From the NCBI GenBank assembly GCA_964608675.1, contig CAZSOZ010000001.1, positions 32,001 through 96,000 on the forward strand: 64,000 nt of DNA. The letters run 5' to 3'. Made by a program: the position numbers and the translations under genes. The notes below the pieces were generated by a model. It did not search any database and was not told the origin of the DNA. It was given only the letters and a program-made list of their open reading frames with translations. The DNA comes from an uncultured archaeon (lineage in GTDB: Archaea > Iainarchaeota > Iainarchaeia > Iainarchaeales > 1-14-0-10-31-34). Of the stretch, positions 1-64,000 are shown in pieces (within the stretch, counting starts at the first letter, position 1; each line of letters opens with the position of its first letter).

Positions 1-233
1 GTAATAATATCGAAGAATTAATCATAAAAAAAGGAAAAAAACCTAAACTGGAATGCACTAAATGTGATTCAAGCAAAGTAGAAGAACTAGAAGAATTAGA
101 GTACGCAGAATTCATAGAAGAAAAAGCAAAAAATACAAGCGCTAAACTGAAAATAATTTCTTTGGAAACCCCTGAAGGAGAACAATTCTTTAAAGGTTTT
201 GGAGGAATCGGCGCATTTTTAAGATACAAATAA
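1..233 (+). CDS. prf1: Peptide chain release factor aRF1, C-terminal part (5' truncated by window)
   Basis: Manual translation from nt 3 gives ...LECTKCDS...KIISLETPEGEQFFKGFGGIGAFLRYK*. The GFGGIGA.LRY ending and CxxC minidomain are typical of aRF1. Not in the ORF track. Confidence 0.9.
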   Translation, partial: NNIEELIIKKGKKPKLECTKCDSSKVEELEELEYAEFIEEKAKNTSAKLKIISLETPEGEQFFKGFGGIGAFLRYK

Positions 234-248
234 AAAAAATGATTTTTA

Positions 249-1490
249 ATGGAAAACGAATTCTATTCAACCAAAACAAAAGGAATAAACGGAAGAATAA
301 AAGAAAGAATAAAAGACTTCAAAGTAATTGAAGCAGATGAAAAAGGAAAAGACTGCATTTTATGGCTTAACGAAGAAAACTTGGATAAACATGAAGAATT
401 AATTGTTCCTGAAAATGAAAACCAATGCAAGTTTTTATGGATGGAAATGCAGAAATTTAATTTAGATATAAATGAAGCAATAAGAAGGATTGCAAGATTT
501 AACAGGGTTTCAAAAAAAAGAATTACTTTTGCAGGAGTAAAAGACAAAAGAGCAGTTACTTCGCAAAAAATCTGTTTTTTTAAGCCTGAAACCGCAAGAC
601 TGAAAGAATTCAAAAGCAAATTCATAAAATTATCTAATGCTGAATGGAAAAAAGAAAAACTAAGAATTGGAATGCTGAAAGGAAACAAATTTGAAATAAC
701 AATAAGGCAGATTGAATTAACAAAAAATGAAACACAAAAAAGAATAAAAGACTGCTTTAAAGAAATGGAAAAAGGAATAGCAAATTATTTCGGAGAACAA
801 AGATTCGGAGGAATAAGAAAAGTAAGCCATTTAGTGGGCAAAGAATTCATTAAAGGAAATTTTGAGAAAGCAGTAATGCTTTATTTGACTGCAACAAATG
901 AATTAGAAGAAAAAGAAATTCAAAAAGCAAGAAAAGAATTGAAAGAAACAAAAGATTTTAGAAAAGCAATTAAAGATTTTCCTGGAAAATTTCGGTACGA
1001 AAGAGGAATCTTAAACCAATTAATAAAAGAACCTGATGACTTCATTAAAGCTTTCAGAGTACTTCCAAAAAATTTAAGGTATTTGTTTGTGCATGCTTAT
1101 CAAAGCTATTTATTTAACAAAATAATAAAAGAAAGAATAAAACAGGGAATAGGACTAAAAAAAACAAAAGAAGATATTCTGATTAATGGGATTCCATCTG
1201 CTCCTTTAATAGGATTTCAAACGGTTTTTGCAGAAGGAAAAATAGGAAAAATAGAAAAAGAAATACTTGAAAAAGAAAAAATTGAATTAAAGCAGTTTTA
1301 TGTTAAAGACATGAAAGAAATGTCTTCAAAAGGAACAAGAAAAGAAATTGTTTTGTTTCCTGAAAACCTGAAATTAAAGGAGATTTCAGAAGATGAATTC
1401 AGTCAAGGAAAATTAAAAACGTGCATAAGCTTTTATTTAAGTAAAGGCAATTATGGTACTACTGTATTAAAAGAAATAATGAAGGATTAA
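249..1490 (+). CDS. truD: tRNA pseudouridine(13) synthase TruD
   Basis: DFKVIE, FAGVKDKRAVTSQ (catalytic Asp), GNKFEITIR, NYFGEQRFG, HAYQSYLFN, GNYGTTVLKE. Confidence 0.95.
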   Translation: MENEFYSTKTKGINGRIKERIKDFKVIEADEKGKDCILWLNEENLDKHEELIVPENENQCKFLWMEMQKFNLDINEAIRRIARFNRVSKKRITFAGVKDKRAVTSQKICFFKPETARLKEFKSKFIKLSNAEWKKEKLRIGMLKGNKFEITIRQIELTKNETQKRIKDCFKEMEKGIANYFGEQRFGGIRKVSHLVGKEFIKGNFEKAVMLYLTATNELEEKEIQKARKELKETKDFRKAIKDFPGKFRYERGILNQLIKEPDDFIKAFRVLPKNLRYLFVHAYQSYLFNKIIKERIKQGIGLKKTKEDILINGIPSAPLIGFQTVFAEGKIGKIEKEILEKEKIELKQFYVKDMKEMSSKGTRKEIVLFPENLKLKEISEDEFSQGKLKTCISFYLSKGNYGTTVLKEIMKD

Positions 1491-1491
1491 C

Positions 1492-2445
1492 ATGAATGAA
1501 TTAATTTACTTTGGTTTTTCTCTTGGTTTAAGCTTGATTGGAATTCATTTTTTTGAAAAATACAGCAGAAAAAAAGATTTTTTTTTAGGAATAGACATAA
1601 ACAAAAAACACCAAAATAAAACCCCTGAAGCAACAGGAATAATTTTATTGTTTGTTTTATGGGTTTCCGTTCTTGCAGTAAATTTAATTGAAGGAATTAA
1701 AATTGAAAGCTTTTATTGGATGGCATTAATAACTGTTTTTTCTTTAGTCGGATTTGTGGATGACACTGCAAGCAAATGGAAAAAAAATCCTTTAGGATGG
1801 AAAGAAAGAGCTTTGCCTGTAATACTTGCATCAATTGCTTTTGGCTGGCTTGTTTCAGGAGAAATTATTTCAGCTGTAATAATTGGATTATTTGCAGGAG
1901 TTTTTTCTTCTTTTCATAACAGTTTTGCTGGATTAAACGGATGGGAAGTTGGCTCAAGTTATTTGATAGCGTTATTCACTGCGTTTTTATTAATAGGTTC
2001 AGGTTTGTTTATTTATTCAATTATAGTTTTAGGAATAATACTTGGATTACTTATATTTAATGTTTATCCTGCACGGGTTTTTCCCGGCGATTCAGGAACA
2101 CTTTTAATAGGAAGTTCTTTAAGTGGATTAATTGCATTAACTTTGCAGAAAGAATTGTTGGTTGTTTTTGCTTTATTTTATGTTCCTCATTTAATTGATT
2201 TTTTACTTAAATTAATCACAAATCCAAAAGATATGACTCAAGCCAAAACCAAACCATACAAAGTGCTTGAAAATGAAAGACTTGGAATTCCAGATTACCC
2301 AAAAAAAACAAAATACGATTTTGCAAAATTAATCATAAAATTTTTTGGACCCTTAAAAGAATGGAAAATTGTTTTAATTATTTGGATTTTAACTGCATTA
2401 AATTCAATAATTTGGTTGATTGCATTCAATAAACTTGTTCTTTGA
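1492..2445 (+). CDS. MraY/GPT-family (Glycos_transf_4) polyprenyl-phosphate HexNAc-1-phosphate transferase, AglH/Alg7-like
   Basis: Polytopic membrane protein; GIDINK, GFVDD, NSFAGLNG, NVYPARVFPGDSGT motifs. Confidence 0.85.
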   Translation: MNELIYFGFSLGLSLIGIHFFEKYSRKKDFFLGIDINKKHQNKTPEATGIILLFVLWVSVLAVNLIEGIKIESFYWMALITVFSLVGFVDDTASKWKKNPLGWKERALPVILASIAFGWLVSGEIISAVIIGLFAGVFSSFHNSFAGLNGWEVGSSYLIALFTAFLLIGSGLFIYSIIVLGIILGLLIFNVYPARVFPGDSGTLLIGSSLSGLIALTLQKELLVVFALFYVPHLIDFLLKLITNPKDMTQAKTKPYKVLENERLGIPDYPKKTKYDFAKLIIKFFGPLKEWKIVLIIWILTALNSIIWLIAFNKLVL

Positions 2446-3430
2446 TTTCAATTCTGAATACAGCAGCAATCAGCAAACTGAAAACTGTGGGAATAACCAG
2501 CCTTACAAAATCAAATATAATTAATACTGCACCTATTTCAGGCAAAGAAAGAGTTTCATTTACAAACCAAGGAATAGAAAGAAACGTTAATCCAGCAAAT
2601 TCAACTAAACCAATGCCTCTAGGAAGAAAAGGAGTTCTTTCCAAAACAGAAATAATAATAAACAAAACAATTAAAGGAACAAAATCCAAAGAAATTTTAA
2701 CAGAAAAAAAACTGAACTGAAAAGCAAGAAATTCAAAACAATAAGAAATCAAAGAAATTAATAATACAAGGAAAAAAGACTTTAAAGTTAAATTCTTGAG
2801 GTTGCAGGAATAAGCAGTAAAAAATTTTTCAATTGAAGCAAACAAACTAATGTCTTTGGAAAAAAAATTCAAAAAAGAAATAATAATTGAACCGCATTTA
2901 TTGTTTAAAGGCAAAACAAAAAAAAGGATTGCAATAGTTATCACAAAAAAACCGCTTAATAAAGCAAAAAAAGTTGTGGAATCCAGTTCAGCTTTAGAAA
3001 TAAAAAAAATTAAAATAAAAACAAAAAAAATTGCAAGAATAATAAATTTTGTGCCTTTTGCAATCATAGAAGAAGAAATTGATTCATCATAAGGAACTTT
3101 AAAAAAACTCTTTAATTTCATTGAACGCAAAGCTTCTGCTCCAAGCTGAACAGGAGTTAACGCTCCATACAAGGAACTGAAACCAACAATAAAAAGATTA
3201 GAATAAGAAACACTTGATTTTTTTCTTATTAAAAAAGCCCAAGAAATAAGCCAAACAAAAACTGAAATAAGAAAAAAAAAGGCAGACAAAAAAAATAACA
3301 GCCAGTCAATTTTAAGGAGTTCCAAATGAGCATTAGTCCACCATAAAACAATTGAAATTACTGCAACAAAAAAAACCAGAGAAAAAATACTTTTTCTTAT
3401 GAAATTTTTCATCAAAAAAAACCTTTTCAA
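2426..3430 (-). CDS. Lysylphosphatidylglycerol-synthase-TM (UPF0104) flippase-like membrane protein
   Basis: Many TM helices; TPVQLGAEALR and PFLPRGIGLVE motifs; alternative ATG start at 3412. Confidence 0.75.
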   Translation of the reverse strand: MKRFFLMKNFIRKSIFSLVFFVAVISIVLWWTNAHLELLKIDWLLFFLSAFFFLISVFVWLISWAFLIRKKSSVSYSNLFIVGFSSLYGALTPVQLGAEALRSMKLKSFFKVPYDESISSSMIAKGTKFIILAIFFVFILIFFISKAELDSTTFFALLSGFFVITIAILFFVLPLNNKCGSIIISFLNFFSKDISLFASIEKFFTAYSCNLKNLTLKSFFLVLLISLISYCFEFLAFQFSFFSVKISLDFVPLIVLFIIISVLERTPFLPRGIGLVEFAGLTFLSIPWFVNETLSLPEIGAVLIIFDFVRLVIPTVFSLLIAAVFRIEIKEQVY

Positions 3431-4044
3431 GAAGTAACAGAATGCAGTATTTCATTAATTTTGTTGATTATTTGATCTGAATCAGAATACATTGCAACAA
3501 ACAACTGCTGTAAAACAAGTGTTCCATCTTCAGATTTGGTTGTATTAATTACAAAAGAATTATTATACATTTCAACAGAAGGCTTAGATGAATTTTCTTC
3601 CGGAAATTTAACTACAAATTTAAAATCACTGGAATTTTCAAGAAAACTTTTGCATTGCCTTTTAGTTAACTGCTCGTTTTTTGATTTGTCTCCAAAATTA
3701 GTCTGACAATAATCTAAATTATTATTTTCATTCAAAACATAAACAACAGAAGAAATGTTTTTGTTTGTTGCAGAAAGAATTCCTGAAACCAAAGCAATCT
3801 GCTTTGAAACTTCAACTAAATTGCTTTTATCTGCATTAGTTTCAGAAACAAAAATAAATGAATTTCTTTCTTTAACTGTTTCAGAAAAATATTTTTGAGG
3901 AGAAGAAAAAGAATCAGAATAAAAAATTATTCCGTTTATTTCCTCTGAATAAACAAACTCTTGTTCAGGATAAAAAAAATAAATGCCTGCAAAAACAAAA
4001 ATAAAAAAAATCAAAATTAATGCAATTAAATTATTTTTTTCCAT
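3427..4044 (-). CDS. Membrane-anchored extracellular hypothetical protein
   Basis: N-terminal TM helix then soluble domain with two Cys; ATG start MEKNN. Confidence 0.6.
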   Translation of the reverse strand: MEKNNLIALILIFFIFVFAGIYFFYPEQEFVYSEEINGIIFYSDSFSSPQKYFSETVKERNSFIFVSETNADKSNLVEVSKQIALVSGILSATNKNISSVVYVLNENNNLDYCQTNFGDKSKNEQLTKRQCKSFLENSSDFKFVVKFPEENSSKPSVEMYNNSFVINTTKSEDGTLVLQQLFVAMYSDSDQIINKINEILHSVTS

Positions 4045-4140
4045 AAAAATAAAATTCAACAAAAAAGATTTAAATCAATTGAATTAAAAAACAAAAAAAC
4101 TAAATAAGTTTAAAAAAAATTAAAAAAAAAAGAAAAAGAA

Positions 4141-4158
4141 AGTAGGGTAAACCCTACT
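4141..4158 (-). terminator. Hairpin plus T-tract terminator after the S-layer gene
   Basis: agtagggt-aa-accctact inverted repeat 7 nt past the stop, followed by a long T-rich run on the minus strand. Confidence 0.7.
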
Positions 4159-4165
4159 GTTTTAT

Positions 4166-6988
4166 TTACAGGTTTTCTATTTCGTTGATTAACATTTGTG
4201 CTGCTGTAGATGTGTCTGCTGCCTTGTATCCTGCAACTACAATGTCTCCTGTATCTGCTTCTTCAAGTACGTAGTCTCCGTTTTTGGTCAGCAAGTCCTG
4301 CAAAGTTTGTCCGCCTACTGTGACTTCTCCTGCCAAAGCATTGACTTTCCATCCACCCACAATAATGTGTTTGGCTGCTGAAGCTCCGTCGTCGTACTTT
4401 ACTAAGTTTCCTGCAGGCTGTAAAGCCTTATAGGTTGTTGGAGAAACTGTACATGTTCCTGTTGCATCTCCTCCACCAGTACAAGTTGCATTATAGGTGA
4501 CTGCGTTAACAGTTACTTTTGTTCCACCTGTAGTGCTTCCTGTGTCTCCTTCAGCGATTGTTAAGTCTTCTCCGCCTGTGACTTCAGTTGAAGTTCCTGC
4601 TCCTGAAACCAAGACTTCCATTTGAGGTCTGTTTTCAGGCAAGGTTATTTTGAATTCGTGGTTGTCTAAGACAATTTTTGAACCAAAGTCAGTGTATACC
4701 CATGAAGGATAAGTTGAAGTACTGCTTTCGCTTAATGCATAGGCACCGTAGTTGTAGTCGGCTTCATAACTGTAGTTGCTTAACTGTGTGTTAGGCAATG
4801 CAATTAAGTTGCCTGTTCCTGTATCAACAAACCAGTTTCCATCGTAAGTTGAGTCTTCGTCTTCGTCAAACTGGAATCTTGCAACAAAGTATTCGTTTGC
4901 GTTGTAGTTTGTGTCACCTTCCATTTTAACTGGCAAGTACTGGCTGTGCGGTACATAGAAAGGATAAGCTGATGTTCCTGCTGGAATATGTGTTAATACT
5001 CCTCCGCTTGCGTTCATGTCCTCTGTAGTGTCTGTTCCAACTAATTTAATGTGTTTAGTGTATTGTGTGGTTAATGCCTGTGCATCAAAGAACAACCATA
5101 AGTGTCCTGTTGCACCGTCTGCTGCTTCGTCTAGCATGAACTCATAGTCGTGTGTTATTCCGCTTGCTCCTTCAAATGAAATCGGGGCGTCAGCTGTAAA
5201 GTTCTGGTCTACATAGTATATTTCTTGTATTAAGGTTCCGCTTGAAGTGTCTTTCTTGAAGGTAACGTTTCCGTCAGCTGTCAAGTAAACACAGACGTTT
5301 CCGTCTCCCATTCCAGAGAAAGTAAACTGCATTCCGTTGATGTCAACGTTGGCGTCTCCTACTCTATAGTAGTCGTTTCCAATGAATGCATTAAAGTCTC
5401 CTCCGTCATAAAAAACAGAATGCAAATTGATTGGCTGTCCGTTAATGTAGTTTCCGTCACCAATACAGTCATATCTTGTTCCAGAACCGTCTGCTGAAGT
5501 AGTTGCTCTTACGTTTACATCAGCTGCATTCAATCTATACCAGATTGTTTGGGAATCAATACTTAAAGTACCGCTTCCATTACTTCCTGAAACAGACTGT
5601 GCCATTTTATATAAAGGAACAGTGTGTTCTGCTTCATAAGTTGAATCCTTGTAAGTTAATTCTCCGTCTTTGAATTCAACTACTGTTGTTCTTTCTGTTT
5701 TGCTTACTCCGTTGAATTCAGGCAGCTGCAATCCAAGCAATTCCAAAGTGCCTATGTCTTCTAGGAAACCTGCTTCTTCTCCTACCAGTAATGCATCTGT
5801 TCCAACAAAATCATAAGTTGACTTGTTCTGGATGTTAACGTCTTTCAGGTAGTTTCCGTCAAAGTTTAATTTTACTTCCCAGTCATAATCTTCATCCTGC
5901 AGGGTTGCATCATAAGGATATCCTTTATCGTTGTATAATTTGACTCTTGCATTTCCTACAAGAATTGTTGGAGTAAAGATTTCTGCATCTGAAACAACTG
6001 TTTTCAGGATTTCACTGATGTTAACCAAAGTGTTTAAAACTGGTTCTCCTGTGTTGTCATCGTAGAATACAACATCTCCTGTTGAAAACAAGTCTGTTTT
6101 AACCAGGGTTCCATCTTCTTTGTACAAAGACAAAGTTATTTTTTGTGTTGAACCTGAAGTTCCTCCTGGTCCGACTTCAATGTAGTAGGTTTCTCCGTCA
6201 TATCCTTCTAAGTCAGGTATTCTGTCTCCTTCACTGTACTGTGTTTCACCTGATGTTTTAATTAATTCAACATAAGTTGTAGTGACTGTTTTGACTAAGT
6301 AGTCGTCTCCAAATAAAGGAATTCTTACGTTGTCGTTTCCGTCGTCAGAAAAGTTTACTGTTGAACTCAAAGATTCATACCTGGGAATTCCTGAACCTAA
6401 ATTTAAATTATACTTTAGGTTTCCTGCAGTTATTACTCCAACTAAGTCTTTAACTGTTATTCTGTCAAATTTTGCGTCAACAGTAAAAAACAGTCTTTCC
6501 TGAATTGAAGTAGTATAGGAAGTTCCGTTGTATGTGTATGTGTCTGCTCCATTATAATACAATGATGGAAGATTTGAGTTAGTTACTGACTTACTGTTAA
6601 AATTGGCTTCTTGTCCTGATGTTTCTGAATTCAAATTGTTATAGAAAGTTTTTCCTCCTGTAACACTGGTTGTTCCGCCGACAGTTAAATCAACTGTTAA
6701 GTCTGTGACTGAAGGGGTTGCTCCTCCTGAACAATCTGCAGGACCAACTGCAACTTCACTGGTTGTATAGGCTTTTTGTCCGACTGCTACTGCAATGTTT
6801 CCTGCCCATACTGCATCGCTTACAGCTGCTTGTTTTCCAACAACAACATCAACCAAAGGACTTCCAGAACTTGAAATTAAGTCTGATTTTGTCAGGTCGA
6901 TTGCTGAAGCCATTGGAGCCAAAGCAGAACCAACTAAAGCTGCTCCTGCGGCAACTGCCACGAGCTTCTTTATGTTCAAATTTCTCAT
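4166..6988 (-). CDS. S-layer protein (Methanococcales/Thermococcales-type N- and C-terminal domains)
   Basis: Signal MRNLNIKKLVAVAAGAALVG; VVVGKQAAVSDAVWAGNIA; C-terminal IIVGGWKVNAL and IVVAGYKAADT motifs; acidic and Thr/Gly-rich; C-ending codon bias of a highly expressed gene; strong SD. Confidence 0.88.
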   Translation of the reverse strand: MRNLNIKKLVAVAAGAALVGSALAPMASAIDLTKSDLISSSGSPLVDVVVGKQAAVSDAVWAGNIAVAVGQKAYTTSEVAVGPADCSGGATPSVTDLTVDLTVGGTTSVTGGKTFYNNLNSETSGQEANFNSKSVTNSNLPSLYYNGADTYTYNGTSYTTSIQERLFFTVDAKFDRITVKDLVGVITAGNLKYNLNLGSGIPRYESLSSTVNFSDDGNDNVRIPLFGDDYLVKTVTTTYVELIKTSGETQYSEGDRIPDLEGYDGETYYIEVGPGGTSGSTQKITLSLYKEDGTLVKTDLFSTGDVVFYDDNTGEPVLNTLVNISEILKTVVSDAEIFTPTILVGNARVKLYNDKGYPYDATLQDEDYDWEVKLNFDGNYLKDVNIQNKSTYDFVGTDALLVGEEAGFLEDIGTLELLGLQLPEFNGVSKTERTTVVEFKDGELTYKDSTYEAEHTVPLYKMAQSVSGSNGSGTLSIDSQTIWYRLNAADVNVRATTSADGSGTRYDCIGDGNYINGQPINLHSVFYDGGDFNAFIGNDYYRVGDANVDINGMQFTFSGMGDGNVCVYLTADGNVTFKKDTSSGTLIQEIYYVDQNFTADAPISFEGASGITHDYEFMLDEAADGATGHLWLFFDAQALTTQYTKHIKLVGTDTTEDMNASGGVLTHIPAGTSAYPFYVPHSQYLPVKMEGDTNYNANEYFVARFQFDEDEDSTYDGNWFVDTGTGNLIALPNTQLSNYSYEADYNYGAYALSESSTSTYPSWVYTDFGSKIVLDNHEFKITLPENRPQMEVLVSGAGTSTEVTGGEDLTIAEGDTGSTTGGTKVTVNAVTYNATCTGGGDATGTCTVSPTTYKALQPAGNLVKYDDGASAAKHIIVGGWKVNALAGEVTVGGQTLQDLLTKNGDYVLEEADTGDIVVAGYKAADTSTAAQMLINEIENL

Positions 6989-6996
6989 ATTTTATT

Positions 6997-7003
6997 TCAC
7001 CTC
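6997..7003 (-). promoter_or_regulatory. Shine-Dalgarno GAGGTGA of the S-layer gene
   Basis: Minus strand GAGGTGA 8 nt upstream of ATG 6988. Confidence 0.8.
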
Positions 7004-7022
7004 ACGTGTTTATCAAAAATAA

Positions 7023-7116
7023 GAACCTCTTAAATGAAAGCGCTTTCCATACAAAGGAAGCAGTCTCATAAGTAAAGGCTCTAATATTGAATATAATGTT
7101 TTGTTTAAATATGTTT
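7023..7116 (-). promoter_or_regulatory. S-layer promoter (BRE/TATA) and structured 5' leader
   Basis: Minus strand gaaac-ATATTTAAAC at about 7103-7117; long imperfect stem-loop 7023-7081 starting near the predicted TSS. Confidence 0.5.
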
Positions 7117-7244
7117 CTATTTTGGAAAACAAAGAAAATGCTTTAAAACTGCAAAATAAGGGGTTTTTTTGATGAATTGTTGAATTTTGATTCGTGATTT
7201 GTCGAAGCAGTTTTTTTGTGTTGTTCAGGAAAATTCCCCTTTAA

Positions 7245-7880
7245 TTATTCATATAATTTTTTGTTGAATTCAGCGAGTTCTTCTTTGTTTAAATGAGCTG
7301 CTATGAATTCGGTGTAAGAGTGAACAATGTCTGAAATTAAAATTAGTCCGTCCTGCATTTCTCTTGCTGAAAATTCTATTTTGTCAGGGCGGATTACTTC
7401 AAGTGAAGCAGGACCATATAAAAACATTAATTTCATTAAACCATGAAAGTCTTTAACTGACAGGTTTACATCCAAATAAGAAGAGTAGTGTTCGCCTTGC
7501 TGGATTGGTTCTGCTTTAATTATTTCATAAATAGTGAAATCTTTTTCTTTTCTTATTGTTTCATCTATTTCTTTTAATTGTTTGTGCAAAAGGCTTTCTT
7601 CTATTGCCTGAACTTCAATGTTTGCCCTTAATCTTATTTTGTTTTTGTCTTTTTCTGCAATCATTTTTCTTTTCCTCACTGCATCAGATATTTCTTTTTT
7701 AAGCCAGTATTTTGTAGGATAACCTTCTTTTGAAATTAATTCAAGCTTTAACATTAACCTTAATTCTTTCATTAAAGAATCATACGGAATATTTAATTGT
7801 TCTCTTAATTCTTCTGCAGTTTTTGGTTCATGCAAAAGCAAAACAGCTATTCTTTTCTGGCTTTCATTAAACCTCGGCAT
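7245..7880 (-). CDS. Winged-HTH protein fused to a conserved archaeal alpha/beta domain of unknown function
   Basis: N-terminal EPKTAEELREQLNIPYDSLMKELRLMLKLELI HTH pattern; C-terminal YGPASLEVIRPDKI segment. Confidence 0.6.
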   Translation of the reverse strand: MPRFNESQKRIAVLLLHEPKTAEELREQLNIPYDSLMKELRLMLKLELISKEGYPTKYWLKKEISDAVRKRKMIAEKDKNKIRLRANIEVQAIEESLLHKQLKEIDETIRKEKDFTIYEIIKAEPIQQGEHYSSYLDVNLSVKDFHGLMKLMFLYGPASLEVIRPDKIEFSAREMQDGLILISDIVHSYTEFIAAHLNKEELAEFNKKLYE

Positions 7881-7961
7881 TAAACATTAAAACAAAAAAT
7901 GGTTTAAAAAGCTTTAGTTAAAGCAAAAGGTTTTAAATAGAAAGAAAAGTAGTTTTTAAGA

Positions 7962-8255
7962 ATGGCTTTAGAAAATGTTGCAGGCACTGCAGGACAAACT
8001 GCAGGAAACTTTATTGGAGACCCTTCTCTTTTAATTGCAGGAATTGCATTAATTATTGCAGCAGTAATTATTTTTACAGTAATAAAAAAAGTAATAGTTA
8101 ATTCTATTGCAGGATTAATTGTATTTGGAATAATAAAATTTGTAGTTGGAATAAACCTTCCTTTTATTCCCACTCTGATTGTAACAGCAATTTTTGGTTT
8201 AGCGGGAATCGGAGCAATGCTTGTACTTCATTTTTTAGGAGTTCTTGCTGTCTAA
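7962..8255 (+). CDS. Small BofA-like membrane protein
   Basis: Three TM helices; KKVIVNSIAGLI and TAIFGLAGIGAMLVL pattern. Confidence 0.6.
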   Translation: MALENVAGTAGQTAGNFIGDPSLLIAGIALIIAAVIIFTVIKKVIVNSIAGLIVFGIIKFVVGINLPFIPTLIVTAIFGLAGIGAMLVLHFLGVLAV

Positions 8256-9248
8256 AACAAAATCAGCTTTTCTTCCGCACTCAGAACATTTTCCTTTTTC
8301 AATCCCCTTTATTTTTGAATCAAAATAAATCCTTGAAACCAAAAGATTATTGCAGGAAGGACAATAAGTGTTTTCTTCTTCCCTTAAATTTCCTGCATAC
8401 ACATATTTTATTCCTTTTTTTTCTGCTGTCTGTTTTGCTTCATTTACAACAGAAGAAGATGTTCTTGGAAGATAATCAAGTTTGTAGGCAGGATGAAAAG
8501 CAGTGAAATGCAAAGGAATTGAATCAGACAAAAACAAAACAAAATCTGCTGTCTCTTCAAAAAACTTTTTTTTGTCATTAAAAGAAGGAACAATCAAATA
8601 AGTTAACTCCAAATGAATTTTGTTTTTATGAACCCATTCAATACTTTCTTTTACTTTTTGTATGTCAATGTTTCCACACAATTTTTTATAGAATTCAGAG
8701 TTTCCCTTTAAGTCAATGTTTACTGCATTCAGATATTTTTTGGTTTCCTTTAAAACTTCTTCTGTCATGTAGCCGTTGGAAACAAAAACATTAAACAAAT
8801 TGTTTTTTTTTGCCAGCTTCATTATATCCAAAGCATATTCAATAAAAACAGTGGGTTCAGTGTAAGTGTAAGCAATTCCGTCAGCATTGTTTTCCAAAGC
8901 ATTTTCAATTATTTTTTCAGGAGCAGTAAAAGGAATTGAATCAAGCATTTCAGTAGTCCATTCTTTTGAAATATCATAATTTTGGCAGTGCTGGCAAAAA
9001 AAATTGCATCCAAAAGTACTTACTCCTAAAACTTTTGAACCAGGATGAAAATGAAACAAAGGCTTTTTTTCAATTGAATCAATTGAATCAGTAAGATTTT
9101 TTCCATAAGACAAAGAAAAAAGTTTTCCTTTAATGTTTTTTCTTACTTTGCATAAACCAAAAGAATTTTCAGGAATAACACAGTTTCTTCTGCAGGCATT
9201 GCATTTAACTGCATTTTTTTCTTTCTGCCAGAATAATGCTCTTTTCAT
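8235..9248 (-). CDS. amrS: AmmeMemoRadiSam system radical SAM enzyme
   Basis: N-terminal CNAC..NC..GLC, IEKKPLFHFHPGS, CNFFCQHCQN (CX3CX2C), AYTYTEPT, C-terminal CPSC/CSEC. Confidence 0.9.
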   Translation of the reverse strand: MKRALFWQKEKNAVKCNACRRNCVIPENSFGLCKVRKNIKGKLFSLSYGKNLTDSIDSIEKKPLFHFHPGSKVLGVSTFGCNFFCQHCQNYDISKEWTTEMLDSIPFTAPEKIIENALENNADGIAYTYTEPTVFIEYALDIMKLAKKNNLFNVFVSNGYMTEEVLKETKKYLNAVNIDLKGNSEFYKKLCGNIDIQKVKESIEWVHKNKIHLELTYLIVPSFNDKKKFFEETADFVLFLSDSIPLHFTAFHPAYKLDYLPRTSSSVVNEAKQTAEKKGIKYVYAGNLREEENTYCPSCNNLLVSRIYFDSKIKGIEKGKCSECGRKADFVLDSKNS

Positions 9249-9303
9249 AAAAAAAAAATATGATTGAATTGAATTAAAATCATTTCTGTGTTTTTATTGT
9301 TTC

Positions 9304-10575
9304 ATGAAAGAATTTGATGCTGATTTGCATTATCATGGGCCTTATTCAGGGGGGGTAAGCAAAAACATGCTTATTCCAATTATAGCAGAGCAGGCAGAAT
9401 TAAAAGGATTAAATTTATTGAGTTCAGCTGACTGCCTGAACGGAGTATGGCTAAAACACTTAAAACAAAATTTAATTGAAGAAGAAAACAAGATTCTGAA
9501 AGCAAAAGAAAAAAACATTTTTTTTGTTCTGGGAACAGAAGTGCAGTGCCGAAACAAAATTCACCACATAATTTTTTTGCCTGACTTTAATGCAGTTGAA
9601 CAAATAAGAAAAAAATTTAGAAATTACACTAATGAACTGGATTCAGTTATGGGGGGGCGCCCAAGACTAAAATTAAACGCAGAACAAATTGCAGAAATCG
9701 TATTTGATGCAAAAGGAATTATTGGGCCAGCGCATGCTTTTACTCCTTACTTTGGAGTTTACGCTTACTTTGATTCAATTAAACAGGCTTACGGAGAACA
9801 AGGAAAAAACATTTCTTTTCTGGAATTAGGGTTAAGCGCTGATTCATTTCTTGCAGACATGATTCCTGAAAACAGAGAATACGTTTTTCTTTCAAATTCT
9901 GATTCACATTCGCCTTGGCCGTTCAGATTAGGAAGAGAATTCAACAGAATTAAATTAAAAGCACCTTCATTCAAAGAACTAAAAAAAGCATTAGAAAAAA
10001 AAGAAGAAAAAAGAATTTTGTTGAATGTAGGCTTGGATCCACGGGAAGGAAAATATCACAGGACAGCCTGCCAGACTTGCTATACAAAATATTCAATTAA
10101 AGAAGCAGTGAACTTAAACTGGAAATGCATTGAATGCAAAAAAGAAATTAAACGAGGAGTCCTTGAAAGAATTAAAATGCTGTCAGACGGAAAAAGCAAA
10201 AGCCCTGAATTCAGACCGGATTATCTGCGTTTGCTTCCATTGCAGGAAATAATTCAAAGTTCAATTAAAATCAAATTAATTACTTCTCCAAAAATACAGT
10301 TTTTATGGAAAAAATTTGTTGAAAGATTTGGTTCAGAAATAAATGTTTTGGTTGACGTTCCAATTGAAGAACTAAAAAAAATCGACCAAGGAATTGCCGA
10401 AAAAATTAACTGTTTCAGAAAAGGGCTTGTTTTGTTTGAAGAAGGCGGGGGTGGAAATTACGGAAAACCAGTTATTTGTTTAAATGAAAAAGAATTTGAA
10501 CAAAAAAAATTTGAATTAGAAGAAAAACAAAAAAAACAATTTAAAGCCAGACAAAAAAAATTATTTGATTTTTAG
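9304..10575 (+). CDS. PHP-domain TIGR00375 / endonuclease Q family protein with C-terminal PIP box
   Basis: DLHYH, PAHAFTP, ELGLSAD, SNSDSHS, GKYHRTACQTC/CIEC, GGGGNYG; ends QKKLFDF. Confidence 0.88.
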   Translation: MKEFDADLHYHGPYSGGVSKNMLIPIIAEQAELKGLNLLSSADCLNGVWLKHLKQNLIEEENKILKAKEKNIFFVLGTEVQCRNKIHHIIFLPDFNAVEQIRKKFRNYTNELDSVMGGRPRLKLNAEQIAEIVFDAKGIIGPAHAFTPYFGVYAYFDSIKQAYGEQGKNISFLELGLSADSFLADMIPENREYVFLSNSDSHSPWPFRLGREFNRIKLKAPSFKELKKALEKKEEKRILLNVGLDPREGKYHRTACQTCYTKYSIKEAVNLNWKCIECKKEIKRGVLERIKMLSDGKSKSPEFRPDYLRLLPLQEIIQSSIKIKLITSPKIQFLWKKFVERFGSEINVLVDVPIEELKKIDQGIAEKINCFRKGLVLFEEGGGGNYGKPVICLNEKEFEQKKFELEEKQKKQFKARQKKLFDF

Positions 10576-11345
10576 CGCACATAAGGAAGTCCTTTTTCAG
10601 GCATGTCTTCCTGTTGTTCTTCTAACTGCTTGCTTAACTGCTGAAAAGCTTTTTCTATTTCTTTTGATTCTTTTTCTATTTGATTCATGTTAACTTTGAA
10701 TCCAAATTTAGCAGACAAAACTTCAATTAATTTTTTTGCTGAACCATGGTCTCCATACACAAGCCTTGCATTAGTTTCGCCCATCAAACAGGCGCCTTTT
10801 ATTTTGTGTTCTGCCGCCAAACCAATAATTAATCCTGCTGCCCCAGAAATCAATCCTTCCTGGTGTTCTTCAACACCGTTTAATTTAATGAACTCTGAAA
10901 GCATTTTTTTGTCTGTTGAAGCAACAATCACTCTGGGTTCTACAGCCATCCTTTTTTCTCCTACATTTATTCCTGCCAGAGTATAAATTTCCTTTACCCC
11001 TAATTCATTTGCAGCCAAAACAATTTCTTTTGCAAACTCATAATGTTCTTTTGCAGAAGAAGTTGAAGCATCCAAAGCAGGCTGAACAGGACCGGCCAAA
11101 AAAATGTAATCATTTCCTTTAAACTTAAAATGATGCAAGTCATCTTTAATTAATTCAATCAAAGATTTTTTTGTGTGAACACTCGGCGGAAAAGAAGCAG
11201 AAGTGATTTCAGCAATTTTTTCTGCCTTAAAATGCTTCAATAAATAATCAACTGCAATCTTTCCAACCAAACCTATTCCCGGCAGACCTGAAAACAGCAC
11301 TGCATTCTTGAATTTCACTTTTTTTAAAAATTTTACTTCAGTCAT
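10572..11345 (-). CDS. PAC2-family proteasome assembly chaperone
   Basis: GLPGIGLVGKIAVDYL, ISGAAGLI, CLMGET; SD GGTG before ATG 11345. Confidence 0.9.
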   Translation of the reverse strand: MTEVKFLKKVKFKNAVLFSGLPGIGLVGKIAVDYLLKHFKAEKIAEITSASFPPSVHTKKSLIELIKDDLHHFKFKGNDYIFLAGPVQPALDASTSSAKEHYEFAKEIVLAANELGVKEIYTLAGINVGEKRMAVEPRVIVASTDKKMLSEFIKLNGVEEHQEGLISGAAGLIIGLAAEHKIKGACLMGETNARLVYGDHGSAKKLIEVLSAKFGFKVNMNQIEKESKEIEKAFQQLSKQLEEQQEDMPEKGLPYVR

Positions 11346-11355
11346 CAAAACACCT

Positions 11356-12126
11356 TTATTCTTCAATTTTTTTGAATTCTCCTTTTCCGTTTGAACCAGA
11401 AATTACTTGTATTGCTTTATCAGAAGAAAGCCTTAATTTTTTTTCAGCTGACTTGTAATCAGCAGAAACCACTTTAATTTGATATCTGCCTGAACCAAAA
11501 TAAACAATGCTTGAATCGTTTCCTGCAGTTTTTTCTGCCTGACTTAAAGCTTTCTTGATTACTTCAATTCCATTAGATTCAAAACAAGTTAATTCAAGTA
11601 TTCCTTTAACTGTCTTTTTTGGAATAGAAATATTTTTTTTCACTAATTCTAAAAGTTCTTTGTTCCATGGAGGCTTAATTGAAAAAGAAACTTCTCCTGA
11701 CAAAGAAATTTCGTTGAATGCTTCAGACAAAGATTCAAATTTTTCAAGCAAAGGCTCTGCAGTATTTTCCCAGGCTTCATCAAAAGAAACATTTCTTTTT
11801 TTTGCTAAAACTTCAATTAATTTTTTTGCTCTAACCAGCCTGTTATAGTCTTCAATTTTTCTTCTTTGAACTCCTGAAGAAACTTTAGTTAAACTCAAAT
11901 CAATCTGGTTTTTGCTTTTATCTATTGCCAAAACCTGTGCTGCACGAATCTGGTTTTCCTTAACAAAATTTCTTATGTTTTTAACCCATCCTGAAGTAAC
12001 CTGAGAAATATGCACAAAGCCTTTCTGGCCTTCATATTCCAGTAATTCAACAAATGCTCCATAAGGGAGAACTTTTGTGATTCTTACAACCACAATTTCA
12101 TTTACTTCAGGCAAATCTTTTTCCAT
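11356..12126 (-). CDS. eif2a: Translation initiation factor 2 alpha subunit
   Basis: S1 domain YGAFVELLEY..GFVHISQV..GWVKNIR, QIDLSL; VVSADYKSAEK. Confidence 0.95.
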   Translation of the reverse strand: MEKDLPEVNEIVVVRITKVLPYGAFVELLEYEGQKGFVHISQVTSGWVKNIRNFVKENQIRAAQVLAIDKSKNQIDLSLTKVSSGVQRRKIEDYNRLVRAKKLIEVLAKKRNVSFDEAWENTAEPLLEKFESLSEAFNEISLSGEVSFSIKPPWNKELLELVKKNISIPKKTVKGILELTCFESNGIEVIKKALSQAEKTAGNDSSIVYFGSGRYQIKVVSADYKSAEKKLRLSSDKAIQVISGSNGKGEFKKIEE

Positions 12127-12143
12127 TAAAAAAAAACCTTTTT

Positions 12144-12335
12144 TTATTCTAAAACTTTAATTATTTTTGCTTCAATCACTGCTTTTGAAGCAGAAGGATA
12201 AACAAGCGTTTGACCACACTCGCATTTAATTTCTTTTGTGGAAGCAGAAAAAACTTTTCTTTCTTTTCCGCATTTAATGCATTTAACCTGCAAAAACTTT
12301 GTTTTGGGGTTTGGAATAATTTTAGTTTTAGTCAT
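12144..12335 (-). CDS. rps27e: 30S ribosomal protein eS27
   Basis: PKTKFLQVKCIKC...CECGQTLVYP zinc ribbon; upstream of aIF2-alpha as in the conserved cluster. Confidence 0.92.
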   Translation of the reverse strand: MTKTKIIPNPKTKFLQVKCIKCGKERKVFSASTKEIKCECGQTLVYPSASKAVIEAKIIKVLE

Positions 12336-12343
12336 TTTTTCAC

Positions 12344-12889
12344 CTATTCTTTTTTGCCTATTTTTCTTGAAACAAAAAGTTTTGCTATTTTAGGAGGCAG
12401 TTCAATTTTTTCGTCTTTTTTGAACGGCCCGTATTCTTTCATGTCTGTTCCTATAAAAGAAGGCACATCTGAAAGAATTTTTACTAAAACTTTATTTAAA
12501 CCCTTTTCTTTTGGTTTAGTTTTTCCAATAAAAATTGATTCAACAAAATCATTATAAGACTTCAAAATTTTAAGGATTTCCTTAAACATTTTTTTTTCTT
12601 CTTCAGCCATTAATTCATTGTTTTCTTCTGAAGTCTTTGAAGAAATCAAAGCCTTGCTTAAAATTTTTTTCTGCCTTAAACTCAGAATTTCTTCAACCAT
12701 TTTTTTTAAGTTAGTGAAATTTCTTGCTTTTGCAAAATCCAAGTCTTTGATTGAATTAAAATAATTTTGTTTTTCTTCTGAAATGAATTCATTTAAAGAA
12801 TCAAAAAAAGTCTCTTTTACTTCAACAAGTTTTGAAGTATTTTTCTCAAGCCGGTAAATTTTTCTTATTTCATCGTAATCCAAATCCAT
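12344..12889 (-). CDS. GINS complex subunit (Gins15/51 type)
   Basis: YDEIRKIYRLEK, LRQKKIL, B-domain VPSFIGTDMKEYGPF; immediately downstream of priS. Confidence 0.85.
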   Translation of the reverse strand: MDLDYDEIRKIYRLEKNTSKLVEVKETFFDSLNEFISEEKQNYFNSIKDLDFAKARNFTNLKKMVEEILSLRQKKILSKALISSKTSEENNELMAEEEKKMFKEILKILKSYNDFVESIFIGKTKPKEKGLNKVLVKILSDVPSFIGTDMKEYGPFKKDEKIELPPKIAKLFVSRKIGKKE

Positions 12890-14110
12890 TTAAATCAACT
12901 CAGCTGAATTTCTTGACATCAAATAAATTCCTGCAAATTCCGGCAGTTCAGTTTCCTGTTCATTGAACGGCCCGAATTTTTCTCCCCCCAAAAAAAATTT
13001 TGGTGCTTTTCTGACAAATACTTTTAGAGGATTATTTGAAAAGATTATGCATTCCTTTAACGGAACAAAATCCTTTAATTTTTCTCTTGAAAATTGTTTT
13101 GCAGGCATTCCTGTAGAACCATGAATTGAATCAGGGACACGAATTATTTTAGCTAAATCAACTGATGTTTGCCTGTCCAAAAACAGTTTTTGTTTTTCCA
13201 CTAAATTAAAAAGAAGGCCTTCCCAGAATTTTCTGGGATTTCTTGTAACCGGAAAAAGAAAACCGTTCTTCATTCCCTTTAATACAGTTTCTTTTTTTTC
13301 AAGAATTTTTTTTATAGTTGAAACCCTTGCGTTTCCTAAAGCCGCAATTTTTTCTGCTTCATTGTTTTCAATCAAAAAAATCAAAGAAGAAAGAATTTTT
13401 TTGCTCCAGCCAAAAGCCAGAAATTCTTTTGGGCAAAGCATTTTTCTGTTTGCATAAACAAAACCCAATTGTTCTAAATCAATTTCATGAGCAGTCAAAA
13501 AATCAACTAATTCAATTCTGGAATTTGCATTCAAAGACTGAATTTTTTCGTTCCTGACATGCAAATGAAATCCTTTTGAACCAGAAAAATTAACTGAAAG
13601 ACCGTCAAAAAAACCAAAATCTGTTTCAAGAACATCAATTAATTTTAAAGTTTGTTTTTTTGTTGCTTCAAGGCATTCTTCACAAACCCATTCTTCTGTT
13701 TGGACAGACGCTCCGCACGAAGGACACTTTTCAATCAATCCTTTTCCTTCTGTTTCACATTCAGTGCATTTCCAAGAATCATGCTTTTGCTTGCATTCAG
13801 TTTTAATGTCATCTGCATCAAATTCATAAATTAAATCAGATTTCAAGTAAAGCTTTTTTTTCATTGGTCGCCTGTCAGGAAATTCATAAAAAGCAGGAGA
13901 ATAAGAAACAAAAAAAGGAGCTGTTTCCCTTAAAAAAGAATTAAATTCTTTTGAAGAAGAAAAAGAATAATGCCTTGCAATAATTTTTTTTCCGAATTCT
14001 CCGTAACCGAATTCCCTTTTCTCGGGTTCAGGAACAGAATCAATAAAATTTTCTTTATAAAAAGAACGAAATTTTTTTCTTAAAAAATTAATTGTTTTCT
14101 GTTCAGCCAT
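12890..14110 (-). CDS. priS: DNA primase catalytic subunit PriS
   Basis: REFG, LIYEFDADD, FSGSKGFHLH, IIRVPDSIHGSTG; expanded Cys-rich Zn site. Confidence 0.95.
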   Translation of the reverse strand: MAEQKTINFLRKKFRSFYKENFIDSVPEPEKREFGYGEFGKKIIARHYSFSSSKEFNSFLRETAPFFVSYSPAFYEFPDRRPMKKKLYLKSDLIYEFDADDIKTECKQKHDSWKCTECETEGKGLIEKCPSCGASVQTEEWVCEECLEATKKQTLKLIDVLETDFGFFDGLSVNFSGSKGFHLHVRNEKIQSLNANSRIELVDFLTAHEIDLEQLGFVYANRKMLCPKEFLAFGWSKKILSSLIFLIENNEAEKIAALGNARVSTIKKILEKKETVLKGMKNGFLFPVTRNPRKFWEGLLFNLVEKQKLFLDRQTSVDLAKIIRVPDSIHGSTGMPAKQFSREKLKDFVPLKECIIFSNNPLKVFVRKAPKFFLGGEKFGPFNEQETELPEFAGIYLMSRNSAELI

Positions 14111-14143
14111 AAAATTACTACTGAACAGAAATAATTAAAAGTT

Positions 14144-14311
14144 TCAACCAGTCAGGCCAGCCATAAAATAAACAGGAATTGAAATTAAAATAAAAACCAT
14201 CAACATAGACAAAAAAACTGTTAAAAAAGATTTAATTCTTGTAAAACCATAAATTTCCTGAACAGCCAATACAAGAAGATAAAAAAAATAAATAAAAAAT
14301 AAAGAACAGTC
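14144..14311 (-). pseudogene. Start-less hydrophobic reading-frame remnant resembling the C-terminus of a Yip1-like membrane protein
   Basis: Translates as DCSLFFIYFFYLLVLAVQEIYGFTRIKSFLTVFLSMLMVFILISIPVYFMAGLTG*; no upstream ATG in frame; family resemblance by eye only. Confidence 0.35.
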
Positions 14312-14329
14312 TTTTTTTAAAAAAGACTG
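14307..14329 (-). terminator. Inverted repeat in T-rich context downstream of the acidic peptide gene
   Basis: cagtctttttt-t-aaaaaagactg flanked by T-tracts on the minus strand. Confidence 0.5.
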
Positions 14330-14359
14330 AAAAAAAAATAAACAAAATTAGTAGGAGTC

Positions 14360-14467
14360 TTAAACTTCATCTGATGTTTCTTCTTCTGAGTCTTCTGAAT
14401 CCTCGTCAGATGAATCTTCTTCCCAGTCATCTTCTTCTTGGAATTTATACAAATCTAATTCAACCAT
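14360..14467 (-). CDS. Unannotated 35-aa hyperacidic small protein
   Basis: MVELDLYKFQEEDDWEEDSSDEDSEDSEEETSDEV*; SD AAGGAGG...GTGA directly upstream; below the ORF-track length cutoff. Confidence 0.7.
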   Translation of the reverse strand: MVELDLYKFQEEDDWEEDSSDEDSEDSEEETSDEV

Positions 14468-14515
14468 TTTCACGGCCTCCTTAAAATAATAAATTAACAG
14501 TAAAACGTAATCTAT

Positions 14516-15565
14516 TTATTTGTTTTCGGTTGCTTTTTTTTCTGGTTTTTTTTCTTTTTTCAGGTTTTTTAAGTTTCTGATGTAATAACCTAAAGGGCTT
14601 TTGATTCCTTCACAGGATTTGTTTCTCAAACACAAAGCATGGTCAACTACTTTACTGCAGGAAGGAGAAGAATACCTTGGCTTTTCTTTTTCTCCTTTAA
14701 TGTTTTTATAATGATACAAAACAAGCTTTTCTTTGAAATTGGGAGCGCGAGAAAAAAGTTTTACGAAATCTTCTCTGGAAATTCTTGCATTAATCAAAAA
14801 GCAGGCTAAATCAAAGTTTGCTATATGCTGTAATTGTGTTCCTGAAGAAAGTTTTTCGTAAAGGGAAGCCATGCAGGGAGGAAACAAGTCAATCCTTAAG
14901 TTTCCTGAAAACTTGAATTCAGGCAAAGTTTTTCTGATAAAAAACAATTCTTTTTTCAGTTGTTTAGCGTTTTCTTTGAATTTTTTTGGAATATGCTTTG
15001 TTTCAACAGGCAGAGACAAAAAAATTTTATTGTAAACTAAAGCCGATACAAATCTGATTGCATCATTTTTGGTTAAAAAAACTTTTCCTTTGAAAACATT
15101 ATGGTTAACAAGCTTTAAATTATTAAAATAAGGAAGAGAAAGAAAACTCATTAAATCAACTGAAACCAGAAAATCTTTTTGTTCAGGTATAGAAAAATTT
15201 ATTTGAAAATCATCAAGCAATTCAAATAATTTTTCATGGTCTTTTTCTTTTTCCAAAAACTTAAATGCATTAAAAGAAAACATTGCAGAAAACTTTCTGT
15301 TTAATTCAATTAAACGAATTTCAGACAACAAAATTTTTGCTACAGGAAAAGCATAAATTTCATTCAGCATTAAATCAGAAGAAAAAGAAATGCCATTCAA
15401 AAAATAAGGTTTTTTTCTGAATGCATTCAAAATCATTACTTTTGCTCGGTGCATTATTTCTTCTGAAACATCATCAAGCAAAAATTTTTCGTCTTTAATT
15501 ATTTTCTTTGCTTTATTTGAAAAAGGAAATTTTTGCGCAAAAACTAATTCGGTTTTGGCAGGCAT
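14516..15565 (-). CDS. priL: DNA primase large subunit PriL
   Basis: AQKFPFS, FPPCM, RYSSPSCSK, LCLRNKSC..IKSPLGYY (four Fe-S Cys). Confidence 0.92.
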   Translation of the reverse strand: MPAKTELVFAQKFPFSNKAKKIIKDEKFLLDDVSEEIMHRAKVMILNAFRKKPYFLNGISFSSDLMLNEIYAFPVAKILLSEIRLIELNRKFSAMFSFNAFKFLEKEKDHEKLFELLDDFQINFSIPEQKDFLVSVDLMSFLSLPYFNNLKLVNHNVFKGKVFLTKNDAIRFVSALVYNKIFLSLPVETKHIPKKFKENAKQLKKELFFIRKTLPEFKFSGNLRIDLFPPCMASLYEKLSSGTQLQHIANFDLACFLINARISREDFVKLFSRAPNFKEKLVLYHYKNIKGEKEKPRYSSPSCSKVVDHALCLRNKSCEGIKSPLGYYIRNLKNLKKEKKPEKKATENK

Positions 15566-15621
15566 ACAATACTTTGAAAAATAAAAGAAATAAAAATAGA
15601 AGGCAAACAAAACGCAGGCAA

Positions 15622-16347
15622 TTATAAAATCATGTGGGCTAAATGGAATTCAATCCTGCTTCCTCCGATTGAATAAGAAACTTTCATAGGTGCATCGCCT
15701 TTTAATTCCAATTTGATTTTTGAATCAGAGTCTGCTTCTTTTACGATGTTGGCCAGAAAATTCAAGGAGTATTTGCTTACTACCTCTGAATTAGTTTTAA
15801 CTATAACTTTTTTTGCTTCTTTTGCAACAGTTTTTAAGGTTCCGGAAGAACCTCTGGCTTCAATCATAAACTGATTAGATTTGGCTCTCAATATAACTGA
15901 ACTGCCAAATAATGAAGCATCTTTTAATGCTTCTTTGAACATTTTTGCATTAATTTCAATTACTGCATCAAATTTTGTTGAGGGAACATTGATTTCCTGC
16001 TCAGAAACATCAATTAAAGGAAGCTTAAAGTTTCTGGAAAGCTCTCCTGAAAAATGAATTGACATTTCGTTTTCAGTTAAATCCAAAACCATTTTGTCAT
16101 TAGGAAGAATCCTTGACATGATTTTATTTAATTCAACTAAATCCACTCCAATATAAGTGGGTTCAATTAAAAACTTGTCAAAAGAACTTTTTGCAATAGA
16201 ATAATCCACTAAAACTATTTGGGATGGATCGATTGCCTTAAAGCTTATTCCTGAATCATTAAAACGAAAATTTCCCTCTGAAATAAAAGTTGAAATAGCA
16301 TTAATCGCTTTAGCCCAGGATTCTGTTTTTTTTAATTCAATTGCCAT
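15622..16347 (-). CDS. pcn: PCNA sliding clamp, divergent paralog
   Basis: KAIDPSQIVLVD, IGVDL, FKLPLID, KYSLNFL, DAPMKVSY; ends FHLAHMIL; SD GGGGGA. Confidence 0.9.
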   Translation of the reverse strand: MAIELKKTESWAKAINAISTFISEGNFRFNDSGISFKAIDPSQIVLVDYSIAKSSFDKFLIEPTYIGVDLVELNKIMSRILPNDKMVLDLTENEMSIHFSGELSRNFKLPLIDVSEQEINVPSTKFDAVIEINAKMFKEALKDASLFGSSVILRAKSNQFMIEARGSSGTLKTVAKEAKKVIVKTNSEVVSKYSLNFLANIVKEADSDSKIKLELKGDAPMKVSYSIGGSRIEFHLAHMIL

Positions 16348-16423
16348 TAAATCCCCCCGTAGACTGCAAAAAAGTCCTTCCAAGCATATTATACTTCATT
16401 AATCCTTTTAAATTATTCTAAAT

Positions 16424-16804
16424 TTATAATGGTTTCTTTTTTTTCGGTATTCTTTTGGGTTTCTTTGGCTTAACCTGTTTTCGTTTAAATAAAGAGTTTT
16501 TTCTTAAATTTTGCATTATTTCCTGCATTCTTAAAAGATTTTCTTTCCACCTGAACATGTTTTGTTTCATTTTAGCCATGTTCTTTTTTGTTTTTCCTTC
16601 AAACAAATTTGTTTTTATTTCAGGAAACAATCTTATTTCCTTTTCAAGTTTTATTGAAGAATTAATCAAATCAATAACCGCTTTTTCGAAATAAGTTTTA
16701 TTTTTGTTTGCATTTCTAAGAATATTTATTTCAGCCAAAATAAGTTTCCGGTATTCTTTCAATATTTCGTTATATTGTTCATTCAAACTTTTCTTTTTAT
16801 TCAT
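16424..16804 (-). CDS. Basic helical hypothetical protein
   Basis: 126-aa ATG ORF filling the gap; Lys/Arg/Pro-rich tail. Confidence 0.55.
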   Translation of the reverse strand: MNKKKSLNEQYNEILKEYRKLILAEINILRNANKNKTYFEKAVIDLINSSIKLEKEIRLFPEIKTNLFEGKTKKNMAKMKQNMFRWKENLLRMQEIMQNLRKNSLFKRKQVKPKKPKRIPKKKKPL

Positions 16805-16870
16805 ACAAAAAAAAATGTTTTGTTTTTTTATAAACTTTACTGTTAATATTTTTTGAATGAGGAAAAAAAA

Positions 16871-17479
16871 ATGATTAAAGCAGTATTGTTTGATGTCGAC
16901 GGAGTTTTAGTTGATTCTCTGACAGCAAACAGAAAATTCGTTAATGATTTGCTAAAAGAACAAGGAAAAAAAGAATTAAATGAAAAAGAATTTTTTGCGA
17001 TAAGGTTTATGACCATAAAACAAGTAATTGAAACATTCTGCCCTGAACTAAAAGAAAAAGAAATAAACAGAATAAGAAAAAAATGGTCATATGAATACAA
17101 AAATTATTTGAAGCTGACAGTATTGAATAACGGAGCAAAAGAAATACTCAAAGAATTAAAAGAAAAAGTAAAATTAGGAATTATAACAAACAGAAGTAAA
17201 ACAAGCGTTTTAATGCACCATAAAATAATTAATTTTTTTGATTCAATAATTACTTCAAGCGACGTCAAAAACCCAAAGCCTTCCCCTGAAGGCATTCTCA
17301 AAGCCTTAAAAGAATTAAAAATAAAACCTGAAGAAGCAATTTTTATAGGGGATGCAGAAACAGACATTAAAGCAGGAAATTCTGCAGGAGTAAAAACACT
17401 TTCATATAAAATCAAATTGGATGACAAAACAAAAAAAATCAACAGCTTTAAAGAAATAAAAAAATTTTTTGGTGATTAA
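16871..17479 (+). CDS. HAD-superfamily hydrolase (phosphoglycolate phosphatase-like)
   Basis: FDVDGVLVD, ITN, KPSPEG, IGDAETD. Confidence 0.9.
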   Translation: MIKAVLFDVDGVLVDSLTANRKFVNDLLKEQGKKELNEKEFFAIRFMTIKQVIETFCPELKEKEINRIRKKWSYEYKNYLKLTVLNNGAKEILKELKEKVKLGIITNRSKTSVLMHHKIINFFDSIITSSDVKNPKPSPEGILKALKELKIKPEEAIFIGDAETDIKAGNSAGVKTLSYKIKLDDKTKKINSFKEIKKFFGD

Positions 17480-18019
17480 ATGGAAGAAAAAAATTTTGTT
17501 AAATTATTGAGTCCAAGAATTTCGACTCTGATTATGTCAAAGGATTCAGAAAGCAAAATTAATGCAGCGCCATATTCTTTTGTTTTTCCTTTAAGTTTTG
17601 AACCGCCTTTAATCGGAGTCGGAGTAGGAAACAAAAAAATGACTTACAAAAACATAATACAAACAAAAGAGTTTACAGTGAATATTATTTCAGAAGAGTT
17701 TGCACAGCAGGCAGTGAATTGTGAAGAAAAAATTGAATTTGACAAAAGACTGAAAAAAAATGAACTGGAAACAGAAAAAGCAGAAAAAGTTCGGGTTCCA
17801 AGACTAAAAAAAGCTAAAGCAGTTTTAGAATGCCAATTAAATGAAACCATTGAATTAAAGACAGCCGACCATGGAATTATAGTGGGAAAAGTCATTGCCG
17901 TCAAATGCATTGAAAAAGAAGGCAAAGCTGATTTAGATGCAATGAACTATTTAATGCATGAGTCAGCAGGCATTTTCAGGAAACTAGGAGAAAAAATTTT
18001 ATTAGAAAGAAAAAAATAA
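17480..18019 (+). CDS. Flavin reductase-like FMN-binding protein
   Basis: INAAPYSF, PPLIGV, TKEFTVNI, LEC, ADHGIIVGKV. Confidence 0.88.
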   Translation: MEEKNFVKLLSPRISTLIMSKDSESKINAAPYSFVFPLSFEPPLIGVGVGNKKMTYKNIIQTKEFTVNIISEEFAQQAVNCEEKIEFDKRLKKNELETEKAEKVRVPRLKKAKAVLECQLNETIELKTADHGIIVGKVIAVKCIEKEGKADLDAMNYLMHESAGIFRKLGEKILLERKK

Positions 18020-18071
18020 ACAAGAATTCAAATAAAATAATAGAAATAAAAAAAGAAAAAAAATGTTTTTC

Positions 18072-18254
18072 TTAATAAATTTGGTTTTCTGAATAACGAA
18101 AAGTTATTGCAAAAAAAATTACTGCAATCAGCAAAGCAGTCAAAAAAGCTTCAAGAAAATTAATTGAATTCCGTAAAAAAAACTGAACCAAAGAATTAGA
18201 AAAAAAAGCAATTAATCCTGCAATCAGACCTGCAATAACATTAGATAAATTCAT
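18072..18254 (-). CDS. Small two-TM hypothetical protein
   Basis: 60 aa; ATGA overlap with the upstream gene. Confidence 0.55.
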   Translation of the reverse strand: MNLSNVIAGLIAGLIAFFSNSLVQFFLRNSINFLEAFLTALLIAVIFFAITFRYSENQIY

Positions 18255-18445
18255 TCAGGAACATCTTTTTTCGGTTTATTCAATACTACTAAAGAAAAAA
18301 ACCACCCGCCAACAAAAACTATTGTCATCTGCATGAATTGACTTGAATTATAATAAAAAGCAATAAACACTAAAAACCAAATTAAAGTTAATGCAGCAGT
18401 TCTCTTTTCATAGTTTGAGCGAACAAAAGGAATCCTTAAATTCAT
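18251..18445 (-). CDS. Small two-TM hypothetical protein
   Basis: 64 aa from ATG 18445; two hydrophobic stretches. Confidence 0.55.
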   Translation of the reverse strand: MNLRIPFVRSNYEKRTAALTLIWFLVFIAFYYNSSQFMQMTIVFVGGWFFSLVVLNKPKKDVPE

Positions 18446-18481
18446 GCTAAAATAAAGGAACAAACTGATTAATAAATTTAT

Positions 18482-19471
18482 TCAAGCTCCTTTTGGAAGA
18501 ACCATAACCAAAAAAAACAAGTATAATAAAATCAGAGCAATTCCTTCTGATTTTTTTATCTGCAAATCACTCCAAGCAAACAATAAAAAAATTGCAGTCA
18601 AAATCAAAAGAAAGGGGCCGAGCAAAAAAATAGTGTACTCTGAAACAATTAAAGGACTAACCAAAGAAGAAAATCCTCCTACAAAAAGAATATTTAAAAT
18701 ATTGCTTCCAACAATGTTTCCTATTAACATGTTATGAAAGCCTTTGTTTAAGGAAATTATTGAAACCACTAATTCAGGAAGAGAAGTTCCTAAAGCAATC
18801 AAAGTTAATCCCACAAAAGTTTCAGTTAAACCAAAAAAGCCTGCAATATTCAACGCAGAATCCAAAACAAAATTTGCTCCAAAATACAATCCTGCAATAG
18901 AAATCAAAAAAACAAGAGTTTCTCCAATTAAAATTTTCTTAAAGTTTTCTTTTACTAAATGAAGAAAATGCCTGAAATTAGATAAATGCTCTGTATATAA
19001 TTTTACTTTAAATAATTCCTTGAACTGCATTCTAAACCTGAACATAAAAAAAATGTAAGCCAAAAACAAAAAAATCAGCAGAAGGGAATCAGAAAAAGAA
19101 ATAATAAAGTCAGACAAAAGAATATAAAAAAGAATTGTTGTTCCCATCAAAACATAGCATTCTCTTTCAAACAATCTTTTTTCTATTTTAAGAGTATGAA
19201 AAATTGCAGAAATCCCCAAAACCAAAGCAAGGTTGGAAATATTGCTTCCAATAATGTTTCCAATAACAATTCCCGGATTATTGTTCCAGGAAGCAACTAA
19301 GCCTGAAGCAAACTCCGGCAGAGAAGTTCCCACAGAAACAATAGTTAACCCAATAACTAATTCTGATACCCCAAAAATTTTAGCTAAACGGGAAGCAGAA
19401 ACAACAAACAAATCGCTGGATTTCACTAACAAAAAAACTCCTAAAATAAACAAAGCAAAAAATTCAATCAT
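18482..19471 (-). CDS. Calcium/sodium antiporter (CaCA, YrbG-like)
   Basis: Two alpha-repeats GTSLPE...GNIIGSN and GTSLPE...GNIVGSN. Confidence 0.93.
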   Translation of the reverse strand: MIEFFALFILGVFLLVKSSDLFVVSASRLAKIFGVSELVIGLTIVSVGTSLPEFASGLVASWNNNPGIVIGNIIGSNISNLALVLGISAIFHTLKIEKRLFERECYVLMGTTILFYILLSDFIISFSDSLLLIFLFLAYIFFMFRFRMQFKELFKVKLYTEHLSNFRHFLHLVKENFKKILIGETLVFLISIAGLYFGANFVLDSALNIAGFFGLTETFVGLTLIALGTSLPELVVSIISLNKGFHNMLIGNIVGSNILNILFVGGFSSLVSPLIVSEYTIFLLGPFLLILTAIFLLFAWSDLQIKKSEGIALILLYLFFLVMVLPKGA

Positions 19472-19514
19472 GCTTTAATAAAAACAGCAAAGAAATATAA
19501 AAGCATTAAGTTAA

Positions 19515-20261
19515 TTAACTTGATTCAATTCTTGGAGCCAAAAAATATTCTAAAACTGCTTTGCCTATTCCATAAGTTATTTTAACAGGAGCATTGCTCT
19601 TCAAAGACAATTCAACTTCAGTGTCAGCTGAAGCAGACTTCATCATATCCTGCAGGTAATCTAAAGGAAACATTGCAAAGCATTCTTTTTTTGCATTTAA
19701 TTCCTTTAAGTTTTTGTCGTCTTTGGTTATTTCATTAACTGATTCTCCTTTAGATGAACTTGATTTAATAAAAAAGTTTTTTGAAGTAACCCCTAAAGTG
19801 ACATGAGTTGAAACCAAAGAAGAATCCTTTAATCCGTCCTGAATTAAATTTGCTTTTGCTTTAATTACTGCATCAAATTCAACTTTTGGAGTAGGCAGGT
19901 CAGCAGAAGAAACATCAATTAAAGGAACAGAAAAATTTCTGATTGAACCAGCCTGAAACTGAATTTTAAGTCTTGATTCTTTTTCATTTAATTCCAATAA
20001 AAGTTTTTCTCCTGACTTGCTTCTGTTCATTACCTGGCTTAAATAATCCAAATCAATTCCAATTTTGGTTTCTGATTCAATTTCATATTCAGAAAAAGCT
20101 TCCTTTGGCATTTTAAAATCAATCATTGAAATCTGGCTTGGATCAGTTGCCTTTAATTTTAATCCGTCTTTTGAAATAATTAATTCTGCTTCATCAATTA
20201 AAACAGAAATAGCATCAACTGCTTTCTTGAATTCTACTGCATTATCTAAAACTAACTTCAT
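19515..20261 (-). CDS. pcn: PCNA sliding clamp, canonical-looking paralog
   Basis: KATDPSQISMID, IGIDL, FSVPLID, FPLDYL, NAPVKITY, YFLAPRIE; SD AGGTGA. Confidence 0.93.
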   Translation of the reverse strand: MKLVLDNAVEFKKAVDAISVLIDEAELIISKDGLKLKATDPSQISMIDFKMPKEAFSEYEIESETKIGIDLDYLSQVMNRSKSGEKLLLELNEKESRLKIQFQAGSIRNFSVPLIDVSSADLPTPKVEFDAVIKAKANLIQDGLKDSSLVSTHVTLGVTSKNFFIKSSSSKGESVNEITKDDKNLKELNAKKECFAMFPLDYLQDMMKSASADTEVELSLKSNAPVKITYGIGKAVLEYFLAPRIESS

Positions 20262-20336
20262 TTATTCACCTTTCATTTTTTTTTCTTTTAAAAAACTAAG
20301 AAGAGAATATAATTTAAATATTATGAGCAGTAAAAG

Positions 20337-21155
20337 CTAACACAAACCATAAAAATCAGAAGGAAGGCTGCCGGTTAAAATAAGAGAAGGAAGATTATCA
20401 AAAACCCAGATTTTAAGGCATCCTACTGCAGGAATTCTTAAAATTTGTTTTCCTATCACTTGGTTTTCAGGAACAGGTTTCTTTGTAATGCAGGCAACAT
20501 AAATTGTCTGGCCTGAAGGAAGATTCAAAGGAACACACTGCTGGTCAATTGAAGGATTAGCGTCTCCTTTAGTTAAAAGAAATACTCCGTCAACAGCAAT
20601 AATTCTTGCTATTGCACGATGAATTATTTCTTTATTTGAATACTCAGAATAATAAACAATAATGTCTCCTTCTTCAGCCACAGGAATTATTTGATTGTTT
20701 ATTTCCAGTTGTTCTGCTTTATTTATTTCAACTACAATTTGGCTGGTTAAAGGATCAATATATTTTTCCACTGGCTCAGGAAAAGTTTCTCCATACTCTA
20801 AATACATTTTTCCTTGAAGGCTTTTGTCGTAATTTACTTCAACTGCATTAATTTTTTCTGCACCATACAAAACAATTATGTCTCCTCGAAAAATTTCAGG
20901 AACCATTGAAGCACTGGAAACAATCACCATAGGAGAACTAGTGTTTAATAAAAAACCTAAAATTGAATACAAAAGAAAAGCAAAAATTAAAGCAGAAAAA
21001 ATGTAAACAATTGAATCAATTGCTTCATCAGCAAAACTTGAATTAGGTTTTTTTGGATGAACTTTGTTTAAAACAATATCAACATAAGTGAAAGGGTCAA
21101 TCCATTTCAAAAAAGAAAGTTTTTTTTTAAAAGAATTATATTTTTCTTTTATCAT
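20337..21155 (-). CDS. Archaeal signal peptidase I (S26/Sec11-type)
   Basis: TM followed by VSSASMVPEIFRGDII, GDIIVY, IIHR, TKGDAN. Confidence 0.85.
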   Translation of the reverse strand: MIKEKYNSFKKKLSFLKWIDPFTYVDIVLNKVHPKKPNSSFADEAIDSIVYIFSALIFAFLLYSILGFLLNTSSPMVIVSSASMVPEIFRGDIIVLYGAEKINAVEVNYDKSLQGKMYLEYGETFPEPVEKYIDPLTSQIVVEINKAEQLEINNQIIPVAEEGDIIVYYSEYSNKEIIHRAIARIIAVDGVFLLTKGDANPSIDQQCVPLNLPSGQTIYVACITKKPVPENQVIGKQILRIPAVGCLKIWVFDNLPSLILTGSLPSDFYGLC

Positions 21156-21165
21156 TTAAACCAAA

Positions 21166-21441
21166 TCATTTAAGGGTTTTTTTTACTGCTTTAGTGAATT
21201 CATCTAAATCCAAGTCAATTGATTTTAATGCATCCAATAAAACTTTTCTTGGGTTCTTTGATTTGGTTCTTAAAACAAAAACTGAATCCTGATCCATAGG
21301 ATGATTTAATTTGTATGCAACAAATTCTGCTTCTTTTTCTTCCAACAACTTTGATTTCAGTAAATTAGGAAGAGTGTGCCTTTCTCCTTTAATTATGAAT
21401 TCAAACAAATTCTTTTCTTCTTTTAATACTTCTATCTCCAT
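21166..21441 (-). CDS. rpoL: DNA-directed RNA polymerase subunit L (Rpo11)
   Basis: GERHTLPNLL, AYKLNHP. Confidence 0.93.
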   Translation of the reverse strand: MEIEVLKEEKNLFEFIIKGERHTLPNLLKSKLLEEKEAEFVAYKLNHPMDQDSVFVLRTKSKNPRKVLLDALKSIDLDLDEFTKAVKKTLK

Positions 21442-21450
21442 TCAAGCACC

Positions 21451-22005
21451 TCATTTAAATTCTCTTGAAAGCTTTCTTCTTTCAACTGAACCACATTTAG
21501 GGCATTTTAAAGTTCTTTCATATAATTCAAGAGGATTTCTGCATTTAGAGCAAAAAGCCTTTATAACACCTAATTCAGGATACTGTGTTGTTACATCAAT
21601 TCCAAATTTATTTAATTTAATTACTTTGGCTTTAACTATGTCTCCTATTTTGAACATGTCTCTTAAAAATTTAATGTGCTCTCTTGCAACATTTGCAATC
21701 ATTAACTGAGCATTAGAAAAAGCCGCAATCTGCTCTTTTCCGTTTTTTTCAATTGCAAGAATATTCAAGACAACAACAGGGTCTTTAATTAAAAAAACCT
21801 GTGCAGTTATAATGCTTCCTAATTCAATTTTGTTCATTGAAATAAGAGAGTTAACTGAAACCACTCTTTCTTTTTCATCTAATTCCTTTAATCCCACAAC
21901 AGCAGAATAAATGTTTCCTTCATTGTCCTCGAAAGTATTTTTTCCAGACATGAATTCTTCTTCAACGCTTAAAAAATCTCCTGGCACAACAGTTTCTTTG
22001 CTCAA
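21451..22005 (-). CDS. csl4: Exosome RNA-binding subunit Csl4
   Basis: VVPGDFL..EEEF, S1 domain FKIGDIVKAKV, LGVIKAFCSKC...CPKCG.VERRKLS. Confidence 0.93.
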   Translation of the reverse strand: MSKETVVPGDFLSVEEEFMSGKNTFEDNEGNIYSAVVGLKELDEKERVVSVNSLISMNKIELGSIITAQVFLIKDPVVVLNILAIEKNGKEQIAAFSNAQLMIANVAREHIKFLRDMFKIGDIVKAKVIKLNKFGIDVTTQYPELGVIKAFCSKCRNPLELYERTLKCPKCGSVERRKLSREFK

Positions 22006-22090
22006 TCAAATCACTTCAAAAAATAAAAAAAGAGTTATATTAATAAAGAAAGAAAACCTATTTAAAACAGTAAGAAAAGAGGCTTTATTT

Positions 22091-22969
22091 ATGGTTTTAG
22101 AGTCAATTGTAAGCGGAACTGAAGCAAGAAAACATCCTTTAGTTATGATGTTTCTGGCAGCAATTCTTGCAAGCATTGGAATATGGGCAAGCTATATTCT
22201 TTTTCCTTCAAGTGCAAGCATTTTAAGCATAGGGTTTATTACAATAGGAATTGTTCCAATTTTGTATACTGTTTTTATTTTAGAGGAAGCAGAAGAAGCA
22301 GCAGAAGAAAAAAACTGTATTTCATTTATTTCACGGCATTTTGATGTAATAAAAATTTATTCATGGTTTTTTATTGGATTAGTTTTAACTTACAGTTTGT
22401 GGTATGTTGCTCTTCCAATAGAAGAAAGAAACACTGTATTCAAAGAACAAAACAAAGTAATAAACGATATTAGCAACTTAAGAGAAAATTTAACTGGAAA
22501 TTTTGCCGGACCAAATATTGTCTGCGGACAAAAAATTGAATGCTGGTTCAACGTAATCTTTCAAAACAACCTTCAAGTACTGTTTTGGGCAGTTGTTTTA
22601 TCCTTGGTTTACGGAGTAGGAGCAATGTTTTTAATTGCATGGAATGCTTCAGTAATAGGCGCATTAATCGGCCAAACAACTTTAGAGTTAGTGGGAAACT
22701 ATATTTCTTTATGGCCGTTTGAATACATTATAGCTTATTTTCATGCATTAATTAAATCCTTTGGATTAATTCCTCACGGCTTATTCGAAGTAATAGGATA
22801 CTTTATTGGAGCAATAGCAGGAGCATTAATTTCAATTGTTGTAACCAAAGGCCATTACAGAAAACACGAAATACAGCAGTTGGTAAAAGATTCAATTGCA
22901 TTGGTTTTTCTTGCAGTAATACTGCTTTTTATTGGAGCAGTAATTGAAGCATTACTGATTGCAGGATAA
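22091..22969 (+). CDS. SpoIIM/DUF95-family membrane protein
   Basis: IFQNNLQV, WNASVIG, IPHGLFEVIGY, GAVIEA; likely start ATG 22091. Confidence 0.8.
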   Translation: MVLESIVSGTEARKHPLVMMFLAAILASIGIWASYILFPSSASILSIGFITIGIVPILYTVFILEEAEEAAEEKNCISFISRHFDVIKIYSWFFIGLVLTYSLWYVALPIEERNTVFKEQNKVINDISNLRENLTGNFAGPNIVCGQKIECWFNVIFQNNLQVLFWAVVLSLVYGVGAMFLIAWNASVIGALIGQTTLELVGNYISLWPFEYIIAYFHALIKSFGLIPHGLFEVIGYFIGAIAGALISIVVTKGHYRKHEIQQLVKDSIALVFLAVILLFIGAVIEALLIAG

Positions 22970-22973
22970 AAAA

Positions 22974-23954
22974 TTATTTTTTTTTGTTTTTCTTTTTTGA
23001 TTTTCCCTTTAAATAAGAATCAATCATGTCAGGAGTAACTCCAATAGAAGAAAAATCAATTGAATCTTTTTTTCCTGAAACTCTTTGACTTAAAGATTCA
23101 GCAAACTTTGAAAGTTCCATGGGAAAAATAATTTTAGTGCTTTTTCCGTCAGCCATTTTTTCCAAAGCAGTAATATAATAATAAGCAAGAGTTTTATCGC
23201 TTAATTTATCTGAAGCAGACTTAATTGCTTCAATACGATATTTTGTTCCTTCTGCTTGTTCAAATTCTCCTAATTTCATTTGCTCTGCTGCTTTTTGTGC
23301 ATGCATTGCCTCAATTATTTCTTTAGGAATAACAATGTTAGTTATTTCAACTGCTTCAACTTTAACTCCCCATTCAATTGCAACTTCCTCTAATTTTCTT
23401 TTTACTTCTGCATTCAACAAAGCAATATTTGAAATAACACTGGATAAATCCATTGAACCAATTACATCCCTGATTGTTGCCCTGACATACAGTCTTGCAG
23501 CATTCTTATAGTCGTCAATTTCAATAACAGAATTAATCACAGAATTCTTGGATTTATCAATAAACAAATAAATAACTGCATCAACTGTAAGCCTGATTTT
23601 ATCTGTAGTGATTACTTCCTGAGGAGGAATATCAATTGTTTGAGTTCTTAAATCAACTAAAACATAAGATTGAATTAAAGGAACCACAAAAGTCCAGCCA
23701 GGTCCTCCAACCCTTGTAACTCTTCCTAAAGTAAAAATTACTGCTCTTTCATATTCCTTTAAAGTCAGCAAAAAATCATACTGTCTTACAAGAAAAGCCA
23801 GCAAAAGAAAAACAAACAATACTCCCAACCAAATAAGAAATTCATCTTGTTGAGTATAAGCCAGCCAGATTAAAGCAACAAAAATTATGAAAACAAAAAG
23901 AAAAACATACTGTTTTATTTTATAGCTTTCAGTTTTTCCGAATCTTTTAGCCAT
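22974..23954 (-). CDS. SPFH/band-7 (stomatin-like) protein
   Basis: EYERAVIFTLGR, GPG, VDLRTQTIDIPPQEVITTD, WGVKVEAVEI, TKIIFPME. Confidence 0.92.
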   Translation of the reverse strand: MAKRFGKTESYKIKQYVFLFVFIIFVALIWLAYTQQDEFLIWLGVLFVFLLLAFLVRQYDFLLTLKEYERAVIFTLGRVTRVGGPGWTFVVPLIQSYVLVDLRTQTIDIPPQEVITTDKIRLTVDAVIYLFIDKSKNSVINSVIEIDDYKNAARLYVRATIRDVIGSMDLSSVISNIALLNAEVKRKLEEVAIEWGVKVEAVEITNIVIPKEIIEAMHAQKAAEQMKLGEFEQAEGTKYRIEAIKSASDKLSDKTLAYYYITALEKMADGKSTKIIFPMELSKFAESLSQRVSGKKDSIDFSSIGVTPDMIDSYLKGKSKKKNKKK

Positions 23955-24063
23955 TATAAAACCTTAAATTGCTTTTTATATATAAATATAGACAGTAAAG
24001 ACATATATTAAACTTAGGCATATTTTTAAATATAAAACAATCAAATTAAAGGGAAACAAAAAA

Positions 24064-25284
24064 ATGAAAGCAAAAAAAGTAATGGTTGTCTGTGTAGACA
24101 GAGACAATGACTTAGGAAGAAAAGCACAAGTTAACGGTCCAATCATAGGAAGAAAAAATAATTTGAATGCTGCAGCAAAACTTGGAATAGCTGACCCAGG
24201 AGAAAGCGATGTAAACTGCATTTTTGGTGCAATAAGAAAATTTGATGAAATAAAAAAATTTTATTCAGAAGTAGAAATTGTAACTCTTACAGGAATAGGA
24301 AAACAAGAATTTGAATCAGACAAAGAAATAAACGAACAATTAGATAAAGTTTTAGAAGACTTTCCTGCTGACGCTTTTGTTTTGGTTACAGACGGAGCAG
24401 AAGACGATCAAGTAATTCCAATTCTTCAGTCAAGAGCAAAAATAATGTCAAAAGAAACAATAATAGTAAAACAAGCTTCACAGGTTGAAAGCACTTACTA
24501 TACAATAAAAGAAGCATTAAAGGATCCTTTTCTTGCAAGAATTGTTTTTGGTGTTCCGGGAATAATTTTAATTTTGTTTTATTTGTTTGGAGGATTCAGT
24601 TTCCAAATAATTTCTTTAGTTTTAGGCTTTTATCTTTTATTAAAAGGATTTGGAATAGAAGAAAAAATTATTTCAACTACAAGAGATTTCATAAAAAATA
24701 TTTCTATTTCAAGAGCAAGCTTTATTTTTTATATTGGAAGCCTTTTCATTTTTTCTTTTGGCTTGTATCAAGTTTATAATGCATTCATTGAAAGCATGCA
24801 GACAGACTTGTTTTTGAAAAGCATTTCTGCAGTACAACAAGCATACTTTGTTTTCTTGTTTTTGTTTCCTGTTTCGTTTTTAATTGGAAAAAGCATTGAC
24901 GCAGTTCACTTCAAAAAAGCATTTAATTTAAGGAATTATTTTTTGTATGCAATATCAACTGTTTTGTTATGGTTTATTTTAGATTCAGGGACATTGGTTT
25001 TAACAGGACAGGCTGACCTGCTTTGGTTTATTTTAAGCATGGGAACAAGCTTTATTATATTAATGATTGCCTACAAGTTGAGTTCAGTTTTTGATGTAAG
25101 AAAAAAAGTCAGTGAATTATTATTAGGGCTTCCTGTTTACTCTCAGGGAAAATTTGTAGGCAGAGTTGAAAAAGTTAATGCAAAAGAAAAAAGCATTTTC
25201 TTTAAAGGAAAAACTGCAGAAGAACTAAATAAACTTACTAAAACAAAATTCAAAATAAAAAAAGGAAAAATAATAGTAAGTTAA
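24064..25284 (+). CDS. DUF373-family archaeal membrane protein
   Basis: VCVDRDNDLGRK, DPGESDVN, VTDGAEDD, FGVPG; short PRC-barrel-like C-terminus. Confidence 0.85.
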   Translation: MKAKKVMVVCVDRDNDLGRKAQVNGPIIGRKNNLNAAAKLGIADPGESDVNCIFGAIRKFDEIKKFYSEVEIVTLTGIGKQEFESDKEINEQLDKVLEDFPADAFVLVTDGAEDDQVIPILQSRAKIMSKETIIVKQASQVESTYYTIKEALKDPFLARIVFGVPGIILILFYLFGGFSFQIISLVLGFYLLLKGFGIEEKIISTTRDFIKNISISRASFIFYIGSLFIFSFGLYQVYNAFIESMQTDLFLKSISAVQQAYFVFLFLFPVSFLIGKSIDAVHFKKAFNLRNYFLYAISTVLLWFILDSGTLVLTGQADLLWFILSMGTSFIILMIAYKLSSVFDVRKKVSELLLGLPVYSQGKFVGRVEKVNAKEKSIFFKGKTAEELNKLTKTKFKIKKGKIIVS

Positions 25285-25328
25285 CCAGTTTTTTATTGCT
25301 TTTTTGAATCCCTTTCTTTAAAAAGTTA

Positions 25329-27272
25329 TTATTTCAATTTCGTTTTTGATACAACTTTTTTTAAAAATTGTTTTGGCAGTTCCAAATTCAATATTCTTTC
25401 CAAATCTTTCAGCATCTTATTTTTTCCGTAACCTTTTTCAAAAGCATTATTTAATACATCGCTTAAAGTTGAAACAGGAATTATTTGAATTTTACTTTTT
25501 TCTTTTTTTGTTAAAATTATATCAGGAAAATTTGCTTTTGGAACAATAACCTGCTTGAAGCCTGCAGTGATTGCAGCAGAAATTTTTGCTGTCACGCCTC
25601 CTATAGGAAGGACTTCTCCTCTGACACTTAAAGAACCAGTCATTGCAAGAGATTGCTTGATTGGAATTTTTTCTAAAGCAGAAATTACTGCAGTGGCAAC
25701 TGAAACAGAAGCAGAATCCCCTTCAACGCCGGAATAAGTCTGCAAAAACTGAATATGCAAATCATAAGTGGAAATGTCTTTTCCGCTTATTCTTTTAATT
25801 ATTGCAGAAACATTTTGTACGGCTTCTTTTGCTATTTCTCCCAGTTTTCCTGTTGCAATAATTCTTCCTTCAGCAGAACTTTGTGCAGGAGCAACTTCTG
25901 CTTCAATTGGCAGAATCATTCCTGCGTCTCCGTCAGCAGAAACCGCCAAACCATTAACTCTTCCGATTGCTGAACCTTCATTTAAGAAAACATCATAACC
26001 TTTTCTTTCTTCAAGCATTTGCTTTACCATCTGCTGTTCCAGAGTTTTTGCACTGGTTTTTGCTTCAAAAACATCTTCTTCTTCAACTAATTTGTGGCTT
26101 TTTTCTATTGCAATATCTCCTGCTGCACGAATTAATCCCCCTAAATCCCTTAACTTTAAAGTTAAATTATTTTTTTTTCCTGCCCTTCTTTTTGCTTCAA
26201 AAATAATTACTTCAACTGCCTTCTTGGAAAAATGAGGTATTTTTGCGTCTTTTTTTACTTCCTGTGCAACAAACTGAACGATTTTGTTTCTGTTTTCCTG
26301 TGTATCAGGCATATCAAGATTCATATAAAGTTCATAACCATAACCCCTTATTCTTGAACGCAAAGCAGGATGAACTTTCTGAAGATCCTCGTAATTTCCT
26401 GCTGCAACCAAAACAAAATTAGTTGGACTTGCTTCAGTTCTTGTCATTGCCCCAGAACTTAATTCACTTTGACCTGTAATTGAATATTTTTTTTCCTGCA
26501 TTGCAGTCAATAATTCCTGCTGGGATTTCTGTGAAAGAGTTGCAATTTCATCTATAAACAAAACGCCTTCGTTAGTTTTATGAATATAACCAGGTTCAAC
26601 ACGCAGATGAGGAGGGGTTCCAAGACCGCCTGACTGAAGAGGATCATGCCTTACATCCCCCAATAAAGCTCCTGCTCTTGCTCCTGTTGCTTCAACAAAA
26701 GGAGCAATTTTTTTTACTGAATTGTTAATCAAAAGTTTTGGGACATCGTTTTCGCTTTTAGTTCTGATTTGAGAGCCTAAAGCAAAGCCCACTAAAATGA
26801 ATCCTCCTAAAATCAATAAAGCAGCAAAAGTTATTTCTCCAATAAAACCAAAATGAAACATGATTGAAGCTAAAATAAACCAGCCTAAAGGAAGAATGAA
26901 TCCAAGCATTCTTGAACCGCTTTCTTTCTGATTCTGATTTAATGTTGCTTGTTCAACAATTTTTGTTCCTTCTCCTGCACGAACAACCCTTATTTTTGGA
27001 TTATTTGGATCAGATTTATTTGGATAAACAAGTATATCACTTAATTTTCCTATTGGAAGAATTTCAGACAAAGCTTGTGCAAGCATTGATTTTCCTGTCC
27101 CAGGAAGCCCTACTAAAAGAATGTTTCTTTTTTGTGCTGCTGCTTTCTTTATTATTTGAACTGATTTTTCCTGTCCTATTACTTGTTCAATAAGCTTTTT
27201 TGGGACATCAATTTCTTCAGTTGACTTAAAATTCAATTCTTTTGATTTATTTTTAACTGCTTTTTTTTTCAT
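25329..27272 (-). CDS. lonB: Membrane-anchored ATP-dependent protease LonB
   Basis: GLPGTGKS, two TM helices in the AAA domain, LFIDEI, HPALRSR, EGDSAS and GGVTAK Ser-Lys dyad. Confidence 0.96.
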
Positions 27273-27360
27273 AAAAAAAACCTTTTTTAAAAAACTCTCT
27301 TTAATAAATTATTGGAGTGTCATGTATTAAAATATTAATTACTTTATTAGGTTTTTTAGT

Positions 27361-28263
27361 ATGAAATTAATTATATTAGGAACAAGCGCTTCAACGCCTT
27401 CAAAGGAAAGAAATTTAAGTGCAGTAATGATAAATTTTGACGGATTAAATTATTTGTTTGACTGTCCAGAAGGAACTCAAAGGCAGTTAATGAAAGCAAA
27501 AGCATCTTATATGAAAATTCATGCGATTTTTTTGAGTCATTATCATGGAGACCACATTTTAGGTTTGCCTGGATTGCTGGCTACAATGTCCATGCATCAA
27601 AGAGATTATCCTCTGATTGTATTCGGCCCCAAAGGAATAAAAGAAAAAATAAAACAGGCATTGGATTTAAGTTTACTAAAAGTAAATTTTGAAGTAAAAG
27701 GAATTGAAACAAGACAGGGAAAAATATTTGAAGAAGAAAAATTTTTTGTTGAAGCATTCAAGTTAAATCATGAAATTCCCTGTTATGGATATGTATTCAA
27801 AGAAAAAGATTCACTGGGAAAATTTCAAAGAGAAAAAGCATTAAAATTAGGCATTCCTGAAGGACCTTTATGGAGCGAACTCCAGAAAGGAAAAAAAATA
27901 AAAACAGGAAAAAAAGTTTTTAAGCCTGAAGATGTATTAGATGAAAGCAAAAAAAAAACAGGAAAAAAAATTTCAATTGTGTTTGACACTTTGCCGAATA
28001 AAAGTTATTTAAATAAAATAAAAGAATCAGATGTTTTAGTTCACGAAAGCACTTTTCTTGAAAAATTAAAGGAAAGAGCAAAAGAAACAAGGCATTCAAC
28101 TGCAAAACAAGCAGGAAGAACTGCAGAAAAAGCAAACGTAAAAAAACTGGTTTTATTTCATTTCAGTCCAAGACACAAAGAAACAGAAAAATTTGACATT
28201 GAAGCAAGAGAATTTTTTGGAAACGTGATTGCAGCAAAAGATTTAGATGAAATTGAAGTCTGA
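27361..28263 (+). CDS. rnz: Ribonuclease Z
   Basis: LGTSAS.P, FDCPEGTQRQ, SHYHGDH, GIPEGP exosite, HESTF, HST, HFSPR. Confidence 0.95.
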   Translation: MKLIILGTSASTPSKERNLSAVMINFDGLNYLFDCPEGTQRQLMKAKASYMKIHAIFLSHYHGDHILGLPGLLATMSMHQRDYPLIVFGPKGIKEKIKQALDLSLLKVNFEVKGIETRQGKIFEEEKFFVEAFKLNHEIPCYGYVFKEKDSLGKFQREKALKLGIPEGPLWSELQKGKKIKTGKKVFKPEDVLDESKKKTGKKISIVFDTLPNKSYLNKIKESDVLVHESTFLEKLKERAKETRHSTAKQAGRTAEKANVKKLVLFHFSPRHKETEKFDIEAREFFGNVIAAKDLDEIEV

Positions 28264-28269
28264 TTTAAA

Positions 28270-29715
28270 ATGGAAAAAGAATTCTTTGATTTAATCGTAA
28301 TAGGAAGAGGTTTAGCAGGATTAAGTTCTGCAATTGAAACCCCAAAAAACAAAAACACTGCAGTTTTTTTCTGTGGAAAAGAATTCAAGGCAAACAGTTT
28401 TAAAGCACAAGGAGGAATTGCTTCAGCTATAGGAAAAAATGATTCAACAGAAAAACATTATCTGGATACAATTAAAACAGGAAACGGTTTAACAGACAAA
28501 AATTCTGCAAAATTTTTGGTTGAAAAAGGAAAACAAAAAGTTCTGGAATTAATTGAAGCAGGATTTGAATTTGATGAAAAAGAAAAAGAAATAAGTTTTG
28601 GATTGGAATCAGGCCATTCAGAGAAAAGAATTCTTCATGCAAAAGGAGATGAAATCGGAAAAGAGCTAACCAAATATTACCTTAAAATTGCAAAAGAAAA
28701 AAACGTGCATTTTTTTGAAGGAAAAGAATTAATCAAACTTCGTGCAGAAAAACAAAAAGCAGAACAAGCAGTTTTTAATGATTTTACAGTTGAATTCAAT
28801 TCAATTGTGTTTGCTTCAGGAGGCTATTCTGCATTATACTCAAAAAGCACTAATTTTGAAAGCACTAAAGGAGAAGCTATTGCAGTTGCATTAAAATCAG
28901 GAATTCATTTAATGGACTTAGAATTTGAACAATTCCATCCAACAACAGTAAAAGGACATAATTTTTTGTTAAGCGAAACACTGCGCGGAGAAGGCGCTTT
29001 TCTTGTCAATGATTTAAACGAAAAATTCATGAAAAAATTTTCTGCAAAAGATTTGGAGACAAGAGACACTGCTTCTCTTGAAATATTCAATCAAATTCAA
29101 AAAAAAAGAAAAGTTTTCTTGGACTGCAGTTTAATTGAAAACTTAAAGGAAAGATTTCCAAACATCTGGAAAAACACAAGAACTTTAGGATTAAAAATAG
29201 ACAAAGAAAGAATTGAAATAGAACCTGCAGCACATTATTCAATCGGAGGAATAAAAATTGATTTAAATGCAAGAACAAACTTAAAGAATGTTTTTGCAGC
29301 AGGAGAATGCTCCTGCTCCGGAGTCCACGGAGCAAACAGGCTGGCAAGCAATTCTCTGCTGGAAGCTGTTGTTTTCGGTTCAGTTGCAGGAAAAAACGCA
29401 TTAAAAGAAAAAAAAGAAATAAAAACAAAAAAAGAATTTAATTCAATTAAAGAAAAACAAAAAGAAAAAACAAAATTTAATTTGGTTGCATTACAGCATT
29501 TAATGTGGAATCATACAGGAATAAAAAGGAATTCAGCTGGATTAAAAAAAGCCTTGCATGAAATCAATAAAATGCCTGAAAACAACAAAACAGTTTTGTG
29601 CAAAAAAATAATTGAATCAGCATTAAAAAGAGAGGAAAGCAGAGGCTGTCATCACCGAACAGACTTCCAGGAAAAAAAGAAAGAATTCGAAAAGCATTCT
29701 CTGACTGAAAAATGA
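28270..29715 (+). CDS. nadB: L-aspartate oxidase
   Basis: GRGLAG, AQGGI, ESGHS..RILH, QFHPT, LSETLRGEGA, AHYSIGG, HGANRLASNSLLE, ESRGCH. Confidence 0.88.
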   Translation: MEKEFFDLIVIGRGLAGLSSAIETPKNKNTAVFFCGKEFKANSFKAQGGIASAIGKNDSTEKHYLDTIKTGNGLTDKNSAKFLVEKGKQKVLELIEAGFEFDEKEKEISFGLESGHSEKRILHAKGDEIGKELTKYYLKIAKEKNVHFFEGKELIKLRAEKQKAEQAVFNDFTVEFNSIVFASGGYSALYSKSTNFESTKGEAIAVALKSGIHLMDLEFEQFHPTTVKGHNFLLSETLRGEGAFLVNDLNEKFMKKFSAKDLETRDTASLEIFNQIQKKRKVFLDCSLIENLKERFPNIWKNTRTLGLKIDKERIEIEPAAHYSIGGIKIDLNARTNLKNVFAAGECSCSGVHGANRLASNSLLEAVVFGSVAGKNALKEKKEIKTKKEFNSIKEKQKEKTKFNLVALQHLMWNHTGIKRNSAGLKKALHEINKMPENNKTVLCKKIIESALKREESRGCHHRTDFQEKKKEFEKHSLTEK

Positions 29716-29749
29716 AAACATTAAAATTGATTGAAAACACTAATTGTTT

Positions 29750-30673
29750 ATGGCAAGAAGAAGAAAAATAAAAAAAATTCATTTTGAGTTTGAGGCTCAT
29801 GTTCCTGGACAAACTTATTCAATGCACACACCAAGAAAAAAAACAAAAACAATACTGGCAGAAAATTCGATGGGATCCCTAAAACCAATAACTATACAGG
29901 AACTTAAATCCATTCCAAGAGGAAACAAGTTTTACAAAAGCCTTGTTGAATATCTTGAAAAAGCAATAAAAAATGGGAAAAAAGTTGTTGGAGGAGAAAC
30001 CGCAAAAAGTGCATGGGAGTTAAATGAACTTAGAGAAAAATTAAACAAAGCAACTGTATTAGAATCAAAAATGAAAAACAATCCTTCGCTTGAAAACATA
30101 AAAAAATATTTTAGTGCAGAAGCTGAATTAGATAAATCCAGGCACAAGTTAATTATCAGAACAGTAAGGGAATCAGAAAAACCTGTTCAGGCAAGATATG
30201 GTTCGTTGCATTCAATTTTAACAAAAGAATTAAAAGAATCAGGAATTAATTCTTCCAGAAAATTAATGCCTCAGGTTTTTGACTTAAGTCTAACAGTTGT
30301 ACGAAAACTGTTGATGGGAAAAACTCCTTCTAATGCAGAATACAAAATGGCTTTTATAACTGAAAGATTCTAACCTGCCTCAACCAAAAAAGCTTCTGAA
30401 ATTACTTCCAAAGATTTTAGATTTTTTAATCTATTTCAAAGCACTTTGTTAAGAAAACTGACAGAACAGCAGCTTGACAGAATAATCAATGAAAAGAATT
30501 TTTCCCTTATTTTTACATTAAATGGTTTGCCTAACCCTTCAAAAGAAAAAATACCTAGAAAAATGATTGCAGATTTTTTGAACAAGCATTCTTCTGCATG
30601 GAGAAGACAACAAAGCATTGCAAAAAAGAGAAAAGAAATGAAAAACAAAAAAAAAGAAAAAAAAATTAAGTGA
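29750..30673 (+). pseudogene. Basic hypothetical protein interrupted by one in-frame TAA at 30371-30373
   Basis: ORFs 29744-30373 and 30446-30673 are in the same frame; the 72 nt between them are open (PASTKKASEITSKDFRFFNLFQST). Confidence 0.65.
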
Positions 30674-31898
30674 ATAAAAGTTTCACGTAAAATAAAGGAG
30701 AAACAAATTCTTTTTTTGCTTCCTCGTTTGCAAGCATTCCTGAAATTACTTCCTGCACTTCTTTTTTTTTGGCTGCTTTGTCTACAATGAAATTTAAAAG
30801 AAATTTTATTTTGCCAAGCCTTTGAAGCATATAACTGGTTTTGATTTCTTGTTCAATTTCATTCCATAAATTTACTTCATACTCTTTGAGGAATTCAGCA
30901 GAAAAATTGTTTTCGTTTAATGATTTCAAAATTGTATTTGAAGCAATTTTTCCTGAAGTCATTGCGTTTCCTATTCCTTCTCCTGAAAAAGGGTCAATAA
31001 GAGAAGCTGCATCGCCTAAAAGCAAAAAACCGTTTCCTGAAATCTTCTTTTTTTTGCTTCCTAAAGGAAGAGTCCATCCTTTAACAGGAGAAACCATTTT
31101 TGCATCTTTGAATCTTTCTTTAAACAAAGGATGGGATTCAATTGCATCAAACATTGCTTTCTGCAAATTCATTTTATTTTTCTTTAAGTCTTGGGTAATT
31201 ATTCCTGCTCCAACATTCGCTAAACCTTTTTCTACAGGAAAAATCCAAAAGTAGCCTGGAAGCATTGAATCAATAAAATGAATTTCAATTGTGCCTTTTA
31301 AATGTTTTACTCCGGAATAATAAGTTCTCAAAGCCGTAATATGATGATTGAAATCAATTTTATTTAATCCAAGGCTTTTTGCTATATTTGAAGTTGCTCC
31401 GTCTGCTCCGACTGTTATTTTTGCTTTGAATTCCATTGAATTTCCTTTGGAGTCAGTTCCTTTTACTCCTAAAACTTTTTCGCCGTCTTTAATTAAGCCT
31501 TCAACAGTAAAGCCTTCAATTGTTTTTGCCCCAAAAAATTTTGCATTCTGAAACAAAAGGTTATCGTAATGAATTCTTTTTATGGCATAACCTGTTCTGC
31601 TTTTTGTTTTGCCTGATTCTTTTTTTGGAAAAGGAATATCCACCACTGTTCCTTTGGGGGAAGAAAAAGTTACTCCTGAAATTTTTCCGTAAGGAAGTTC
31701 TTCTACTTTTTCTTTTAACCCTAATTCCCTTAAAACCCTTAACGATTTCCCGCTTATTCCGTCTCCACAAGTTTTGTCTCTGGGAAAAAAAGCTTTATCT
31801 AAAAGCAAAACGTTTTTCTTGTTTTTTGCCAGAAAAGAAGCACAAGTTGAACCTGCAGGCCCTCCTCCAACAACAATTACATCAAATTCTTCTGCCAT
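30666..31898 (-). CDS. Geranylgeranyl reductase family FAD-dependent oxidoreductase
   Basis: GGGPAG, PRDKTCGDG, GADG, GYFWIFP, GDAASLIDPFSGEGI. Confidence 0.9.
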   Translation of the reverse strand: MAEEFDVIVVGGGPAGSTCASFLAKNKKNVLLLDKAFFPRDKTCGDGISGKSLRVLRELGLKEKVEELPYGKISGVTFSSPKGTVVDIPFPKKESGKTKSRTGYAIKRIHYDNLLFQNAKFFGAKTIEGFTVEGLIKDGEKVLGVKGTDSKGNSMEFKAKITVGADGATSNIAKSLGLNKIDFNHHITALRTYYSGVKHLKGTIEIHFIDSMLPGYFWIFPVEKGLANVGAGIITQDLKKNKMNLQKAMFDAIESHPLFKERFKDAKMVSPVKGWTLPLGSKKKKISGNGFLLLGDAASLIDPFSGEGIGNAMTSGKIASNTILKSLNENNFSAEFLKEYEVNLWNEIEQEIKTSYMLQRLGKIKFLLNFIVDKAAKKKEVQEVISGMLANEEAKKEFVSPLFYVKLLFT

Positions 31899-31921
31899 AC
31901 AAAAAAACCTCTTTAAAATAT

Positions 31922-32833
31922 TTATTTATTGCTCCTTAAAAATTCGTTTGCATACAAAGCTGCCTTGCATCCTTCTCCTGCAGCAACAATAAGCTGATGA
32001 ATTGGAATGCTTGTTACGTCTCCTGCTGCAAACAAGCCGGAAACACTGGATTCATTTTTGTCATTGATTTTGATTTCATTGAATTCAGTTTTTTTAACTG
32101 AATCAACAAAATCAGAATTAGGGATTTCTCCTATGTTAATAAATGCTGCAGAAACATTAATTATTTTTTCTTTGCCTGATTTTTTTTCTTTGAATTTAAT
32201 TTGTTCAACAGAATTCTTTCCTGAAATTTCCTGCACTTGGGTTTCAGTTAAAACTTCAATATTTTTTCTTTTTTTGACTTCTTCTATTGTGATTTTTTCT
32301 CCGTTTAATGAATCAGATGATTCAAAAACATAAACTTTACTGCAAATATTGCTTAAATAAAGTGCTTCTTCTGTTCCTGAATATCCTCCGCCGATTACAG
32401 CAGTTTCTTTTTCTTTATATAAAGGGCCGTCGCATACCGCACAATAATGAATTCCTTTATGTTCTAATTCTTTTGCGCCTTTTACTTCAAGTTTTCTGGG
32501 TCTTTTTCCTGTTGCAACTATAACGGTTTTTGCATGAAATTCTTTTTGGTTTGTTTTGACACTAAAAATTTTTTCCTGCTTTTTTAATGAAATAACTTTT
32601 TCTCCTTCAATTACTTCAATTTCTTTATAAGAAAGCAGATGCTCTCTGAATTTCATTGCCAAATCAAAGCTTGGAATGCTTTTAAAGCCAAGAAAATTTT
32701 CCACTTTTTCTGTAAGCAGAAGCTGTCCGCCAAAATTTTCTGTAATCAAAGTTATATTTAAACCGGCTCTTGCAGCATAAATTCCTGCTGTTGCTCCTGC
32801 AGCAGACCCTCCTATAATAATTAAGTCTTTCAT
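31922..32833 (-). CDS. trxB: Thioredoxin-disulfide reductase
   Basis: GGSAAG, GGQ, VENFLG, YCAVCDG, GGGYSG, FAAGDVT. Confidence 0.9.
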   Translation of the reverse strand: MKDLIIIGGSAAGATAGIYAARAGLNITLITENFGGQLLLTEKVENFLGFKSIPSFDLAMKFREHLLSYKEIEVIEGEKVISLKKQEKIFSVKTNQKEFHAKTVIVATGKRPRKLEVKGAKELEHKGIHYCAVCDGPLYKEKETAVIGGGYSGTEEALYLSNICSKVYVFESSDSLNGEKITIEEVKKRKNIEVLTETQVQEISGKNSVEQIKFKEKKSGKEKIINVSAAFINIGEIPNSDFVDSVKKTEFNEIKINDKNESSVSGLFAAGDVTSIPIHQLIVAAGEGCKAALYANEFLRSNK

Positions 32834-32881
32834 TTAAACACCAGATACAATAAAACTTAAAGAAAATATTTTAAAATAAAC

Positions 32882-33568
32882 TCAAAACTTAAATGTTTCC
32901 CCTGGCTGCAATAAAATCGGTTTGGTTGTTAAAACACTTTTCTCTATTTTTTTTTTGAATTCATTTACATCGCATTTAATCATGTTAAAAGTATTGTAAT
33001 GCATTGGAATAACATATTTGGGTTTCATTAATTTTGTTGCTTTAACACAGTCAACACAATCCATAGTATAAGTTCCTCCTATTGGAAGCAAAGCAACATC
33101 TGTTTGAATCCTTGAAAAATCATCAATCAAAGAAGTGTCTCCGGAAAAATAAAGTTTTTTTCCTTTGGATGAAACAATAAACCCTACAGGATAAAACGAT
33201 TCCGGATGATGAGCAGTAACGCATTCAATTTCTACGCTTCTTAAATTAATTTTCTGATTTAAATTTAAAGAACATAAAAAACGTCTTTCAATATCAAGTT
33301 CATTCAAAAGACTGTCATGCGCAACAACACAAGCCTGATTTTGTTTTACTAAAGATTTAATTGCTTTCTTGTCAAAATGATCAAAGTGTTCATGAGAAAC
33401 AAGAATTATGTCAATATCTTTTAAATCAGATTTTTTTGCTGTGCATTTATTGAGTCTCTTAAAAGCAGGGTCTGTACAGGAATTATTTATAAATGGATCA
33501 AATAAAACTTTTGTGCCGTTAAAATCAGCTTTAAAAAAAGAATGGCCAAAAAAAGTCAGTTCCACCAT
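32882..33568 (-). CDS. UPF0173-type metallo-beta-lactamase-fold hydrolase
   Basis: GHS, DPF, SHEHFDH, SGDT, LPIGG..TM, IPMHYNTF. Confidence 0.88.
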   Translation of the reverse strand: MVELTFFGHSFFKADFNGTKVLFDPFINNSCTDPAFKRLNKCTAKKSDLKDIDIILVSHEHFDHFDKKAIKSLVKQNQACVVAHDSLLNELDIERRFLCSLNLNQKINLRSVEIECVTAHHPESFYPVGFIVSSKGKKLYFSGDTSLIDDFSRIQTDVALLPIGGTYTMDCVDCVKATKLMKPKYVIPMHYNTFNMIKCDVNEFKKKIEKSVLTTKPILLQPGETFKF

Positions 33569-33677
33569 ACAAACCGAATACAATAGGTAATTGTTGAATA
33601 TAAAGTTTTACTATAAAAAAAACAAAAAAGGCAGGAAAACCAATAAATATTCTTTCTAACAATAAAATAATGAGAAA

Positions 33678-34973
33678 ATGAAAAAAATATTTTTAGTTAT
33701 TGTATTAATTTTTTTGCTTTCAAATGCTTTTTCTGCAGGAATACAAAAAAATTCAATTAACATAATTGTAGACAAAGAAGGAACTTCATTAATTGAAGAA
33801 AACTATTATGTTTCATTTGAAGAAAAAGAACTTGAGTTATTCAAGGAAAGCATTTCAAACGGATTAAATCAGGAAATCCTGCAGTCATTCAGTTTGGAGA
33901 TAGAGCCAAAGCTTGAAAACACTCAGGCAATAATTTCGTTTGAAGAACCTGGAGAAAACAAAATCATTAAATTGAATTATTTTTCAAACGGATTGTTTTC
34001 AGTTAAAAACAAAATTACTTTCAATGAAGTTTCATTAAATACAGCAAAATTTTCTTTTTTGTTTTCAGGACAAAAAGCTGTTTTTCCTGAAAATTTTTCA
34101 TTAAGGTTTGTTCTTCCACGAGAAGCAAAAAATATTTCTGTTTCTCCGGAAACAAATATTTTGTCAAATACCCTTGAATGGAAAGGACTGTTAATAACTG
34201 AAACCCTTGAACTTTCATACGAAATTCCAAAAGAACCCGAACAAATAAAAATAAGAAAAATAAACATTAAAATAAATGTAAATGAAAACGGTTTTGCTGA
34301 AATTTCAGAAAAATATTTTTTTGATTTCAGAAACAACGAAGAACTGGAATATTTTGTAGAAACAGCAAAAAAAAATGGTTCAAGTTTATTGAGCTGGAAT
34401 GCTTTTGACAAAAGAATTTTTCCTCATATAGGGGTTGATGAATTTGATACAAAAAATGCAACAGTTGAATTCATCGAAAAAGGATTGACTGACAGCTACT
34501 TAAATATTTCTTATGAAAATAAAAGCCCCTTATTTATTGAAGAAAAAGAAAGAAGCGGAAGATTTGTTGAATGGAAATTTAATTCAAAAAAATTAAACAG
34601 CCTTATTTCAAGAGGAGTAATAATTCTTCCGGAAAACATGTCAATAGAAATTATTCTGCCTTCAAATGCAGAAATAAAAGAAAGCAGTATTGAAACACAA
34701 AACGGAAAAATTGTCTGGGAAGGCTACAAAACAATAAGTCAAATAAAAATTGTTTATATAATGAAAGAAAATATTGCGCCTGCATTCAATTTATCTTTAA
34801 TGATTCAAAACCTTCTTTCAAACAAAGAAAGTATTGCTTTTTTAATTGCTGTTATTGCAGTTATTGGAATACTTCTTTCAATAAAAAAGAAAAGCATAAC
34901 AGCAAAAATAGATGAATTCATTATAAATAATTCTAAAATAGAAGAAAGAGAAGAAATAGATTTAGACAACTAA
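33678..34973 (+). CDS. Secreted, C-terminally anchored protein with two tandem homologous beta-rich domains
   Basis: Signal peptide, internal duplication, C-terminal TM helix. Confidence 0.7.
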   Translation: MKKIFLVIVLIFLLSNAFSAGIQKNSINIIVDKEGTSLIEENYYVSFEEKELELFKESISNGLNQEILQSFSLEIEPKLENTQAIISFEEPGENKIIKLNYFSNGLFSVKNKITFNEVSLNTAKFSFLFSGQKAVFPENFSLRFVLPREAKNISVSPETNILSNTLEWKGLLITETLELSYEIPKEPEQIKIRKINIKINVNENGFAEISEKYFFDFRNNEELEYFVETAKKNGSSLLSWNAFDKRIFPHIGVDEFDTKNATVEFIEKGLTDSYLNISYENKSPLFIEEKERSGRFVEWKFNSKKLNSLISRGVIILPENMSIEIILPSNAEIKESSIETQNGKIVWEGYKTISQIKIVYIMKENIAPAFNLSLMIQNLLSNKESIAFLIAVIAVIGILLSIKKKSITAKIDEFIINNSKIEEREEIDLDN

Positions 34974-36388
34974 GAAAAATAATGCCCTAAAGAAGACTGT
35001 CTGCCAGTATTTTCTTTTTTTTCTTCATTTTCTGCTTTTGGGTTGGTTTCAGTTGTTTCTTCAATCTGATTTGCAAAAGCTTCTGTTATTGCACTTAAAG
35101 GTTTTCTTCCTGAAAACAAGGCTTTCTTTTTTTGTTCTGCTTTGTCCATCAAAAACTTGACTTTCTTTGTTTCAGGTTTTGTATTTAACAAAAAAGCCAG
35201 TTCTTTTTCATTCAAACCAAATCTTGCAGTAAAATCTACTGCAAAATCTTTATCATAAAAAATTTGTTTAATGAAAGGAATATCTGATGAAAGTATTTCT
35301 TTAGAAGAAGAATGAATGTATTCTGAAAGCTTTAATCCAAGCGCTTTTTTTAGGTCTCTTTCTCCTTTGTTTGAAGATAATCTTCTTAAAACCTTGGGAA
35401 ACTGATACATTACAAAATTTTTGTTTGGTTCTTCTTTGGATAAACTTACTCCAACAGACATTAATTCAGAGCTGTAGCGAAGAAAACTGTAATTCTGTTT
35501 TTTTCTTATTCTTCCGTTAAATATATCTGCTTTGCTTAATTTTGTAAATGCGTTTTCTATTTCAACAGAAGAAACAAACTGTCTTGGAATGTTTTCTTCA
35601 ATCCATTTCATTAAAAGATTTGAGTCAACATCAGATGAAAATCTTGCATTTCTTGCTTCTCTAAAGGAATCAGCAGTAAAAATTTTTCTTAAAACCTTGA
35701 ATACGTCTTCCTGCTTTTCTCTGTATCCAAGAGATTCAACATCTTTAACATTAATTTTTTGTTTTAAAGACAATGTTTGAAGGTCAAGCAGAACGCTTCT
35801 CATGTCTCCTGCTGAAGTTTTTGCCAGCAAATTAATTGCATCGTCTTCGAATTCAATTTTTTCTTCCGCGCATATTTCTTTGAGTCTTTTTGCCATGCTT
35901 AAATAATTTATTTTTTTGAACTGCATTAACTGACAGGAAGCCCTAAAAGGCAAAAGTTTTTTGTTTGAATAAATATCATTTGCTGTAAGAATAACAGGAT
36001 TTTGTGTTTCCTTTAAAATTTTGTTTATTGCTGAAACTGCGCCTCTGTCAACTGCACTTAAACCGTCAATTTCATCCAATAAAATCAGTCTTTTTTCTCC
36101 TGAAAAAGAAGAATTCATTGCTGCTGCTCCTGCAATCCTTTCAATTATTTCTTTGCTTCTGAAATCGCTTGCATTTAATTCAAATAAACCCCATGAATTA
36201 ATTTTGGCAATCAATAAAGCCAAAGATGTTTTTCCTCCTCCTGTTTGACCAAAAAAAAGCAGTGGTTTTTGAGGCTTGTTTTGATTCCACTGCGTACTCC
36301 ATAAAAGAGCTTTCTGAACTAAATCTGTGTTGCCGACAAACTCTTCAAGATTTGAAGGAAAATATTTTTCTGTCCATAATTCAGCCAT
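34970..36388 (-). CDS. rfcL: Replication factor C large subunit
   Basis: WTEKYFP, GQTGGGKT, ELNASD, LLDEIDG, GDMRS, WIEEN; C-terminal PIP box QSSLGHYF. Confidence 0.93.
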   Translation of the reverse strand: MAELWTEKYFPSNLEEFVGNTDLVQKALLWSTQWNQNKPQKPLLFFGQTGGGKTSLALLIAKINSWGLFELNASDFRSKEIIERIAGAAAMNSSFSGEKRLILLDEIDGLSAVDRGAVSAINKILKETQNPVILTANDIYSNKKLLPFRASCQLMQFKKINYLSMAKRLKEICAEEKIEFEDDAINLLAKTSAGDMRSVLLDLQTLSLKQKINVKDVESLGYREKQEDVFKVLRKIFTADSFREARNARFSSDVDSNLLMKWIEENIPRQFVSSVEIENAFTKLSKADIFNGRIRKKQNYSFLRYSSELMSVGVSLSKEEPNKNFVMYQFPKVLRRLSSNKGERDLKKALGLKLSEYIHSSSKEILSSDIPFIKQIFYDKDFAVDFTARFGLNEKELAFLLNTKPETKKVKFLMDKAEQKKKALFSGRKPLSAITEAFANQIEETTETNPKAENEEKKENTGRQSSLGHYFS

Positions 36389-36439
36389 AATCTTCAATAT
36401 AATTAAAGAAGTTAATGCATAAAAATTAATTGATTAAAA

Positions 36440-37633
36440 ATGCAGATAGGTGTTGTAGGAAAACCAAACGTAGGAAAAAGCACTTTTTTTTCTGCTGCAA
36501 CTTTAATTGACGTAGAAATGCAGAATTTTCCTTTTACCACAATAGAACCAAATAAAGGAATTGGATTTGTAAGAGTTGAATGCGCAGAAAAATTTTTTGG
36601 AGTAAAATGCAATCCAAGAACAGGAAGCTGTATTAAAGGAACAAGATTTGTTCCAGTTGAATTAATTGATGTTGCAGGACTTGTTCCTGGAGCCTCAAAA
36701 GGAAAAGGTCTTGGAAACAAATTTTTGGATGACTTAAGAAAAGCTGATGCATTAATTCATGTAATTGATTTAAGCGGAAGCACAAACGAAAAAGGAGAAA
36801 CAATAGGAAAAGGAAATTATGATCCAGCAGAAGACATTCTTTTTTTGGAAAAAGAAATTGATTCATGGTTTCTTGGAATAATCAAAAAAAACTGGGAAAA
36901 ATTTGCAAAAATTCCAATAAAAGAAAAAAACAAGAAATTGAATGTAATGGCCCAAAATTTAAGCGGAATAGGAGCAAATGCACTTCAAATAGATAAAGCA
37001 GTATCAAAACTCAAGTTATGGGAAAAAAATTTTATTGAATGGACTGAAAAAGATTTTGTGGATTTCGCTGAAGCAGTAAGAAAAGAAAGCAAACCAATAA
37101 TTATTGCAGCAAACAAAGCAGACATTTCAGAAAAAAAAACCCTGAAAAAACTGCAAGAAAAGTTTCCTGAAAAAATTATTGTCCCCTGTTCAGCTATATC
37201 AGAATTAACTTTAAGAAAAGCAGGAAAAGAAAAAAGCATTGAATACCTTCCAGGAGAAAAAGAATTCAAAAAATTAAAGAAATTAAACAAAAATCAAGAA
37301 AAAGGATTGAAATATATTAAAGAAAATGTTTTAGAAAGATTTGAAGGAACAGGGATCCAAAAAATACTTGACAAAACTGTATTTGGCCTGCTTGAATACA
37401 TTGCAGTTTTTCCCGGAGGAATAAAAAATCTTGCAGACGAACACGGAAACATTCTGCCGGACTGTTTTTTAATGCCAGCAAATTCAACTGTACTGGATTT
37501 TGCATTCAAACTGCACACAGATATAGGAGAAGGCTTTATTCGTGCAATAGACGTTAAAACAAAACAAATGGTAGGAAAAGAACACTCATTAAAAAACAAG
37601 GACGTAATAGAAATAATTTTCAGCAAAAAATGA
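36440..37633 (+). CDS. ychF: Obg-family ATPase YchF
   Basis: GKPNVGKST, NFPFTTIEPN, DVAGLVPGA, NKAD, C-terminal TGS domain. Confidence 0.93.
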   Translation: MQIGVVGKPNVGKSTFFSAATLIDVEMQNFPFTTIEPNKGIGFVRVECAEKFFGVKCNPRTGSCIKGTRFVPVELIDVAGLVPGASKGKGLGNKFLDDLRKADALIHVIDLSGSTNEKGETIGKGNYDPAEDILFLEKEIDSWFLGIIKKNWEKFAKIPIKEKNKKLNVMAQNLSGIGANALQIDKAVSKLKLWEKNFIEWTEKDFVDFAEAVRKESKPIIIAANKADISEKKTLKKLQEKFPEKIIVPCSAISELTLRKAGKEKSIEYLPGEKEFKKLKKLNKNQEKGLKYIKENVLERFEGTGIQKILDKTVFGLLEYIAVFPGGIKNLADEHGNILPDCFLMPANSTVLDFAFKLHTDIGEGFIRAIDVKTKQMVGKEHSLKNKDVIEIIFSKK

Positions 37634-37666
37634 AAAGATTTAAATAAAAAACAAGCATATATTAAA

Positions 37667-37921
37667 ATGATTAAAATGGATAAAACAAAAAAACAGGATA
37701 TTGCAAAAATACTTGCAAAAGCAGTGCTAAAAGAAAGACAAAAAGGAAGATCTCTTTCAGAAAAAGAAATTGATAAAATAATGAAAGAAAAATATTCTGA
37801 AATACTTAGAACTGCCCTTAAAAAAACAAAAAGGTTATCCTCTGAAGAAAGAAAAAAACATGAATTAGAACTCAAAAAAAAGAAAAAAAAGCACACTAGA
37901 AGAAGAATGCCCGTGCATTAA
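37667..37921 (+). CDS. Small highly basic hypothetical protein
   Basis: 84-aa ORF with a TATA-like element upstream; tail KKKKKKHTRRRMPVH. Confidence 0.55.
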   Translation: MIKMDKTKKQDIAKILAKAVLKERQKGRSLSEKEIDKIMKEKYSEILRTALKKTKRLSSEERKKHELELKKKKKKHTRRRMPVH

Positions 37922-37922
37922 T

Positions 37923-38294
37923 TTACTGTATTTTGTTTCTAAACACTGAATCAAAATCTAAATTTAATTTTAAGCACACTTTCTGCATAGAATAATCATC
38001 AGTAAGCAAAGGAAATTTTAAGTCAAATGCAAGAGATAAAATTGAAATATCCGCCATAGAAAGCTTATACATAATACTTAATTCTTTTGCTGTTTTTTTG
38101 ATTAATTTAATTGATTCCTTTTTGGGTTCCCTGATTTTTATTTTACCCTGCTTTAAACCTGATTCAACCAACTGCTTTGAACGCAAATCAATTATTTCAT
38201 CAAGGACTTCATTAGTAGTAAAATAAATGTTTTCATCAAAAGAAAAATTAAAATTATTGAGAATTACAGCAGAATCCATCACATAATTAACCAT
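37923..38294 (-). CDS. PIN-domain nuclease, Nob1-like, without the C-terminal Zn ribbon
   Basis: YVMDSAVI, TTNEVLDEI, LSMADISILSLA, LLTDDYSMQ. Confidence 0.8.
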   Translation of the reverse strand: MVNYVMDSAVILNNFNFSFDENIYFTTNEVLDEIIDLRSKQLVESGLKQGKIKIREPKKESIKLIKKTAKELSIMYKLSMADISILSLAFDLKFPLLTDDYSMQKVCLKLNLDFDSVFRNKIQ

Positions 38295-38366
38295 AAAAAC
38301 AAAAAAGAAAGAAAACAAATAAAAACCTTATTATATAAATTTATATAATTATTTTTGTGGTTTTTT

Positions 38367-40115
38367 ATGGCAAAAAAAAGGCATTCTCCAAGACTGGACA
38401 CTATTGCAATGGTTGAAAACACCATTAAAAAATCAAAAGAAAAATTAAGCAAAACTGAATTATGGAAAAAACTTCCAAAACAAATGATGTACCAGACTTT
38501 TTCAACAGCAATAGACTATTTAATTGAATTAAACAAAATAAAGCTTAATAAAGAAGGCAAAATTGAATTAATTCAATCAGAAAAAGAAATAAAAGAAAAA
38601 GAACCTGAAAAAACTGAAAAAAAAGAAAACACTTTCATTAAAATTCCAAAAAAAGCAGTTGACGAAAAAACAAGAAAAACAATTGAAGAATTAAGTGAAA
38701 TAGAAAGAAAAGCATTAAAGGCTTTAACTGAAAAAAAAGAAATTAATGCAGAAGAACTCGCAGAAAAAGCAAAAATTGATTTGGATTCAGCAAGAAGAGC
38801 AATTCAATGGCTGAATGAAAAAGAACTGGGAAAAGCAAGAATAGAAAAAAATGTTTTTGTTTCTTTAGGAGAAGAAGGATTAAAAGCATTAAAAGAAGGT
38901 CTTCCTGAAAAAAATTTTTTAAAAGAATTGGCAAAAGGTGGGAAAAAAATTTCAGAAATAAAAAGCACTCCAAAACAAGAAATAAATATTGCAATAGGAA
39001 ACGCAAAAAAAAAGGATTTAATTGAATTAAAAAAAGAAGAAGAACTAAAAATCAGAATAACACAAAAAGGAAAAGAATTTCTTAGCAAAAAAACAGAAGA
39101 AGAATTAATGCTGGAAAAAATAAATTCAAAAGAAATAAACGAAAAAGAATTTAATGAAAAAGAAAAACAAGTTTTAAAATTTCTTGGCTCAAGAAAAAAT
39201 TTTTTAAAACATAAAGAAAAAGGAAATGAATTCATTAAAATAACAGAAAAAGGAATTAATGCAATTCCTTTGATTGAAAAAGAAAGAAAATACAATTTAA
39301 TGGAACCAGTGGAAAAAATTTATCCAGGAAAAAAACAACCATACTATAAATTTGTTGATGAAATAAAACAAAAGCTTGCCGGACTAGGATTCAAAGAAAT
39401 GGAAAACCCCTTAATAGTGCAGGAATTCTACAACTTTGATGTATTATTTCAGCCACAAAACCATTCCGCGAGAACCTGGACTGACACATACAAATTAGAA
39501 AAACCAAAATACGGAAATCTTCCTGAAAAAAAAATTGTTGAAGCAGTTAAATCAGCACACGAAAACGGAGGAAACACAAAAAGCAGGGGATGGAAATATA
39601 AATGGAATGAAAAAATTGCATCTCAATTAATGCCTTCAGCACACGGAACAGCACATTCAGCAAGACAGCTTGTTAAAGGAATTGAAATTCCTGGAAAATA
39701 CTTTACTTTAGCAAGATGCTTCAGGCCTGATGTAGTTGATGCAACTCATTTAATTGAATTCAATCAAATGGAAGGTTTTGTTGCAGGAAAAAACTTTACT
39801 TTCAAAAAATTGCTTGGACTGCTGAAAGAATTTGCAGTCGAAATTGCAGGCGCAGACAAAGTAAAATTCCTGCCGGATTACTATCCTTTCACTGAACCAA
39901 GCGTTCAATTAAATGCACTGCACCCAAAACTAGGGTGGGTTGAATTTGGAGGAGCAGGAATATTCAGAGCAGAAATAACAGAAAATTTAGGAATAAAAGA
40001 AAAATGCCTTGCATGGGGATTAGGACTGGACAGACTGGCAATGTTCAAATTAAAACTCAACGATATAAGAGAATTATTTTCACAAGACCTGAATTGGTTA
40101 AGGAAGGGAATCTAA
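38367..40115 (+). CDS. pheS: Phenylalanine--tRNA ligase alpha subunit with an extra N-terminal HTH-like domain
   Basis: GLPEK, NFDVLFQPQNHSAR, RCFRPD.VDATHLIEFNQMEG, YYPFTEPS, AWGLGLDRLAM. Confidence 0.96.
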   Translation: MAKKRHSPRLDTIAMVENTIKKSKEKLSKTELWKKLPKQMMYQTFSTAIDYLIELNKIKLNKEGKIELIQSEKEIKEKEPEKTEKKENTFIKIPKKAVDEKTRKTIEELSEIERKALKALTEKKEINAEELAEKAKIDLDSARRAIQWLNEKELGKARIEKNVFVSLGEEGLKALKEGLPEKNFLKELAKGGKKISEIKSTPKQEINIAIGNAKKKDLIELKKEEELKIRITQKGKEFLSKKTEEELMLEKINSKEINEKEFNEKEKQVLKFLGSRKNFLKHKEKGNEFIKITEKGINAIPLIEKERKYNLMEPVEKIYPGKKQPYYKFVDEIKQKLAGLGFKEMENPLIVQEFYNFDVLFQPQNHSARTWTDTYKLEKPKYGNLPEKKIVEAVKSAHENGGNTKSRGWKYKWNEKIASQLMPSAHGTAHSARQLVKGIEIPGKYFTLARCFRPDVVDATHLIEFNQMEGFVAGKNFTFKKLLGLLKEFAVEIAGADKVKFLPDYYPFTEPSVQLNALHPKLGWVEFGGAGIFRAEITENLGIKEKCLAWGLGLDRLAMFKLKLNDIRELFSQDLNWLRKGI

Positions 40116-41756
40116 ATGCCTGCAATTGAATGCTCAAAAAAAGACTTGGAAAAATTAATTGGAAAAAAGTTTTCCAAAAAAGAACTTGAAGAAGCATTAT
40201 TATGCGTTAAAGGAGAACTTGACGCAATAGAAGAAGACAAACTTAAAATTGACATAAAAGAAACCAACAGGCCTGATTTATGGTCAGCAGAAGGAATCGC
40301 AAGAGAAATAAAAGGCTATACAGAAAAAGAAAAAGGAATTCCTGAATACAGGATTTTAAAAGGAAAAAGAAAAGCAGTCATAGACAAGTCATTAAAAAAA
40401 ATAAGGCCTAAAGCAGCTTACGCAGAAATAAGAAACGCAGAAATAAATGAAGAAGTTTTATTTCAATTAATTCAATTACAGGAAAAAATCTGCCAGGGAT
40501 ACGGAAAAAAAAGAGAGCAAATTGCAATAGGGTTATTTGACTTAGATAAAATAAAAGGAAATATAAACTATTTTGCTTCAGACCCTTCAACAGAATTTAT
40601 TCCTTTAGGGTTTAATGAAAAAATGAATTTAAGGGAAATTTTAGTTAAACACCCTAAAGGAAAAGAATACGGCAAACTCATTGAAAAATTCCAAAAATTT
40701 CCTTTGCTTACAGATGAAAAAAACTCGGTTTTATCGATGCCTCCAATAATTAATTCTGAAGACTCCGGAAAAATTACAACAGAAACAAAAAATTTGTTTG
40801 TTGATGTAACAGGATTTGATCAGGAAAAAGTTAATCTTGCATTAAAAATAATGTGCATGGCTTTAGCAGACAGAAAAGGAAAAATTTATTCAGTTGAATT
40901 AAATTACAGGGAAAAAAAAATGGTTTCCCCTGAATTCAAAAAAGAAAAAATTTCCTTTAATGTGAATGAAGTCAATGAACTCCTTGGAAGCAGTTTTACA
41001 AAAAAAGAAATACTTAAACTGCTTGAAAAAAGAAGAATGAAAGGAAAAATCAAAGGAAAAAAAATTGAAGTAATTTTTTCAGACTGCAGAAAAGACTTAA
41101 TTCATCCATGGGACATAATAGAAGAAATTGCAATAGCATTTGATTACAATAAATTTGAACCAGAAAAAATCAAAGTATTCACTTTAGGAGAAACAAAAAA
41201 AGAAGGGAAAAAAATAAATGAAACAAGAGAATTATGCATTGGCTTTGGACTTCAGGAAATTGCATCAACTCATTTAACTTCAAAAGAAATCCAGAAAGAA
41301 AAAATGAATTTAAAAGAAGAAGAATTCATCAAAATAAGCAATCCTGTTTCCTTAAACTGGGAAATATTCAGAAAAAGGCTTCTTCCTGAATCCCTTTTGT
41401 TTTTAAGCAGAAACAAAAACGTCAGTTATCCCCAGAAAATTTTTGAAGCAGGGAGAATAATTGAATTAAATGAAGAAAACGAAACCAAAGTAAAAGAAAA
41501 ATGGAAGTTATGCATCTGCATTTCTCATTCAAAAACAAACTTCAATGAAGTTAAATCCATACTTGAATCAATTGCAAGGGAAATGAAAACAGAATACAAA
41601 TTAAAAGAAGAAAAAATCCCTTTTTTGGCTGAAGGAAAAAGCGCTTTAATTGAATTTAATGAAGAAAAAAAAGGGTTTATAGGAGAAGTAAGCCAAAATG
41701 TTCTGGAAAATTTTGGCTTGGAAACAAAGGTTTCAGTAATTGAAATCGAATTATAA
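40116..41756 (+). CDS. pheT: Phenylalanine--tRNA ligase beta subunit
   Basis: NRPDLWSAEGIAR, LQEKI, LSMPPIINS, RKDLIHPWDIIEEIAIA, YPQKIFEAG. Confidence 0.96.
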   Translation: MPAIECSKKDLEKLIGKKFSKKELEEALLCVKGELDAIEEDKLKIDIKETNRPDLWSAEGIAREIKGYTEKEKGIPEYRILKGKRKAVIDKSLKKIRPKAAYAEIRNAEINEEVLFQLIQLQEKICQGYGKKREQIAIGLFDLDKIKGNINYFASDPSTEFIPLGFNEKMNLREILVKHPKGKEYGKLIEKFQKFPLLTDEKNSVLSMPPIINSEDSGKITTETKNLFVDVTGFDQEKVNLALKIMCMALADRKGKIYSVELNYREKKMVSPEFKKEKISFNVNEVNELLGSSFTKKEILKLLEKRRMKGKIKGKKIEVIFSDCRKDLIHPWDIIEEIAIAFDYNKFEPEKIKVFTLGETKKEGKKINETRELCIGFGLQEIASTHLTSKEIQKEKMNLKEEEFIKISNPVSLNWEIFRKRLLPESLLFLSRNKNVSYPQKIFEAGRIIELNEENETKVKEKWKLCICISHSKTNFNEVKSILESIAREMKTEYKLKEEKIPFLAEGKSALIEFNEEKKGFIGEVSQNVLENFGLETKVSVIEIEL

Positions 41757-42050
41757 ACCTGCTTCCGGATTAGGAAACAAATCCTCTTTATTTTCTTTTG
41801 CCAGTTCTGCCTCCTCACTTAAAACCTTGTCTTCAATTAACTTCATTTCCTTGTCTTTTCTTTTAAGTCTTGCAAGAGAATAAAAGTAAGCATTAATTAT
41901 TGCATCCAAATCCAAAGTTCTTTTGAAACCAAGCCTTGCAACTTCCTCAAAATACAATTTAACCATTCTGAAAGCCATTTCTTCATCAGGAAGAGTAAAA
42001 GAATCTCTTCTTGTTTTTGAAGATTTTCTCGCAGTCTTTTTTTTAACCAT
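41751..42050 (-). CDS. Small hypothetical protein
   Basis: SD AGGTGA; helical core KLYFEEVARLGFKRTLDLDAIINAYFY. Confidence 0.7.
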   Translation of the reverse strand: MVKKKTARKSSKTRRDSFTLPDEEMAFRMVKLYFEEVARLGFKRTLDLDAIINAYFYSLARLKRKDKEMKLIEDKVLSEEAELAKENKEDLFPNPEAGL

Positions 42051-42086
42051 TAAATCACCTTAAATAAAAATAGGCAGTGGAAATAT

Positions 42087-43217
42087 TTAATTCTTTTCTT
42101 TAAGAAATTTATTTAAGGTTTCTGCAGGAACTTTAAGGGAAATAAACCTGCTTTTTCCTTTGGGTTTTTTGTCAACCAAAGGAGCAGAAATTAAATTCAA
42201 GGATTCAAGCTTTGAAATAATTACGCGAAACTGCCTTAACTTGAAAGCATTTTTTTTCTTTGAATACTTTCTGTAAAGGTTTCCTGAAAAAACTCCTTCA
42301 GAAAAAGACGAAATTAATTCTAAAATAATTTTTTCCTGCTCTGAAAGAAAAGGAAAAGTCTTCAAAAGAACAGCTGAATTCATATCAGAAAAAGCTTTTT
42401 TTAAATGCACAAGAGAAACTTTTTTTGAGTTTTCTTTTTCTGCATTCCTTCCTGCTTTTAAAAGAGCTTCAATTCCTATTCTCGCGTCTCCTCCAAGTTT
42501 TGCTGAATGAGCAGCCGCAACATTAATTACATCTTTTTCAAGTGATTCAGGAAAAAAAGCAGAGAAAGCTCTTTCAGAAAGAATATCTTTCAGCTGTGAA
42601 GGAGAATATTTTTCAAACACAATTGTTTCTCCTGCTAAACTGCTTTTAACCCGCAAATCAAGTCCTGAAGTAATAGCAAAATTATTAGAAATCAAAACAA
42701 TTCCCACATGAATTCTTTCAAATTCAATTATTCTCAATAAATCATACAATACTTTAGAGCCTTCTTCCTTCAAAACCAGCTGGTCGGCTTCATCCAAAAT
42801 AATCAAAGGAACAAAATCAGCTTTCTTTAAAAAATCAATCATTCTTGAATAAATTTCATCGGTTGCCAGCCCTCTTCTAGGAATAGCTGCGCCAACAAAA
42901 TTTGCAATCTGAATCAAAACAGAATTCCTTGTATTAAATTCAAAACAATTAATGTAAAGTTTTTTTGCTCTGCCTGAATATTCCTCAAGTTCTGAAAAAA
43001 CAAATTTAGAGGAAACAGTTTTTCCTGTTCCAGGAGAACCCAAAAGAACTGCATTAACTGGTTTTTTTCCTGAAAGAACAGGCTTAAAACAAAACGCAAG
43101 AGAATCAATTTCTTTTTCTCTATGAGGAAGCCTTTCTGGAAGAAATTCAGGATAAAGAATTCTTTCATCCTTAAAAACTTCATTAATTGATTTCCTCGAA
43201 AAAATATTTTCCTTCAT
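42087..43217 (-). CDS. cdc6: Orc1/Cdc6 replication initiator
   Basis: PERLPHREKEI, GSPGTGKT, YINC, IILDEAD, RVKSSL, GDARIGI, C-terminal wHTH. Confidence 0.93.
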   Translation of the reverse strand: MKENIFSRKSINEVFKDERILYPEFLPERLPHREKEIDSLAFCFKPVLSGKKPVNAVLLGSPGTGKTVSSKFVFSELEEYSGRAKKLYINCFEFNTRNSVLIQIANFVGAAIPRRGLATDEIYSRMIDFLKKADFVPLIILDEADQLVLKEEGSKVLYDLLRIIEFERIHVGIVLISNNFAITSGLDLRVKSSLAGETIVFEKYSPSQLKDILSERAFSAFFPESLEKDVINVAAAHSAKLGGDARIGIEALLKAGRNAEKENSKKVSLVHLKKAFSDMNSAVLLKTFPFLSEQEKIILELISSFSEGVFSGNLYRKYSKKKNAFKLRQFRVIISKLESLNLISAPLVDKKPKGKSRFISLKVPAETLNKFLKEKN

Positions 43218-43313
43218 ACAACAATAAAAAAGAAACAAATTCTTAAAACAATAATATCAAAAGAAAAAAAAAAACAAAAAACACGCATATAATAAATATA
43301 TAAAAAATATATA

Positions 43314-44633
43314 TTACTCTTTTTTTTCTTTGAAATCTATTACTGTTCCATTTTCATCCAATTCAAATTCAAAAAGCTCATTGTTAATTAAAACTCTTGA
43401 ATACCATCCGCTTCCCTTTCTTTCAAGAAATTCAACTTTATATTTGTTTTTTGTTCCAAGCTGATCAGCCAAAAATTCCAGCAGAAGATTAAATACTTTA
43501 TTGTATTCTTTTTCTTTGAAGTATTTTTTTTCAAGCCTCTTTTTTTCTTCGGCTCTCTTTTTTTTTACTTCCTTTTTTTTTGCAGTTTTCTTTATTTTAG
43601 TAATCTTAAAAACCAAATCAGACAAAGCTTCTTTTCCTCCTGCTCCCTTTGTTTCATTTTTATTTTTGATTATTCCGTCAAGCGAAGCAAGAAGCGAAGC
43701 AGTTTTTTCTCTTTCTTCTCTGTCAAAAGAATACATTAAATTTCTTGAAGTAATGCTGTTTAAAGGAACAAACACTTTTGCAGAAGAAGAAATTTCATTA
43801 AAGTCCTGTGAAATATCTTCAAGCAAAGCCCGTGTATTTTTTGAAGGAAAATCACTCCTTATTGTTTCAATAAAATAAATGCTCTGCCAGCAGACAAGAA
43901 AATGAGAAACAAAAGAAGAATAAAACAAAAGAAGAAGCAAAAAAAGCAAAACAAAAGAAACAAGATTAAAAGGATAAACTAAAGAAGAAAGAAAAGGATT
44001 TAATGCAACAAACAAAACAAGATAAAACAAAAGAAAAACAATATAAGAAAAAATTTGCATGGCAAAAACCTGAAACAAAACAAGGTTTTTTTTCTGATAA
44101 AACAAAACAAGACCGTCCCGCAAAGAAGTAAATGGTTCCACTGATTTATCTGCAAAAACATATGAAAGAACAGCAGAAGAAATTGCCTGAGTCACATTAG
44201 GAATAAAAGAAATAAAACCCAAAACCCCGTAAGTTTTTGAAATAACTTTTTTTGATTTTTCTTCAAATAAACGGAAACTGCGCAAAAAAGAAAATTTTTC
44301 TTTTATTAAATTAAAGCCAAATGAAGCCTGTCTTGAAACAGGCACATTCCTTCCAAAAACATATTCAGAAATAACCACTGCTCCGGAAACCCGCAATACA
44401 TACAAAATTCGGTTCCTAAAAAAATTCCAGTAAACTAAAAAAATAATGAGCCCTAAAACAAGAAAAACTAAATCAAAAGAAGAAAAAAACTCAAAATAAT
44501 AAGGCACCAAAATAAAAAACAAGGCAATAATTGCTGAAAACAAAACAAAATAAGCATTAGCAATAATTCTTGCAAAAACAAAAGAAAATGTTCTGAAAAA
44601 CAATTTTAATGCCTGAGAAAAATAAAATGCCAT
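43314..44633 (-). CDS. Polytopic membrane hypothetical protein with a soluble C-terminal tail
   Basis: Several TM segments, Lys-rich coiled linker, small beta-rich C-terminal domain. Confidence 0.6.
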   Translation of the reverse strand: MAFYFSQALKLFFRTFSFVFARIIANAYFVLFSAIIALFFILVPYYFEFFSSFDLVFLVLGLIIFLVYWNFFRNRILYVLRVSGAVVISEYVFGRNVPVSRQASFGFNLIKEKFSFLRSFRLFEEKSKKVISKTYGVLGFISFIPNVTQAISSAVLSYVFADKSVEPFTSLRDGLVLFYQKKNLVLFQVFAMQIFSYIVFLLFYLVLFVALNPFLSSLVYPFNLVSFVLLFLLLLLFYSSFVSHFLVCWQSIYFIETIRSDFPSKNTRALLEDISQDFNEISSSAKVFVPLNSITSRNLMYSFDREEREKTASLLASLDGIIKNKNETKGAGGKEALSDLVFKITKIKKTAKKKEVKKKRAEEKKRLEKKYFKEKEYNKVFNLLLEFLADQLGTKNKYKVEFLERKGSGWYSRVLINNELFEFELDENGTVIDFKEKKE

Positions 44634-44751
44634 AATCCTAATAAACAATAAAAGTATTTAACTCTTGCTTTTTTTTTGCTGGAAAAAGAAAAAGGTTTTT
44701 CCTAACAAAAATGAAAGATATTTAAATAGCTTTAAACCGAATAAATATTAA

Positions 44752-45312
44752 ATGAACGAAATAATCCTGAGAAAAGAAGAATTCAAAGCATTGAGTTCAG
44801 ATACCAGAATAGAATTAATCAGGCTCTTAAAAGAAAGAAATTACACTTTAAGCGAAATGTCCGCAAAACTAAAAATGAGTTCTCCGACAATAAAACAGCA
44901 TTTAGATACTCTGGCGCACTCTGATTTAATTGAACAAAAAGACGAAGGAAGAAAATGGAAATATTATTCTTTAACAAGAAAAGGAAAAAAATTAATTGAA
45001 CCAGAAACGCCAAAAATAATGATTTTATGGGCAGCAACACTGCTTGGAGTTCTCTCAATATTTTTTCTTGCTTTTTCTATTACAGAAAACCCTTTTTCAG
45101 AAGAAATAAAAATACAAAACACGTTTTCTGCTTCTGAAACCCTGAAAACAACAGGAGCAAACCAAGTTTCTGATTCTTATGCAGAAAAAAAAGAAACACA
45201 GGAAACCCAAAAAACCGATATTGAAATAATTATTGCTTTAATTGCTGTTTCATTAATTACAGGCTTCCTTTTTTCAAAGGCTTCGGCAATCAGCGATAAA
45301 AAACTTATTTAA
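44752..45312 (+). CDS. Membrane-tethered ArsR-like winged-HTH regulator
   Basis: FKALSSDTRIELI, TLSEMS..L.MSSPTIKQHL..L, WKYYSLT followed by two TM helices. Confidence 0.85.
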   Translation: MNEIILRKEEFKALSSDTRIELIRLLKERNYTLSEMSAKLKMSSPTIKQHLDTLAHSDLIEQKDEGRKWKYYSLTRKGKKLIEPETPKIMILWAATLLGVLSIFFLAFSITENPFSEEIKIQNTFSASETLKTTGANQVSDSYAEKKETQETQKTDIEIIIALIAVSLITGFLFSKASAISDKKLI

Positions 45313-45335
45313 GCAGTTTTCAGCCAGATTCAGAA

Positions 45336-45899
45336 ATGAAATCTAAAGGAATGATTGCATTTGCATTAGTTTTTGCTTTTATTTTAATTTATTTTTCTTT
45401 GGTTTATTCAATTCAGGAATTCAATTCAAATAAAAATCTAGTTGAAGCACAATTAATTGAAACAGAAAACGCTTCATTTAAAAGAAATCTTGTGGAAAAC
45501 TCTGTTGACGAATTAATCAAAGAAACAATCAAAAAAGAAATAATGTTTGGCTCAAAAGAACCGAAAAAAATACAGGAAAAAACAGCAGAAAACTTAATTC
45601 ATTTTTTTGAAGAACTAGAAAAAAAAGGAATAAAAATAAAAGAAATTGAATTAAAAAAGGAATACAAAAAAACAAAAATTAAAGGAAAAAAAACAAGAAA
45701 AAAATTCATTCAGGAAAACAGCAGAATAATTGTAATAAAATTATATGAAAAAATTTATCTCACAGAATTTTATTTCACTGCCGGAAAAAACAAAAATAAA
45801 ATACTTGGAGCAGAAATAAAAGAAAATTCTTCTAAAATAAACTTTTTTGTTCCTGCAGGATATTCAATAAAAACAATTAATGCAAGAGTGATTGAATGA
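45336..45899 (+). CDS. Pilin-like protein (possible class III signal peptide)
   Basis: MKSKG|MIAFALVFAF hydrophobic N-terminus; no acidic residue at +5. Confidence 0.5.
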   Translation: MKSKGMIAFALVFAFILIYFSLVYSIQEFNSNKNLVEAQLIETENASFKRNLVENSVDELIKETIKKEIMFGSKEPKKIQEKTAENLIHFFEELEKKGIKIKEIELKKEYKKTKIKGKKTRKKFIQENSRIIVIKLYEKIYLTEFYFTAGKNKNKILGAEIKENSSKINFFVPAGYSIKTINARVIE

Positions 45900-46234
45900 A
45901 AGGAATAATCAGCCTTGAAGCAATGCTCGTGTTAATTTCATTCTTTGCATTGATTTCCCTTCTATTCAATTCACTTGAAAATACGAGGTTGCTGGCAAAA
46001 GAAAAACAAGACCTATTTTCAGCCAAAGCAAATTCATTCAAATGTGCATTCGCTGCAGATTCAGTTTACTCAAACGGAATTCAAGAAATAAAATTAAACG
46101 AAAAATGCTTTTTTGAAAAAGACAGAATAAAAAGCAAAAAAGGAAAACAAGAAAGCCAGGAAAAAACAATAACAAAAAAAATCAGTAATTCCGAAAAAGG
46201 ACTGCAAATAGGAGTTGAAGACCATTACAAATAA
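45896..46234 (+). CDS. Type IV pilin-like protein
   Basis: MKG|IISLEAMLVLI class III signal with E+5. Confidence 0.7.
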   Translation: MKGIISLEAMLVLISFFALISLLFNSLENTRLLAKEKQDLFSAKANSFKCAFAADSVYSNGIQEIKLNEKCFFEKDRIKSKKGKQESQEKTITKKISNSEKGLQIGVEDHYK

Positions 46235-46661
46235 AGGAATAATAGAAACAGACGCAATGGTTTCAGCAGTAATTGTACTTATTACTGTTTATTTAATGAT
46301 TACTGCAGTTAACGCAAAAATTGAAGAAAAAAACGAAATCAAAAACCTGAATTACCTTAAACTAAAAGCATTATATTATGCTGATTCCCTTATAAAAAAT
46401 TCCAATTCAAAAGAACCAGAAAAAGGAATTGCATTCTACAATAAAGAAAAAAAAAGAACAGAAGAAAACATTATTGACTTAAAACTGGCTGAAAAACTAA
46501 ATGAAAAAAATTTTCCTGAAAAATTAAAAGAAATAAGAATTGAAACAAAAAAAGTAAAAATAAAAACAGGCGAAAAAAAAGGAAACTGCTTTGAGGTCCG
46601 GAGATTTATTTTAACTGAACAAAAAGAAAAAGGAATTATTTATGTCAGCACATGCAATTAA
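46215..46661 (+). CDS. Type IV pilin-like protein
   Basis: NKG|IIETDAMVSAVIV class III-like signal; ADSLIK motif. Confidence 0.62.
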   Translation: MKTITNKGIIETDAMVSAVIVLITVYLMITAVNAKIEEKNEIKNLNYLKLKALYYADSLIKNSNSKEPEKGIAFYNKEKKRTEENIIDLKLAEKLNEKNFPEKLKEIRIETKKVKIKTGEKKGNCFEVRRFILTEQKEKGIIYVSTCN

Positions 46662-46998
46662 AGGATTCAGTTTTACCATTGAAGCAATAACAAGCCTTGT
46701 GATTCTGATTGCAATAATAAGCATTCCTGTAAACATACAGGAAAACGATTCAGAAAAAATTTACTGCATTCAAAAACAAAACGATTTAATCAAAGCATGG
46801 ATTAAAACAAACAATTTTGAAGAAACAGAAATCAAAAAAGACTTCAAAAAAATGTTTCCGTTTCAGAAAGGAGAAATAATAATTCACGGAAAAAAAATTG
46901 AAGTTCCAGGAAAACAAGAAAAAAACGAATACAAAAGCACAGGATTTTATTACAAGGAAGGAAAATTACAGGAAATTTCTGTAAAAGTCTTTGTTTAA
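46642..46998 (+). CDS. Type IV pilin-like protein
   Basis: IKG|FSFTIEAITSLVIL class III-like signal. Confidence 0.62.
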   Translation: MSAHAIKGFSFTIEAITSLVILIAIISIPVNIQENDSEKIYCIQKQNDLIKAWIKTNNFEETEIKKDFKKMFPFQKGEIIIHGKKIEVPGKQEKNEYKSTGFYYKEGKLQEISVKVFV

Positions 46999-48095
46999 AA
47001 AAAATCATTAAAAATTTCTTTCATGGCTTTTTTTCTTTCATTAAAAGAAAACCGTCCTTTTTCTGTATCCCGAAAAGCATTTCTTCCAAACTTTTTCCTT
47101 AAAGAAGAATCTTCAATCAAAAGAGCAGTTTTTTCAGCCAGCTGAACAGCAATTTTTTCTGAATCCAGTTTTTTTGATTCCCCGAAAAAATAATAAGGGT
47201 TCAAAAAAATTTTTTTATGGTACTCTTCAGGAAAATTAACCTTGAATCCTGTTCTGTTTTCTTCATTTATTTCATTCAAACCCATTATATCAGAAGAAAC
47301 AACAGGAACAGAACAAGAAAAAGCTTCTACAGCAGTTAACCCAAAAGATTCAATCAAAGAAGGCATTAGTAAAATATCGTTTTCAGGCATAACTTTTTCC
47401 CTGAATTCTTTTCCTGAAACAAAACCAAAATTTATTTCAGGAAACCTTTTTTTTGTTTCAGCAGAAAAATTTCCAAAACAATTTAATTCAACATCATATT
47501 TCTTTTTTAACATGTTGAAAGCAGAAAAAACAAAATTTGTTCCCTTAAAAACAGGGTTAGTTGCAGTAAAAAGAAGAGAAATTTTTTCTTTATTAGTTTT
47601 TTTCTTTACTGTACTTGGTTTCATAGAAGGATAAATTACCCGTGTTTTTTCTTTCAAATGGTTTCCTGCAAAAAAAAGAATTGATTTTTTGGAATACTGC
47701 GTCCAGGGAAGTAATGCTCTGCAGTTAAAAGAATTAAATGCTTTTGAAACAAGTTTTCTTCCAACAGAATTCATTACAGAAGAAAAAAAATTTTGTCCTG
47801 AAAAAAAACTGTAAAAAGCGCTCCAATAATGAAATTCTTCTACATCAGCAATCCACGGAAAATCATTCAAAGGAAAAACCTTAAAAGCATAAATTAAATC
47901 AATTGAATTTTTTTTCAAAAAATTTTTTGGGTAATAAACAAAATTAAAAAAAGGCAAAAAAGGATAAGGAAAACAATACCTTGAAGAATTAAGAAAAGGA
48001 GACTTTCTTTCAACTGCAAAAGAATTAATTTTGAGTTCTTCAAAAAAATCAAAAGCAGAAGTTCTTATATCTAAGCCGTCAAAAAAAACTTTCAT
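46995..48095 (-). CDS. GT4 (GT-B fold) glycosyltransferase
   Basis: FKG, LMPSLIESFGLTAVEAFSCSVPVVSS (EX7E). Confidence 0.9.
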   Translation of the reverse strand: MKVFFDGLDIRTSAFDFFEELKINSFAVERKSPFLNSSRYCFPYPFLPFFNFVYYPKNFLKKNSIDLIYAFKVFPLNDFPWIADVEEFHYWSAFYSFFSGQNFFSSVMNSVGRKLVSKAFNSFNCRALLPWTQYSKKSILFFAGNHLKEKTRVIYPSMKPSTVKKKTNKEKISLLFTATNPVFKGTNFVFSAFNMLKKKYDVELNCFGNFSAETKKRFPEINFGFVSGKEFREKVMPENDILLMPSLIESFGLTAVEAFSCSVPVVSSDIMGLNEINEENRTGFKVNFPEEYHKKIFLNPYYFFGESKKLDSEKIAVQLAEKTALLIEDSSLRKKFGRNAFRDTEKGRFSFNERKKAMKEIFNDFF

Positions 48096-48121
48096 AAAAA
48101 AGAAATAAACAGTTCAGGAAT

Positions 48122-48550
48122 TTAAGCTTTTTGAATTTCAAGTAAAACCAGTTTTTCTGTTTTAGTTAAAACAAAAACTGTTTCTTCAGAAAAAGAAAAC
48201 TCATCAAAAAACAAATTAAAGGAATCAAAAGAAAAAATTTTTTCTTTATTATAGTTTTCAGAATAAACTGCAAGAAAAAATTTGTTTTTATCTGATTTAA
48301 TAATCCATTCATTTAATGGTTTTGCAGTTAAAGTTATTTTTGAACCAGAACTCATTGAATTCAATTCTCTTGCAGAAACTTCAACTGAATTACAAAAAGC
48401 TTTTGCATTAGAAACATCCAAAGCAAATAAACCCAAAAAAAGAGTTTTCTGAATTAAAGGCAGAAACAAAAGCAAAAAAGAAAAAAAGGCTGCAGTAATA
48501 AGAATTAATTCAAGTGAAATTTGAGCATTATTTGATATCTGAAATTTCAT
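48122..48550 (-). CDS. Pilin-like protein with Q+1/E+5 class III signal
   Basis: MKFQISNNA|QISLELILITAAFF. Confidence 0.68.
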   Translation of the reverse strand: MKFQISNNAQISLELILITAAFFSFLLLFLPLIQKTLFLGLFALDVSNAKAFCNSVEVSARELNSMSSGSKITLTAKPLNEWIIKSDKNKFFLAVYSENYNKEKIFSFDSFNLFFDEFSFSEETVFVLTKTEKLVLLEIQKA

Positions 48551-48695
48551 CAAAAATTTTCTCTGTTTTTTTGTCAATTACTTTAGCCCCCTTTGTTCCT
48601 GTTTTCTGAAGCTGGGAGACCAGCACTAAAGCCACAGCAACAACTGCTGCGAGAAGGACAATTAATTCAACTGAAACCTGCGCTTTATTTTCCAT
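48528..48695 (-). CDS. Short DUF361/EppA-type pilin (55 aa)
   Basis: MENKA|QVSVELIVLLAAVVAVALVLV. Confidence 0.8.
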   Translation of the reverse strand: MENKAQVSVELIVLLAAVVAVALVLVSQLQKTGTKGAKVIDKKTEKIFDEISDIK

Positions 48696-48750
48696 AAAAA
48701 AAAGCACTGAAAAAAAAGAATAAAAAGAAAATCCAACGTTAATCAACGAA

Positions 48751-48768
48751 AATTAGGCAAACCTAATT
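48751..48768. promoter_or_regulatory. Palindromic operator-like site AATTAGG-N4-CCTAATT
   Basis: Perfect 7-bp inverted repeat abutting a TATA-like element between the divergent pilin and S2P genes. Confidence 0.5.
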
Positions 48769-48825
48769 ATTAAACAGCAGGGTTTTTTATTGGTTTGCAT
48801 TACAAAATTGTTTAGTGAAAAAAAA

Positions 48826-49521
48826 ATGGTTTCAAAGGAAATAAAAGATATCGCGATTGCATGGATTGTTTTAAGCGTGGCTTTTGCTTTTATTTTTTCT
48901 GGATTAACTTTGTTTGGAATCCTTCAAGGAAACTTAATTCAGGCATTAAGCGGATTTATCATAATGTTTCCTGTTTCTCTGCTGATTGTAGGAACTTCTT
49001 TTGTTCTTCATGAATTAGGCCACAGAAATGTTGCAAGGCACTTCAATTATTTTGCTGAATTCAGGAAATGGAATTTTGGTTTAATGTTTGCTTTAGGAGT
49101 TTCATTTCTTATTGGAGCAATTTTTGCTGCACCTGGAGCAGTTTACATAGGGAATAAAAGAAAAAGACAATGGGAAAAAAAATCAAGATGGGACCAGGAA
49201 TATCCAGAATACACAAAAAACGGATTAAATGAAATGGGATTAATTTCTGTTGCAGGAATAGTAATTAATATTATTTTAGGATTAATTTTTTTAGGCCTGC
49301 TTTTGTTTGCTCTTCCTTTATTTACAGAAGGCACTTTTGTTCATCAAATTATGAGAACTATTTTTACTTTAGGTTATGTAATTAATTTTATTTTAGCAGG
49401 ATTCAATCTGCTTCCAATAGGTCCTTTGGATGGAAACAAAGTAATGAAATGGAACCCTATTATATGGGCAGTATTGTTTTTTCCGATTGCATACTGGTAT
49501 TTTTTTATGCTTGGAATTTAA
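48826..49521 (+). CDS. Site-2 protease (M50) intramembrane metalloprotease
   Basis: LHELGH, FAAPGAV, ISVAG, FNLLPIGPLDG. Confidence 0.92.
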   Translation: MVSKEIKDIAIAWIVLSVAFAFIFSGLTLFGILQGNLIQALSGFIIMFPVSLLIVGTSFVLHELGHRNVARHFNYFAEFRKWNFGLMFALGVSFLIGAIFAAPGAVYIGNKRKRQWEKKSRWDQEYPEYTKNGLNEMGLISVAGIVINIILGLIFLGLLLFALPLFTEGTFVHQIMRTIFTLGYVINFILAGFNLLPIGPLDGNKVMKWNPIIWAVLFFPIAYWYFFMLGI

Positions 49522-49525
49522 TTAG

Positions 49526-51733
49526 TCAGCCTACATAAGAAGGTTTGAAAACAGAGTAATGCTCTGAAAATTCTTTGTATGCTTCCATTGTTTCCTTTGA
49601 AATTGAAGCATGGATTTTCTTTAAAGCTAAATCAAAATATTTTGCTTGCAGTGGTTTTGCCTGCATTTTGTTTTCTTTTAAAGAAATCAATGCTGCCTCT
49701 CTGACCAATCCTTCAATGTCTGCTCCGCTAAAACCTTCAGTTTTTCTTGCAAGTTCATCTAAAGCAACTTCTTTTTCTATTGCAACAGTCTTCAAATGAA
49801 TTTTAAATATTTCTTTTCTTGCTTTTTCATCTGGAGCAGGAACCATAACCAGTTTGTCAATTCTTCCAGGCCTTAACAAGCTTTGATCAACTAAATCCGG
49901 TCTGTTTGTTGCAGCAACAAAAACAACATCTTTTAGTTCTTCTATTCCATCTATTTCAGTTAACAACTGATTTACTGCTCTGTCGCCTACCCCTGAATCA
50001 AAATTGTTTCCTCTTACAGTTGCAAGAGAATCAATTTCATCAAAAAAAACTATTACTGGAGACACTTGTCTTGCTTTCTTAAAAATTTTTCTTATGCCTC
50101 TTTCTGTTTCTCCTACAAATTTTGAGATAAGCTCAGGACCTTTAATTGAAATAAAATTTGCTTCAGATTCGTTTGCGACTGCTTTTGCAAGCATTGTTTT
50201 TCCTGTTCCCGGAGGACCATACAATAAAACTCCTCTCGGAGGCTTTATTCCTGCTTTCTTAAATGAATCAGGGTTTTTTAAAGGCCATTCAACTGCCTGC
50301 TTTAATTCTTCTTTTACTTCCTCTAAAGAGCCAATATCCTTCCATTTAATGTTTGGCACTTCAACTAAAACTTCCCTTAAAGCAGAAGGCTGGACTTCCT
50401 TTAATGCATCCTCAAAATCTTTTTTGTTTACTTCCATCTCTTCAAGAAGTTCAGGGTCAATTTTTTCTTCTTCTAATTTGATTTTAGGCAGATATCTCCG
50501 CAAAGCTTTCATTGCACTTTCTTTAGCTAATGCTTCTAAATCTGCTCCAACAAAACCATGAGTAATTGAAGCAAAAGAATTCAAGTCAACTCCGTTTTTG
50601 TTTTCAGCTGGAGTCAAAGGCATTCCTCTTGTGTGAATTTGAAGAACATCTTTTCTTCCTTTTTTGTCTGGAACGCCGATTTCAATTTCTCTGTCAAATC
50701 TTCCTGGACGTCTTAAAGCTTCATCCAAAGAATTAACTCTGTTTGTTGCAGCAATAACAATTACATTTCCTCTTGCTTCCATTCCATCCATTGCAGAAAG
50801 CAGTTGAGCTACAACTCTTCTTTCAACTTCCCCAACCACTTCTTCTCTTTTTGGAGCAATTGCATCAATTTCATCAATAAAAATAATTGAAGGAGAATTT
50901 TCTTCTGCTTCCTTGAAGACCTGCCTTACTCTTTCTTCTGCTTCACCAACAAACTTTGACATAATGCTTGGAGCAGAAATTGAAATAAAATGAGCTTGAG
51001 TTTCATTTGCAACTGCTTTAGCTAATAAAGTTTTTCCTGTTCCTGGCGGACCATGCAGTAAAACTCCTTTTGGAGGGTTAATTCCTAGTTTAGTGAACAA
51101 TTCTGGATGACGCATTGGCAATTCAATCATTTCCCTGACTTTTCTTATTTGTTCATCCAATCCGCCAATTTCATCATAAGTCACTGAAGGAACTCCCTCT
51201 AAGGCTTCTTTTGCAGGTTCTTCTTTTAATTGGAATTGTGTTGCATCAGTGACTTTCACGATTCCCCTTGGATTTGTATCTATAACAGTATAAATAAAAC
51301 CTGAACCAAAAACAGAAATCCATACATGGTCTCCTTTATTCAAAGGACGGCCGATAAAAGATTTCTTTAAAATTCTGTCATAACCTGAAGCAATAATTCT
51401 TACTTCTTGAGTTGGAGCCAAAACAACTTTTTTTCCTTCATTGTACTGAGCTTTGGAAACCTTTACTTTTTCTCCCAAAGAAACCCCGCACGAGCGCCTT
51501 ATTAATGAATCCATTCTGATTATATTTCTTCCTTCATCAGAAGATTTTGCAGGCCAAACAATAGCAGCAGTTTTTTTGCCGGCTTCCAATTCAACTATGT
51601 CGCCTGAAGTAATTCCAAGATATTCTTTTGACTGCCTGTCTAAAGTAACTATTCCTCTTCCAACATGGCTGGAATCAGTGTCATGAACCCTTAAATCCAG
51701 TTTTTTATTCTTTTGATTTGATAAATTAATCAT
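49526..51733 (-). CDS. cdc48: CDC48/VAT AAA+ ATPase
   Basis: N-domain plus two AAA modules (GPPGTGKT twice, [27 protein letters not shown]); ends YVG. Confidence 0.96.
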
Positions 51734-51782
51734 AAAAAAAATAATTGATTGAAAAGATTTAAAGCTTTAATTAAAAAGCAAA

Positions 51783-52340
51783 TCATTTTAATTGCTTTTC
51801 CAGTTCTTCAACAAAAGAATCAAAAAAAACAATTTTTTGTTCTGCTAATTTTTTTGCTTTAAAAGAAAAAAAAGCTTCCTTTAAAAGAAAGGATTTAGTT
51901 TTCTGTTGTTCAAGAAATTTATTTAACGAAATTTTATTAACATAAAACAAAACTGAATTCTTAATTAATCCTGCAGGAGTCAATTCATCCAAAAGATTTG
52001 TGTCATGAACCAAAACTGCTTCAATTGTTTTAGGCTTTCCTTTCAAACCCGATTCAGAAACACAATACAAGACTGCGTCAGTTTTCTCTTTCGGAAAATT
52101 AGATGCAGTCAAAAATTTTTTTGCTAAATTCAAAGAAGTCTGAATTAAATTTTGATTAAATTTAAGCGACTGATAAAATCCTGAACAATGAAGCAAAATT
52201 CCTGCAGAAACAATTTCTTCATCAAATTCTTTTTCCTTAATTAACTCCAGATTTTTAAAGCAGCGGTTAATGTGATTCAAAGTAAAAAAATCTCTTGCTT
52301 CTTTTTCAACTAATCTTTTCAATTCACTTTGGCTGAACAT
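51783..52340 (-). CDS. Degenerate HD-domain protein
   Basis: NHINRC, AGILLHCSG (HD replaced by HC), PKTIEAVLVHDTNLLDELTPAGL. Confidence 0.6.
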   Translation of the reverse strand: MFSQSELKRLVEKEARDFFTLNHINRCFKNLELIKEKEFDEEIVSAGILLHCSGFYQSLKFNQNLIQTSLNLAKKFLTASNFPKEKTDAVLYCVSESGLKGKPKTIEAVLVHDTNLLDELTPAGLIKNSVLFYVNKISLNKFLEQQKTKSFLLKEAFFSFKAKKLAEQKIVFFDSFVEELEKQLK

Positions 52341-53146
52341 TAAATCACTATTTCAGAGCTTCCGTTTGGAAGCATTGAAATTATTTCATCTAAATCCACT
52401 GGCTGATTCATTTTCTCTTCAAATAATTTCTTTAATTTTTTTGCAGTAATTCCTTTTGAATCATTTCCCTGAATTAATTCAAAAAAAAAATCAGAATGAT
52501 TTTTTACGGCATCAGGAGAACCTGAAATCACAGTTAATTCTTCATCGTGTTTTTTTATTCCTATTGCAAAACTCAAAGGAGTTTTCTTAAACCATTCTCT
52601 TTCACCATAAATCATAAAAGAACCTGATTTCATTGATTCCCCTGAAGGAGCTTTCTTACTGACCTGCTTTGGAAGAACAGAATAAACATCAATTGAAGCT
52701 AAATTTGATTTCCATGCATTAGAAAAACAGGCAACAAACTCTGCTGTTTCTTTTTTTGATTTATCTGAAGCAGAATTATTTTTTGTTTTAAGAATACAGT
52801 GAGGGCTTCCATGAATTTCAGCATGAAAATATAAATCTGATTCCTCCATGTATTTTTTTATTAATTCTTCATTGCTTTTAGTGTCTCTTCCGGCTAAAGC
52901 CAGCAGATTATCAGAAGTATAAAACCAATGAAATTTTTCAAACCAATATTTTTTTCTTTTTTTAAGCAGTACTTTTTCGCTCTTTTCTTTATTTTCTTCT
53001 TTCTCTTTTAATTGCTTTAATTTTTTTTCTGTATCCTTGACTGCTTTTCTTAAGCCTTCAAGTTTTTTTTTTGCTTTCTTTGATTTTTCAAAATAAAGTG
53101 AAGCGTTTTCGTTCAGGCTTTTATTTAAATCCAATTCAATTTCCAT
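52340..53146 (-). CDS. Short NFACT protein (coiled coil + NFACT-R/DUF814 + C-terminal region)
   Basis: ENASLYFEKSKKAKKK, WFEKFHWF, AGRD..SNE, YFHAEIHGSP, QVSKKAPSGE, GSFMIYGER. Confidence 0.88.
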   Translation of the reverse strand: MEIELDLNKSLNENASLYFEKSKKAKKKLEGLRKAVKDTEKKLKQLKEKEENKEKSEKVLLKKRKKYWFEKFHWFYTSDNLLALAGRDTKSNEELIKKYMEESDLYFHAEIHGSPHCILKTKNNSASDKSKKETAEFVACFSNAWKSNLASIDVYSVLPKQVSKKAPSGESMKSGSFMIYGEREWFKKTPLSFAIGIKKHDEELTVISGSPDAVKNHSDFFFELIQGNDSKGITAKKLKKLFEEKMNQPVDLDEIISMLPNGSSEIVI

Positions 53147-53150
53147 TTAA

Positions 53151-53660
53151 TCACTTTTTTCCTGCTTTTTTTCCCAGACGTTCATAAACTCTTTCCCTCA
53201 AACGTTGTTCAAATTCAGGGTCAACAATACTTTGCGCTGTTCTTCTAATAGCTTTTTTGTCTGCTTTAGAGCCAATAAAAACAACCGCTGCATCTGATTT
53301 TTTTCCTTTTACATTAATTTTGTCAACAAAATAATCGCATTCTTTTTGAGAAAAATTATAAGAAGGATCTTTCTGCATTTCATTTTTCAAATGATTTTTT
53401 AATCCTGTTCTCCATTCAGGAATCATAGAAAAATACTCTGAAATATTTGAAACAAAAAAAACAGGAAGCCTTCTTGGAGTCTTGTTTTTGTTTTTCATGT
53501 CTTTTATTACTTTATTCATTAAATCTGCAAAAATTCTTTTTTTTGTTTTTCTTCCTTTTTCAAAAAGCTTGACCGGCTTTCTTAAAACTTTTTCTTTTTT
53601 TTCTTTCAGACGAGAATTAATTCTTTTCTTTCCTGAAAGTTTTTTTCCCGGCATTTTCAA
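53151..53660 (-). CDS. Basic hypothetical protein
   Basis: Lys/Arg-rich N-terminus; overlaps the stop of the upstream regulator. Confidence 0.55.
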   Translation of the reverse strand: MKMPGKKLSGKKRINSRLKEKKEKVLRKPVKLFEKGRKTKKRIFADLMNKVIKDMKNKNKTPRRLPVFFVSNISEYFSMIPEWRTGLKNHLKNEMQKDPSYNFSQKECDYFVDKINVKGKKSDAAVVFIGSKADKKAIRRTAQSIVDPEFEQRLRERVYERLGKKAGKK

Positions 53661-54202
53661 TCAATTCCCTTTTCTTTCTTCAAAATTTTAATTAATGATG
53701 CAGTCCTAGAAGTCATTTTATAAAAAGGTTGAGTTGCATAAATAATTTGTCTGTCCTTAATTAATTTATATATTCCTTTAATTTTTTCATAATAATTTTT
53801 TTGAGTAGAATCGTGAAATGATTCAATGTCTTTATAGAAATGCCTTAATAACAGATTCCAGTTTCCTGAACCCATAATAGCAGAAACCCTGTAAATATGG
53901 TTGTCTTTTTCAACTGCATCCAGAAATTTTTTGAAAATTTCTTTTTCAGCAAAATCAACATGAAGCAGTTCAATAACCTCTAATTTAAATCCAAACCTTG
54001 AAAAATCAATTTTAGGCCCAAATCCCTGCAAAACAGAATCCTTCAAAAGAAAATCCACAGAAGATTTAATTGTAGCTTTATGAAAACCAGACTGGCGCTT
54101 AATCTGCCTAATATTCGGAACAACAGAACCTTTTTTAAGCAAAGCCTCTAAAGTTTTTAATCTTATGCTATCATCAGGCTTCATCTGTACAGCCAAAATC
54201 AA
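53657..54202 (-). CDS. Divergent Lrp/AsnC-family regulator
   Basis: HTH NIRQIKRQSGFHKATIKSSV, KIDFSRFG linker, RAM-like MGSGNWNLLL; SD AGGTGA. Confidence 0.7.
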   Translation of the reverse strand: MILAVQMKPDDSIRLKTLEALLKKGSVVPNIRQIKRQSGFHKATIKSSVDFLLKDSVLQGFGPKIDFSRFGFKLEVIELLHVDFAEKEIFKKFLDAVEKDNHIYRVSAIMGSGNWNLLLRHFYKDIESFHDSTQKNYYEKIKGIYKLIKDRQIIYATQPFYKMTSRTASLIKILKKEKGID

Positions 54203-54299
54203 TCACCTGTAATAAAATACGATACAAAAACTATTTAATTATACTATATGGGACATGCAAACCAATAGAATATATAAAAAGAGAGTAGTCGTTATTAGT

Positions 54300-54445
54300 A
54301 ATGTAAAACAAACAAAAACAGACTTGGAGGGATTCAATTCTAGAGAGAAAAAACAAAAACAAGAAAAAAAAAGAGGCGGGGATAGGCTCACCAGGCCAAT
54401 CTGGTTTTTAAAAGATCCCCCCTCTCTAAAAAAAATACTTCTTTT
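54300..54445 (+). ncRNA. Candidate structured non-coding RNA
   Basis: TATATAAA at 54271-54278 with no credible downstream gene; GC-rich stem 54372-54425 in an AT-rich genome. Confidence 0.4.
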
Positions 54446-54521
54446 AAAAAATTTTTAACATGAACAAAAAATAAATTTTTTTCTGAATAATATTAAAGCT
54501 TTTTGTTTTTTAAATAAACTA

Positions 54522-54764
54522 ATGAATAAAATTCACGAAGCTGAATTTAAAGAAAAAGAACCAAATGACTTTGGATGGAAAAAAATGTACTGGAATTCTA
54601 ATTCAAATAAGCTTAGCCTTGGACTACCTTTGCTTATTTTAGTTATAGGATTATACTGGCTTGGAAAAGACTTAGGGTTCTGGCCTTCGCCTGTATCAAT
54701 CTGGACAATTTTGTTTATAGTGTTCGGAACATACTGGCTAATTAAAGCAGTTTTTTTTCGCTGA
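54522..54764 (+). CDS. Small two-TM membrane protein (LiaF-TM-like)
   Basis: GLPLLILVIGLYWLGKDLG...SIWTILFIVFGTYWL. Confidence 0.65.
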   Translation: MNKIHEAEFKEKEPNDFGWKKMYWNSNSNKLSLGLPLLILVIGLYWLGKDLGFWPSPVSIWTILFIVFGTYWLIKAVFFR

Positions 54765-56825
54765 CTATTTTGATGTTGTTTTTGCCTGATTTTTTTTTGC
54801 CATTCTTTTCTTCCATTCATCTTTTGAAGGACAATCAGGATCAATACACATATCAAACCTAAATCTTTTTCCCTGAACTGAAACCATAGGCATCCCGCAT
54901 ATTTTGCAGGGATTATCAGCAGGATAAATTCTTCCTTTCTGAGGCAAAGGATAAGTATTAGTGCATTCAGGATACTTAGTACAGCCTAAAAAATATTTTT
55001 TGTTTCTACTGAAAATAATCCTCAAATTTCCTTTTTTGCATACAGGGCATTTTCCAACAATTTTATCAGCACTCAATCCTTCTTTTATTTCGTTTCCAAT
55101 TAAAAGCTTGTGCTCAAACAAATCCTTCAAAATTATCATTAATAAATCTCTTGAATGCTCAACTACTTCTTCTTTTGATTTCTTTTTTGCCGAAATCAAA
55201 TTCATTTGCTCTTCCAAATCAGAAGTCATTTCAGGTTCAATTACTTTTTCAGAATATTTTTCCAGTACATCAGTGACAGCAAAAGCCAAATGAGTGGGTT
55301 CAACTGCCTTAGAACCAACAATATATTTTCTTGCATACAATTTCTGAATTATTCCATGCCGAGTTGATTTTGTTCCAAGATTTAAGTCTTCCATTAACTT
55401 CAATAAAGCTCCCTGAGAATACCTTGAAGGAGGCTGAGTTTCTTTTTCAAGCAAATCCAGTTTCTTTACATCTGCTTTATCTCCTTTATCCAAAGAAGGA
55501 AGAATAACTTCTTTTATTGAAGAATAAGGATAAAATTCCTTCCAACCCAATTTAAGAATTCTTTGACCATTAGAAATAAACAATTCTTTTTCCAAATCAA
55601 ATTCAACTGAAAGATTCTCTGTTTCAGCTTTGTCTGCAAGAGTAGCATAAAATCTTCTTACAATCAATTCATAAATTTTAAAGTTTCTGTCTCCAAGCTT
55701 TCCTTTATCAACAGCAGAAACAGGATGAATAGGAGGATGATCTTTTGTTTCCTTTCCAAAAGAAGGAATTAATTGTTTTTTTTGTAAAAGTTTTTCTGCA
55801 AGAAAAGAAAACTCTTTTATTTTTCCTGTTTCCTGAACGACTTCAATTAAATTCAAAGAAGAAGGATATTTTGTATTATCTGTTCTTGGATAAGAAATAA
55901 ATCCCTGCTGATAAAGGTTTTCTGCAATACTCATTGCCTGTCCTGCAGAAAAACCAATCGACGTTGCAGCACGCAAAAAAGAAGTTGTATTAAAAGGCAA
56001 AGGCTTTGAAATAAAACGATGTTTTTTTTTGGCTCTCAAAACAACTGCTTTCTTCGGATTCCTGCTTAAAACTTTTTCTGCTTCTTTTTTATTCTTAAAT
56101 TTGCCTTTTTTGTGCATTGCCTCAAACTTAATTTTGTCTTTTTCAAGCAAAGCTTTTATTTCCCAGTACTTTTCTTTTTTGAAGGCATTTCTTTCTTTTT
56201 CTCTTTTTACAACCAAATAAAGGACAGGGCTTTGAACTCTGCCGACACTCAAAAAATCTTTTCCCAGTCTGCTTGAAACAATAGAAATAAATCTTGTAAG
56301 AACTGCCCCCCAAATTAAATCAATTTCCCTTCTTGCATTAGCTGAATCTGCTAAAGCAAAATCAACTTTAGTTAATTTTGAAAAAGAATCATCAATATCC
56401 TTTTTAGTGATAGCAGAAAACAAAGCTCTTTTTACGGCAAGTTTTTTGTTTCCTTGTTTAAGGTAATCCAAAGCTTCAACGCCGATGCTTTCTCCCTCTC
56501 TATCAGCATCAGTTGCAATAATAACCTCAGAAAACTCTTTTGCTTTTTTTTCAAGAAGATTTGTGATTGCTTTTTCTTTTGGAAGATATTCCACTTCAAT
56601 TTTTGCGAGCTTCCTTAAATCTGTTCCTGTCCAGTAATTATATTTTTTTGGGAAATCAACGTCCTGAATATGACCTCTTAAAGGAATTACATATGCTTTT
56701 TCTCCATTGAAATCAAATTCAAATAACTGTGCATTCCTTTCAGTTAAAGTCTTTATTTTTCCTTTTCCAAGAATTTCCGCGATTCTCTTTCCTGCAATTG
56801 CTTTCTCTGAAACAACAAGCTTCAT
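54765..56825 (-). CDS. topA: DNA topoisomerase I (type IA)
   Basis: LVVSEK, ATDADREGE, SVGRVQ, ISYPRTD, HPPIHP, LGTKSTR, C-terminal Zn ribbons. Confidence 0.96.
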   Translation of the reverse strand: MKLVVSEKAIAGKRIAEILGKGKIKTLTERNAQLFEFDFNGEKAYVIPLRGHIQDVDFPKKYNYWTGTDLRKLAKIEVEYLPKEKAITNLLEKKAKEFSEVIIATDADREGESIGVEALDYLKQGNKKLAVKRALFSAITKKDIDDSFSKLTKVDFALADSANARREIDLIWGAVLTRFISIVSSRLGKDFLSVGRVQSPVLYLVVKREKERNAFKKEKYWEIKALLEKDKIKFEAMHKKGKFKNKKEAEKVLSRNPKKAVVLRAKKKHRFISKPLPFNTTSFLRAATSIGFSAGQAMSIAENLYQQGFISYPRTDNTKYPSSLNLIEVVQETGKIKEFSFLAEKLLQKKQLIPSFGKETKDHPPIHPVSAVDKGKLGDRNFKIYELIVRRFYATLADKAETENLSVEFDLEKELFISNGQRILKLGWKEFYPYSSIKEVILPSLDKGDKADVKKLDLLEKETQPPSRYSQGALLKLMEDLNLGTKSTRHGIIQKLYARKYIVGSKAVEPTHLAFAVTDVLEKYSEKVIEPEMTSDLEEQMNLISAKKKSKEEVVEHSRDLLMIILKDLFEHKLLIGNEIKEGLSADKIVGKCPVCKKGNLRIIFSRNKKYFLGCTKYPECTNTYPLPQKGRIYPADNPCKICGMPMVSVQGKRFRFDMCIDPDCPSKDEWKKRMAKKNQAKTTSK

Positions 56826-56998
56826 TTAAACACCAAAACAAATAACCTAAAAGTTTTTTAACAAAAAAGAATTTAAATAGGAATCAAAAAAAAAACAATT
56901 TTACTTTTTCCTTTTTTTTGAGTATTCTGCTTTGTCAGCAAACATCAGCACACAATTATGTCTCTCATAAACAATTATTTTAAAATAAAAAAAGAATA

Positions 56999-57478
56999 TT
57001 AAAGTTTTTTCTGCAAAGATTGGGCAGGCAAAGCATTAGTTTTTTTTAATTCACTTAAAACCAGCTGGGTTTTAATATCTGAAATTCCGTCAATTAAACC
57101 CAAATCATTAATAAAATGTTCAGCAGAATCAAGAGAAGGAACAACAATTTTTGCAATCAAATTATATTCTCCTAAAACCTGATACAACTCCAAAACAAAA
57201 TCAAATGAATTCAATTTTTTAATTAAATCTTTATGTTTGGCCATATCAGTTCTCATTTGAACAAAAATTGGATTTTCATAACCCAATACTTTATAATTTA
57301 AGTTTGCACTCACAGAAGAAATTACTCCTTTCCTGATTAAAGACTCAACTCTTTTTTTTATTGCAACATCAGTTAATTTTGTTTCCTTTGCAATAGAACT
57401 AAAAGAAGCTCTTCCATCCTCTAAAAGTTTCTGCAGAATCTTGTGGTCAATTTTATCTAAATTCAATGAAATCCCCAT
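56999..57478 (-). CDS. Lrp/AsnC-family regulator
   Basis: LDKIDHKILQKLLEDGRASFSSIA, AIKKRVESL, LGEYNLI. Confidence 0.92.
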   Translation of the reverse strand: MGISLNLDKIDHKILQKLLEDGRASFSSIAKETKLTDVAIKKRVESLIRKGVISSVSANLNYKVLGYENPIFVQMRTDMAKHKDLIKKLNSFDFVLELYQVLGEYNLIAKIVVPSLDSAEHFINDLGLIDGISDIKTQLVLSELKKTNALPAQSLQKKL

Positions 57479-57572
57479 ACTTAGTAAAATTAAACAAAAA
57501 CCTATAAAAAGTTAATTAAACAAACAAACAGATTAGTGCAGTTTAAAACATTTTTTTATAAAAAATATTTAA

Positions 57573-59129
57573 ATGGCTTCAATAATTAAACCGCTTGTAC
57601 ACAAAATTGCATTTGAATGCGAAGAAGCAGGCGCAACCAGATGGAACATAGCAAAAATAGTAAAAGAATTAAATGAAATGGAAACCCAAAGCGAACGAAA
57701 ACTAAAAGAAAAAGCAATTGAAATGCTCAAAGAATTAAATCCAAAAGCAGCAGAAACATATTCTTCTTTTAACAAAATGATTGTATTTACATCCAAACAA
57801 GAAAGCGAAGCATTTGACAGAGGAAACATAACAAAATCTCTTTTAAAAGAAACAAAAATTAAAAGAGGACTTGCAGAAAACATTTCAAGAGAAGTTGAAG
57901 AAAAAATAAAAGACACAAAAATTTCAAATTTAACTACTTCAATAATCAGAGAAATGGTGTGTGTAAAATTACTGGAATTGGGATTTGAAGAAATACACAA
58001 TCAATATACAAGAATAGGGATTCCTGTATTTGAAGCAGGAAAAAAAAATTCAGGAAAAGAAGCACTAAAAGAATTCAATTTGATTGCATGCATTCCAAAA
58101 AAAGCAAAAGAACTGCATTTTGAATCAACAATAAATATTCCTTTCATTGAAGATTTTAATTCCAAAGGCTTTTCGTATAATCTTCCCTTAGAAGAAAACA
58201 ACGAAACAGGAGAAAAAATAATAATTAATTCAATCAAAAAAATAAAAGAAAAAAACAAAAAGTTTTCATTTGTATGTCTTAATTACATTAATTTCAGATT
58301 AAGCAGGGCAATAGAAAAAAAAAGCAGAAAAAAAATAAAAGAACTCATTGACTTGTTTTTTGATTCAGCAAAACTTGCAGGAAAAAAATTCAGTATAAGC
58401 ATTGCTTTATTTACTCCTCAGGAATCAAACTATAAAGCATCCAAAAAAAATCTTTGGGTTTTTGCAAACGAATTCATAAAAAAATTTAATGAAAAAAAAC
58501 AAAAAAACATGGATTTAGTTGTATGCCTTGAAAACAAATTTCAATTAAAGCTTTTGGAAAAAAAATGCTTTGAAAAAGAACTGTCTTTTCTTAACATAAA
58601 AAACAATAATTTAAAAGCACAAAAAAAAGGATTATATGTAAACGGACAAGGAATACTTGCATTAAATGAAATTAATGCAGAAAAACTCTTCATTAAAGCA
58701 AAAGAAAACCAAAAAAATTTAATGGATTCAATTGAAGAAACAATTTTAATTTTAAATGACCTGTTTGAAGAAAAAGAAAAATTATTAAAAGAAAAAATAA
58801 AAGAAAGCGGACTAAAAAAATGTGTTTCATTATACGGAATTGATGCAGGAGCAATGCATTTTTCAAGACAGAATAAAGCTGAAGCAAAAAGCATTGCAAG
58901 AAGAACAAGAGAAAAAATAAGAAAACTATCAGGGAACGCAGTAGTATTAAGAAGCTTTAATTCAAAAAAAGGAAAACAAAAATTCAGAAAATACAACGAA
59001 GAAAAACTTTCAGTTAGAACAGAAAAAAAAGAACTGCAGACAACAAGTTATGCTGAAACCAAAACAAAAAAAGAATTAGAAGAAGCAATAGAAAAAAACT
59101 TTGAAAGCATTTTATTCAAACCGCATTAA
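57573..59129 (+). CDS. ATP-cone protein resembling a truncated, degenerate class III ribonucleotide reductase (NrdD)
   Basis: VFTSKQESEAFDRGNITKSLLKET...LTTSIIREMV...YTRIGIPV matches the archaeal NrdD N-terminus; catalytic and glycyl-radical motifs not found. Confidence 0.65.
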   Translation: MASIIKPLVHKIAFECEEAGATRWNIAKIVKELNEMETQSERKLKEKAIEMLKELNPKAAETYSSFNKMIVFTSKQESEAFDRGNITKSLLKETKIKRGLAENISREVEEKIKDTKISNLTTSIIREMVCVKLLELGFEEIHNQYTRIGIPVFEAGKKNSGKEALKEFNLIACIPKKAKELHFESTINIPFIEDFNSKGFSYNLPLEENNETGEKIIINSIKKIKEKNKKFSFVCLNYINFRLSRAIEKKSRKKIKELIDLFFDSAKLAGKKFSISIALFTPQESNYKASKKNLWVFANEFIKKFNEKKQKNMDLVVCLENKFQLKLLEKKCFEKELSFLNIKNNNLKAQKKGLYVNGQGILALNEINAEKLFIKAKENQKNLMDSIEETILILNDLFEEKEKLLKEKIKESGLKKCVSLYGIDAGAMHFSRQNKAEAKSIARRTREKIRKLSGNAVVLRSFNSKKGKQKFRKYNEEKLSVRTEKKELQTTSYAETKTKKELEEAIEKNFESILFKPH

Positions 59130-59851
59130 AATTCACTGTCAAACAAAACTAAACCGAATTTTTTCATATAAAGCCTTGTTTTAACTATTTCAATAAAAGG
59201 AACAACAAAAAACAAAACAATTAAAAGAGAAACATAATTTCCTGCCAAAAACAGGAAATCAAACAAAAATTCAATTAAAGGCAAAACAAACAAAAAAACA
59301 GAAGACATTAAAATTACCTTTAAAACAGTTGAAGGATTCTTAGATAAAAACTCAAAGCTGTTCTCAATACTGTGAACTATTTTTCCTTCGTCCACCACAA
59401 TGCTTTGCGGAACAAACAAAAAAACCAAAGACAAAACAAACAAAAAAACATTAATTAAAATAAACGAAACCGAAAAGAAAACCAGCAAAGAGTAAACAAA
59501 ATAAAAAAACGCAAAATACAAAACAAAAAACAAAGACAAAGAAAAACCAAATTTCTGAATTTTTTCTTTTAAGTAATAATTTAATCTTACTTTGTTTAAC
59601 TTGTTTCGAATATTAAAAATCAAAAAAGACAAAAACAACGAATAAAAAACCAAAAAAACTGAAATTGAAAGCAGTTCCACTGCCAAAACAATTAAATTAA
59701 CAGAAGACAGATTGTATTCCAAAAAAATGCTTCCTGAACCAACAAAAATGTTTTCAAACAAAATAATAAAAGAAAAAATAAGCAAAACTCCAAATAACAA
59801 ATTTAATTTGAAATTCTCAAAATAATCTCTTAAAGCAAGCTGTAAAACCAC
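59126..59851 (-). CDS. Polytopic membrane hypothetical protein
   Basis: About six TM helices; FVPQSIVVD...SIENSFEF segment; GTG start. Confidence 0.65.
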   Translation of the reverse strand: MVLQLALRDYFENFKLNLLFGVLLIFSFIILFENIFVGSGSIFLEYNLSSVNLIVLAVELLSISVFLVFYSLFLSFLIFNIRNKLNKVRLNYYLKEKIQKFGFSLSLFFVLYFAFFYFVYSLLVFFSVSFILINVFLFVLSLVFLFVPQSIVVDEGKIVHSIENSFEFLSKNPSTVLKVILMSSVFLFVLPLIEFLFDFLFLAGNYVSLLIVLFFVVPFIEIVKTRLYMKKFGLVLFDSEF

Positions 59852-59946
59852 TAAAAAACCCTAAAAAGACTTGTAAAAAACAATTTAAAATCTTTACGAG
59901 AAAAAAAAAGCAAAGAATAAATAAAAGAAAAGCACAATAATAGTAA

Positions 59947-60987
59947 ATGAACAATAAAACCATTGCTTTTATTCTGCTAATATTTTTGTTTGCTTTAATT
60001 AATTCAGTTCAAGCAGACTCCAAAACCTGCATTGAAGGAGATACTCAAATTTGCAATACCAGCCAAGGTTGTGAGTTAATTCAAACCTGCTATAAAGGAA
60101 ACTGGACTCCTCCCTGCAATGACACAAAAATCTGTACAACAGATGACGGCTGTTCTGGAACACAAACCTGTGTTAAAGCAAAATGGGGAAACTGTGTTAA
60201 AGATGACCCTTCATGCGGTTTAAAAGTTTCAATTGTTTCTCCTTCAAACGAAGACGTATATGTAATCAGTTCAAAAATTGAATTCAAATCAAATATTGAA
60301 AGCCAAGGAAACGATTATTCAGTTGAATGGGATTCAAATGCAAACGGAAAATTTTCAGTTGACGAAAATTTTGATTACTCTGGATTAAGCATTGGAGACC
60401 ATAACATTACTTTAACAGGAACTTTTGCTTCAGGAGAAACTCCAACAACAAAAACTGATTCAATTCAAATAAGCGTTATTCCGATTCCTCAAGATGCTGT
60501 AAAAACCAGTGGATTTGAAGTAATAAATCAAACAAACCCTGGCCAAAAAATAACTGAAGAAGACACAATAGAAATAAACACAACAGTATCAAATCTTACA
60601 AGACAACAAATTAATACAGAAACAAGCTTAAAAATAATTGATGCTGAAAGCGGAACCCAAATGTTTTTAGACAACAAAAATCATTTACTAGAAGGACAAG
60701 GCGGATTGGGGGGAAACGACACAGTAAACATTAAATATACAATTAAATTAAGTGAATTTAACATTACCCTAGGAAACTATAAAATAATTTTTGATGTAAA
60801 AAAAGTGCTTAACGAACAAAACACAGAAAATAATCAAAAAACAGAAATCATTACTGTGTTAAAGCCTTCAAAAGAAATGAATTTAAATGAGTTTTCTGTT
60901 TTAATTCTGCCTGTACTGTTGATTTCAATAATAATTATTCTGAAAAAAGAAAAAATAAAAAAAGCAATTAAAAAAAAGAAAAAATAA
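59947..60987 (+). CDS. Cell-surface protein with tandem Cys-rich repeats, Ig/PKD- and CARDB-like domains and a C-terminal TM anchor
   Basis: Signal peptide; TQICNTSQGC..IQTC..GNW and TKICTTDDGC..TQTC..KW; LSIGDHNITL; EQNTENNQ; TM plus poly-Lys tail. Confidence 0.7.
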   Translation: MNNKTIAFILLIFLFALINSVQADSKTCIEGDTQICNTSQGCELIQTCYKGNWTPPCNDTKICTTDDGCSGTQTCVKAKWGNCVKDDPSCGLKVSIVSPSNEDVYVISSKIEFKSNIESQGNDYSVEWDSNANGKFSVDENFDYSGLSIGDHNITLTGTFASGETPTTKTDSIQISVIPIPQDAVKTSGFEVINQTNPGQKITEEDTIEINTTVSNLTRQQINTETSLKIIDAESGTQMFLDNKNHLLEGQGGLGGNDTVNIKYTIKLSEFNITLGNYKIIFDVKKVLNEQNTENNQKTEIITVLKPSKEMNLNEFSVLILPVLLISIIIILKKEKIKKAIKKKKK

Positions 60988-61662
60988 TTAAATTTGTTTT
61001 TCTTGTTTCAAGTCATTTTGTTCTAAACTAACTTCTGGTTTTTGTTCAATGAATTCAGGCTGGTTTTCAACCGGAGCAGGCTGAACATTTAATGGCTTTC
61101 TTTTTTCCAAAGCTTCTTCTGAAACTCTCTGCATTACTTTTTTTGAAATCCATCCTGCTAAACCAGAAAAAACAAAAACAAGAAAAGCATCGTTCCTTAA
61201 AACATTCCAATAACAGACAGTTAAAGCTTGCTGGCCATTAATCATACTGTAAAAAGATAATTGTCCTGCAGAACAAACTGAATCAAAAAACAAAGGAACA
61301 TTTAAAACCAAAGCCTGTCCTGAAGCAGCAGCCAAAGCAGTAATATTAGAATAATACCAGACTAACTGAATATAAAAAGCCAAAAAAGACAAAACAACAA
61401 AAAGCAAAGGAAAATAAACTGTTAACCCAAAATTTGTTTTAAAGTAATCATTAGCCCAGTCAATCAAAAAATAAATGAAAAAAAAACCCACAAAAGGCAT
61501 TAAAAAAAAAGTGTAATCAAGCATGCTTGGATTCAAAGTAAAACCCCAGTCATGCAAAGCAATACTTGGATTAATTGCCTGAGTTATTGCAGGCAAAAAA
61601 AACAAAAAAAGATAAGTTAAAACAAACAAAAAAACTAATTTTATTTTATCTCTTGAATGCAT
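60988..61662 (-). CDS. Membrane hypothetical protein
   Basis: Four TM helices, two Cys in a loop, polar tail. Confidence 0.62.
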   Translation of the reverse strand: MHSRDKIKLVFLFVLTYLFLFFLPAITQAINPSIALHDWGFTLNPSMLDYTFFLMPFVGFFFIYFLIDWANDYFKTNFGLTVYFPLLFVVLSFLAFYIQLVWYYSNITALAAASGQALVLNVPLFFDSVCSAGQLSFYSMINGQQALTVCYWNVLRNDAFLVFVFSGLAGWISKKVMQRVSEEALEKRKPLNVQPAPVENQPEFIEQKPEVSLEQNDLKQEKQI

Positions 61663-61730
61663 TAAAAATCTTTAGTTCACAATTAATTTAAAACAATTGC
61701 TTTTCAAAAAATTTAATGAGGAAATAAAAA

Positions 61731-62693
61731 ATGGACAAAGGACTTCCTTGGGTAGAAAAATACAGGCCAAAAAAATTAAACGAAGTTGTAGGCCAAAAAG
61801 AAATAACTGAAAGACTGGAAAGCTATGTAAAAAAAGGTTCACTGCCCAACCTGCTTTTTTCTGGGCCGGCAGGAATAGGAAAAACAAGTTCTTCGGTTGC
61901 ATTAGCAAGCGAATTATATGAAAAAAGCTTTGAAAGAAATTTTTTGGAATTAAATGCATCAGATGAAAGAGGAATAGATGTAGTAAGAAAAACCATCAAA
62001 GATTTTGCGAGAACCATGGCATTTGACGCAGACTTTAAAATAATTTTTTTGGATGAAGCAGATGCATTAACTGCAGACGCACAACAGGCATTAAGAAGAA
62101 CAATGGAAAAATTCACTAAAACCTGCAGGTTTATTTTAAGTTGCAATTATTCAAGCAGAATAATTGAACCATTACAGTCAAGATGTGTTGTTTTCAGGTT
62201 TAAACCCTTGAATTCAAAAGACATAGAAGAAAAATTAAAAGAAATAGCAAAAGAAGAAATGCTTTCTTTGGATGAAGGAGCACTAAAAGCAATAACTTAT
62301 GTTTCACAAGGCGATTTAAGAAAAGCAATAAATATACTCCAAGCAAGCTCTTCAATCGACACAAAAATAAAAGAAAAAACAGTTTTTACAGTGAGTTCAA
62401 AAGCAAAACCTGAAGAAATAAAAGAATTAATAAATCTTTCACTGGAAAAAAAATTTCTTGAAGCAAGAGAAAAACTTGATGTATTATTATATGAATACGG
62501 CATGAGCGGAGAAGATGTAATCCTTCAATTATACAGAGAATTAATTGAAATGCCTGAAGAAGAAATAACAGGAAAAACAAAAATTGATTTAATTGAAAAA
62601 ATCGGGGAAGCCAACTTCAGAATAGTTGAAGGCGCAAACGAAAGAATTCAATTAGAAGCATTAATTGCTCAATTCATGAAATACAAAAAATAA
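61731..62693 (+). CDS. rfcS: Replication factor C small subunit
   Basis: PWVEKYRP, GPAGIGKT, LELNASDERGID, LDEADALT, QSRC, GDLRKAIN; no intein. Confidence 0.97.
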   Translation: MDKGLPWVEKYRPKKLNEVVGQKEITERLESYVKKGSLPNLLFSGPAGIGKTSSSVALASELYEKSFERNFLELNASDERGIDVVRKTIKDFARTMAFDADFKIIFLDEADALTADAQQALRRTMEKFTKTCRFILSCNYSSRIIEPLQSRCVVFRFKPLNSKDIEEKLKEIAKEEMLSLDEGALKAITYVSQGDLRKAINILQASSSIDTKIKEKTVFTVSSKAKPEEIKELINLSLEKKFLEAREKLDVLLYEYGMSGEDVILQLYRELIEMPEEEITGKTKIDLIEKIGEANFRIVEGANERIQLEALIAQFMKYKK

Positions 62694-62806
62694 AAAAACA
62701 CATATATTAATGCTCCATCACAGATGGAGCGATATATTCCGGTGCGCCCGATCGGAATCGGGCAAGCATTAATTGCTCAATTCATGAAATACAAAAAATA
62801 AAAAAA
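62656..62806. repeat. 43-bp direct repeat of the rfcS 3' end flanking a 65-bp double-hairpin insert
   Basis: aagcattaattgctcaattcatgaaatacaaaaaataaaaaaa at 62656-62698 and 62764-62806; hairpins gctccatc-aca-gatggagc and gcccgat-cgga-atcgggc between. Confidence 0.9.
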
Positions 62807-62837
62807 ATTATCCGAGTTATTTCCTAAAAAAAACAAA

Positions 62838-63209
62838 ATGAAAGAAATAAATAATACAAAAAACAGTATTTATTGTATGACTGTAATTGCAGGAATAATC
62901 GGCTTGTTTGTTCCAGGAACAGGACAAGTTTACCACAGAAAATATATTGAAGGAGCATTAATTTTCTTTTTATGGCTTTTATGGATAGTTCTTGCAAAAT
63001 ATTTTTTTGAATTAGAACCAGTTTATGTTTTGATTGGCTGGGGAGTATTTGCATTTTACAGTGCAATCGACGGAATACTTTTTGAAGACAAAAAAACAAG
63101 AGAAGAAGACATCAGAATAAAAGAATTTGAAGAAATGAAGAAACTAAAAGAAAAAAAAGAAGAATTTAAAAAAATAGATAAAGAAACAAGAGAAACATTC
63201 AATGACTAA
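62838..63209 (+). CDS. Small membrane protein (TM2-like PGTGQ.Y motif) with charged tail
   Basis: GLFVPGTGQVY, three TM helices, YSAIDG. Confidence 0.65.
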   Translation: MKEINNTKNSIYCMTVIAGIIGLFVPGTGQVYHRKYIEGALIFFLWLLWIVLAKYFFELEPVYVLIGWGVFAFYSAIDGILFEDKKTREEDIRIKEFEEMKKLKEKKEEFKKIDKETRETFND

Positions 63210-64000
63210 AAAAAATCTGAAATTTTTTTTTGATTTAATTCCTTTAAAACTTTTGATTCAGTTAAATAATTTTTTAAAGGAACCGCTAATTTTGATGACA
63301 TAAATTTCAAAGCTAAATGCAAATCAAAAAACCTTAAAGGCTTTTTTTTGAGTGCATCGCGAACTGTTTCACGAATAACCCAAACACCTAAAGGAATGCC
63401 ATAGTTTTCGCCTATTTCCCTGAAAACAATTGCTTTAGCCTGCCTTCTTTCAGCATAAAGAAACTCGCATACAGCAAGCCTTGCAGCATAATATGCTCCA
63501 GAAACAGCAGAAGCATAATTTTTTCTTCCCTTGAATGACTCAAAATCAGAAACAATTCTTGTTTCTTTTCCCTGAATCCAAACAGATTCAGGTTTCCATG
63601 CTTCAAGTTGTTCAAAAGACCATGTTCCGGGCAAAAGCAAAACAAAAAAACCGTTATCCAAATAACTAGAATAAAATAATTGAATGAAATCTGTTTCCTT
63701 AAAATACTTTATTTTTTCAATTAATTTTTTTGAAACAAGGTCATCAACAGCAGTAATGCTCCAGCGGGTAGGAACTAATTTTCTTTTCTTTTTTAATCCA
63801 AGCAATCCAGCAGAAAGAATTTTCTGCAGGGAATTCACTGAAACATTAGAAAAATATAATTTATTTAATCCTTCAGTTGAAATTAAATCAGTATCAGAAG
63901 CAATGTAATCAATTTTTTTGGGAATTTTTGGATTTTCATTCAAAGAAAAACTTTTTAGTTCTCCTTTAGGCCCTGAAGGAACAGAAGAAAAATCAAAAGA
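63206..64000 (-). CDS. nreA: Nre-family PCNA-interacting DNA repair protein (5' end outside window)
   Basis: LSAGLLG, LVPTRWSITAVDD, GAYYAARLAVCE, IPLGVWVIRETVR, C-terminal PIP box QKKISDFF; frame open to the window edge. Confidence 0.9.
   Translation of the reverse strand, partial: SFDFSSVPSGPKGELKSFSLNENPKIPKKIDYIASDTDLISTEGLNKLYFSNVSVNSLQKILSAGLLGLKKKRKLVPTRWSITAVDDLVSKKLIEKIKYFKETDFIQLFYSSYLDNGFFVLLLPGTWSFEQLEAWKPESVWIQGKETRIVSDFESFKGRKNYASAVSGAYYAARLAVCEFLYAERRQAKAIVFREIGENYGIPLGVWVIRETVRDALKKKPLRFFDLHLALKFMSSKLAVPLKNYLTESKVLKELNQKKISDFF

Follow-up and report, generated by a model that had tools for sequence, protein, structure and literature searches.

The S-layer protein encoded in the window, a 64-kb stretch of the genome of an uncultured archaeon, contains an excess of Asp-x-Asn (D-x-N) motifs that is real and that is an inherited property of its S-layer family, the whole excess being confined to about 18 fixed alignment columns. 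These motifs probably are position-specific structural Asp/Asn pairs at tight turns or strand edges, which possibly serve also as cation ligands.

The protein (940 aa) is encoded on the minus strand at 4166..6988 (window positions, as are all coordinates given here), in a frame of the ORF list whose stop codon occupies 4166-4168. A GT4-family glycosyltransferase gene is found 1.7 kb away from it. The protein passes the Pfam cut-off for S_layer_C (PF05124; 46.1 bits for a threshold of 23.9, envelope aa 40-937) and that of TIGR01564 (S_layer_MJ; 40.7 bits for a threshold of 25, over model positions 1-84 of 571 only), which on sequence grounds would make it an archaeal S-layer protein of the Methanococcales type; several of the 52 homologues found bear the name S-layer protein. 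A putative signal peptide, read from the translation, covers about aa 1-29 (MRNLNIKKLVAVAAGAALVGSALAPMASA; 6902..6988, minus strand), a stretch that is hydrophobic and signal-like and modelled with pLDDT below 50. A family profile matched PDB 9fsa_A through two query stretches, 40-73 and 855-950 (E-value 4.6e-8 for the whole chain), and assigns a predicted N-terminal half of an anchor/dimerisation domain to aa 30-78 (6755..6901, minus strand; 9fsa_A residues 15-48) and a predicted C-terminal half to aa 851-940 (4169..4438, minus strand; 9fsa_A residues 52-149). Because the S_layer_C envelope extends from aa 40 to aa 937, the anchor domain appears to be split by a central insert. The 9FSA entry is described as the anchor domain of the Methanococcus voltae S-layer protein, made of aa 24-75 and 484-576 (PMC11410804). 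The C-terminal half is preceded by a Thr/Gly-rich linker of low model confidence (aa 801-850; 4439..4588, minus strand; successive pLDDT blocks of 53, 61, 54, 38, and 39). Over its central 770 residues, where the D-x-N-rich domain lies, the protein corresponds to no Pfam family and has no PDB sequence match.

The first-pass annotation had counted 16 D-x-N Asn between 4748 and 6343, where an Asp content of about 8% would predict about five, and a recount bears this out: exactly 16 of the 59 Asn have Asp at −2, all 16 four-residue strings are identical to those listed, and the first Asp codon and the last +1 codon delimit nt 6343..4748. The protein contains 77 Asp (8.2%) and 39 Lys, and composition-preserving shuffles give a mean of 4.83 motifs; in the comparison with shuffles that the annotation had named as a check, none of 20,000 reached 16. 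Also as described there, 12 of the 20 Asn of the central segment (nt 4748-5521, aa 490-747) are D-x-N, and Ser/Thr at +2 is scarce (3/16 only: N574, N596, and N659). The +1 residue is Y, I, V, A, F, or W in 13 of the 16 motifs. As a control against post hoc choice of the motif, we ranked 1,600 residue-pair/gap combinations, among which D-x-N came first (Poisson P = 4.6e-5, Bonferroni-corrected 0.07); a pair equally extreme, whatever its nature, occurred in one of 300 shuffles. The excess also survived a control for local composition, since 9 of the 13 Asn in aa 484-660 are D-x-N when 1.47 would be expected (P = 2e-5). Canonical N-x-S/T sequons are at chance level in the same protein (10, x not being Pro, vs. 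10.4 expected).

The excess recurs throughout the family. Each of the 37 aligned homologues (31-76% identity) carries D-x-N at 2.0-3.8x expectation; pooling 141 full-length members gave 1,462 motifs versus 642 expected, with 120 of the 141 above 1.5x, and the same level was exceeded by all 69 S-layer ORFs of 80 related loci. The enrichment is family-wide in the S-layer proteins of DPANN archaea (Iainarchaeum/Micrarchaeota type), where it amounts to 2.3-2.5x, whereas 798 cytoplasmic ORFs show none (1.14x). At P < 1e-3, 20 of the 69 S-layer ORFs are enriched, two of 112 secreted-like ORFs, and none of the 1,005 others, be they cytoplasmic (0/798), membrane (0/127), or other-TM (0/80) ORFs. Once the two outliers are set aside, the secreted-like ORFs (1.10x) equal the cytoplasmic ones; one of the outliers resembles a phage tail fibre, which we report as a lead only. 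Membrane ORFs as a class stand at 1.49x (85 vs. 56.9), which we would tentatively attribute to compositional patchiness. Two other probable surface proteins of the window have 0 and 3 D-x-N (0.8 and 1.8 expected) but 9 and 10 N-x-S/T (5.3 and 5.6 expected). Across the S-layer family the N-x-S/T ratio is 1.15, and Ser/Thr at +2 accompanies 337 of the 1,462 D-x-N (0.233, for an S+T background of 0.189). Neither the sibling pairs N-x-D (0.80), N-x-N (0.98), S-x-N (0.92), and T-x-N (0.82) nor D-x-G (0.76) and D-x-D (0.89) are in excess, and E-x-N is depleted (0.78).

The distribution of the motifs along the alignment is highly uneven. The 471 D-x-N of the 37 homologues occupy only 77 columns, 18 of which are filled in at least 10 of the 37 sequences, and in columns filled in 25% of the sequences or fewer the motif is no more frequent than expected (130 vs. 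126.8, 1.03x). By comparison, the 496 N-x-S/T motifs are widely dispersed: they fill 183 columns, and 104 of these are singletons. Because the excess arises from about 18 fixed, conserved positions of beta domains, a part in the fold is likelier than a new sugar-attachment signal. We examined substitutions in a 109-sequence alignment, whose cells are phylogenetically non-independent. Where the motif Asp is lost, short residues (N, S, T, and G) take its place and Glu seldom does: Glu accounts for 40 of 841 cells, as against 376 of 3,241 at other Asp positions (Fisher P = 4e-10), whereas Asn accounts for 160 of the 841. At the six best-conserved sites, the residue most commonly replacing Asn is Asp (46/196), followed by Thr (41/196); the exchange to Asp reaches 16 of 109 sequences at each of sites 513 and 551, and is absent or rare at sites 574 and 596, the two best conserved. 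Overall, the Asn of the 16 motif sites are not significantly better conserved than other Asn of the protein (mean 0.34 vs. 0.28, P = 0.18).

The best-conserved pairs, all read on the minus strand and counted over the same 37 homologues, are as follows, with secondary structures taken from DSSP of the predicted models. D490-V-N492 (5513..5521) has both residues in 26 sequences. D511-G-N513 (5450..5458; both in 28, Tyr at +1 in 27) belongs to a D-G-N-Y-[LI]-N-G stretch with an invariant N516 and a G517 whose conservation is 90% or more. D549-I-N551 (5336..5344; both in 30) is followed by G552 (Gly at +1 in 34), and N551-G552 is modelled as the turn between strands 548-550 and 553-560. D572-G573-N574 (5267..5275; both in 34, Gly at x in 35) would form a tight turn between strands 567-571 and 573-579; N574 is also part of a canonical sequon, N-V-T, with Cys or Val at +1 in 30 homologues and Ser/Thr at +2 in 19. 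The same is true of D594-Q-N596 (5201..5209; both in 34), whose sequon is N-F-T and where Ser/Thr at +2 is found in 21. D716-G-N718 (4835..4843; both in 25) lies at the start of predicted strand 717-722. Apart from these pairs, D216-G-N-D-N220 (6329..6343), which the model puts in the loop separating strand 212-214 from strand 222-225, falls within a conserved block, F-x-D-[DG]-x-[ND]-D-N-[VI]-x-[IV]-P-[FL]-[FL]-G, of which D219 and G227 are invariant and F213, D215, and P224 at least 90% conserved.

The whole protein is confidently modelled as all-beta (pLDDT 80.7). Nine of the 16 motifs fall within a predicted Asp/Asn/Gly-rich beta domain, the fourth of the model (aa 484-660; 5009..5539, minus strand; delimited from the domain model and composition), which contains 20 Asp, 5 Glu, 13 Asn, and 20 Gly, has a net charge of −17, and is modelled as all-beta with short strands (pLDDT 88.6, pTM 0.78). 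A Pfam search with this domain returned no match, nor did a fold search, in which the best hits had E-values of 0.21 in the PDB and 0.11 in BFVD. With the whole model, the top Foldseek matches were the DUF1608 structures 3u2h and 3u2g (E-values 3.1e-7 and 9.3e-7, probability 1.00; TMt 0.46 and 0.41, rmsd about 9 Å); the matching part lies outside aa 484-660, and the Pfam DUF1608 model did not match the S-layer protein. In the models, D572-G573 and N551-G552 each fall in a two-residue link from one strand to the next. A general arrangement with Asp in a loop and the +1 residue in a strand is seen at 5 of the 16 motifs, not significantly above a baseline of 22% (P = 0.27), and at 8 of 33 other Asn.

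We therefore favour, without certainty, a structural role. The central beta-rich domains contain about 18 such Asp(i)/Asn(i+2) pairs, half of which fall in the Asp-rich domain at aa 484-660, and these would act as fold-determining elements. The conserved pairs would sit in or beside tight beta-turns with conserved Gly (D-G-N, [LI]-N-G) or, alternatively, along a single face of short edge strands, in which positions i and i+2 project to the same side. The carboxylate of Asp might bond to the carboxamide of Asn, or either of them to main-chain amides, and thereby lock the geometry of the turn; the pairs may additionally help to retain divalent cations in a surface protein as acidic as this one. 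Tight beta-hairpin turns use Asn-Gly or Asp-Gly (type I'), and Asx-turns are likewise known. The present sites seem to share this feature, inasmuch as N516-G517, N551-G552, and D572-G573 are modelled in or beside short inter-strand breaks, but they differ from the rule, which covers only the N-G and D-G dipeptides, in needing Asp specifically two residues before Asn. Because N-x-D, N-x-N, S-x-N, T-x-N, and D-x-G are not enriched, the strict order of Asp, then Asn, is not explained by a generic turn-former model.

A primary role of the pairs as ligands of Ca2+ or another divalent cation, which would rigidify the central domains or bridge lattice subunits, is a serious possibility that we nevertheless hold to be rather unlikely. 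The strong acidity of the domain at aa 484-660 and its preference for Asp over Glu are in keeping with such a role, as are the replacement of motif Asp by short, ligand-type N, S, T, and G and seldom by Glu, the exchange of Asn for Asp at sites 513 and 551, and the restriction of strong enrichment to extracellular proteins; however, Asn is never or rarely exchanged for Asp at sites 574 and 596, and D-x-D and N-x-D are not enriched. Known Ca2+ loops include the EF-hand-like DxDxDG, the dockerin/integrin D-x-N-x-D-G, and the cadherin interdomain D-x-N-D-N. Like these acidic loops, our protein has Asp and Asn one residue apart in loops of an extracellular beta-protein, and it contains one D-G-N-D-N block with an invariant Asp and one N-V-D-I-N-G (aa 547-552). 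The former, D216-G-N-D-N220, followed by P224 in an inter-strand loop, recalls cadherin D-x-N-D-N, although its Pro/Phe spacing differs from that of the cadherin motif; the latter is the only instance of [DN]-x-[DN]-x-[DN]-G in the protein (N547-G552), and its first position is kept in 4 of 37 homologues. Unlike in established Ca2+-loop domains, the complete patterns are seldom encountered among family members ([DN]-x-[DN]-x-[DN]-G 41 times, D-x-N-x-D-G nine times, and D-x-N-D-N 19 times in 141 proteins), and no Ca2+-binding family was recovered by Pfam, PDB sequence, or fold searches. As far as their sequence goes, the motif sites do not appear to follow the DxDxDG/EF-hand-like pattern. The repeated Ca2+-binding turn that the annotation had offered as a fallback comes near to our preferred reading, with Ca2+ binding itself a possible addition; DxDxDG-type patterns are rare and D-x-D is not in excess. 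Other S-layers and archaeal cannulae have been described as assembling in a cation-dependent manner, and the ligands reported in one such account are Asp/Glu and backbone carbonyls (PMC12518558).

The principal proposal of the annotation was that D-x-N is a lineage-specific signal for glycosylation or another modification, with the −2 acid in place of the +2 hydroxyl; in these DPANN archaea such a non-canonical N-glycosylation (or other Asn-modification) signal would have to be recognised by a divergent AglB or by a further transferase. We find the proposal unsupported and regard it as very improbable. It draws on the near confinement of the enrichment to extracellular proteins, on the chance level of canonical sequons in the S-layer protein, and on the GT4-family gene in its vicinity. 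Moreover, SLP_Mh, a related DPANN S-layer protein with the same architecture, is reported to be PAS-positive and to run heavier than calculated by about 30 kDa, and three confident sites outside N-x-S/T are given for Haloferax volcanii in PMC8241124, which also cites work on Halobacterium Asn-2. Yet none of the five listed non-canonical Hfx. volcanii glycopeptides has Asp at −2 of Asn, and PMC7226087 describes the WWD pocket, by which the +2 hydroxyl is recognised, as conserved in PglB, AglB, and Stt3. The pattern of conservation is also adverse: outside the fixed columns D-x-N falls to 1.03x, whereas N-x-S/T sites drift; Asp is the commonest substitute for Asn at the six conserved sites; and neighbours that a sequon would not need are conserved (Gly in 35/37 and 34/37, Tyr in 27/37, N516, and G517). 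Secreted-like ORFs other than the two outliers show no excess over cytoplasmic ones, and the two other probable surface proteins of the window are rich in N-x-S/T and not in D-x-N. The motif shares its −2 Asp with the PglB sequon D/E-x-N-x-S/T, which D-G-N-V-T, D-Q-N-F-T, and D-M-N-A-S fit fully, but 13 of the 16 motifs lack Ser/Thr at +2, Glu is no substitute (E-x-N 0.78, Asp to Glu under-represented) when PglB takes either acid, the positions are fixed, and the host is archaeal. No requirement for an acid at −2 is known for archaeal AglB. The STT3 Pfam family was absent among the 53 window ORFs and the nine scanned of 24 large membrane ORFs of related loci, and W[WFY]D[YWFN]G was found in none of 1,186 ORFs; the sequence covered was the 64-kb window of this genome and 20-kb neighbourhoods of relatives, and AglB may lie elsewhere. 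It is just as doubtful that an unrecognised Asn-modifying enzyme of Iainarchaeota/Micrarchaeota-type DPANN archaea accepts D-x-N, mostly with a hydrophobic residue after it, and reads the −2 Asp instead of the +2 hydroxyl, its sites having become fixed because the glycans are structural. The 10 N-x-S/T sites of the protein are candidate N-glycosylation sites.

Still less probable is that some D-x-N Asn are cross-linked covalently within the molecule, for instance through a Lys-Asn isopeptide for which a nearby Asp would be the catalytic acid. The specificity for residue and order (Asp then Asn, neither Glu nor the reverse) would suit a chemical role, isopeptide bonds have been reported in archaeal thread filaments, and the consensus around site 574 (A-D-G-N-x-x-F-x-K) has a conserved Lys after the Asn, but Asn is freely swapped for Asp, Thr, or Tyr at conserved sites, Lys is scarce (39/940), and neither Pfam nor fold searches revealed similarity to isopeptide-containing domains. 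An origin of the excess in chance or in the mere richness of the protein in Asp and Asn, as the single-protein Bonferroni value and the uneven spread of both residues might suggest, is hardly credible in view of the shuffles and the local-composition control, and is refuted for practical purposes by its recurrence in all 37 aligned homologues and all 69 S-layer ORFs of related loci.

If true, the sequon idea would have amounted to a new rule of protein glycosylation; the evidence points the opposite way, which saves glycoproteomics effort on the wrong sites. The analysis instead defines six to eighteen conserved Asp-x-Asn positions in the S-layer protein, together with an Asp-rich beta domain (aa 484-660), predicted with confidence and lacking any structural neighbour. 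In a large, uncultivated group of ultra-small archaea, whose main surface protein this is and which is represented by 347 representative clusters at an E-value of 0.001 or below, these positions and this domain are natural targets for work on S-layer folding, the need for divalent cations, and assembly. The strict order of Asp and Asn, which tolerates neither Glu nor reversal, is a small structural puzzle in its own right.

With the S-layer proteins of Methanococcales and Thermococcales, the present protein appears to share PF05124, TIGR01564, and both halves of the 9FSA anchor, but its length is about 1.6 times that of the protein from M. voltae (576 aa). Another close system is SLP_Mh of Ca. 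Micrarchaeum harzensis, reported to be glycosylated on the basis of PAS staining and a mass shift, with sites that were predicted by NetNGlyc/NetOGlyc and not mapped (bioRxiv 10.1101/2021.04.28.441871). Compared by description, each is a DPANN S-layer protein with a mass of about 100 kDa that carries TIGR01564-type segments at its two ends. The centre of SLP_Mh is described as related to the Methanosarcina DUF1608 domain, and the top fold matches of the whole model here were the DUF1608 structures 3u2h and 3u2g (TMt 0.46 and 0.41).

The whole D-x-N signal (Asn with Asp at −2) falls in a single gene (window 4166..6988, minus strand), which encodes the 940-aa S-layer protein and, by script count, 59 Asn and 77 Asp (8.2%). 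The first-pass annotation had counted 16 D-x-N Asn by hand, and our scripted recount returned the same number and the identical sixteen four-residue strings, with 12 of the 20 Asn of the central segment (aa 490–747) in this context and Ser or Thr at +2 in 3 of the 16, both as it had reported. The shuffled control that it called for gave a mean of 4.83 motifs, and 16 was reached in none of 20,000 shuffles of the protein. Because D-x-N had been picked after looking, we controlled for this post hoc choice by scoring all 1,600 ordered residue pairs (spacings 1–4): D-x-N was the most enriched of them (Poisson p = 4.6e-5, Bonferroni 0.07), and an equally extreme pair of any kind arose in 1 of 300 shuffled proteins. 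The D-x-N excess is confirmed; the canonical sequon N-x-S/T is at expectation in the same protein (10 vs. 10.4 expected).

The enrichment is a property of the family. All 37 aligned homologues (31–76% identity) carry D-x-N at 2.0–3.8 times expectation, and 141 full-length members pooled contain 1,462 motifs versus 642 expected, with ratios above 1.5 in 120 of them. Among 1,186 ORFs (minimum length 120 aa), called mechanically in the window and in 80 related loci and assigned to classes by a crude hydropathy rule, the 69 S-layer ORFs reach 2.50x (69/69 above 1.5x), versus 1.14x in 798 ORFs lacking hydrophobic segments, 1.35x in 112 secreted-like, 1.49x in 127 multi-TM, and 1.28x in 80 other TM ORFs. 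Taken singly, p < 1e-3 is found for 20 of the 69 S-layer ORFs, for two of the secreted-like ones, and for none of the remaining 1,005. The 53 other ORFs of the window stand at 1.11x, and the secreted-like class minus its two outliers at 1.10x. The first outlier (L017:6770-8392, plus strand), 3.2 kb upstream of the S-layer gene of its locus, encodes a 540-aa Asn/Thr/Gly-rich protein with 14 motifs, mostly D-[VILA]-N, versus 3.0 expected (p = 4e-6). Kinship with the S-layer protein was rejected (hhalign probability 0.1), a PDB sequence search gave no match, and its grouping with phage tail-fibre-like Atlas clusters (scores 0.90–0.91, TM 0.40) is a lead only. The second outlier (L075:7564-9081) has 8 motifs versus 1.8 expected.

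Within the family, the motifs occupy fixed positions. The 471 D-x-N motifs of the 37-sequence alignment are confined to 77 columns; 19 or more sequences share the motif in 7 of these, and 10–18 sequences do so in a further 11. These recurrent columns correspond to query Asn 192, 218, 377, 379, 385, 492, 513, 533, 542, 551, 565, 574, 596, 694, 710, 718, 744, and 746. Columns occupied in at most a quarter of the sequences show no excess (130 motifs vs. 126.8 expected, 1.03x), which rules out a motif count upheld by sequon-like turnover. The 496 N-x-S/T motifs of the same alignment take up 183 columns, 104 of which hold a single motif. Six D-x-N sites keep both residues down to 31% identity: 492 (26/37), 513 (28/37), 551 (30/37), 574 (34/37), 596 (34/37), and 718 (25/37); at the partly conserved site 385, all 12 cases have D and N together. 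Neighbouring residues are also constrained, with Gly at position 573 (D572-G-N574) in 35 of 37 homologues, Gly after N551 in 34, Tyr after N513 in 27, an invariant N516, and a G517 conserved in at least 90%. In a 109-sequence alignment, whose cells share phylogeny and are not independent, Glu stands in for motif Asp in 40 of 841 cells and for other Asp in 376 of 3,241 (p = 4e-10), Asn stands in for motif Asp in 160 of 841, and the commonest replacements of Asn at the six conserved sites are Asp (46/196) and Thr (41); Asn to Asp almost never occurs at sites 574 and 596. Motif Asn and other Asn did not differ significantly in conservation (p = 0.18). The segment holding V-D-I-N-G, A-D-G-N, and Y-Y-x-D-x-N (query aa about 545–600) is missing from the most distant of the aligned homologues (901 aa), so this part of domain 4 behaves as an insertable subdomain.

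Both the order and the identity of the residues matter. Across the family, D-x-N stands at 2.28x and the reversed N-x-D at 0.80; the sibling pairs D-x-D (0.89), N-x-N (0.98), E-x-N (0.78), S-x-N (0.92), and T-x-N (0.82), as well as D-x-G (0.76) and adjacent D-N (0.96), lack any excess. Cytoplasmic ORFs show much the same ratio for D-x-N (1.14) as for N-x-D (1.10). A generic [DNST]-x-[DNST] turn motif is ruled out because the enrichment is limited to the ordered D-x-N pair, and this strict D-then-N order is explained neither by a generic structural role nor by a generic cation role. At +1 of D-x-N, the family shows a 6.4-fold enrichment of Cys (36 cases). In 17 of the 37 homologues, Cys directly follows the Asn of the best-conserved motif (A-D-G-N-x), where this protein has V575 (window 5264-5266); its own Cys include C508 (window 5465-5467) and C566 (window 5291-5293). 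The Cys at position 575 may belong to a disulphide of one clade, with Val instead in this one.

An AlphaFold2 model built with the family alignment (mean pLDDT 80.7, pTM 0.62; 10-residue block means of about 85–96 across most of aa 350–650) is nearly all beta apart from the anchor helices. Its top Foldseek match is the Methanosarcina DUF1608 S-layer domain 3u2h (E 3e-7, TMt 0.46); matches to DDB1 and other beta-propellers were discarded as noise (TM-scores at most 0.10, rmsd above 25 Å). Nine of the 16 motifs, versus 1.47 expected, lie in the Asp-rich beta domain 4 (aa 484–660), which contains 20 Asp, 5 Glu, 13 Asn, and 20 Gly for a net charge of −17 and, modelled alone, reaches pLDDT 88.6 and pTM 0.78. 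Fold searches with this domain gave no match at E ≤ 0.001 in PDB (best 0.21) or BFVD (best 0.11), a feature search of the ESM Atlas gave scores of at most 0.85, none reaching 0.9, and Pfam scans of six sub-regions of the protein returned nothing below E 0.14, domain 4 included. By DSSP, D572-G573 and N551-G552 lie in one- or two-residue breaks between strands of the model. Strand-entry placement was dropped as evidence (5/16 motifs vs. a 22% baseline, p = 0.27; other Asn 8/33), and a looser count of Asn 0–2 residues before a strand showed no difference (11/16 motif vs. 22/41 other Asn). The Thr/Gly/Ser-rich aa 801–850 (window 4439-4588, minus strand), which connect the last beta domain to the C-terminal half of the anchor and are modelled with low confidence, plausibly form a flexible stalk, possibly O-glycosylated.

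On balance, we lean towards reading D-x-N as position-specific Asp/Asn pairs which, placed at turns and edge strands as the models suggest, would lock local geometry. The main rival, dedicated divalent-cation sites, is possible but the less probable of the two: the Asp-rich acidity, the drift of motif substitutions to short side chains, the restriction to extracellular proteins, and a D-G-N-D-N block with an invariant D219 all speak for it, but D-x-D lacks enrichment, the 141 proteins contain few classical DxDxDG patterns (41), and the near absence of Asn to Asp exchange at 574 and 596 is difficult to reconcile with it. Upstream of the S-layer gene, at a distance of about 5–6 kb, some related loci encode a P-type cation-transporting ATPase of about 900 aa (Cation_ATPase_N/C, E1-E2); it was confirmed by Pfam in both loci scanned (L015:1506-4211; L025:1412-4174, minus strand), and ORFs alike in size and position occur in L034, L041, L048, L059, L063, and L067. 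The window itself contains a Na+/Ca2+ exchanger gene (18482-19471). These neighbours are context only and no evidence for Ca2+ binding by the S-layer.

The first-pass annotation had proposed that D-x-N may be a lineage-specific glycosylation or modification sequon in which the −2 acid replaces the +2 hydroxyl, and this proposal is not supported. A PglB-like sequon would accept either acid at −2, but E-x-N is depleted; the x and +1 residues should be free, but are constrained; the acceptor Asn should not be interchangeable with Asp, but is exchanged for it; and positions should drift, as those of N-x-S/T do here, but the excess sits in fixed columns. A review describes the pocket (WWD) for the +2 hydroxyl as conserved across PglB, AglB, and Stt3 (PMC7226087). 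A Haloferax glycoproteome with three confident non-canonical sites lists five non-canonical peptides, and Asp stands at −2 of an Asn in none of them (PMC8241124). From these failed expectations, together with the AglB-pocket and Haloferax comparisons, we consider a sequon very improbable. An STT3 Pfam match was found neither in the 64-kb window nor in the large membrane ORFs scanned from related loci (9 of 24), a WWDYG-like string occurs in none of the 1,186 ORFs, and no AglB was found beside the S-layer gene in the 80 related loci. The contrast between secreted and cytoplasmic proteins is weak evidence either way, being a low-power sequon test because even N-x-S/T is unenriched in secreted-like ORFs (0.99x). 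Better candidates for N-glycosylation than the D-x-N sites, judging from their sequences, are two probable surface proteins (window 33678-34973 and 59947-60987, both plus strand), each with an N-terminal signal-like segment, a C-terminal TM anchor, and no Pfam family, in which N-x-S/T is found 9 versus 5.3 and 10 versus 5.6 expected times, respectively, and a D-x-N excess is absent; the second has a Cys-rich N-terminus.

The S-layer gene is followed directly, on its own strand, by genes for an LPG_synthase_TM-family membrane protein (window 2426-3430, minus strand) and a 211-aa membrane-anchored protein without family (window 3427-4062, minus strand), convergent to which is a GT4-family (Glycos_transf_4) enzyme (window 1492-2445, plus strand). 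The GT4 family includes enzymes that start dolichol-linked glycans, and these genes may form a small cell-surface biogenesis cluster. In five loci, a multi-TM protein of about 773 aa is encoded about 1–1.2 kb downstream of the S-layer gene (L008:5299-7620, L010:7174-9495, L018:14225-16546, L020:13916-16228, and L029:14188-16518, all plus strand). The one scanned, from L008, gave a sub-threshold EpsG match (E 1e-4) and has no WWDYG string; this protein could be an S-layer-linked membrane enzyme resembling a polymerase or a GT-C enzyme. Farther away, two PCNA paralogues (window 15622-16383 and 19515-20261, minus strand) are found no more than 4 kb apart among replication genes, and the window also encodes both primase subunits (small and large), GINS, both RFC subunits (large and small), and Cdc6. 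No tRNA or Rfam RNA was detected in the 64 kb.

The protein matches Pfam S_layer_C (PF05124; 46.1 bits vs. a cut-off of 23.9, envelope aa 40–937) and, over aa 7–87, NCBIfam TIGR01564 (S_layer_MJ). A profile of the 37 homologues matched PDB 9FSA in both halves (E 4.6e-8), so that the termini of the protein form an anchor/dimerisation domain, its halves separated by a beta-rich insert of about 770 residues; the structure in 9FSA, from the Methanococcus voltae S-layer protein, is an anchor/dimerisation domain built from N- and C-terminal segments (PMC11410804). A word-indexed search found 52 homologues, and 347 representative clusters were recovered at E ≤ 0.001. The window is low in GC (about 30%) and encodes PCNA, primase, GINS, RFC, Cdc6, and LonB, and the homologues and related loci are labelled Iainarchaeum/Diapherotrites, Micrarchaeota, or "archaeon"; host gene set and labels thus identify a DPANN S-layer protein. 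Four contigs with clear homologues (L008, L010, L011, and L034) are filed in Chloroflexi/Chloroflexota or Thaumarchaeota MAGs, probably through binning contamination rather than gene transfer.

We know of no description of the D-x-N pattern or of the aa 484–660 domain, our literature searches not having been aimed at the motif itself; to our knowledge, this is an undescribed domain in an otherwise known S-layer family. The parts of a Pyrobaculum S-layer preprint and of a cannulae paper available to us have no bearing on this family. The pattern of D-x-N differs from that of classical Ca2+ loops, and it departs from the PglB sequon in both defining features tested. The terminal domain places the protein in the Methanococcales-type S-layer family, and the protein also belongs to the DPANN S-layer group known from Micrarchaeota: its architecture is like that of the Micrarchaeum harzensis S-layer protein, which the available part of a preprint shows to be glycosylated, at sites that are only predicted (bioRxiv 10.1101/2021.04.28.441871).
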